Source: Amoeboaphelidium protococcarum X5 (lineage: Eukaryota; Fungi; Aphelidiomycota). Taken from it: DNA of 64,000 nt. The DNA lies in contig JALDTO010000213.1 of the NCBI GenBank assembly GCA_023515725.1, positions 566,280-630,279 of the forward strand. The letters run 5' to 3'. The first letter of the stretch is position 1; each line of letters starts with the position of its first letter. The translations under genes were made by a program, and so were the position numbers. Shown piece by piece: positions 1 through 64,000 of the stretch. The notes below the pieces were generated by a model. That model saw only the letters and a program-made list of their open reading frames with translations. It was not told the origin of the DNA and did no database searches.

Positions 1-94
1 CAAAATGCCTGCTCAGCCTGGTATGAAAGTGTACGATCTGACTGTGCCATCTACTCTGAATTTCGGCTTGGCTAATGGTTTGCATGTATTTGAC
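1..94 (+). mobile_element. Intein C-terminal splicing region (blocks F/G) inserted in the RPC1 bridge helix
   Basis: [23 protein letters not shown] directly precedes TAETGY, where RPC1 should read GLVDTAVK. It matches the intein consensus VYDLTV..HNF.ANG...HN/(C,S,T), with Thr at +1. Confidence 0.85.
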
Positions 95-1717
95 ACGGCC
101 GAGACTGGTTACATGCAGCGTAGACTGATGAAAGCATTGGAAGATTTATCCGTGAGCTATGACTATAGTGTGAGAAGTAGTGTCGGATCAATGATACAGT
201 TTGAGTATGGAAATGATAAACTGGACCCCACGTCAATGGAAGGTAATGATGTGCCTGTGGATTTTAATAAGAATTTTCTGGCTTGTATGAATCTGCATAG
301 AGCGCAAGATGATGATCTGCTTCTATTACCAGATTAAGTATGTGACTTGGTTAAGCAATTGGTCATGGATGGAGAGTTTCTATAGCATTGCCCTTAGCAG
401 TATGGCGACAGTGTAGTTGCTTTTGTACAAGATAAAGTGGCTCCTAAGGCATCGACTCCTGGCTTTAAAGTCACGCAAAAGATATTGGAAAACTTTGTCA
501 ACGTTTGCCGGCGAAAGTATTACAAGTCCAAGATTGAACCTGGATCTGCTGTGGGGGCTCTTGCGGCGCAATCTATTGGTGAGCCAGGTACGTAGATGAC
601 TTTGAAAACTTTTCACTTTGCCGGTGTCGCGTCTATGAGCATCACCTTAGGTGTGCCGCGTATTAAGGAGATTATCAATGCCTCGAAGCTCATCAAGACT
701 CCGATCATCACGGCTAAACTTGTTAAGGATGATAATCAGACTGTGGCTAGAATTGTCAAGGGAAGAATTGAGGCGACCAAGTTGGGTCAAGTTGTTGAGT
801 ACGTGTAGGAAGTGATATCTGGGTCTGCTTGTTATTTAGACCTGAAGGTTGACTGGGAAGCTATACGCCAGTTGCAACTCGAGATTGATGAGAGTTCAAT
901 ATGTACAGCTATAGCTAAGGCTCCAAAGCTTAAAGTTGGTGCATCAGATATCTAAATGTCAAAGAAGAATCAGGCCATCCGAATCCTGGTGCATGATGCC
1001 AAGAAGGCTGACTCGGCATTCTATGAACTGTAGAGAGTAAAGAGATTGATTACTGATGTTATCATATGCGGAATCCCGACTGTGAATAGAGCTGTGATCA
1101 ATGAACAGCAGGGCAAGAGCGGTCATTATGAACTTTTAGCTGAAGGTTATGGTTTGCGATAGGTGATGACCACCGATGGTGTCGTTGGACTAGAGTCGAC
1201 TAGTAATCACATTGCTGAAGTTGAGTCGGTGCTGGGTATTGAAGCTGCCAGATAATCCATCATCGACTAGATTCAGTATACTATGAGTAGTCACGGTATG
1301 ACAATTGATTCTAGGCATGTGATGATTCTGGCTGATATCATGACATTCAAGGGTGAAGTATTGGGCATAACGCGATTCGGAATTGCCAAGATGAAAGACA
1401 GTGTTCTCATGTTGGCCTCATTTGAGAAGACCACTGATCACCTCTTTGACGCGTCCACCTACTCTAAAGTTGACCACATTGAGGGAGTATCTGAGCGTAT
1501 TATCATGGGTGTGCACATGAATGTCGGTACTGGAGCGTTCAAGATTCTTCAATAAGTTGACTTGTCCGAAGATAAGAACTGTGGCAGTGATTAAGGTTCT
1601 TCGGCATTATAGAAGAAATCTTATCCATTAAAAGATCAAAAGTAGCAGTTATTATATCAAAGACCTTTGCTGTTTGATGTGCCCGAGTATCATCCATCCA
1701 TCTTTGCACAAGGTTGA
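1..1717 (+). CDS. RPC1: RNA polymerase III largest subunit, C-terminal part (5' truncated; begins inside an intein)
   Basis: ORFs 5-337, 596-808 and 1283-1555 share one frame joined by TAA/TAG. Motifs [28 protein letters not shown](TAG)[13 protein letters not shown] and [27 protein letters not shown] are Pol III-type. TGA at 1715-1717. Confidence 0.95.
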
Positions 1718-1816
1718 TTTAAATAAAAAATTGAGTATTTAAAAATGACTATTATCAAGAATATGATTGGTACTATATAGAGATCTTAATAATATACTCT
1801 TAACAAAAATCAAATA

Positions 1817-3568
1817 TCAAGTTTCTCTTAAATAACGAAGCACAGATGGCGATGCAGGTAGATAATCAATATAACGAGGTGAAAGTTGAATCCAGGCATC
1901 TGCTTGAGCACCTCCAATAGTGACGATACCTCTATCAACTGCTAGTGCAACATATTCTTTGAATGATGAACACCCAGCCTAAGTATAGCAGTCACATTTC
2001 TATAAATATGGGGCCACAGTAACTCTCTTGGGCTGTACGAAACCTTGACTTAACAGACGCTGCATCACCACAATTAAATACTCAAAATGAGCAGGCTGAA
2101 CCAAGCTATCTTCACAGTGTAGAGACACTCTATCGTAAAGACTTTTTAACGGATTCAACTACTACTCTTCATCATCACCGCCATCATCATGCCGACGATC
2201 TTAAAAATACGGCACATCTTTTTGGAGTGAGCGTGTTGAACTCTTGTTGAGCCTTGAAGATGTTGAATAATCATTAACACTACTCCCTGATACCAAGCTT
2301 TTTTAGTCATCGCTCTGAATACTCAATGCCAGCGCAGCTTGAGATAAATAATCTGGTTGAGCTTCAAGATATCTATTGCTGACAGAGCCTTACTACTTGC
2401 AAACAACAGTTCGGTATCCAATATTTCCAATATAAAAGATACCATTATCCTCTGATTGTTCCATAATACTTTTGGCAAGCAAATCATTGTTCATAGACAC
2501 CATAAAGTATTTATATCCCCTGTCTATGAACAGATGGTCCACTTTCATGCGGCGATAAAACTCCAAAAGGTCAGCGGGAGTGTGTTCACAATTCAAAAGA
2601 CCACCGACATCAGACGCTAATGGTCTGAATTCAAAAACGTTCCTGTATACGCTATTATTCACAGAAGTTCTATTCATATGAGGCACCTTCCAATGAGCAT
2701 CTGTGCCTTTTCGCTCACCTCGAATAAGATGCAAAAATTGAATTCCCTCCATCTTGGACGCAAAAGAGCAGTATATCATGTCTTTGCCTTACTTGACCAC
2801 ACTTTGCACATGAGCTTTTTATGAAGGCGATGTTGCCTGTTCAGCATATTTCAGTACAGTGGTAATATTAATCTTTAGAGGTACGACAATAACATAATCT
2901 TTACTCGCAGGTTGATCGCTCTCAGGTGATCCACTTCTAGACACGGCAGGCTTCTTATTAGTAATTGAAGATGATGTTGCTGCTGCTGTGCCTTTTGGTG
3001 TACCTTATACCAGCTAATTCTATTCCACTTCAATGAGACGAGTGATAAGCGGTAGGAGGCACCCAAACGCATCCAGAAGATAATCATTGGGAGACTCTTA
3101 CTCATTTAAGTTAAGAAAGCGATCGAGTACAACGGATAGTGTCTGAATGTATGAAGATGTAAGTGGCTCGTCTGGAGACTATGAACTATAATGCTCCGGT
3201 AGAAGATCAGCAAACTACTACAGCGATGATATCCAATCATCCTCAGCCAAGAGCAGTTTATTCAGACTCTCTGCCACCACCGCGTTCTTAATCATACTCT
3301 TCTTACGCATTAAGATTTACTTGACCGCTGTAATAGCCTAGTCCTCTTCTATCAAATAGCTCTTGAATAGAGACTGCGATGCCAGCATCTATGGCAGGAG
3401 TGCAGACATTCGCCTCTCTTGCACCACCACCACTTCAGGTTATTATTACTCGACCGTTTATTGCATAGGCGGCTCTTTCAAAGCATGTAAATAATCGCAT
3501 CTACTACCAAACTTACAGCGACCATCTTTCAAAAAGTTACGGCATAGTATTTGCTTCTTTCTGCTCAT
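1817..3568 (-). CDS. CCCH zinc-finger protein (~583 aa), putative RNA-binding
   Basis: Starts MSRKKQILCRNFLKDGRCKFGSRCDYLH (C-x8-C-x5-C-x3-H). Same frame as ORF 2393-2779; in-frame TGA at 1817-1819. Confidence 0.6.
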
Positions 3569-4765
3569 TATATTATAATTCTCGTATATAATACTGTTGC
3601 TTTTGCTGGATGTAAAATAAATCGAGCGGTTTCGCGTGTAAGTTGAAAAAAGAATTGAAAATCTACAAGCGTGTGAAAGCATAAGGTCTGTGGTTCAGAC
3701 TGGAACGAACTTACTGAGAGATTAGAAGTAAAATTCATTAAATATTATTCAGTAAGTATAAGATATAATTATCATTCATCATACGTCAAATTCATAGACT
3801 AAATCCTCTTTAAAGTCCAGAATTAAAGGAGTGTCCTTTACGTTTCGCCTTGGGCCATCATTACTCTGACGCGTCAAAGCCGTTCCTGAGGCTGGTCCAA
3901 TATTTATCTCCCGTCGTTCTTCTATTACATTTTTATCGATAATACGTTCTTGTAAGTTTTCAGAGGCATCCGACTTGAATAGTATTAACATTAACTTTAA
4001 ACTAACCGTAAGTAGATTTTGCCGATATCATGAAGTGAGGCCTGACATTTTCTTCCAATAAACAGTCTCTCTCGATATCCATGCTCAATTACGGCTCACT
4101 ATGACAGGCGCCACTCTGAGAGGGCGCTCAAATAGTGATAATTTACCAGAGTTGAAACGCGATATCCTATAGATGAAATACAAATTCTCCTTCACGTTTA
4201 GATTCACCGTCTTTATAATTTTACATTTCTCTCCCTATTAATTCCATTCACCATGACGAAAGCAACGGAACAATCACACTCAATCAGTAGAACTAAGATT
4301 CTATCATTGAAGATATTACATCATATGATTGTGGGCCAGAGCAGTAAATGAAGACTCAAAAGCCAAGCGCGCTTAGATGGCCATTCGTCTCGGACAACAC
4401 ATTGATTGTATTTAGATGCTTCTACCAGCCAATAAAAATTAAAATAACAATTGTTGACGTAAATGCAGTATATATATTATTCATATCGCCGAGAGTGTGT
4501 GGGCTCACTGCGCATGTATCGCGTACAAAGCAGTTGCTAAGGAGAAGAATGGACGAAACGTGGGTACCAAAACTGTTGCAAAGAAGGAGGATCCCGATGG
4601 ATGAAACGCGCGTTTCAGACAATGTGAAACAGAGGCACTCCGTTTCAGAGCATATCACATGACCATTGTGAAATGGAAACAAACAAACAAACAATTGAAC
4701 AAAACGCAAACTCGACCCCGCACTAACTTCTTATCCTCCTGGCTCTACACATCTACGAAAGTAAA

Positions 4766-6298
4766 ATGTTTATTGCTGGAGACTTTTGTGATATTAGTGA
4801 TGCATCTAATGCAGAAACTATTACTACTACTACTACCACCACTACTACTACTACTCTGTTGGGCGCCACCACTGTGGTCAGAATGCGCTACTCTTCAGCT
4901 GCTTGTTGGGCGTTTCGATTTGCTCCACCTCCACCATCCCCTCTCATTTCCACCTCCACCCCACCCGAAACACCACAAGTACAGAAGATGTAGCATGGTC
5001 CTAGTAACTTCTCTACTTCTCTGCCTCCTAGACAAGTGCTGAACTCTGTGTCAGTGACGGGAGAGCCGGCCTCGAGAGTAGATGAAGTGAAAAGCCAGCA
5101 ATCTGAGGCGACAGTGGTTACACAAGGCAACACTGGCTCTGGTTTTTGCTCTGCTGACTCTGTTCCGCTTTCTGTCGCTGCTCCGTCTGTTGCTGGTACT
5201 CCTGGTCCTGAGTCTAGTGATGCTGCTCCTGCCTCTGCTCTGTGTCAGGTTATTGCACCTCTGATGCCTCGTGCTCCGGTGTTTCCGACTGGCGAGTTTC
5301 GATCTCCTCGTCCCGGATTCGGTGTACCTATGGTTGAATTGCGCTTGGCTGCACTGGGTAACAAGGAAATTCAGTAGAAGGCTGGTAAATCCAGTCGTGC
5401 TGACAACTTTCTTAAAGCCATGAAGTGTGGTCCGGCGTAATACATCGACAATAGGGAAGTCGATGAAAGGGTGAGGAAAGAAGCAACAGACAGTTGGTAG
5501 GCTAAGCTGAAGACAATGGGTGGCACACGTCGCTTCTCCCGTGTCTGGCACTCTGTAACCCCTGACAATCTGGAAGACTTTGACATCCTTAGGGAGGCCA
5601 AGCCTGAGAGATTGCCAATGGAGCAGATTGCAGCCGGTGAAGTAAAGAAGATGGTTCCTTGGTCTAATGGCAAGTCTTTTTATAGACGCACCAAGATCGA
5701 GATCCCCTTCTTGTAGACTGCCTACTACGCTACAATGGACTTCTACATTGAGCGGAACAGAGCTGGTAAGTCAAATCAGGGCTGGTTTGCCTTGTGGGAC
5801 TACTTTTAGAGGCTGGTCATTTCTGAGTAAGTTTATATCTATCTGTTTGCAATTCTCTAATCTATAATGCTCGTTTGTGTAGTTCATGAATGTGAATCTG
5901 GATGGCCACCTCTGCTCTGTATATAGGATCGACTACACACAACAACACAACAACTACGACGACAACACCAGCTATTACACAACTAACGTAGTTTAATAAT
6001 AAAAAATACAAAAAATACAAAAAATATAAAAATACCAAAAAATATAAAAATACCAAAAAAAAGGCCCTAGGCCATGTTCTCTAACCTGTTGAATGTGTAG
6101 GTACTTTACTGCTGCTGCGACCTTCTGGTTTTGGACTCTCTGTGGACTTTGAGGACTTTATTTGATTCTGTGGTAAGTGTATTCTTTATTGAGGTGACGA
6201 CAAGGTTTTGGTACGAGAAGCAAGTGGCGGACGTGATACATTCTCATCCAACGGTAAGGTTCTACTACTTGCTGATATTGCAACATTATACTTTATGA
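4766..6298 (+). CDS. Hypothetical low-complexity Thr/Pro/Ser-rich protein; 3' end uncertain
   Basis: ORFs 4766-4993, 5036-5377 and 5516-5716 are one frame joined by TAR codons; the first in-frame TGA is near 6298. No recognisable domain; the 3' part runs through A-rich repeats and may be spliced or non-coding. Confidence 0.4.
6001..6062 (+). repeat. A-rich short tandem repeat (AAAAAATAC / AAAAATATAAAAATACC units)
   Basis: aaaaaatacaaaaaatacaaaaaatataaaaataccaaaaaatataaaaataccaaaaaaaa read directly. Confidence 0.85.
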
Positions 6299-6670
6299 TC
6301 TCTCTCGATATGTAGGATGAGTTTGTGATTGCAACTTGCTTCGCCCAGTTAAGGTTTGCAGCAGGAAGGTAAGATTGTATTATTCGTTGTAGTAACTTTT
6401 GTAAACAGATGTAGGTGACATATTGCTCTGGTTGCTCTTACTTTGTCCTCTGGTCTATCTAATCCGTTTCCTCTAACTATGTTCCCCATCTCTGATTCTC
6501 AATCACTCGCTGTTGGTGCATTCCTCTCGCCTGCACAGGTCTGTCTAAGGCTCTCCCCCTCCTCATGCTCGTTACTTGTCTCTCTGCGTTGCTTAATGGT
6601 TACCTAGTTATGACTGATACTCTCAAGACTTCTCTGCTTATGTCTGGTTTATGGCATGTTTTGGCTTAAT

Positions 6671-6816
6671 TCGTCTCTTTCTGCTTATTGGTACTTAAAG
6701 TCTGGTCTTATCCTGTACTTTCCTCTGCATACCTCCTGTCGTCTCTTTCTGCTTATTGGTACTTAAAGTCTGGTCTTATCCTGTACTTTCCTCTGCATAC
6801 CTCCTGTCGTCTCTTT
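6671..6816 (+). repeat. 68-bp direct tandem duplication (~2.1 copies)
   Basis: Unit tcgtctctttctgcttattggtacttaaagtctggtcttatcctgtactttcctctgcatacctcctg starts at 6671 and 6739; a partial third copy starts at 6807. Confidence 0.9.
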
Positions 6817-7723
6817 TCCTCTGGCTTCTGCTTTTATCTGGCTGGTGTATACTCTTGCACGCGCTCCTGAATATCATCCATTCAACTGCACATTCTAATC
6901 CTCTGCTGTTTCCTCTGTCGGTATCTTTCCTTTTTGCTTCTCCGTCTGTCTCCTCTCGGCTGGTATCCTCTACCTCTATCTGCATCTCTCTCTCTCTCTC
7001 TGCTGGTATACTCTTGCCCCCTCTCTCTGTCTGTGTCTCTGGTGATATCCTCTTCCTCTGTCTGTCTGTCTGTCTGTCTCTCTGCTGGCGTGCCTGTACC
7101 TCGCTGGGTCACTTAGGTTGTTGAATAATGATGGTAGTTAATTTTATTTCTTTCTCTTTTAAACAAGGCTTTTTTTAAACTTTGTTTTATCTTTTAATTC
7201 ATCTCAGACTATTAGATTATACCACCAGCTTCAACTATACAGTACCAAAGTCCAAACAATCTTGCTTCACGCTCACTGCGATCCTCGGCGTCGCCATTCT
7301 TGCATGTTCCACTTCAGACAAAGAGTGATATAGTGGGATGCTTACTACATGCTCGCACTACTGTATTCGACAGTATGGTGAACATTATTGACTGAACTTA
7401 TCGCACGGCATTCATTTTATGCTACTCCCTGACAACATCTGTTGATTGTCGTCTAAAACAGTAAAAGTATAATGATCAGTCAGTCACATAGAGCGGACTA
7501 GAAAAACTTTAGAGATTGATTATACAATGGTATTGCCAGGTAGATCAAACTTATAGTCTTCTTCAGTGGGAATCGTTCCAACAGCGGGCGCTCAATATAA
7601 ACTCATCACATAACAGCCCGCAAACTAAACAAAGCCACCGAGCGCGTGTGATTGGAGCGTTTATCAATTCAAAGTCATTGGCGCTTACATCATCGAAACG
7701 ACGATTCGAAACAGGAAGAGAAA

Positions 7724-8432
7724 ATGCGTCGCTGGGTTTCTCTTCTAGTCTACGTCATTGTGATTACTTTATCTGTACAAGTAGTCAAAATTCTGCTCTC
7801 TACTACACGTTTAAATACTACTAGCAATTCGCTACTTGCCACTTTTCGCAAGTTTTATAGTACTACCGCATCATCTAACATGGCTGCCAAGAGTTTTCAT
7901 GATTTCACCGTGAACGACATCAAGCATCAACCGTATGATCTTGCTCAGTTGAAGGGAAAGGTGAGTCTTATTCAACTAATTGATTGTTTTAATTCGTATT
8001 CGCTCATTCGCACTTTGTAAGTAGGTTGTGCTAGTTGTGAACACTGCTTCCGAGTGTGGATTCACCAATCAGTACGATGGTCTGCAAAAGCTGTATGACT
8101 AGTACAAGGACAAGGGATTCACCGTGTTGGGATTTCCATGTAATCAGTTTGGTGGTCAGGAGCCTGGCAGTGAAGATTAGATTCAGAATTTCTGCACCAC
8201 CCGCTTCAATGTCAAGTTCCCGCTGATGGAGAAGGTTGACGTAAATGGCGACAACACCCACCCGCTGTACCAGTGGATGAAGTCCCAAAAGTCTTAACTG
8301 ATGATGGAGCGCATCAAGTGGAACTTTGAAAAGTTTCTGATCGGCAAGGATGGCCAGGTTGTCGATCGTTTCGCGTCAACCACCACACCGGACTCGATTG
8401 CAAAGAACGTTGAGAAGGAGCTGAGCAAGTGA
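7724..8432 (+). CDS. GPX: Glutathione peroxidase (Cys-type GPX); intron 7961-8024; alternative start at 7880
   Basis: LKGK|[31 protein letters not shown] and [10 protein letters not shown] motifs; GTGAGT...TAG intron; TGA 8430-8432. Confidence 0.93.
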
Positions 8433-8852
8433 CTATCTAGCGGTTCTCTTTGCAAATTGTGACAATCAATTTTCTGAAACTGAATATAAATAATGATTAC
8501 TGAAATGCATCTTTACTTTTACATTATACGCCTTCAATTTACAAAAACGGTTATAGAATTAACGATGAACTTGGCGTCAAACGATGATAATCCAATTGCA
8601 AATGGGCTTTCTTACAAGACCAGATTGATCGAAGTGGTGGCAAACTAGTGATGAAGCGATCAATCGCCATCGCGTTTTCTCTCTCGCTTTCTTGTTTTAA
8701 ACTTTCCTGTTTGCGCTCTTTCACGCTTTTGATCCTTTGTGTGTTTTCATTCAATTCCTCATAGAAATTGCCAGGTATTTGTGTATTCTGCATTAGATTT
8801 AGTCTAGTCTGTAAATAGAAATTACATTGCAATAATTAAATCTTTTTGTAAA

Positions 8853-10139
8853 ATGATGGCAAGTAATAATGGATAGTAGCAGGAGGAGGATTTGAGTAAG
8901 ATTGTGGCTCAAGATCCTCTGAGCAGACTGGAAAACTTCTCCATCATCGAGTCTACGCTGAGAGAGGGTGAGCAGTTTGCTAATGCATTCTTTGATCGCG
9001 AGAAGAAGATTGAGATTGCCAAAGCTCTGGATGAATTCGGTGTGGAGTACATTGAGCTGACCAGTCCTGCTGCCTCTCAGCAATCGCGGGAGGACTGTGA
9101 GGCCATCTGCAAGTTGGGGCTGAAGAGCAAGATACTGACGCACGTTAGATGCCACATGGATGATGCTAGAATTGCGGTAGAGACTGGTGTGGATGGCTTG
9201 GATGTTGTCATTGGTACTTCATCTATTTTGAGAGAATTCTCTCATGGTAAGGATATGAATTATATTACGGAGAAGGCGATCGAAGTGGTCAACTATATCA
9301 AGAGCAAAGGATTGGAGGTGAGATTTAGCAGTGAGGATTCCTTCAGATCCGATCTGGTTGATCTGCTGAACATTTATAGAACCATGGATAGAATTGGTGT
9401 AAATCGTGTTGGTATTGCGGATACTGTCGGAGTGGCTAGTCCTCGCCAAGTGTATGAGTTGGTACGCACTCTGCGAAGTGTTGTCAGTTGTGATATTGAG
9501 TGTCACTTCCACAATGACACTGGATGTGCAATAGCGAATGCATATGCTGCACTCGAAGCTGGAGCTACTCATATCGATACTTCGGTACTAGGTATCGGGG
9601 AGCGTAACGGTATTACTCCTCTTGGTGGCCTGGTGGCTAGAATGTACACTGTGAACAAGGATTACATTAAAAGCAAGTACAAGTTGCACATGCTGCGTGA
9701 TATTGAGAATCTGGTCGCTGATGCCGTGTCTGTGCAAGTCCCGTTCAACAACTACATTACGGGATACTGTGCATTTACCCACAAGGCAGGTATTCATGCC
9801 AAGGCCATATTGAATAATCCATCCACTTATGAAATTCTGAAGCCTGAAGACTTTGGTATGACTCGCTACGTGTCCATTGGACATCGTCTGACTGGGTGGA
9901 ATGCTGTGAAGAATCGTGTTTAGTAACTCGGCTTGCACTTGACTGATGACCAGATCAAGTCTGTGACTGCGCAGATCAAATTGTTGGCTGATGTTAAACC
10001 TCAATCTGTGGAAGATGTTGATCAGCTGTTAAAGTAGTATCACAGCGAGTTTATTGAGTAGAACGGAGTGGATGGGTAGTAGTACTAGTAATAGTAAGAC
10101 GATTAGGTGGACGGTACAGTAGTTGTAGTTGAACAATGA
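8853..10139 (+). CDS. LYS20: Homocitrate synthase (alpha-aminoadipate lysine pathway)
   Basis: [30 protein letters not shown] and [14 protein letters not shown] motifs; extends through TAG/TAA (NRVQQLGL) to TGA 10137-10139. Confidence 0.96.
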
Positions 10140-10283
10140 TTATAAATCATGATTCTTCTTTCGTAGTACAAAACGTTGTTGCAATTTGGTTTTATTTTCA
10201 TTTTGAATGGCCTCAATAACAACAAGCTTCGTACTTAATATTTACTAATTCATCGATCGTTCGTTTAATCTGCGGTAGTCGCA

Positions 10284-10603
10284 ATGCAAAATTTAGCGCG
10301 AGATTTGCTCACAGAGTAATGCGTCGTGGCCAATCGCTGTCATGCATCTCAGGTCAAGTTGCAATCGGAAATTGAGCGTCTTAATGCTGGTATGTATTCG
10401 TTCATTATTCCGCTATAAGGTTCACGTAAAACTTTATTGTAGAGTTGTAATTGATCCAGGATACCGTTCACCGTCCGCAGTTGCAGGAGAGTATTACAAA
10501 ACTGCGCGATGCTCAAGATCGATTGATTAACGTCAACTAACGCCTGCATAATATTAATAATGGATTGAAGATGTATAAAGAAGATTTTAATAGTAGTAAT
10601 TGA
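10284..10603 (+). CDS. Snapin-like BLOC-1 subunit (~88 aa); intron 10390-10442
   Basis: Spliced translation SQVKLQSEIERLNAE|LQLIQDTVHRPQLQESITKLRDAQDRLINVNQRLHNINNGL resembles the Snapin coiled coil; GTATGT...TGTAG intron; start uncertain. Confidence 0.6.
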
Positions 10604-10627
10604 ATGCTATTGATTAATACAAATTTT

Positions 10628-12661
10628 TCATGGTTAATTATCATCGTCTTCATCTTATTCCGCACTGTCAGTCAACTCTGCTAGATCAAGTATCTAAATT
10701 CTCTTGTCATTATAGACGGCGGCAAGATTTCTTTTTATACTGATGGCTAGTCTGCAATTACTCTTAACTTTGCACCTTGACTTGAATGATAATTTCTTGG
10801 TCTCATTCAACTCTTGTATATCCAGTGCAGTAATATAATCGCAATAGTCAGTTTAAGACGTGATGAGGAGTATAACAAGATCTTGGTTCAGAATTTAGGC
10901 ACTTTTAATAGTCACATCCTGTGGAATCTTATACTCAAACTTATGCTCCTGGTGTAATAGAACGAATATATTATTCTGCACACTGACCAGAATCAGATAA
11001 TTATCAACTTTGCTTCTTATAGAGCACAATGTATCAACCTTCTCCTGAAATCCAAATGAAGTTTATAATTCACCTAAATTTGACGAATAAAATGACATTT
11101 GCAGATACTTAGTTAGTATTCCCATACAACCATCAATTTTCTAACAAAGCAGATTGAACATCTTTTAATCAATAACCCGATCAACCACCATCTTGGTCGA
11201 GTCAACGTTCAACATCTTGCACTGTTGATAATTCACCATGTCATAAGAGGACATGAAGCGCAAAAGCTGCTCCACATCAAATTCTGGACCACCAACCTGC
11301 TCTACAATAGAGTTGAATTCCTCATCTGTTAAGAGTTGAGACCGTTCACTATCTTCCATAAGAATTAAGCAGGACGTGATAAACTTTACAAATACCTCAT
11401 ACCCCACAACAATACTCTGGATACCACTAAGAACTTTAGTACTGAATTCATGTAGCTGATAGCCATACAATCTGCGAGTCTTCATTTCCTCTAATACAGA
11501 TTAATGAGCATAGTCTTGATCTTTAGTATCACTGAGAAACGCCAAGTATAGAGCCTTGCACAGTATAGAGTCATAAATGTCAGCATATCTCTAGAGTGAA
11601 TCTTGTTCCAGCTACTTAATCAAGTCGATTTAAAGTTGTTTAACTTGAGTCAATTGAGAGATCATCTATTTCAAGCCACCACTGCCTTTAATAAAAGTGG
11701 TTACAAGTTCACCGTAGTCCAATCGAGTGCTTTCAATGACTTGATATAACAAGTTGAACGGTTCAACCTGCTAATTTATACAAATCATATCAAATCTTTT
11801 CATCTAATCTTTAATTTGTACATGAATCTTTTAACAACCTTCCTGGATATTATTAATCTACTATATGGCAGTCTGATACTAATTATTGAGATTCATCATT
11901 CCAATAGCTAAATCTTTCAGCAATACCCATACACGATTGCTAAATTGAGGCATACTGAAAGACAATACACCCATCGTATTATCACTCTTCTATATCACAA
12001 CATCCAGAATAGAACCATCTTGAGACAACTGTGCTTCATAACAACTCTAAACTTGATGAGGAATATCTACAGTGCAAACTTGTACCAGACCAAGTACAGA
12101 TATAGTGAGTTTTTGAGACTATTGATTGAACTAAAGGCAAAGTGGCAAATTCAGACTGACAGAATACTTGAACTCGTCCCAAATGGAGTACTCAGATGAG
12201 GTGATAAATTGGTCTTTATTGTTCTATTCCTTATGATCATCTTCTTCATCATCACCATGTAGAGTCAAATGAACACATAGACACACTATGTTCCATTTGT
12301 CATCACCATTTGAGAGCTCTTATTACATAGTCTTATCTTGCAACAACTAAGAGAAATCGTAGACTAGCGAATGCTGATTGCCACTTGATTATAGTTGCTA
12401 TTGCTTTTATGGCAAAAGACTCTCTGTATGCAAGACCTTGTTACAACTTCCATCTAGCAGAAACCGACCGTTATATGTAAACCATATAGGTGTAGATTCA
12501 AACTAATGTTCTACTACTTGGTCTCCATTGATTCTGTATAATCTCACAGGACGCTAATCTTTACTGCAGTCATACACAACAAACATATCTGAAGATGGAG
12601 ACCACTATAACACTGCATTCTTGCATCCGCCCTTGATTTTAAAGTCCTCCAAAACTTGCAT
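10628..12661 (-). CDS. APC4: Anaphase-promoting complex subunit 4-like protein (~677 aa)
   Basis: N-terminal LQWSPSSDMF...LYRING resembles the Apc4 WD40 start; helical middle (ORF 11165-11485 in frame); acidic end AVYNDKRIQILDL..EQDEDDD; TGA 10628-10630. Confidence 0.6.
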
Positions 12662-12933
12662 ATTGACTACTAAAAGACCCTGGGACTGCTACAATGATGA
12701 TAAATGGACGTATAGATAATACAGGTAAGATGTCCTAACAGAAAGAAGCTTCTACGTAACTTTTAAAGATGAAACAAGAACAGAAACGCGTCGCGGAATT
12801 TTTCGCTCGCTTTGACCGCGTAGAGATTCAACTTGAAAAAGCCTTCAAGTACTTACTACTGAAAATAGAGTACTCATTCAATGTCGATAATAAAAGATAT
12901 AAAATATAAGTAAATGGACAATTCATTGTTATT

Positions 12934-15513
<2,580 letters not shown>

Positions 15514-43536: not shown

Positions 43537-45499
43537 ATGGATATAGACGATGGACAGGTTGTGGGTGATGATCAAGGTATCGATACTTCGTAGGTATAAA
43601 GCCTTCATAAAGACGTAAGATTTTGTTATTGAATCATCAATTAATCAATGTATCATGTTCATGTGCGTGTATGCTGGAGTAGAAGTTCCCCACTGCTGTG
43701 TACTTTATCATTGGAAATGAATTTTGTGAGAGGTTCTCTTTCTATGGCATGAAGACTGTGCTGTTTGTCTACCTGACCAGCTACTTGCTCATGACTGAGA
43801 GTAAAGCCGTGCAAGTGGTACATTCTTTTGGAATGTTTGCCTACTTCTTTCCATTGATCGGTGGTATTTTGGGAGACTCGTATTGGGGGAAATATCGAAC
43901 CATTTTTAATCTCTCTTTAGTTTACTGTGTGGGTAATCTCATCCTGGCTGTCACTTCGATTCCTTACGTTACAGGAAATCCTCCCCAAGCGTAAGATTTT
44001 AGTTTGCTATTTACTTACATTCTTTAAACCAAATCAAATTTATAAGATTGTGTAGTTGGGGTGCCTTAATAGGACTTTTACTACTTGCCGTTGGTACTGG
44101 TGGTATCAAGTCCAATGTGAGCTCTTTTGGAGGAGACTAGTTTGAGGCAGATTAGACATTGCAGATCCAGAGATTCTTCAGTATGTTTTACTTTTCGATC
44201 AACTCTGGATCTCTGCTGAGCACATTTGTTACACCTGAATTGCGCTCCATGAAATGTTTTGGATTAGACAGTTGTTTCCCTTTGGCTTTTGGTGTACCTG
44301 CCGTACTAATGGTGGTGGCCACTGTTATCTTTGTGCTTGGTAATATGGGTGGTCGGTATAAAAAGATTCCGATTGGTGAAAATTCTTTAATGCTTTTGTA
44401 CTCTGTAGTTAAAACTGCTTTAGTTAATAAGTTTCAATCTAGAAATTAATATTAGCGTTTATCTGATGTTGCAGGAAGTGAACTGGACATCAATGAAAGT
44501 GATAGCAATGGTAATCGCGCTTTAGATAACTCAACAGTTAGAGCGGGCATTATGAAGTCACCAAGTATCGTCACCTCGCCGATGATGGACAGAAATACTG
44601 AGATCATTCGTTTAAAAAAGACTCCTGTTAGTAGTCCTGTGGACTCTGTTGAGAATCTTCTTCATGCGCAATCTTAAGAGAACACCGTACTCGTCACTGA
44701 CCATTGGTTGAGTTATGCTTCACCGGCGTACAGTCCACAAGTGATCCAACAAGTCAAATCAGTTCTGTCAGTGCTTTACATGTTCCTACCTCTTCCCTTC
44801 TTTTGGACTTTGTATGATTAATAGAGCTCCCGTTGGGTTGCACAGGCCAAGAAGATGGATCCGATTATTCGTCTTTCTGGTGGTGCAGAATGGCGTATAA
44901 AGTACGATCAGATGCAACTGGTCAATGCTCTGCTTATTCTTGCGATGATTCCTCTCTTTGATAGAATTATATATCCGCTTTGTGCCAAGTATCTCAAATG
45001 GTAGATTAAGCCGTTATAGAGAATGTCTATTGGAATGTTTCTCACCGGAGTGGCTTTCATAATGGCAGCCTTGTTAGAAGTGGGCATTCAGAATGGCGAA
45101 TTTGATGAGAATGGATTTTGTGTTAAACGTTGCGTTCATATCTCTCTCTAAATTCCTCAGTATGTCGTACTCACAGCTGGCGAGATTATGTTCAGCATTA
45201 CAGGCTTAGAGTTTGCGTATTCTCAATCGCCGCCTTAAATGAAATCGGTAATGCAGGCTTGCTGGCTGCTCACTGTTGCCATTGGAAATCTAGTGGTTGT
45301 TTTGCTCGCTGAAGCCACCCTATTTAAACTCAACTCTACCGAGTACTTCTTCTTTGCCGCATTGATATTCGCTGCTGCCATAGTGTTTTCGCTAATGAGT
45401 CTGACGTACAAGTATTAGAAGTTTGATCTCGTTGAGGATATTTTAACCTCTCCTCAGGATGATATTTAAGCTAATGATTAAGAATCTGGTGACAATTGA
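43537..45499 (+). CDS. PTR2: POT/PTR-family oligopeptide transporter; two introns
   Basis: NEFCERFSFYG (ExxERF), GTGGIK, FFSMFYFSINSGS and GLEFAYSQSP; introns 43615-43682 and ~43991-44055. Confidence 0.92.
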
Positions 45500-45651
45500 G
45501 TTGACTTAAGCTGAAATAACAGCGATTTGCGGTTGACATACATTTCCCCTGATTAACAAGAATGATGTGCGATGATAAAAGATATGAAAACCAGCTTTAA
45601 GCGATTAATGATGTGTATAATATAGTAAATAAAGTATCTTCATTAGCGTAT

Positions 45652-46218
45652 TCACTCAGGCTTAGCCAATGCTTCCTTCTTGGTAGCGACACGCTGAGCA
45701 CGACGCTCTCTAGCAGCTCTGGTCTTTGCACGATGAGCCTCAGCTTGATCAGCCAGCACTTTAGTTCTAGCCTGGTCAGCCTTTGCCTTGTAAATGTACT
45801 CCATCAAAACCCTCTTGTTCTTGAAAACATTACCCTTTGCCTTCATGTAGAGATCGTGGTACAAGTGCTTGTCAATCTTACCCAGGGCGCGATACTTGCG
45901 CAACAATCTTCTCAACACACGCTGACGACGCATCCACAGAACCTCTGATGGCATACGTGCCTCGCGGGTACCACGACGCTTACCGGTTCCCATGTGTCTT
46001 CCCTTTCTCTTGGCCTCGAGCATGGCACGCACACGAGCGCGACTGTGCATAGCTTGTGGCTTACGGATAATCAGTCCATCCTTCTTCAATCTACGAATAG
46101 CCTGGCGCGAGTGAGCCTCAGCGATAGTCTGCGTCTCATTAGGATCCAACCAGATCTTGCGCTTTCCACACTTTAAAACAGCAGCAGCGAGACGCTTCTA
46201 TAATTTAAGATTCGGCAT
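45652..46218 (-). CDS. RPL19: 60S ribosomal protein L19 (eL19)
   Basis: MPNLKLQ(TAG)[21 protein letters not shown]...[19 protein letters not shown]. Confidence 0.98.
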
Positions 46219-46473
46219 GCTTAATATTAATATTGACAAATCAAATCTTCCTTACGGAAATCACAATTAAATTGGCGATAGAGTACTTAGCGTTAGAGCT
46301 ACTGGACGCGAAAGAAAATTTGGATCACGCAAAGATTTCGGTTAAGGCGAAAATATCTGGCGCGACGCGAGACGATTCAATCAATAAACAACGAGTGATG
46401 ATGAAAACTCAGGCGACAACGTGTGACATCAGCAGTAAGATCACTCCATCATAGAGATTACGCGCGGTATAAA

Positions 46474-46686
46474 ATGTTTGTCAATCAAATACTAAAAGGC
46501 TGGGCGTATGTATTGGGAGCTGGATTTGTGGGATATCAAGTGACCAAGTACATAACTTATAACAATAAGAAGGACGCGTTTTTGAAAGAGAAAGAACGTG
46601 ACCGCATTATGAGAAAGCTAGGTGTGTCTGAGGAGTCTAAAAAGTCGGTTCCTCCATTCTCATACTCTTCTGAATCTAATTAGTGA
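46474..46686 (+). CDS. Small single-pass membrane protein (70 aa), possibly mitochondrial
   Basis: MFVNQILKGWAYVLGAGFVGYQVTKY plus a charged tail; AAAATG start context; ends TAG TGA. Confidence 0.55.
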
Positions 46687-46772
46687 TGTAATTGTTGTTT
46701 TAGTTAAGCATGTATATAAGAAAATTCTTTTGATGTATACATTTCTATTGATACGGTAACTCCTCTGCTTCA

Positions 46773-47456
46773 TCAGGACTATTCACACTTATGAGCACGC
46801 TCCTTCTTTGACTTTTTCAACTTTTTGGATATCTTATTATCCTTCTTACTAGACTTGCTCTTTTTAGATTTCTCCTTCTTCTTATGATTCTTTTCGGTAA
46901 TAACGTCATTATCTTCACACACTTACGTTTCTGAAACTTGATTTACAACTGTTTGATTAACAGACACAGATGTGGAGGATTATCCAAAGATGTGAATATG
47001 GTTACTAGTATCTGACGTGGCCTCTTGCTTGGCTTTTAAGAATTTCGCCCTATGAGCAAGCCTTCCAAATGCAGGTGTAGATGCCGCTGTAGAATCGACT
47101 ACTACTTCACTATCGCTAACATTGATCTTTGAATCAGCGCTATCAGGAGCAATCTGGACGTTCAACTAAGATAATATATCGTTGAAAGCATCCGTATGCG
47201 CAAGCCAATTGTCTTCTGAGCGTGGCAATTCATGAGACCCAATACCAGTCGCGTCAGTTTTCAATTTGATTTTGATATGCTCAGTGTGTCCCTCTTCATT
47301 TCTACCAAGGCCTTTGCCATCTTTCCATCCCATTTTCTGAAGCATTTTATATGCTGGTGAGAGCGGAGCAACGCTATCCTTCCAATGATTATTTAAGTTT
47401 CGGATATCACCCACAACAGGCTTATCTTTACGTTATTTCGGTTGTGCTAGTCCCAT
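46773..47456 (-). CDS. PXR1: G-patch protein Pxr1/Gno1/PINX1-like
   Basis: MGLAQPK start, KMLQKMGWKDGKGLGRNEEG...GIG G-patch, Lys-rich C-terminus. Confidence 0.8.
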
Positions 47457-47909
47457 ATTTCAAAATTCTAAACTGGTAATCTGTGAGTAAAAACTAAAAG
47501 GCGTCTTACAATTTGCTAGATTTTCACCAGCGTCGCCATTTTTATTGCATCCCATTTCGAATACACTTGCCCGCATAAAATAGCTAAAGGATTTACAAAG
47601 AGGTAGTCAATTTGTTACTAAAAATCCCAGGGTGTTAAAGTAACAATATGGTGACAATATTCCAGCGTGTATCTGGATCGACCACATGTTTTATAAGATA
47701 GAAAATTTGCCTACGCGGACATGCAGCGACTCGATCAATATAAACGACTAAAGTACGGGACAATGTTGGATGAATCTGATCTTGCTAAGAAAAGCACAGG
47801 CGCTACTTGGTCCCAAACCAAAAGACTCATAAACCAACAGATTATATTCATATCCATACAACTAAATAAAACATCAACATTTAATTTCATCAAACATCAA
47901 CCTGTTCAA

Positions 47910-50900
47910 TCACTTTCTTAACCAAGAGGACTTTCTTAGATTATCCATCAATACTTTGCACTGAGCCTCAGTCAACTCATGGTGTGCAGCCACTGACTCT
48001 GGAATGCTCTGGAAGCTATTCAATGCTGAGGGACCTGTACCAGCTTCACGCCAAGACACTTTAGATGGTGAATTCTTCATGTTACCAGAGCTAGCGGTGG
48101 ACAAGTTCAGAGAATCTTGTATCATTGACACTGCCGAAGCATCAGCCTTCTCTATAGGTGCATTGAAATCACCGCGACGGGGAATTGTAGCATTAGACAT
48201 TTCGTCAACCACGACAATCGTTGGAATCTGTTGAGGAGATCCAAACTTTATTCCATCATCAGCCTGGCCAAATTCATTCATTCTACTATCAGGCCGTTCT
48301 GGTGCCTTTGCACTGTTCCTACCTGAAGACAGATTAGATGTCTCACGCGCAAATGGAAACTTGCTGCGATCAATCGAAGGCACAGGAGGAATATCACCAG
48401 CACTCACAGGACGATCTCCAGACGTCATCATGTCGCGCTACTCTCTCATGCGCTCGTACCTTCTTTGAATGGCAATTCCAACAAATATGGATCTTAGCTT
48501 CTCTTTGCACACCTATTCGTGAATCATTTCAATCTCTTGCTACCTCTGGAACAACTCTTCAATTTTGAGCGCTTTCTCAGGGTCAATCAATTACATAGAG
48601 AGGATATGAAGCATTTTCTAAAACGAAATTCCATTCACTCCATCGTCAGCCAGTAAAGCCTCATGATAGACAAAGTTGAGCTTAGCGCGGCGAGTTCTAA
48701 CTTGCTCGTTCTTGAGTCCACTCAAAGTTTGATTCAGTAAAGTAATATTGACCATCTTTTTCACCATTGTATCATACACAGACTTTTGTTTCTACTAGTC
48801 CGATGAAACGCTCAATATGGTAGACTTTCTCAACTTGTTAGCGGAGTCACCTTTGTTCTAACCTCTAGACAAAGATCCATATCCTCCAACGTCATCACCA
48901 GTCACATCAATCATGCTAGAGACCAAAATTTTGGGCTTCAATGGATTCGGTTTATCATTAGCCGCCTCCAGAATAGCGTTGTCAGTGTTCATGCGCTTCA
49001 ACCCGCCACCACTAGCAGTCTTGCTCAACTCCTGGTCAGCGCCAGCGGATGCTGTCTTGGTCAAAGATTTTACAATGTTCGCGCTAAGAATTCTGGATCG
49101 CAACTTCGGCTTTTCAGTACTTTCAGACTTGACAATTGCAGTTTTCAAAGTCTGAGATCCAAATTTGGTATCACCCTGCTTTTTAGCTGGAACATAGCGA
49201 CAACTGCCCATCAACTAATGGACTTGGAATTCCTTGCTATAAACCTCAACGCGCAATCTTCCTTACAACTTACTTAGGAAACGAGGAATCTAATCGACTC
49301 TAATAAACCCTTTCCCTTTTGGATCAAATTCTGCCCAATTTTACTTAAATAGAGCCAAATCTTCAGCAGTTAGCACGGTCACCTCTGAGCCCTCTTCCTA
49401 GGCCGCGTCAAAACTATCCACCACGGTCACCACGAATAGACCAGTGAATATTAAAGTCATGACAATCTCAAAGGAGATGAAAATCAACAGAGCATAAGAA
49501 TTACCACCACAATCACTCAACAGATATGTGAAAGGATTAGCCTCACATTCTGGATACTCAACGCGCATATCTTTCACTATACCGTTCCACACCTCTCCGG
49601 TAGTCATTCTAAACAGTGTCAACATTCCAACACCAAACTGCCTAAAGTTGGCATGTGAGTCAGTAGTGGTACCGTGACGGGTTAGACCAAACAGCTCCAT
49701 GCAAATCAAAGTATATGCCGTGAGCGTAACAAGAAGAACACCAAGTACATTGGAAATTTGTTTAGCACTAGCAGTTATAGTCTTGTCAAAGGTCTTGAGG
49801 ACAGGCACAAGAGGTATTAGCTTGACAAAGGTCATATCCAGAAAAGCATTCTGAATTTACACAAAGGCTTCAGTCTACTATAACACTAGATCAACCTTAG
49901 CCATCCGAAGAACAGAAATATTAAACAATCCTTGCGCAACGAAAAGATCATACCAGTGCCATGGATTTTAACGCCACTACATTATTAATAATTATATAAA
50001 CTTATTCTAACGCTAAATAACATTACCTTTTTAAAACCAAGCCCATATCTTTTTACTACAAAATCAAACATGTATACAATAGATACACATCCATAAAAGT
50101 AACGCTAGAATCCATCATATGCAACAAGAGAATAATCAGGAGATAGATCGCCGTTAGCCAACGTGACATACTGCTAAAAATTGGACATCATCACAATGGT
50201 AGTCACAATCGTAGTCCAAAAGACGAGCTTTGACAATGGACCATTTTTATCTTTCACCAGATTAAAGCAAATACCGCGCCACTTTGAATTGCTTACAAGT
50301 TCTCTTTTCCTAGATGGTCTCAACAATTTCATAGATTTCTAAACTTCGACCCAGTTCCTTTACTGATTCTACATGATAGTATAATAAATCGTTGATAATC
50401 AACATAAACGAATGCGATCGTACCGTCAATAAAGCCGTTCCATCTCTAGTCATAAAAGCCTGCATAATGACACCGACAAAGAGATTACGCATAATGACAT
50501 ATCCAAATATCATCCAAATCAGAAAATAGAACGCATTCCAAGGAGACAATGGAGGCCACTTTGATTCTCCACCAACAACACCATTGTTGGATATACCGGC
50601 ATAAAACTTCAACATCCAACCTTCTTCCAACACCATTTCAAACAGACTGAGAAGCGAAGACCAAAAGTCATCAAAAGTTGTCGTAATCTGCTGAGCCGCC
50701 CATTAACGGGGAATGTAATAGCCAAGACTTTGATCGAGATAAATCCCAGTACACTCATTGGCGGTCAACATCGAGTGATCATTGCAGCTGTTCATAAGTC
50801 CGGCAAAGAGAACATTTCCATAGCTAGCATAAGGCACTAAGAAGAATAGGAATAGCAGGATAGCCTCCATGATATTCAAAAAACTAGAGCACACAGTCTC

Positions 50901-53900
50901 AAATATGCGTTTCATTCCGTCAAATTAGGGAATGATGCGAAAAGCTTTCAGACCACGAAGGGCACGCACTATACGAGGAAAGCCTACATTCGATGACACG
51001 GGAGTCAGAATGCTGTACCAAGAGGTGAACAACGTAATAACATCAATCCAGCTCCATCCATTGAGAAGAAAAGGCTAAGGAGATATCAGTAGACCATCAG
51101 CGACGCTTCTGAATAAAAAGAACAGAGCAAAAATCACTGCAAATACATCATTGCTAAGATAAACCCACTCGCGATAAAACTCCTTGGACTCGATGAGCAT
51201 TCGAACTTCAGGAACTGGGTTGATCAGATCAATTTAGCTCACTGTCGTGTTCTAGCTTGTGGCGTAACTGACCAAAAAAGACTCCAATGATCTTCTTCTA
51301 CTGGCAGGGGAATCGAATGTCAGGGCAAGACAAGATAGAATGATGAATATGTTCTCAATGGCAATTGACATCTTGCGACGACTGGTACCATTCTTGCCAA
51401 CTAAGAATATACATAACCGTCTAAACCAATGATCAGGCGTAAACAAGAAGTAGCTAGCGTCATACAAAGGATGGGCTTCATTAAAGCGGGACACGGCTTC
51501 TCTCCTTTCACTTCCTTGGTCCGTCTACACTCTCACTTAAGCTTCATCAAACGCGGGATTAAGCTGATCCAAATTCTTAGCATGATGCAAAGTCTTGCTA
51601 CCGCCGCGATGTCTCAGCTCAGACACGATAGCGAGGACTTTATTGCGGACATACGATCCGTCATCCAAAATAGTGCTCTCAACTGCCCCCTGATCGTCTT
51701 AATCTTATTATGCAGATGACGGATCCTTCGAATCGTTCACTGCAGCAGAATCCTTGCCAAACATCTTCTCCCTCAAAGCTCTTTTAAACAGCTTCCATGG
51801 GCCAACATAATCAGATTCATCATCGCCATTATCCTTCCATAACTTTGAAGAATCATCAGAGTACCCTTTTACAAACTCATTATGATAGACAGCACGAATT
51901 TTGGCACGAAACTACTACGGCAACTACTTCACAGACAATATGCGGGGACTTGGACGCAAATAAGTAAAAGGATTCCATTTGCTAAAGTAGCTAGACTAGT
52001 CTTACTATGAAGCACCATCAATTTTGTTCAAAAGCTAAATCACTTGTCCAAACTTCTTCTCCTCTTCTTGAAACTCAAAATTCTCAAGCAATACGGCAAC
52101 AGCAAGATCCACCACCACGGAATGACACATTATGAACAGGCATGTAAAGAAGATGCCAGAGAAGAAGAATCCCACCGTATTACCTTACTACGAAAACAGA
52201 CCGCTGTACAAAGGATCCGTCCAATTGTCAGACACCATACACTAAAAAGTAGTTAGGAAGGCTTCAAAAAAGCTGTCAAAGTTAGAATCAGGGCTATTAG
52301 GATCCAGAAATTCCATATGCCCACCGAATAACTGCATCGCCATAGTGGCAAAGGTGGACAGAATCATAATCACAAACAGAATGACACTAAAGAAGCTTTA
52401 CAAATCACCAAAGGCCAGTTTCAGAGTCTTCTACAGTCTAGGAAATGCTTCCGCCAATCTTTAAAATCTCAAAATCTGGAACAAACTTAAATATTTGGCG
52501 ACTGGACTCCTTCTGACCTAGGGAATATCAATCAACGCATTTCCAATCACCAAAAAAGTATCAAATAGCCTTTGTTTGCCGTGATAGAATTTCTCGCCAT
52601 TTTCCAAAGCATTGAATTGAATTAACACATCTGCAGTGAAAAATACAAGCAACATTAAATCTAGCGAGTATGTTAATTGCAGCATGCCTTCATCGTTTAC
52701 ATACTTCTAGTCCATCAACACAGTGGAAAGAGACAGCAGAGAGGCGGCAACAACAACGTACTTATACCATTAAGAGGTTGTGATAAACTTGGCATATTCG
52801 TAGAGAACTGAGCGAGTGTCAAATTTATTACCTTCCTTTGTCAATTTCCAGCCATTGGCAGTTTATTAAAGGATTTGCTTTCTCTTTCTCTCCTTTACCA
52901 ACGCCTCCTGGTACTGACTTCTGATACTTGAATATGTCTCCGAAATGACAGCCACCAACATATTCATGAGAATGAAATCCACTAAAAGTATCACAACGAC
53001 ATGGTATATGAAAGAGGACCAATCTTAAGCATCCATCGACATATACATTGTACGAGTCCAACCTTACTCTGTGGCGGATTGAAATATCGAGAAAGTCGCA
53101 GAGAATATGTTATCAAAGGACACAAATCCAAAAGGCTTCTCGTTGGCAGTCTCCATGTACTTACACACTTGAGGATAAGGACAAGCATAACCTTGCGGAA
53201 CACCTTGATGATACTTGGCGGTCATAATACTACCATCTTGCATCTCATAAGATCCACAAGCTTTAATAGGTTTAACCATTTGATTACTCACTAGGCCATT
53301 ACCGTCAGTGGACTCCAAAACGCAACGCCTAGCAAGAGTTCCTTTGTGAAATTATACTCCAGTTATAGCCAAAAATAGATAAATGTATGTAATAAACACC
53401 AAGACTTTGCCGAGCAATTTGGACGAACTTGTGACAGAACGAGTGATCACTGAGAGACCTCTAGATACCAGAAGCAGTAATCTAAATGGTCGCATTGCTG
53501 ATAATGTTCTAAAGACAAGGACCCAAACACTACCAGTCTAACTTATAGCAACATAAATCCAAAAGAACATGCAGATAGCAAAGTCAAACTAATTACCGGC
53601 TGACTTCCAGAATGTATGATTGGCTTCAAAATAATCAAGCGGCTCCACGTCAGAATTGTATAGATATTTCAAGAGATAATATTCAATCTTATCCACTAAA
53701 GTGTAATTTCCGCGGATAAAAAATCCGTACACAATGCATTTAGCAATTATCTCTAGAGTGTACATGATAAAGACCGCGAGAAGGGCATAATCCTACCACA
53801 TGAATCCAAACTCATCCTAACGCTTCTACCTTTTCTGAAAACTCATGCTGGCATATATGATCCAGTTTATAAACGTCAATAAGGTTATTACAGGCTAATA

Positions 53901-54651
53901 CCATTTTCTGCTTATCAAGCGATGAAGAAACATTCTAAAGCGATTCTCAGGCGAAAATAATCCCAACGAATAACCAGTCAGCTTAGTGGTACCTCCTTCC
54001 TTGTCATTTAAAGTAAAAATGGCAGTTTCGGTATCCATAAAACTCTCTGCCCTGCCACCGGTAATGCTAGATCTAACACCACTTATGCTAGTCTTCCGCT
54101 CGGACCCAAATACATCTGATTTAGAGCTTGACTGGCTAGCTGATGTTATAGAGCGATTCTTTGCAAATACATCTGTTCCAGTGCTACCAGAGTTAGGCAA
54201 TTTGCTACCAGTCTTCTCAAAAAAATCAGCAATAGATGACAATTTGGACACTGAGCGCGGTGGCAGGATTGACGTTGCGGCCAGAGAGCGAGACGAGCGG
54301 TCCGGTTTCAGCTGGGACGACAATGAAGACTGCGGTTACAACATACCGGATTTGCCCCCACTGGGCGCCCTGTCCATAGAGTTGGACGTCAAATTAGCTG
54401 GCGAAGTTTTTGGTCTCTATTCCTAAGAAAACTCAGTCTGATTCCCAGAGACGGCTGAGAATTCATCTACGGCTTTGTGCAATGATGACTGCGATGCTTT
54501 GACTTCATTCAGGGATTCATCTACATAAATATGTCAAATGGATTCATTAGATATTTATCAAGACACAGTAACAATATAAGATACCTTAAATGAAGATAGT
54601 AGGAGGAACTACTGGTTTATCACCACTATGAGGATACTGTTGTTCAGCCAT
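47910..54651 (-). CDS. CCH1: Four-domain voltage-gated-like cation channel (Cch1/NALCN/Cav superfamily); several introns
   Basis: YSLGLFSPENRFR; four pore loops FQSATEQGW, FQCMVSDNW, FEMVLEEGW and LFRMTTGEVW; S6 NLFVGVI; EF-hand-like WAEFDPKGKG; TGA 47910-47912. Confidence 0.88.
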
Positions 54652-54958
54652 ATCTCCACGGGACCGATGTGATGAGTTTCAGAAATGAGAGAATTAGAGA
54701 AACGATGAAACAAAGTTTGACGAATCGCGCGACAGCTGCTCTGCAAGAAATTTAAATCTATCGTCCTACGGTACTCAAGTTTTTCATGTACCTCAGCGCG
54801 TAGAATTTGAAAGTTATGAGGAATCTTTGATAGCAGATGCTTATCATCGTTAAATGACTTGATAAACGCTGTTAAAGATCAGCTAGATTTAATCAGTAAG
54901 TCACGTCAGATACACTTAGTAATAAAAGTTTATTCATCATGATCATTCAACGCTGCAC

Positions 54959-56428
54959 TCAAACTGAAACCATAAGAGAGCAATCAATCGCGGTTTTGAT
55001 ATAGAGCTTGATAGAGCAATCCTGATGTTACAAGGATTTTACAGCTGCTTAAATCTACTGAATAATTTTATAGATAGGCATAGAGGTCAATTATAGGATT
55101 ACTTGAATGCTTCGCGCCTTAATATTAACCAAATTTGGAATCAATTTGTTAATTATCAGATTTAAATCGGATTTGGATACTTGCAGTCCAATTTTCAGGT
55201 CGCCGACAGCATTCGTTGGAGCTCCATGATGTTCACAAATCTAAGCAAGGTCGCTAAGCAATTCAATAAACTCTTCAACGTAACGAACCCTCACAAACGT
55301 ACTACCAGCCACAGCAGGCGCGTCAAGCAGTTAAGACTCCCACCTTGAGATTTCACCATACTTTGCGAAACCCTTAGATTCAAACGACAACTTCAAAACA
55401 TGGATATCTGTACCACATCTGAACTTCATTCTCTAATAGATGGAACTTACTCTATCTTCAGAGGGCATCAGACGAAGCACTTTATATCCGACCGTAACAC
55501 TTTAAAATCTAAATTCATACCCAACTAGCATTTACAGCATATTGTCTATAGCATCCGAATTAGTTTCGTAATACGCCTAGATGTAGAGATCTTTAATGAA
55601 GGGCAAAACAGATTTAACAGACTGATCCAAGCTAATTCTCTCAAAGTAGCCAAGATCCTTGTGGGCAAGTGAAACAATCAACATCATCCGAGATTTAATG
55701 TTCACAGAAACAGTTTTTCTTTAAAGGAGCTCTCCAAATTATTCATTGAGTTTCTCGATCATCAGCTCAGTCTCCAATGATACCTGCATTAAGTAGTCTT
55801 GCTCAAGGCGAACGGCGATGCTTTTCTCGTTAGCTGACTATGATCTAGACGCGATCGTTAGGATGCTCACCTTACATTGAATGAACACCTTACCAAATGT
55901 TAATTGTTTCAGTACAAACTACATATCTTTTATGAAATATTAGTCGCGACAGTCACCTTCAAATATGAATTTTAGCCCAACAGAGGTCCATAGCTTTTTA
56001 TGTTTCGCAAAATCGTCAGATAGCGTGTTAAAGACTTGATTGCCCTGCAGTCGATTTAAAGATAGCCTCACCTCGCGCCTAAGAACGATATCTTCTTCAT
56101 GATCCACATCAACAAATCTTCTAAGCTAATCAAAGGCATATTTAAGGAAATTCATTTACAAGCACCACTCTTTGAGCTCCCTATTCTCATCCAAAAGTGT
56201 TTTGATTTTTGGTGATACTAGCTGAAAGGACGTGTAATCTCGACATGACTGAGCCACTTCAGCGAAATATCCTTCAACAGATTATCCTATTCCCGGCTAA
56301 GAAATATCACCGGTAATCTTGGCTGCTATGGAATTGAGTGCGTTTCTATCTAGCGAAAGGAGACCAGCTTGTATTTTCAGTAGTTTCAATGCGATTACTA
56401 GCCAATGAATAATAGTGACCTTTATCAT
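54959..56428 (-). CDS. Putative secreted F-box-like protein, family member B (~489 aa)
   Basis: MIKVTIIHWLVIALKLLKIQA signal-like; LLSLDRNALNSIAAKI...QSVEGYFAEVAQSCRDYTSFQLVSPKIKTLL...EWC; C-terminal VGDLKIG...LVNIKARSIQVI. Entirely missed by the ORF track. Confidence 0.65.
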
Positions 56429-56798
56429 ATTTACGCGTGCTCTATCAATATTGCGGACTGTTCAGAGAGCCTGTTCCCTATTACTCTACAAATAAAAGGA
56501 GAATTTGCTTATCAATAGAGCCATGTAAAAAAGTTTAAATTTCAGCGTCGGAAGTTGAAATTTTTAAATTCCGAATTTGAAGCCCACGTGGTATTAGATA
56601 GTTCACGCGTTTAAATTCTCCTGAAAGTATCAAAGTTGTAAAGTTTATTGAATTCAGGAGTAAGTACTATAATTTAACAAAGTAAATTGACAAGGTCACG
56701 TATATCTAGAGTATTGAATACTCAAATAATAAAATACTAATTTCATTCATCATTTTCATAAAACCAAAACTTCAAACATAATCAGCGTGGGGCACATT

Positions 56799-57359
56799 TC
56801 ATTGACACTTACCAAATAGTTTGTTGCACCCAGTACCGCAGTGCTGATCCGTTGTACCACAATATCCATGTTAGCTGCAGCACTGTGAGCCTGGGCAGAC
56901 AATGGATGAACCGTCCGTAGCAGGACCGCACGTACCATCAGTAGATGTACGTGTCTTTACATCAGCTTTACAGCTCGTATCGTAGTTTTTAAAACTATAA
57001 CTCTTCTGACAACCAGCGCTACAGTGCTGTTCTTCGTTACCACAATATCCCCAGTAGGAACAGCATTGACCTTGAGGACAGAGCTTGCCGTGATTCTTGC
57101 TGATTTTGCCGCAAGTACCATCAGTAGAGGTTGAGAAGCGCATATAGTCGTCAGGGTAGCAGGCATCAGAAAACTCGGATTAGCATCCAACGCCACAAAA
57201 AGCTTCTCCATTGCCACATTTACCACTATTACAGCATTGGCCAGCCGGGCAAGACACTCCATTCCCACACGTAGCCGCGTCAGTCTCAGCGTGAGTAGTA
57301 CCAAGCAGCATTATGAACATCATCAGTGCAAAAGACGTTTTGTTCTAAAATATCATCAT
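56799..57359 (-). CDS. Secreted chitin-binding protein with three hevein/CBM18 domains (186 aa)
   Basis: Signal peptide; CPAGQCCNSGKCGNGEAFCGVGC, CPQGQCCSYWGYCGNEEQHCSAGC and CPGSQCCSQHGYCGTTDQHCGTGC; no catalytic domain. Confidence 0.92.
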
Positions 57360-57702
57360 TTTAATGTAGTTGATTAATTCTATTAATAGGTTTATTTCAA
57401 TTGTATTATATTAAGAAGAGAGAAGAATGTAAGATACTACATTGCTGCGAAACATGTTGTGACTGATAGTAGATTCGACGCGTATCATTGGAGCATGTAA
57501 CGCCTGCTGACCATAATGCGTAACACGAAGTGTGATTTCGCATTAATTTTGCAACGTTACAGACATCTCATGACTAATCTCAAATTTGAGAATGGATAAT
57601 TTGTATATGTATCAAATATGTGCATCAAAAATAAAATCTATTAAATCATGCTCTATATCTATATCAGCGACATTGACAACATCAGTCAGCAACAGGGCTT
57701 CT

Positions 57703-59199
57703 TCAGGATTCAGCCTCGTCTTGTATTCGCTGAAACTAGTCTACCATTTTCACTTGACCAAGTATACTAACACCTTCCGAAAAGGAAGGCATCTAATACT
57801 AAGAGACGATATCCATAAGACGTTCTCTAAAATTTGGAGGGGGCTGATAAACGAAGTCATAAACAACAGAGATGCGTTTAGCTTTAATCAGAGGTAGAAC
57901 TGGAGCAATGTAGTCTGCAAATTCCTGAATCGATTACTCACTTTAGAGAATGTTGATTTGAATATCTTCCATCACTTCCTTACCTTATGGCCATTTTGTA
58001 GCAACCTCCTTCACTACAGAACCAAACATTTAAAGTTCTTCAATCTATGGGCGGAAGATTTGCATCTCAATATTATGAACCGCCGTGTTGTTCAGCTTAT
58101 AAGTGAGCTCTATATCATCAAAGAGTTCGCATTACTCTGCGCATTCAACAACGATACGTTCAACGCCAACTGTAAGAACAAGATCGTTATACATGTGCTC
58201 CATTCCCTCACGGTGTAGCAAGATATCAGTGGCAAACTCAAGGATATAGTGTACGGTTTTAGGGACTTTTTATTCAAACGCCAAAAAGATTTAGTGTATA
58301 TGGTCAGGTACAGTATTTATGTAGCATAACATACGAACAGTTTACCAGTACTTCTCGTATTATGATAAAGTTTCATCGAATACCATTGGAAGACCAAAAT
58401 CTACACCTTCCAATTCTGGCAAATTCAGCAACATCTTCAGAAATATATTCACTTTTACACTAGAATGCAAGTTAGGGAACTGCTCTAGCTCATTCAAAAA
58501 TTTTTGTTCTAAGTATCTGACTTCCATCTAGGAATATTCATCCAAGGAGATAACATTGTGAGTCTAATCACTCTCGATATCAAGAAGGACGTTAATGATA
58601 CTTGATATTTTCACATGAAGCTAGTTGAATTCGATTTCTGTCAAGATTTGCAGTACTTCTTTCAATGATGCAATATCGAGAATAGAAAGCTCTATAACTA
58701 CCAAATTTCGATTCCAGCCATCTCCATACTTGGCAGCAATATCCTAAAGCATTATGAAGAAATCTTTAATACCATCATTCAAATATTCAACCTGTATGAT
58801 ACGACGCGTCAGAATTTACTGTCTCAAATCCGGCATAACAAATTCAGACATTGAACGATATAACTGATACAACATCCGGGACTCCAGGCACCATTAGTTA
58901 GGTAGATGACTAAGGACTCTACTGAATCTACGCGACACTTGCAGCACATTAGCCAGATCTTGAGAGCAATACGGTGATAATCGACGAAAATAGTGATCAG
59001 CCGATTCACCCTTTATAAATTCTGGAGGACTATCAGATTGTGTGTAGAGCTTCTAAGCTACTTCATATAAACTACTGTCAGGCATTTAATCCGCAGGGAA
59101 TGGATCTTCAACAGCACGAAGACGCTTTCTATACCTAGCTGACGCAACCAGTATCGCCATGATGTGAACCATGCACAATAAGGAGATGATGACACGCAT
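57703..59199 (-). CDS. Putative secreted F-box-like protein, family member C (498 aa)
   Basis: Translated end to end with no TGA before 57703-57705. MRVIISLLCMVHIMAILVASA signal-like; MPDSSLYEVAQKL...ESADHYFRRLSPYCSQDLANVLQVSRRFSRVL...QWC; C-terminal MEDIQIN...VLPLIKAKRISVV. Confidence 0.7.
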
Positions 59200-59485
59200 G
59201 ATATCAATTCTATAGATTATACTGTATGTATTGCCAGAATACTAACTATTTAGAATGGAAAAGTAATGAATAATTAAATTATAAAAAAGCTGACTTTGAA
59301 AATAACTCCGACCTGTGATCCAAACACGTTAAATGTTGGTGACCCCTTAGAGTGTGAATAGATATTTATCGATCATTATATCTCAACAACTTTCTAAAGG
59401 CTCTTATCTCTTGCAGTCAATAATTACATTCTAAATAGTAGATCTGCTTAATATAAATAAAAGAGATTAATTTTACTTTTATTCA

Positions 59486-59707
59486 ATGGCAGAGTCTGTA
59501 TTAGGAAGAGTGATTAGGGATTATTCAAAGTAGTCGTCACCTTTTATGGCAATCAATAATATGCTGAATGCTTCTGAAGGGGACTACGTACTTGTTCATA
59601 GGACGCGTCATCCCCATTATGTTTGGTGCCAGTTGCTGAAATTTGATGGACCTCAATTCAAAGTCATTGGTGACGGTTACATTGCCTCCAAATTTGTATA
59701 ATATTGA
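59486..59707 (+). CDS. Stand-alone SH3-like microprotein (73 aa)
   Basis: MAESVLGRVIRDYSKQ...LNASEGDYVLV...VWCQL...GDGYIASKFVQY* follows the SH3 pattern (DY, L..xGD, W, G.(P)..FV). Confidence 0.55.
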
Positions 59708-59831
59708 TTTAATGTTTATTAGATGGTACTGTATTGTAATTGAGGCGCATGTCTTTTCTTCTGTTTTTATCGTTTGTCCTTTTTAATCACTAGAATTCAC
59801 ATTTAATCTCATTTTACAAAGGGACATAAAG

Positions 59832-60638
59832 ATGCCGACATTTAGGTGTATATGCTAGATATCTGGTGATAATTAAGCGCATGATATACAAGAATCTGAC
59901 TATGTACAGTGTGATCAGTGCAAATACTTTCTACATACTCAGTGCGTCGGGTTAGAAGATGACATCTCTGATTACATTTGCTTATTCTGCCTTGATGATA
60001 GCTAGAATGTCAGGAGAAAGAGGTGGCAGGTATCTAGGGATATTGGCAGTGATGGTGTTAAATAGACTATGAGTAGTGTTGACGCGTAAAGTGGTGTAAA
60101 GAAGCGCCGAGGTAGAAAGAAGAAGTCTGATATCATCGCCGCCGCCGCCGCCATTAGTTAATCATCCAACGTGTCTCTGGCTGCCTCTGAGATTCCCTCC
60201 AGCGATCTGTAATTGGAAGTGGATACTATTGATAAAGGTAGTACTGAACGGAGTTCAGAATGCCAAATTGCTGTAGATGAGTAGCATATCACGTATCAAG
60301 ATGATGTTACTCAGTAGCAGGAAGACCTGGGTGCAAAGAAATCGCAGAAATCAGAATGGAGGTATATAAAACGTTAATTTAATCATGTTAGTTAAATGAT
60401 TGAGAATCTCAGTTGGCTCAATGATAAGCTTAATGATTGTGATGATACATTTAGTGAAGAAGGCGATCCCTCTACAGATCACTTGACTAATTGCGATGAT
60501 ATTATGCATTCAATGATGGCGCAGATGAATGAATACTAAATCTAAAGTGGCATTCATGGGGCATAGGATGCTTATTAGTGTCTTCGATAGAACTTTCTAG
60601 TCCTCAAACGACTATATCGTGATCAACTATGCTCATGA
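59832..60638 (+). CDS. PHD-finger protein with basic AT-hook-like motif
   Basis: RCIC...VQCDQCKYFLHTQCVG...YICLFC (C4HC3) and KKRRGRKKK; TGA 60636-60638. Confidence 0.8.
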
Positions 60639-60925
60639 ATGGTAGGTATCTCTTCTGTGGTTGCATTGTACATATATCTCTATTGGCGCATGACACTGCT
60701 AACCATAAGTTATAATTTAACTATTTTTAGACATATTGACTTTTAATTTCTATGTTGTCCAAATGTTATAATAAGTGAATGAAGAACAGCCTATATTTCC
60801 CTCTCAATATTAACCATTCATGTTACAACCAAGAATTGATAAACTATGCTGTTATTTGACAAGTCATATACAAATCCTCTTAAAAAATCGATTTCTAATA
60901 TACAAGTATAATACAATTCATAAAT

Positions 60926-62128
60926 TCACATAACACATCGCGATGAAGACTGCTTGCGCATCTCTCGAGTCTTGGTAACTTCTGATAAGGCTGACACCTC
61001 ATCACAATCATCATCATATGACAGGAATAGATCCCCACCATCACAAGACTAATCATCAAAATCAGTGAACGGAGAACGATCCTTGTTAATTAGCATCTGG
61101 GAGGAAGTACTTGCTGGCTCAGAGTACATTACCCACTGGGCAAATATCACAAAATCAAACACCAACGTTCCTAATGATCCCATGAGATACGGTAAAGACT
61201 TGCCAATGATATATTTTGAACCGTAACCATCTGATGATGATCCAGTGTCAACACTGTAAGCCTTGAGGAATATAGACAGCGAATAAGTGAGATTACCCAT
61301 TACGGCAAAAGCAAATAACCAAATCGATAATCCTTCCATACCATTTCCAACTCCATGCATCTTCTTCTGCACGTATTACTGGTAGTTTTTTATGATTTGA
61401 GGCATTCGAGAGCAAAGATAAGATACTAGGGAGATCCATGCAAACACTGTACCAACAATCTCACGCGTTTTATCTCCACTACCACCATTACCACCGCCAT
61501 GTCCAGCATCAGGCGGAAACTAACTCTACGGCGGATCCTCAATAGCGGGAGGATTCTTGACTCCAAATACGGAGAGAAATTAACTTTAAGAGTGAGCGCT
61601 AGTCACAGCTATCAACATGCAGATAAATGTCATATACCTTAGAGCTTTATTGCCAACGCCAAGACTTTACACTCGATAGTGATGATGCTGTGGATGACGT
61701 TTTAATCCACTCTACTAATCACTCAAAAGTCCAGTATACTCATTAGGATGGTCCACATCTTTATGAGGAGTGTTAAACAATCGCTGGAATGACGGATGAC
61801 TTCGCCGCTGCCTGTAAGTGACATAGTACAAGTACTGGGATAACAATATGAGATCGAGAAAGACAAAGTAGCAGGCCAAATACAACTAAAATGGCATCTG
61901 ATCAGTGAATAGACAGCCAAGCAGATTAGATAGATCGCCACAAAACCAAATAAACAAAAATAACAAGCTCAGCGAATCTGCACTACTTTATCGATAATTC
62001 TTAATCACTTGAGGTAGTTGGGCGCACATCCAGAGCACAATAGACGAGTAGCCCACCATGAGAGAGGCAGCTTCAAGATTATTGTGGATACAAGTAGCCG
62101 CGATTGGCTTTATCCATTATATGCACAT
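60926..62128 (-). CDS. PQ-loop repeat vacuolar/lysosomal cationic amino-acid transporter (Ypq/PQLC2-like)
   Basis: LWMCAQLPQVIKNYR..SADSLS and LCSRMPQIIKNY...EGLS...GNLTY...PYLMGSLGTLVFD: two PQ loops. Confidence 0.9.
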
Positions 62129-62396
62129 TAAATGAGTATATATTATATATGAGCTTATCCGGTATTTTGCTCTATCCAGAGAGTTCAAGATATTATTTTA
62201 CAAATGGTTGATGCAAAAGCTGGTTGGCTGGATGAACAAATTGCGAATTTTACTGCAGACTTTACGCCGTGAGAAGAAACTGGAGTGAAAGCGATTGGTC
62301 GCTCAGCTGATTAACAAACTGATCTTGTCAAGTAACTTGCTATTAAAGTGAACTAAATAGATACTGAATTATTGAATTGGATCAAAATTAAATTAT

Positions 62397-63473
62397 TCAA
62401 TGACTCAAATTAACAATTTGGATGTCTGAAGCAGAGCATTGAAATGTCTGCGAGAGAGTTCCAACAACCGCCTTCAAGACGCCACCATCAATCTCTGAGG
62501 TTAAATCGCGCCCCATTACAGTCAGACTAAGTGCAGATCCAGCCATTTTCTAAATCAAATCTAAGTCTTAAATATTGTGCAGCTGATACCTCCCAAAAGC
62601 CCAATTAAGAATGTATAAACTCACATGACCACCTTCATCAGCGAGCCAAATGTAACCTTTGATGCGATAGTATTTATCTTTAGACAAGGAGTTACCCGAC
62701 AAAACTGATTCCAGCTCCAACTTCTTGATAAGACTAGACTGAGAATCCGCAACTTTATTCCGCGATATCTTTAAAGTGGTGATTTCAGTATTGTGGTCAT
62801 GCACGTTAGCTTAACCAACATCATCAGTCAAATCAAGTTTTGATTAAATACCAAAGAGCAAATCCACATCTACACCATCCGAATGCATGTACCTGTGGAT
62901 GTTAGCATCTGGATTAAGTTCATAGATGCGATCCAATGTAAGATCCAACTATCTTTCATCACAGAGCTCAATCTTGTTCAACATTATCAGATCAGTGTAT
63001 TTGGCCTGCAGTTTAGCGGTGTATGATGTATCTTCGTATCCGGTAAAGTTTAGCGCGTCCACCACATTGATCACAGCATCAACTTGGACACCCAGACTCA
63101 TTTACTTTATCTACCACACCAACGGAGCAGGTTGCGCACTCCCACTACTCTCAATGATGATACGATCTGGCTGATAATTAATTACAATATCTTCAATTGC
63201 ATTCTACAACTGACCAACCAGTACACAGCAGAGACATCCGTTAACAATTTCTTTGACCGATGATATGTTTCTACTAACAGTCTGAGCGGGTTGATCAGAG
63301 TCGGCAGATCTTTGCGTCAAAATATCCACCAGCTTTGAATCGACCGCGTCATCTCCAAACTCATTCTTCAAGACTACAACTTTGACATCCTTTGGCAATC
63401 GCTGCAAAGCATTTATAATGACTGTCGTCTTTCCTGAGCCAACAAATCCAGTAAATATAGTTATCGGAATCAT
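62397..63473 (-). CDS. COG0523/CobW-family G3E GTPase metallochaperone (Zng1-like)
   Basis: MIPITIFTGFVGSGKTT, KNEFG, GCLCC, IIESSGSAQP, LNKIE and C-terminal YRIKGYIW. Confidence 0.92.
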
Positions 63474-63684
63474 CGCCTTGCACTGTACCAAACTTGACTG
63501 TAAATCGAATCGTCTCAATCGGATCTGTAAAAAGTAGATTAAATCCTGAGCGGTTTGTCCAATCACGCGTTAAGATATACAAGATGGATTGGTCAGTGGG
63601 CGATTTGTGAGTGAATGAATTGACTCTTATCACTTGCTTGTTTATTATTACTTTCACGTTTATGAAACAGAATCTGCTCATAAA

Positions 63685-64000
63685 ATGACAGACGATAGTA
63701 AAATTGAAGATGTGCATCCATCATTCATTGGTGTCATACTTGCAGTTTGTGGCAGCTCATTGATCGGCCTCTCTTACACGGCCAGCAAGAGCGCTCACAA
63801 CAGGGCGATTGAAGAAATTACAACGACGGCGACGACGACAGATGAAACAATATTAAACAACAATGATGGTCGCGGTGTGCCAGGTTATGGAGATATTGAG
63901 CAAGTAGTTGCTGATGGACTGTCGTAGTAGTAGTAATAGGTGGATGAAAACACGCCTTTACTTAATCAGTAAATAATTGATGCAGATGAACAGTAAAAAT
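63685..64000 (+). CDS. NIPA-like/DMT membrane transporter, N-terminus (3' truncated)
   Basis: FIGVILAVCGSSLIGLSYTASK resembles the first TM helix of NIPA Mg2+ transporters; runs off the window through a TAG/TAA poly-Gln run. Confidence 0.6.

Follow-up and report, generated by a model that had tools for sequence, protein, structure and literature searches.

Textbook inteins end in His-Asn. The 64,000-nucleotide stretch of DNA analysed here (the window; Amoeboaphelidium protococcarum X5, GCA_023515725.1 JALDTO010000213.1:566280-630279) begins inside a reading frame whose first part resembles the end of an intein that finishes in Phe-Asp and is placed in a gene that encodes RNA polymerase III's largest subunit (RPC1). 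A. protococcarum is a fungus-like protist that parasitises algae and decodes TAA and TAG as Gln. The locus raises the question of whether an element with such an ending can splice, and of how it came to lie in a nuclear polymerase gene. An initial annotation of the window proposed an active, non-canonical intein. The sequence data presented below lead us to regard it as very probable that this is a fixed, splicing-competent RPC1 intein of 420 residues, which belongs to a giant-virus RPB1 family, carries a dead endonuclease and has a probable viral homing origin.

Boundaries of the intein and its copies

The C-terminal end of the element is read directly in the window (Table 1). Frame 2 from position 2 gives a stretch of 23 protein letters and then one of 18, with 10 letters read downstream of the Thr+1 codon. 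CAT (His, 83-85), GTA (Val, 86-88) and TTT (Phe, 89-91) lead into GAC (92-94) and ACG (95-97) at the junction, in agreement with the initial annotation, which had given a Phe-Asp end with Asp at 92-94, Thr at +1 and a Leu in place of the block-F His. The 31 residues before the junction match the NCBIfam profile TIGR01443 (intein_Cterm) with 19.3 bits, the cutoff being 15.6. The match covers only positions 1-19 of the 24 in the profile, so the unmatched part is the canonical His-Asn end.

Table 1. Coordinates of features in the 64,000-nucleotide window
Feature	Position	Strand	Description
Intein C-terminal 31 codons (blocks F and G)	2-94	+	Translation; TIGR01443 above cutoff; ends Val-Phe-Asp
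C-terminal splice junction	92-97	+	GAC (Asp420), then ACG (Thr+1, first C-extein residue)
RPC1 C-extein	95-1717	+	540 codons and TGA; from the bridge helix (second half) on to the C-terminus
In-frame TAG	593-595	+	Invariant Gln position in the trigger-loop motif (16 protein letters)
Homocitrate synthase	8880-9920		347-residue stop-free piece; 100% identical to NCBI A. protococcarum proteins

Position 1 of the window corresponds to position 1149 of L167, a part of the same contig (JALDTO010000213.1, assembly GCA_023515725.1), and the overlapping sequence is identical. L167 1-1148, which lies upstream of the window, encodes intein residues 7-389. Residues 7-420 are thus read on the window's own contig, and the N-extein together with residues 1-6 sits 18 nt past the upstream end of L167. 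The N-terminal junction, DTSVK/SVTGDTALVI (the slash marks the splice point), was read in a second copy, L168 (GCA_023515745.1), which reaches 33 nt further upstream; residues 1-6 are taken from this sister copy alone, which is 92% identical across the intein. With the N-junction of L168, the intein comprises 420 residues, Ser1 being the first and Asp420 the last, and is followed by Thr at +1.

The intein interrupts the bridge-helix motif DTAVK/TAETGY between the Lys and the Thr that follows it. When the N-extein (ending in DTSVK or DTAVK) is joined to the C-extein (starting with TAETGY), a canonical bridge helix is obtained again. The placement in the bridge helix had been anticipated from the C-terminal side, along with an upstream block A starting with Cys or Ser directly after DTAVK and a LAGLIDADG endonuclease. 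The upstream sequence does contain the N-terminal Hint blocks and a LAGLIDADG domain, and in L168 a Ser follows DTSVK.

The full product carries the intein-splicing profile PF14890. Several of the usual catalytic positions are occupied in the ordinary way, namely Ser at the first residue (SVTGDT, L168), the block-F Asp (in VYDLTV) and Thr at +1. Others are not: block B reads Val-Glu-Ser-Lys instead of Thr-x-x-His, the block-F His position is Leu, and block G ends in Phe-Asp instead of His-Asn.

A third copy, L169, from the window's own assembly, contains the same intein, as does the Logan contig L001 from an independent assembly, which has the same junction and 96% nucleotide identity. No intein-free copy was seen among the A. 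protococcarum copies examined (the three NCBI contigs and L001). The presence of the junction in L001 and in all three NCBI contigs rules out an assembly artefact. The matches listed by a word search with the N-junction fragment were all intein-free RPC1 fragments, and an exhaustive search of representative proteins did not return the full-length A. protococcarum RPC1, which is presumably hidden behind an intein-free representative.

The host gene and its locus

Only with TAA and TAG as sense codons does frame 2 run without interruption to the TGA at 1715-1717, and across the window the number of long open frames is 64 with table 6 vs. 4 with the standard code; it follows that the genome reads TAA and TAG as Gln. 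The C-extein contains 14 in-frame TAA/TAG codons read in this way, and the one that falls on the invariant Gln of the trigger loop (Table 1) is a direct sign that TAG means Gln in A. protococcarum. Similarity searches were performed with stop-free pieces only, and the table 6 translation was used for in-script comparisons. Exact look-ups with such pieces from genes of the window gave no match; the Logan gene calls for L001 evidently take TAG as a sense codon, and the products at NCBI are full-length table 6 proteins.

The initial annotation named the Pol III largest subunit as the host, and the comparison with PDB chains bears this out. The stop-free piece at 1271-1552 scores 137 and 135 bits against RPC1 and no more than 70 bits against everything else, including the other polymerase subunits. 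The piece at 95-334 scores 73 bits with yeast RPC1 and 70 bits with human RPC1, the best RPB1 value being at most 51. Thr+1 aligns with residue 879 of yeast RPC1 and residue 865 of human RPC1, both of which are in the bridge helix. In the annotated product, which is 1824 residues long, the Pfam domains run from Rpb1_1 to Rpb1_4, followed by Intein_splicing (PF14890) and then Rpb1_5, and the annotated gene ends at L167 2865, which is window position 1717. The exteins (864 + 540 residues) add up to 1404 residues, a normal length for RPC1. Judged by these similarities, the host gene is a true RPC1 orthologue.

The neighbouring genes are cellular and of fungal type: homocitrate synthase, XPB helicase, chitin synthase, Chs7, uS13, RanBP1 and a POT transporter. 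The window also holds a second polymerase gene, that of the Pol I subunit RPA2, located 36 kb from RPC1. By its gene content the contig is nuclear and eukaryotic, neither viral nor human.

These data bear on the idea that the gene is an endogenised giant-virus RNA polymerase, or a virus/host chimera created during assembly, and not the host's RPC1 at all. Such an idea could appeal to the relatives of the intein, which are overwhelmingly viral, and to the occurrence of two polymerase genes within one window. However, similarity of the extein to yeast and human RPC1 is roughly double that to any RPB1, the other polymerase gene encodes a Pol I subunit, the surrounding genes are those of a cell, in-frame TAA/TAG Gln codons occur at similar density in intein and extein, and the junction is seen in four independent contigs. 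The extein is, moreover, only 24-31% identical to the viral host proteins, which indicates that the intein and its host protein have separate histories. We give this idea next to no credence and take the gene to be the aphelid's own RPC1.

Removal of the segment at the RNA level, by an intron or something similar, would make protein splicing unnecessary. The initial annotation named it as a possible refutation, and no observation speaks for it directly; it appears extremely improbable. The 420 codons are open, with no frameshift and no TGA; the intein blocks are conserved with respect to relatives sharing just 43-50% identity; there is purifying selection on the amino-acid sequence; and the segment is kept in the CDS of the NCBI gene model. 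An open frame, conserved blocks and amino-acid selection are not what an intron would preserve.

Selection, catalytic residues and the giant-virus family

Selection on the element was estimated as dN/dS among the three A. protococcarum copies, between which dS is 0.17-0.33. The N-terminal Hint part (129 codons) gave 0.07 and the C-terminal Hint part (48 codons) 0.04-0.28, vs. 0.31-0.33 for the endonuclease part (237 codons); the value for the C-extein (540 codons) was about 0.03. The window and L001 differ by 46 synonymous and 4 non-synonymous codons. On these ratios the splicing domain is under strong purifying selection, nearly as tight as that on the polymerase itself.

The endonuclease has fared differently. 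Both LAGLIDADG motifs are recognisable and both catalytic acids are replaced, Glu by Gln in motif 1 (through a TAG codon) and Asp by Asn in motif 2, in three copies out of three. About 55-70 residues are also missing relative to full-length viral members. The loss of the acids together with the deletion means that the homing function is dead, and that it was lost before the copies diverged. A constrained splicing domain next to a relaxed endonuclease would fit a fixed intein that is still obliged to splice. The aphelid copy corresponds to the expected end state of a homing cycle, in which the endonuclease is dead and the splicing domain is kept by selection on the host protein.

The unusual catalytic residues turned out to be shared. 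A family of inteins at the equivalent site of RPB1 was found in 333 IMG/VR giant-virus contigs and 478 JGI metagenome contigs with a three-sequence alignment of the C-terminal region; a scan of the viral contigs with a single sequence had given no match, and the three-sequence alignment then gave the 333 loci. In the best 150 representatives listed from the exhaustive protein search, each match begins inside the intein part, at query residue 35 or earlier (the intein being query residues 1-56). In viral RPB1 the intein spans about 480 residues and is inserted at GLIDTAVK/SVT...NFGLANGL[QH]V[RV]D/T[SA].TGY, which is the same bridge-helix position. The viral members score 45-52 bits with Intein_splicing (cutoff 35.8) and 56-63 bits with LAGLIDADG_3 (cutoff 22.5) at the Pfam gathering thresholds, and can be aligned to the solved inteins PI-PkoII and TFIIB. 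The aphelid element belongs to this family by its insertion point, by a C-terminal signature of 16 protein letters directly before the Thr, and by its nesting in the tree. It departs from it in its host, a cellular RPC1 in place of a viral RPB1, so that the site is paralogous and not orthologous. The likeness to inteins of giant-virus RNA polymerase genes suggested by the initial annotation is real and strong.

Among 206 distinct C-junctions, the terminal Asp, the Thr at +1 and the block-F Asp are present without exception. In block F, the His position is taken by Leu in 183 of them and by His in none. The residue before the last is Arg (130), Val (60), Tyr (11), Ala (3) or Phe (2), and never His. 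All 148 N-junctions recovered begin with Ser. Block B was recognised in 106 of the 148 full inteins, where it reads Thr-Glu-Ser-Lys (TESK) in 93 and Thr-x-Ser-His in 10. In the alignment with the solved PI-PkoII and TFIIB inteins, this Lys falls on the His of their TSGH and TGSH motifs. The catalytic set of the family is Ser1, block-B Thr-x-x-Lys, a block-F Asp with no block-F His, no penultimate His, a terminal Asp and Thr+1. With Asp at all 206 ends and no penultimate His, the Phe-Asp ending is a trait of the family and not a product of decay. The block-B Thr position is Val in the aphelid intein and in its nearest viral relative, P0068. This Val and the rare penultimate Phe make the aphelid intein deviate more than most of its relatives. 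The viral RPB1-centred family is large, non-canonical and apparently uncharacterised. It presents more than 200 natural sequences in which an Asp end, the loss of three His residues and a block-B Lys have become fixed together in an essential gene.

These counts, together with the dN/dS values, help to judge whether the aphelid element is a relic that no longer splices, in which case RPC1 would have to tolerate a 420-residue insert or the gene would be a pseudogene whose role another copy fulfils. The residues at four catalytic positions depart from the canon, the block-B Thr has been lost as well and the endonuclease is clearly decaying, all of which could be read as degeneration. Yet this non-canonical set recurs unchanged in over 200 distinct viral genes for RPB1, an essential protein; dN/dS is about 0.07 in the splicing domain while the endonuclease is relaxed, and 0.03 in the extein; the intein is present in 3/3 genomic copies examined; and a 47-kDa insert in the middle of the bridge helix, beside the active centre, is not plausible. 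We consider a relic very improbable. On the evidence set out here and above, the endogenous-virus, intron and pseudogene readings were rejected. Splicing activity is what we infer from selection, family-wide conservation and the essential insertion site taken together.

If the intein splices, the conserved residues suggest the following course. An N-O acyl shift would occur at Ser1, aided by the block-B Lys that replaces His. Thr+1 would then attack in a trans-esterification, yielding a branched ester. The terminal Asp would cyclise to a succinic anhydride and thereby release the intein, and an O-N shift would leave a continuous, native bridge helix. Splicing could instead proceed with no Asp cyclisation, through direct hydrolysis or aminolysis of the branched ester, through assistance by a residue of the extein, or through a factor of the cell, which would amount to a mechanistically new class of intein. 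Of the three His residues that ordinarily help the N-terminal acyl shift and the Asn cyclisation, those of block F and of the penultimate position are found in 0/206 junctions and that of block B in just 10 of the 106 motifs; a carboxylate reacts poorly as a nucleophile when it is not protonated; and the penultimate residue varies (Arg, Val, Tyr, Ala, Phe). But a terminal Asp conserved in 206 of 206 junctions arguably makes its side chain part of the chemistry, and Asp- and Gln-terminated inteins are known to splice by the ordinary route. Splicing by a route other than cyclisation seems unlikely to us, and Asp cyclisation is retained as the proposed mechanism.

With its endonuclease dead the element is immobile, and it would persist because any splicing lesion would destroy Pol III.

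Origin of the element and comparison with known inteins

Trees of 38-49 inteins were built with a quick method and SH-aLRT support; they are unrooted and their deep nodes are weak. The aphelid intein groups with that of P0068 as its sister (SH-aLRT 97-99) and lies inside the spread of the IMG/VR viral sequences. The P0068 protein, which is colinear with an IMG/VR protein, is a viral-type RPB1 that contains more than one intein. One other eukaryotic RPC1 bearing the family was found, P0210, in JGI metagenomes, where its contigs are GC-rich and reach 546 kb; comparison with PDB chains identifies it as RPC1 (427 bits vs. at most 225 for RPB1). The P0210 endonuclease keeps both catalytic acids, and the boundaries of its deletion are unlike those of the aphelid, so that at least these deletions are independent. 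A single origin of the two RPC1 inteins is without support in the trees and is not rejected either (AU p = 0.27); by the same monophyly test, independent acquisition by the two eukaryotic RPC1 genes is not demonstrated.

The initial annotation took the viral likeness to imply transfer between virus and eukaryote. The viral affinity is upheld by both tree and sequence. Since the trees are unrooted and weak at depth, the direction is read from parsimony, and virus-to-eukaryote transfer is the parsimonious reading given the diversity on the viral side. The data as a whole point to intein exchange between giant viruses and the eukaryotic nucleus. The most likely origin would be homing from a giant-virus RPB1 into the near-identical bridge-helix site of RPC1 during infection, and the acquisition by RPC1 would predate the divergence of the A. 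protococcarum gene copies. The case is among the clearer ones of intein traffic between giant viruses and the eukaryotic nucleus, and it runs across paralogues (RPB1 to RPC1).

A broader reading can be put forward only tentatively, as a possibility on which we would not rely. The Ser...Asp/Thr family might form a mechanistically distinct branch that splices with none of the three conserved His residues, by means of the block-B Lys and an Asp whose protonation could make splicing dependent on pH or other conditions. It might be the dominant RPB1 intein of lake giant viruses, and homing across paralogues at the bridge helix might have carried it from viruses into nuclear Pol III genes in two or more unrelated eukaryotes.

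The closest known relatives are the bridge-helix inteins in RPB1 genes of giant viruses (Nucleocytoviricota), which occur in IMG/VR GVMAG contigs and in lake metagenomes. They share with the aphelid element the insertion point, the Hint and LAGLIDADG domains, Ser1, the terminal Asp and Thr+1, as well as the 16-letter C-terminal signature, at 43-50% identity. The aphelid intein differs in its cellular RPC1 host, in its TAA/TAG Gln codons, in the loss of the endonuclease acids and of about 55-70 residues, in the replacement of the block-B Thr by Val and in its penultimate Phe. What is new is RPC1 in an aphelid as a host-protein allele of the giant-virus RPB1-centred intein family. No report of an RPC1 intein or of an Amoeboaphelidium intein was found in the literature searched, intein databases being outside its scope; the viral family may already be catalogued in such databases. 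The significance of the host lies in the fact that the nuclear Pol III largest subunit was not found as an intein host in the searchable intein literature.

Surveys of 2006 and 2018 described nuclear RNA polymerase inteins in second-largest subunits only (PMC1635734, PMC5784728). A 2023 study of Anaeramoeba mentions RPA1, RPB1 and RPC2 as intein hosts, along with the largest subunits of viruses, but not RPC1 (PMC10710043). Viral shuttling has been proposed for nuclear polymerase inteins (PMC1635734; PMC10710043). The inteins of Ddi RPC2, Cre RPB2, Bde RPB2, Pno RPA2 and Anaeramoeba RPA1, RPB1 and RPC2 likewise occupy highly conserved sites near the polymerase active centre.

Among inteins of solved structure, PI-PkoII (PDB 2cw7) and the archaeal TFIIB inteins (5o9i, 5o9j) have blocks A, B, F and G and an endonuclease homologous to those of the family, and have in common with it the N-terminal nucleophile, the +1 nucleophile and the block-F Asp. 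In contrast to these class 1 LAGLIDADG inteins, the family has Lys in place of the block-B His, no penultimate His and Asp in place of the terminal Asn. The use of Lys has a parallel in the CDC21-1 intein of Thermococcus kodakarensis (Tko), which has no block-B His and in which a Lys activates the N-terminal junction (PMC7765530). The likeness concerns the use of a Lys; the Tko intein has an unrelated host and lineage and a canonical C-terminus.

As for the ending, a C-terminal Gln is a documented alternative to Asn in PolII inteins (PMC8175363). The Pab and Pho PolII inteins and the RIR1 intein of Chilo iridescent virus (Gln), together with the RIR1 intein of Carboxydothermus hydrogenoformans (Asp), likewise have a cyclisable residue other than Asn at the end. 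The Asp-terminated RIR1 intein of C. hydrogenoformans reportedly splices, according to Amitai, Dassa and Pietrokovski in 2004. The family offers a ready test system for the dispensability of the textbook catalytic set of inteins, and it may supply cysteine-free (Ser/Thr) inteins for protein engineering. Whereas these inteins with atypical ends are single instances in which the block-B His is retained, the family has an unvarying terminal Asp across hundreds of sequences, combined with the loss of three conserved His residues.

Gene content and genetic code of the aphelid locus

The window carries a division 2 chitin synthase, the chitin synthase export chaperone Chs7 and homocitrate synthase, which are fungal hallmark genes in the phagotrophic parasite A. 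protococcarum. In this genome, TAA and TAG encode Gln (for instance, TAA at 335-337 and TAG at 593-595), and TGA is the sole stop (table 6). Since each real gene in the window contains 10-48 in-frame TAA/TAG codons, every one of them is shredded by standard-code ORF finders. On L001, an independent Logan contig with the same intein, the Logan gene calls run through TAG and stop at TAA, as if TAG were a sense codon; because of this read-through, the stop-free pieces have no exact look-up match.

A second polymerase gene in the window is that of the Pol I subunit RPA2 (RPA135): a 174-residue piece of it scores 156-180 bits against RPA2/RPA135, compared with 56 bits for RPC2. The gene has a continuous code-6 open frame, with no intein apparent in it.

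Coordinates of genes in the window and of the intein-containing RPC1 of metagenome contig L084
Feature	Sequence	Position	Strand	Remark
Homocitrate synthase, fungal lysine pathway	window	8853-10139		
Chs7, chitin synthase export chaperone	window	about 19922-21175	-	
Chitin synthase, division 2 (Chitin_synth_2)	window	29824-33084	+	
RPA2 (RPA135), Pol I subunit	window	37743-41324	-	174-residue piece compared with polymerase subunits
RPC1	L084	10001-15586		1861 residues, intron-free

Diverged copies of the locus

Over 20 kb, the genes stand in the same order (RPC1, zf-CCCH, GSHPx, homocitrate synthase, XPB, uS13, RanBP1, Chs7) in the copies on two contigs of one assembly (L167, the locus containing the window, and L169), in that of a second assembly (L168) and in L001. 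The dS values among the A. protococcarum copies range from 0.17 to 0.33. Such a pattern would fit a polyploid or hybrid genome in which the gene copies have diverged.

Related inteins in another eukaryote and in giant viruses

Another eukaryotic RPC1 with an intein of the same family (390 residues) as that of the aphelid RPC1 lies on L084 (JGI 3300056825, Ga0558119_00096), a eukaryotic contig of 546 kb with 60-67% GC. The endonuclease motifs of this intein keep both catalytic acids. The called genes adjoining this RPC1 have no Pfam hits on record.

The AT-rich contig L002 (ENA ERZ1714337 contig_2785; 27% GC) looks like a giant virus and also carries a GIY-YIG endonuclease ORF. Its RPB1-like gene (about 6500-14500) shares its bridge-helix intein (junction GLIDSAIK/SVTPDT) with the aphelid RPC1 and contains a second, canonical intein ending VHN/T at the trigger-loop site. 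The gene is interrupted by many frameshifts, which are probably long-read errors.

Two or three inteins often occur in one giant-virus RPB1 gene, with products of 2000-3300 residues, as judged from the proteins P0068 and P0061 and from many matches with two or three matched stretches among the exhaustive-search matches listed. The second intein site in giant-virus RPB1 is the trigger-loop region (GE..TQLS/C...).

Follow-up and report, generated by a model that had tools for sequence, protein, structure and literature searches.

Aphelids, the sister group of fungi, crash algal ponds, and we know of almost no aphelid effectors. The locus examined here, part of a 64,000-nucleotide window of Amoeboaphelidium protococcarum DNA, raises the question of whether two putatively secreted genes with a split F-box-like pattern (B and C), together with the chitin-binding gene between them, encode effectors aimed at the algal host. 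Reading these genes depends on the genetic code. In the window, RPL19, XPB and RPA2 carry TAA or TAG (TAR) at conserved Gln positions and end at TGA, and reassignment of TAA/TAG to Gln is already on record for this species (PMC5304391).

Retranslation with TAR as Gln brought out, as originally noticed, three co-oriented minus-strand open reading frames, the outer two of which are nearly hidden in the standard code: gene B (54959..56428; 489 aa, 19 in-frame TAR codons), a hevein gene (56799..57359; 186 aa) and gene C (57703..59199; 498 aa; counterparts MIR68_011453 and MP228_010419). Gene A (21156..22676, minus strand; 506 aa), 32 kb distant, is the third family member of the window. B and C are open under this code and therefore are not broken genes, which rules out the standard-code reading. 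For C, a start at the in-frame ATG farther upstream (59376) was disfavoured because the region is unconserved in the homeolog and in the other strain; RNA-like contigs, unable in themselves to fix the start, stop at 59245-59272. In annotation the family genes are only hypothetical, and Pfam fails to detect them. Contigs of four RNA-like runs from one 2021 study, whose type and stage are off record, cover all three genes and skip the intergenic DNA, with a poly(T) loose end at 56727 for the hevein gene, supporting transcription of B, C and the hevein gene, the last separately. A TGTAAC promoter element lies upstream of the hevein gene and of one family paralog only, and is absent upstream of B and C.

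The supposed similarity of B and C proved significant (blastp E 1.5e-6 across 239 columns; local-alignment z = 15, 500 shuffles), and the sought-for paralogs beyond A, B and C were found. The family comprises 23 genome matches in ~11-12 paralog groups, each with two homeologous copies; identity between groups is ~16%, and B and C are non-sister paralogs. Every database match was an A. protococcarum protein, with no relative outside this species in searches that were word-based or made with single pieces; B and A were queried as stop-free pieces, full translation being used in local scripts only. One family profile overlooked known members through word sampling, and one misaligned family alignment, whose E-values are self-inclusive, served purely to retrieve full-length members. 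Two database protein matches were dismissed as repeat artefacts. The family is previously undescribed and, among the matches found, restricted to A. protococcarum. It is under purifying selection (dN/dS 0.23-0.46; 0.47-0.48 for B and C), at values roughly double those of cytosolic F-box homeologs (0.19), supporting faster evolution than in the controls; constraint is barely stronger in the F-box region (0.30) than in the C-terminus (0.34). Broken family copies point to birth-and-death evolution.

Secretion was judged by a hydropathy heuristic and by depletion of N-glycosylation sequons, and both support predicted entry of the family into the secretory pathway, bearing out the signal-peptide-like N-termini first noticed. 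A hydrophobic leader was present in 16 of 16 translated members compared to 1 of 27 canonical F-box controls; that of C (59137..59199, minus strand; residues 1-21, end approximate) reaches a maximum hydropathy of 2.6 over 10 residues, and neither B nor C has another membrane span. Sequons were fourfold depleted in the family (5 observed versus 22 expected, p 0.0005) and near expectation in cytosolic F-box proteins (46 versus 48.6) and in non-secreted genes of the window (35 versus 40.6). Such depletion is understandable only for a chain exposed to the glycosylation machinery of the ER, suggesting ER transit, and may work as a genome-wide filter for host-directed A. protococcarum proteins.

Analysis of the F-box halves supported a significant ancestry, although the split F-box claimed for both B and C held only in part. 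In C, which has the clearest F-box in the family, the first half (59047..59094, minus strand; residues 36-51) contains the L/M-P start and helix 1, and the second half (58888..58965, minus strand; residues 79-104) contains V88-S89, helix 3, Trp103 and the invariant Cys104. Scored with a PSSM derived from just 14 F-boxes, the first half ranked top among 488 placements along the family alignment (z 4.1) and the second top among 489 (z 3.9), in the correct order (combined z 5.4; 0 of 500 column shuffles). Comparison of the family with the F-box by hhalign gave P 1e-4 over 37 columns after post hoc excision of the insert columns and P 0.02-0.04 with those columns retained. No member reached the Pfam F-box cut-off (PF00646/PF12937), the best being a piece of C at 16.7 bits versus 24.3, on which the second half gave an F-box-like E of 0.006; the top ESM Atlas neighbours were F-box clusters at a borderline score of 0.90 (125 of 256 features in common).

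The two-block score of C, 23.8 bits, falls inside the canonical range of 19-44 (p 0.005 for C alone), whereas scores were at or below 0 bits in B, A and most members; B scores −2 bits alone, and its strongly degenerate F-box is discernible solely through the family alignment. Hallmark positions, which in Skp2 include Pro113 and Trp139 (PMC6052599), were unevenly retained among groups: L/M/I in 10/10, P in 5/10, E after L-P in 1/10, helix-1 I/V/L/M in 10/10, S in 9/10 and distal W in 8/10, with the helix-3 W (0/10) replaced by F, I or L. In the family, L-P, helix 1, V-S, helix 3 and distal W follow one another at the spacing seen in canonical F-boxes, and the insert-tolerant junction is common to both; the family differs in its predicted signal peptide, its sub-cut-off score, the lost E and helix-3 W, and a long conserved insert. 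Judged by sequence, an N-terminus derived from an F-box is supported for the family, the F-box is degenerate in B and A, and among the members scored only C resembles a true one.

The insert (20-26 residues) falls where helix 1 meets helix 2, and at this point the cytosolic F-boxes L038 and L062/L063 of the same genome also carry inserts. In C it spans 58966..59046 (minus strand; residues 52-78), with the consensus P-x4-T-E-x4-Y-x2-R-V-x2-Y-C ending at Cys78. Together with Cys78 and Cys104, the sole invariant residues, the insert is the best-conserved part of the family; the insert, the WC following it and the C-terminal D-[LI]-x-I ... [KR]-x-[IV]-x-[IV] motif, reported at first for B and C, are family-wide. 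The C-terminal region of C (57706..58887, minus strand; ~390 aa of alternating strands and helices) is presumed to be the substrate-binding part; it matched no known family in Pfam and fold searches, with no leucine-rich repeat (LRR) family in Pfam scans and no LRR fold among the structural hits, those of a second model being of low confidence.

An AF2 model (pLDDT 66, pTM 0.48) gave no match to the F-box fold predicted for the N-terminus. In it the first F-box half is helical, with helices at the expected F-box places and the insert joined to helix 2 as one long helix, but the model matched generic helical bundles only. Four fold searches (Foldseek against PDB, Foldseek viral, VIA-align wide, Atlas) gave nothing significant and no F-box chain among the top structural matches, a 40-residue motif scoring low in such searches. 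Single-sequence AF2 of mature C was uninformative (pLDDT 41), and the sole PDB sequence match, bestrophin (E 0.4), was taken as chance.

We propose that B and C are species-specific secreted F-box-derived effectors that work like SSGP-71 of the Hessian fly (Mayetiola destructor), an account that we consider evenly poised between right and wrong. Sequence statistics indicate that these proteins carry a signal peptide and pass through the ER while avoiding N-glycosylation, and that their N-terminus descends from an F-box, with a conserved insert at a spot where the parasite's own cytosolic F-boxes also tolerate one. The trophont would secrete the family at the algal plasma membrane interface, and the proteins would reach the algal cytosol, where the F-box halves would bind algal Skp1 and the divergent C-terminal region would pick host substrates for ubiquitination; alternatively, they might be decoys that keep Skp1 engaged. 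Descriptions place the parasite on the outer side of the host plasma membrane (PMC3577820), so an uptake step into the host is needed, which counts against this explanation.

SSGP-71 is a nearer precedent than the bacterial effectors first suggested: it is likewise a large, divergent secreted family of a eukaryotic parasite with an N-terminal F-box, proposed to hijack host SCF, and some members lack the F-box (PMC4617103, PMC7330099). In contrast to B and C, it has a contiguous cyclin-like F-box, ~13 LRRs and demonstrated Skp1 binding (PMC4617103, PMC7330099); the A. protococcarum family has a split F-box, a conserved insert, two flanking invariant cysteines and a unicellular algal host. Word- or single-piece searches and Pfam scans detected no sequence relationship to SSGP-71 or RipG-type effectors and no LRR. 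Legionella AnkB and Agrobacterium VirF mimic F-boxes as RipG/GALA effectors do; unlike B and C, bacterial F-box effectors lack a signal peptide, enter the host by type III/IV injection, and have a canonical F-box and an LRR or ankyrin C-terminus. The Ralstonia RipG/GALA F-box-LRR effectors share with the family F-box mimicry, a variable C-terminal substrate-binding region and several paralogs (PMC4617103). If algal Skp1 is bound, insects and an algal parasitoid evolved SCF hijacking by signal-peptide F-box proteins independently of each other, and the family offers a direct handle on host specificity and on protein passage over the aphelid-alga interface. No publication found treats aphelids, Amoeboaphelidium and F-boxes together, and F-boxes are absent from the text of the sole aphelid dual RNA-seq paper found.

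The conservation pattern also suits a possible, if rather unlikely, alternative in which this secreted, F-box-derived family has lost Skp1 binding in most members, and its proteins act where parasite and host meet or on different host targets. The two cysteines, perhaps as a disulfide, and the insert would then form a structural or targeting leader comparable to the RAYH, CCG and Y/F/WxC motifs of other effector families. Consistent with this, the insert (T-E, Y, R-V, Y-C) and Cys78/Cys104 are conserved above the F-box positions, F-box scores are mostly at or below zero, the AF2 model is a helical bundle, and conserved motifs hold the fold in chytrid and oomycete effector families (PMC12503489). 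The Synchytrium RAYH/AvrSen1-like and Albugo CCG families are likewise secreted, species-specific and highly divergent, with one short N-terminal motif and conserved aromatics and cysteines, but theirs is another motif with no F-box pattern (PMC12503489). Against loss of Skp1 binding, L before P, helix-1 I/V, V-S and distal W are kept at canonical spacing despite the low identity between groups, and C retains a true-F-box score.

The insert and its cysteine pair could be a trafficking or redox-switch module inside a working F-box, one that takes the protein through the plasma membrane of the alga or holds the F-box closed until it meets the reducing host cytosol. We regard this proposal as doubtful; if true, it would provide the first known aphelid host-entry motif, and the family would be the first SCF-hijacking effectors from a fungal-side parasite of algae, none having been found in the literature searched.

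It is improbable that this is an orphan secreted family unrelated to F-boxes whose amphipathic helices look similar to one by chance. The sub-Pfam scores, the missing structural match, the post hoc excision and the small PSSM sample would fit chance, but both blocks independently came first of ~490 placements in the right order, unmatched by any shuffle, and the independent Pfam and language-model signals both indicate the F-box family.

The hevein gene has, as foreseen, three hevein (CBM18, Chitin_bind_1) repeats, confirmed by Pfam (PF00187 E 6e-11, 42.8 bits versus a 27.8 cut-off) and by lectin structures (E 1e-15). Repeats 2 and 3 exceed the cut-off, while repeat 1 is weak (E 0.02) and lacks the usual aromatic binding motif. 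The predicted product, secreted and non-catalytic, would bind chitin as a distinct wall or shielding protein. A signal peptide, tandem hevein repeats and no catalytic domain are likewise features of the lectin-like CBM18/hevein proteins of Batrachochytrium and Verticillium (PMC3569864, 10.1101/462499); in the present protein the first repeat is degenerate, and chitin binding and protection from chitinase are putative.

That the hevein gene works with B and C as a single functional, co-regulated unit, combining chitin masking with SCF hijack, is quite improbable. The genes are co-oriented and all putatively secreted, their order is kept both in the homeolog and in another strain, and contigs for all three occur in the same runs. 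However, the housekeeping neighbours show the same synteny, the transcripts are separate, B and C do not pair as sister paralogs, and selection regimes differ (dN/dS 0.08 for the hevein gene versus 0.47-0.48). A Chitin_bind_1 neighbour occurs at just 1 site of the family, although the genome has 48 such matches. The proposed three-gene system is thus unsupported because the hevein gene is ordinary and is not co-clustered elsewhere; it is probably an unrelated neighbour lying between two old paralogs.

Finally, B and A have leaders of lower hydrophobicity (2.15-2.27) than other members, as would suit uncleaved N-terminal anchors on the parasite's own cytosol-facing F-box proteins serving aphelid SCF, but this is very unlikely given that sequon depletion implies contact with ER glycosylation machinery, that cytosolic F-box proteins are undepleted, and that fast turnover and species restriction suit host-directed genes. 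Directly after the leader of C, at residues 22-28, the basic sequence RYRKRLR is present as reported; a family-wide NLS was rejected because this patch is confined to C and its direct counterparts, in which it may be NLS-like or a dibasic processing site.

Analysis of genes A, B and C revealed a real, previously undescribed family of secreted, F-box-derived proteins. Under the standard code long ORFs were nearly absent from the window (40% G+C), and reading TAA and TAG as Gln tiled it with long ORFs. This code has been reported for Amoeboaphelidium protococcarum (PMC5304391), and RPL19, XPB and RNA polymerase I subunit 2 carry TAA/TAG at conserved Gln positions, with TGA as the stop. Gene B (54959-56428, minus strand, 489 aa) and gene C (57703-59199, minus strand, 498 aa) are homologs, with a blastp E of 1.5e-6 and a z of 15 relative to shuffled sequences; gene A (21156-22676, minus strand) is homologous to both (z 5-7). 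Over a piece of gene C, the A. protococcarum entry MIR68_011453 shows 98% identity, and most loci are present as two homeologous copies in the assembly.

A hydrophobic stretch within the first 25 residues was found in all 16 translated members (2.15-3.24), compared to one of 27 canonical F-box ORFs, and a hydropathy scan of B and C showed no membrane span beyond this leader. N-x-S/T sequons were depleted in nine family representatives (5 observed versus 22 expected, p 0.0005), with no depletion of the Q/D/E-x-S/T controls in the family; cytosolic F-box proteins (46 versus 48.6 expected) and non-secreted window genes (35 versus 40.6) served for comparison. Since sequon avoidance is expected only in chains that cross the ER and stay unglycosylated, the depletion suggests ER passage and is a second, independent sign of secretion. 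Leaders and depletion together uphold the signal-peptide-like N-termini of the original prediction. Elsewhere in the window, an 847-aa protein (34860-37403, minus strand) lacks homology to A/B/C, has a signal-peptide-like leader and no N-glycosylation sequons (4.5 expected), and is helical with, by eye, ankyrin-like stretches near its end, making it a further effector candidate.

Several comparisons pointed to an F-box origin of the family N-terminus. Pfam F-box-like matched a piece of C (E 0.006), and with a two-block matrix trained on 14 canonical F-boxes that this genome encodes, each F-box half, scored independently, ranked top of about 490 placements on the family alignment at its proposed position; the paired blocks exceeded 500 of 500 column shuffles (z 5.4). 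C alone scored 23.8 bits (p 0.005), left-out canonical F-boxes scoring 19-44. Alignment to the F-box by hhalign gave P 0.02-0.04 with the insert kept, improving to P 1e-4 (37 columns) once the insert was excluded, and the ESM Atlas neighbours of a full-length C-type protein were F-box clusters at a borderline 0.90. Some of the genome's cytosolic F-boxes are also interrupted at the identical helix 1/helix 2 junction, by about 26 residues (L062 442-2595 and L063 954-3101, on other genome stretches) or 10 residues (stretches L038/L039). Stretches L065/L066 and L071/L072 encode F-box plus ankyrin proteins, for which a signal peptide is unclear at the Met nearest the F-box.

The hallmark residues (PMC6052599) are eroded: Pro is retained in half of the groups, and the Glu after it and the helix-3 Trp are lost. 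Pfam scans of the family gave nothing above the F-box cut-off, and the single-sequence F-box score was at or below 0 for B, A and most other members. An AlphaFold2 model of residues 31-203 (25 rows, pLDDT 66) ran from a short helix through helix 41-54, a loop, helix 67-86, helix 90-96 and helix 100-117 to strand-helix repeats, the long helix 67-86 merging the insert with F-box helix 2; fold searches with this model did not return the F-box among the matches. The predicted interrupted F-box was upheld by the placement of both halves, unmatched by any of 500 shuffles, but not by the Pfam cut-off or fold matches. The best-conserved residues (P, T-E, Y, R-V, Y-C) sit in the insert, and Cys78 and Cys104 (numbered as in C), the sole invariant residues of the family, suggest a disulfide between them. 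The main rival explanation sees an F-box-derived, cysteine-stapled leader that has lost Skp1 binding, with the RAYH and CCG motifs as comparison (PMC12503489). We consider F-box ancestry highly probable, and give about even chances to the proposal that some or all members still bind Skp1 today.

Searching the genome with profiles made of stop-free pieces gave first 17 and later 23 sites, both lower bounds, in about 11-12 paralog groups, part of them tandem. The 16 translated members, a set that omits six loci, span 489-580 aa, one truncated copy excepted. Identity between groups is 13-19% (30% for one pair), and B and C are not sister paralogs. All matches in the database searches were hypothetical proteins of A. 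protococcarum; the searches depended on word matches, on length or on one 52-aa query, and used separate pieces for B and A, so the apparent lack of relatives in other aphelids is provisional. Homeolog-pair dN/dS was 0.23-0.46 for the family and 0.19 for 12 pooled cytosolic F-box pairs, and between strains it reached 0.47-0.48 for B and C, compared to 0.05-0.15 for neighbours and 0.08 for the hevein gene. Two broken copies lie within tandem clusters (L015 661-1700 and L017 1330-2970), one frameshifted near its 5' end and one with an in-frame TGA after codon 180. These data indicate that the family is functional, fast-evolving and subject to birth-and-death. In the other strain, an LTR retroelement of copia type, carrying gag, integrase and RT, disrupts one member (L075 2558-9114).

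Most likely, the proteins would be secreted through the ER, released at the host interface and taken up into the alga, where the two F-box halves would bind algal Skp1, with the insert either looped out or packed onto these halves, and host SCF ligases would be redirected or blocked. The uptake step is required because the trophont, in the ultrastructure described for a strain assigned at the time to A. protococcarum, lies between host wall and plasma membrane (PMC3577820). Of this scheme, the data show secretion signals, ancestry, expression and selection, and the proteins are plausible candidate effectors. The C-terminal 390 residues, with predicted alternating strands and helices and a conserved unit near the end (D-[LI]-x-[IL] ... 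[KR]-[RK]-[IV]), matched no Pfam family, had only weak language-model neighbours and yielded no structure model good enough to use; from the layout of other F-box proteins, this region is likely the candidate substrate-binding part. The proposed working mode resembles that of Hessian fly SSGP-71 and Ralstonia RipG/GALA, but neither LRRs nor homology to them was detected, the F-box is split, and the family is a member of neither. We found no paper linking aphelids and F-box proteins, and a dual RNA-seq study leaves F-box proteins unmentioned. RSc1356 is a GALA-type effector of Ralstonia. Several infection-induced A. protococcarum transcripts match RSc1356 and YopM (PMC8657485, Table 2), probably via LRRs.

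The hevein gene (56799-57359, minus strand, 186 aa) lies between B and C, an order shared with a second strain. Chitin_bind_1 is clear in repeats 2 and 3, and repeat 1 is without the aromatic motif; the product resembles CBM18 proteins without a catalytic domain from chytrids and Verticillium, and the simplest reading is a protein that associates with the wall or shields chitin. Contigs from four public runs of one 2021 study, whose record gives neither run type nor infection stage, overlay B, the hevein gene and C separately, leaving the intergenic gaps almost empty and containing no joints, and one terminates in poly(T) immediately below the hevein stop, as would be seen if three transcription units without introns each gave poly(A) RNA. 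The grouping of B, hevein gene and C as one effector system found no support: of 48 Chitin_bind_1 matches genome-wide, only that at the B-C site (both homeologs) adjoins a family member, and the hevein gene has a separate transcript and, unlike B and C, is under strong purifying selection, so the adjacency is probably incidental. Upstream of the C homeolog lies a transposase-like remnant (L002 3-611; IS605/TnpB-like by eye), with no counterpart at that place in the window. Upstream of C and divergent from it, a 73-aa ORF (59486-59707, plus strand) has RNA-like contigs from each of the four runs; the other strain's annotation includes it in a 265-aa gene model that looks mis-merged.
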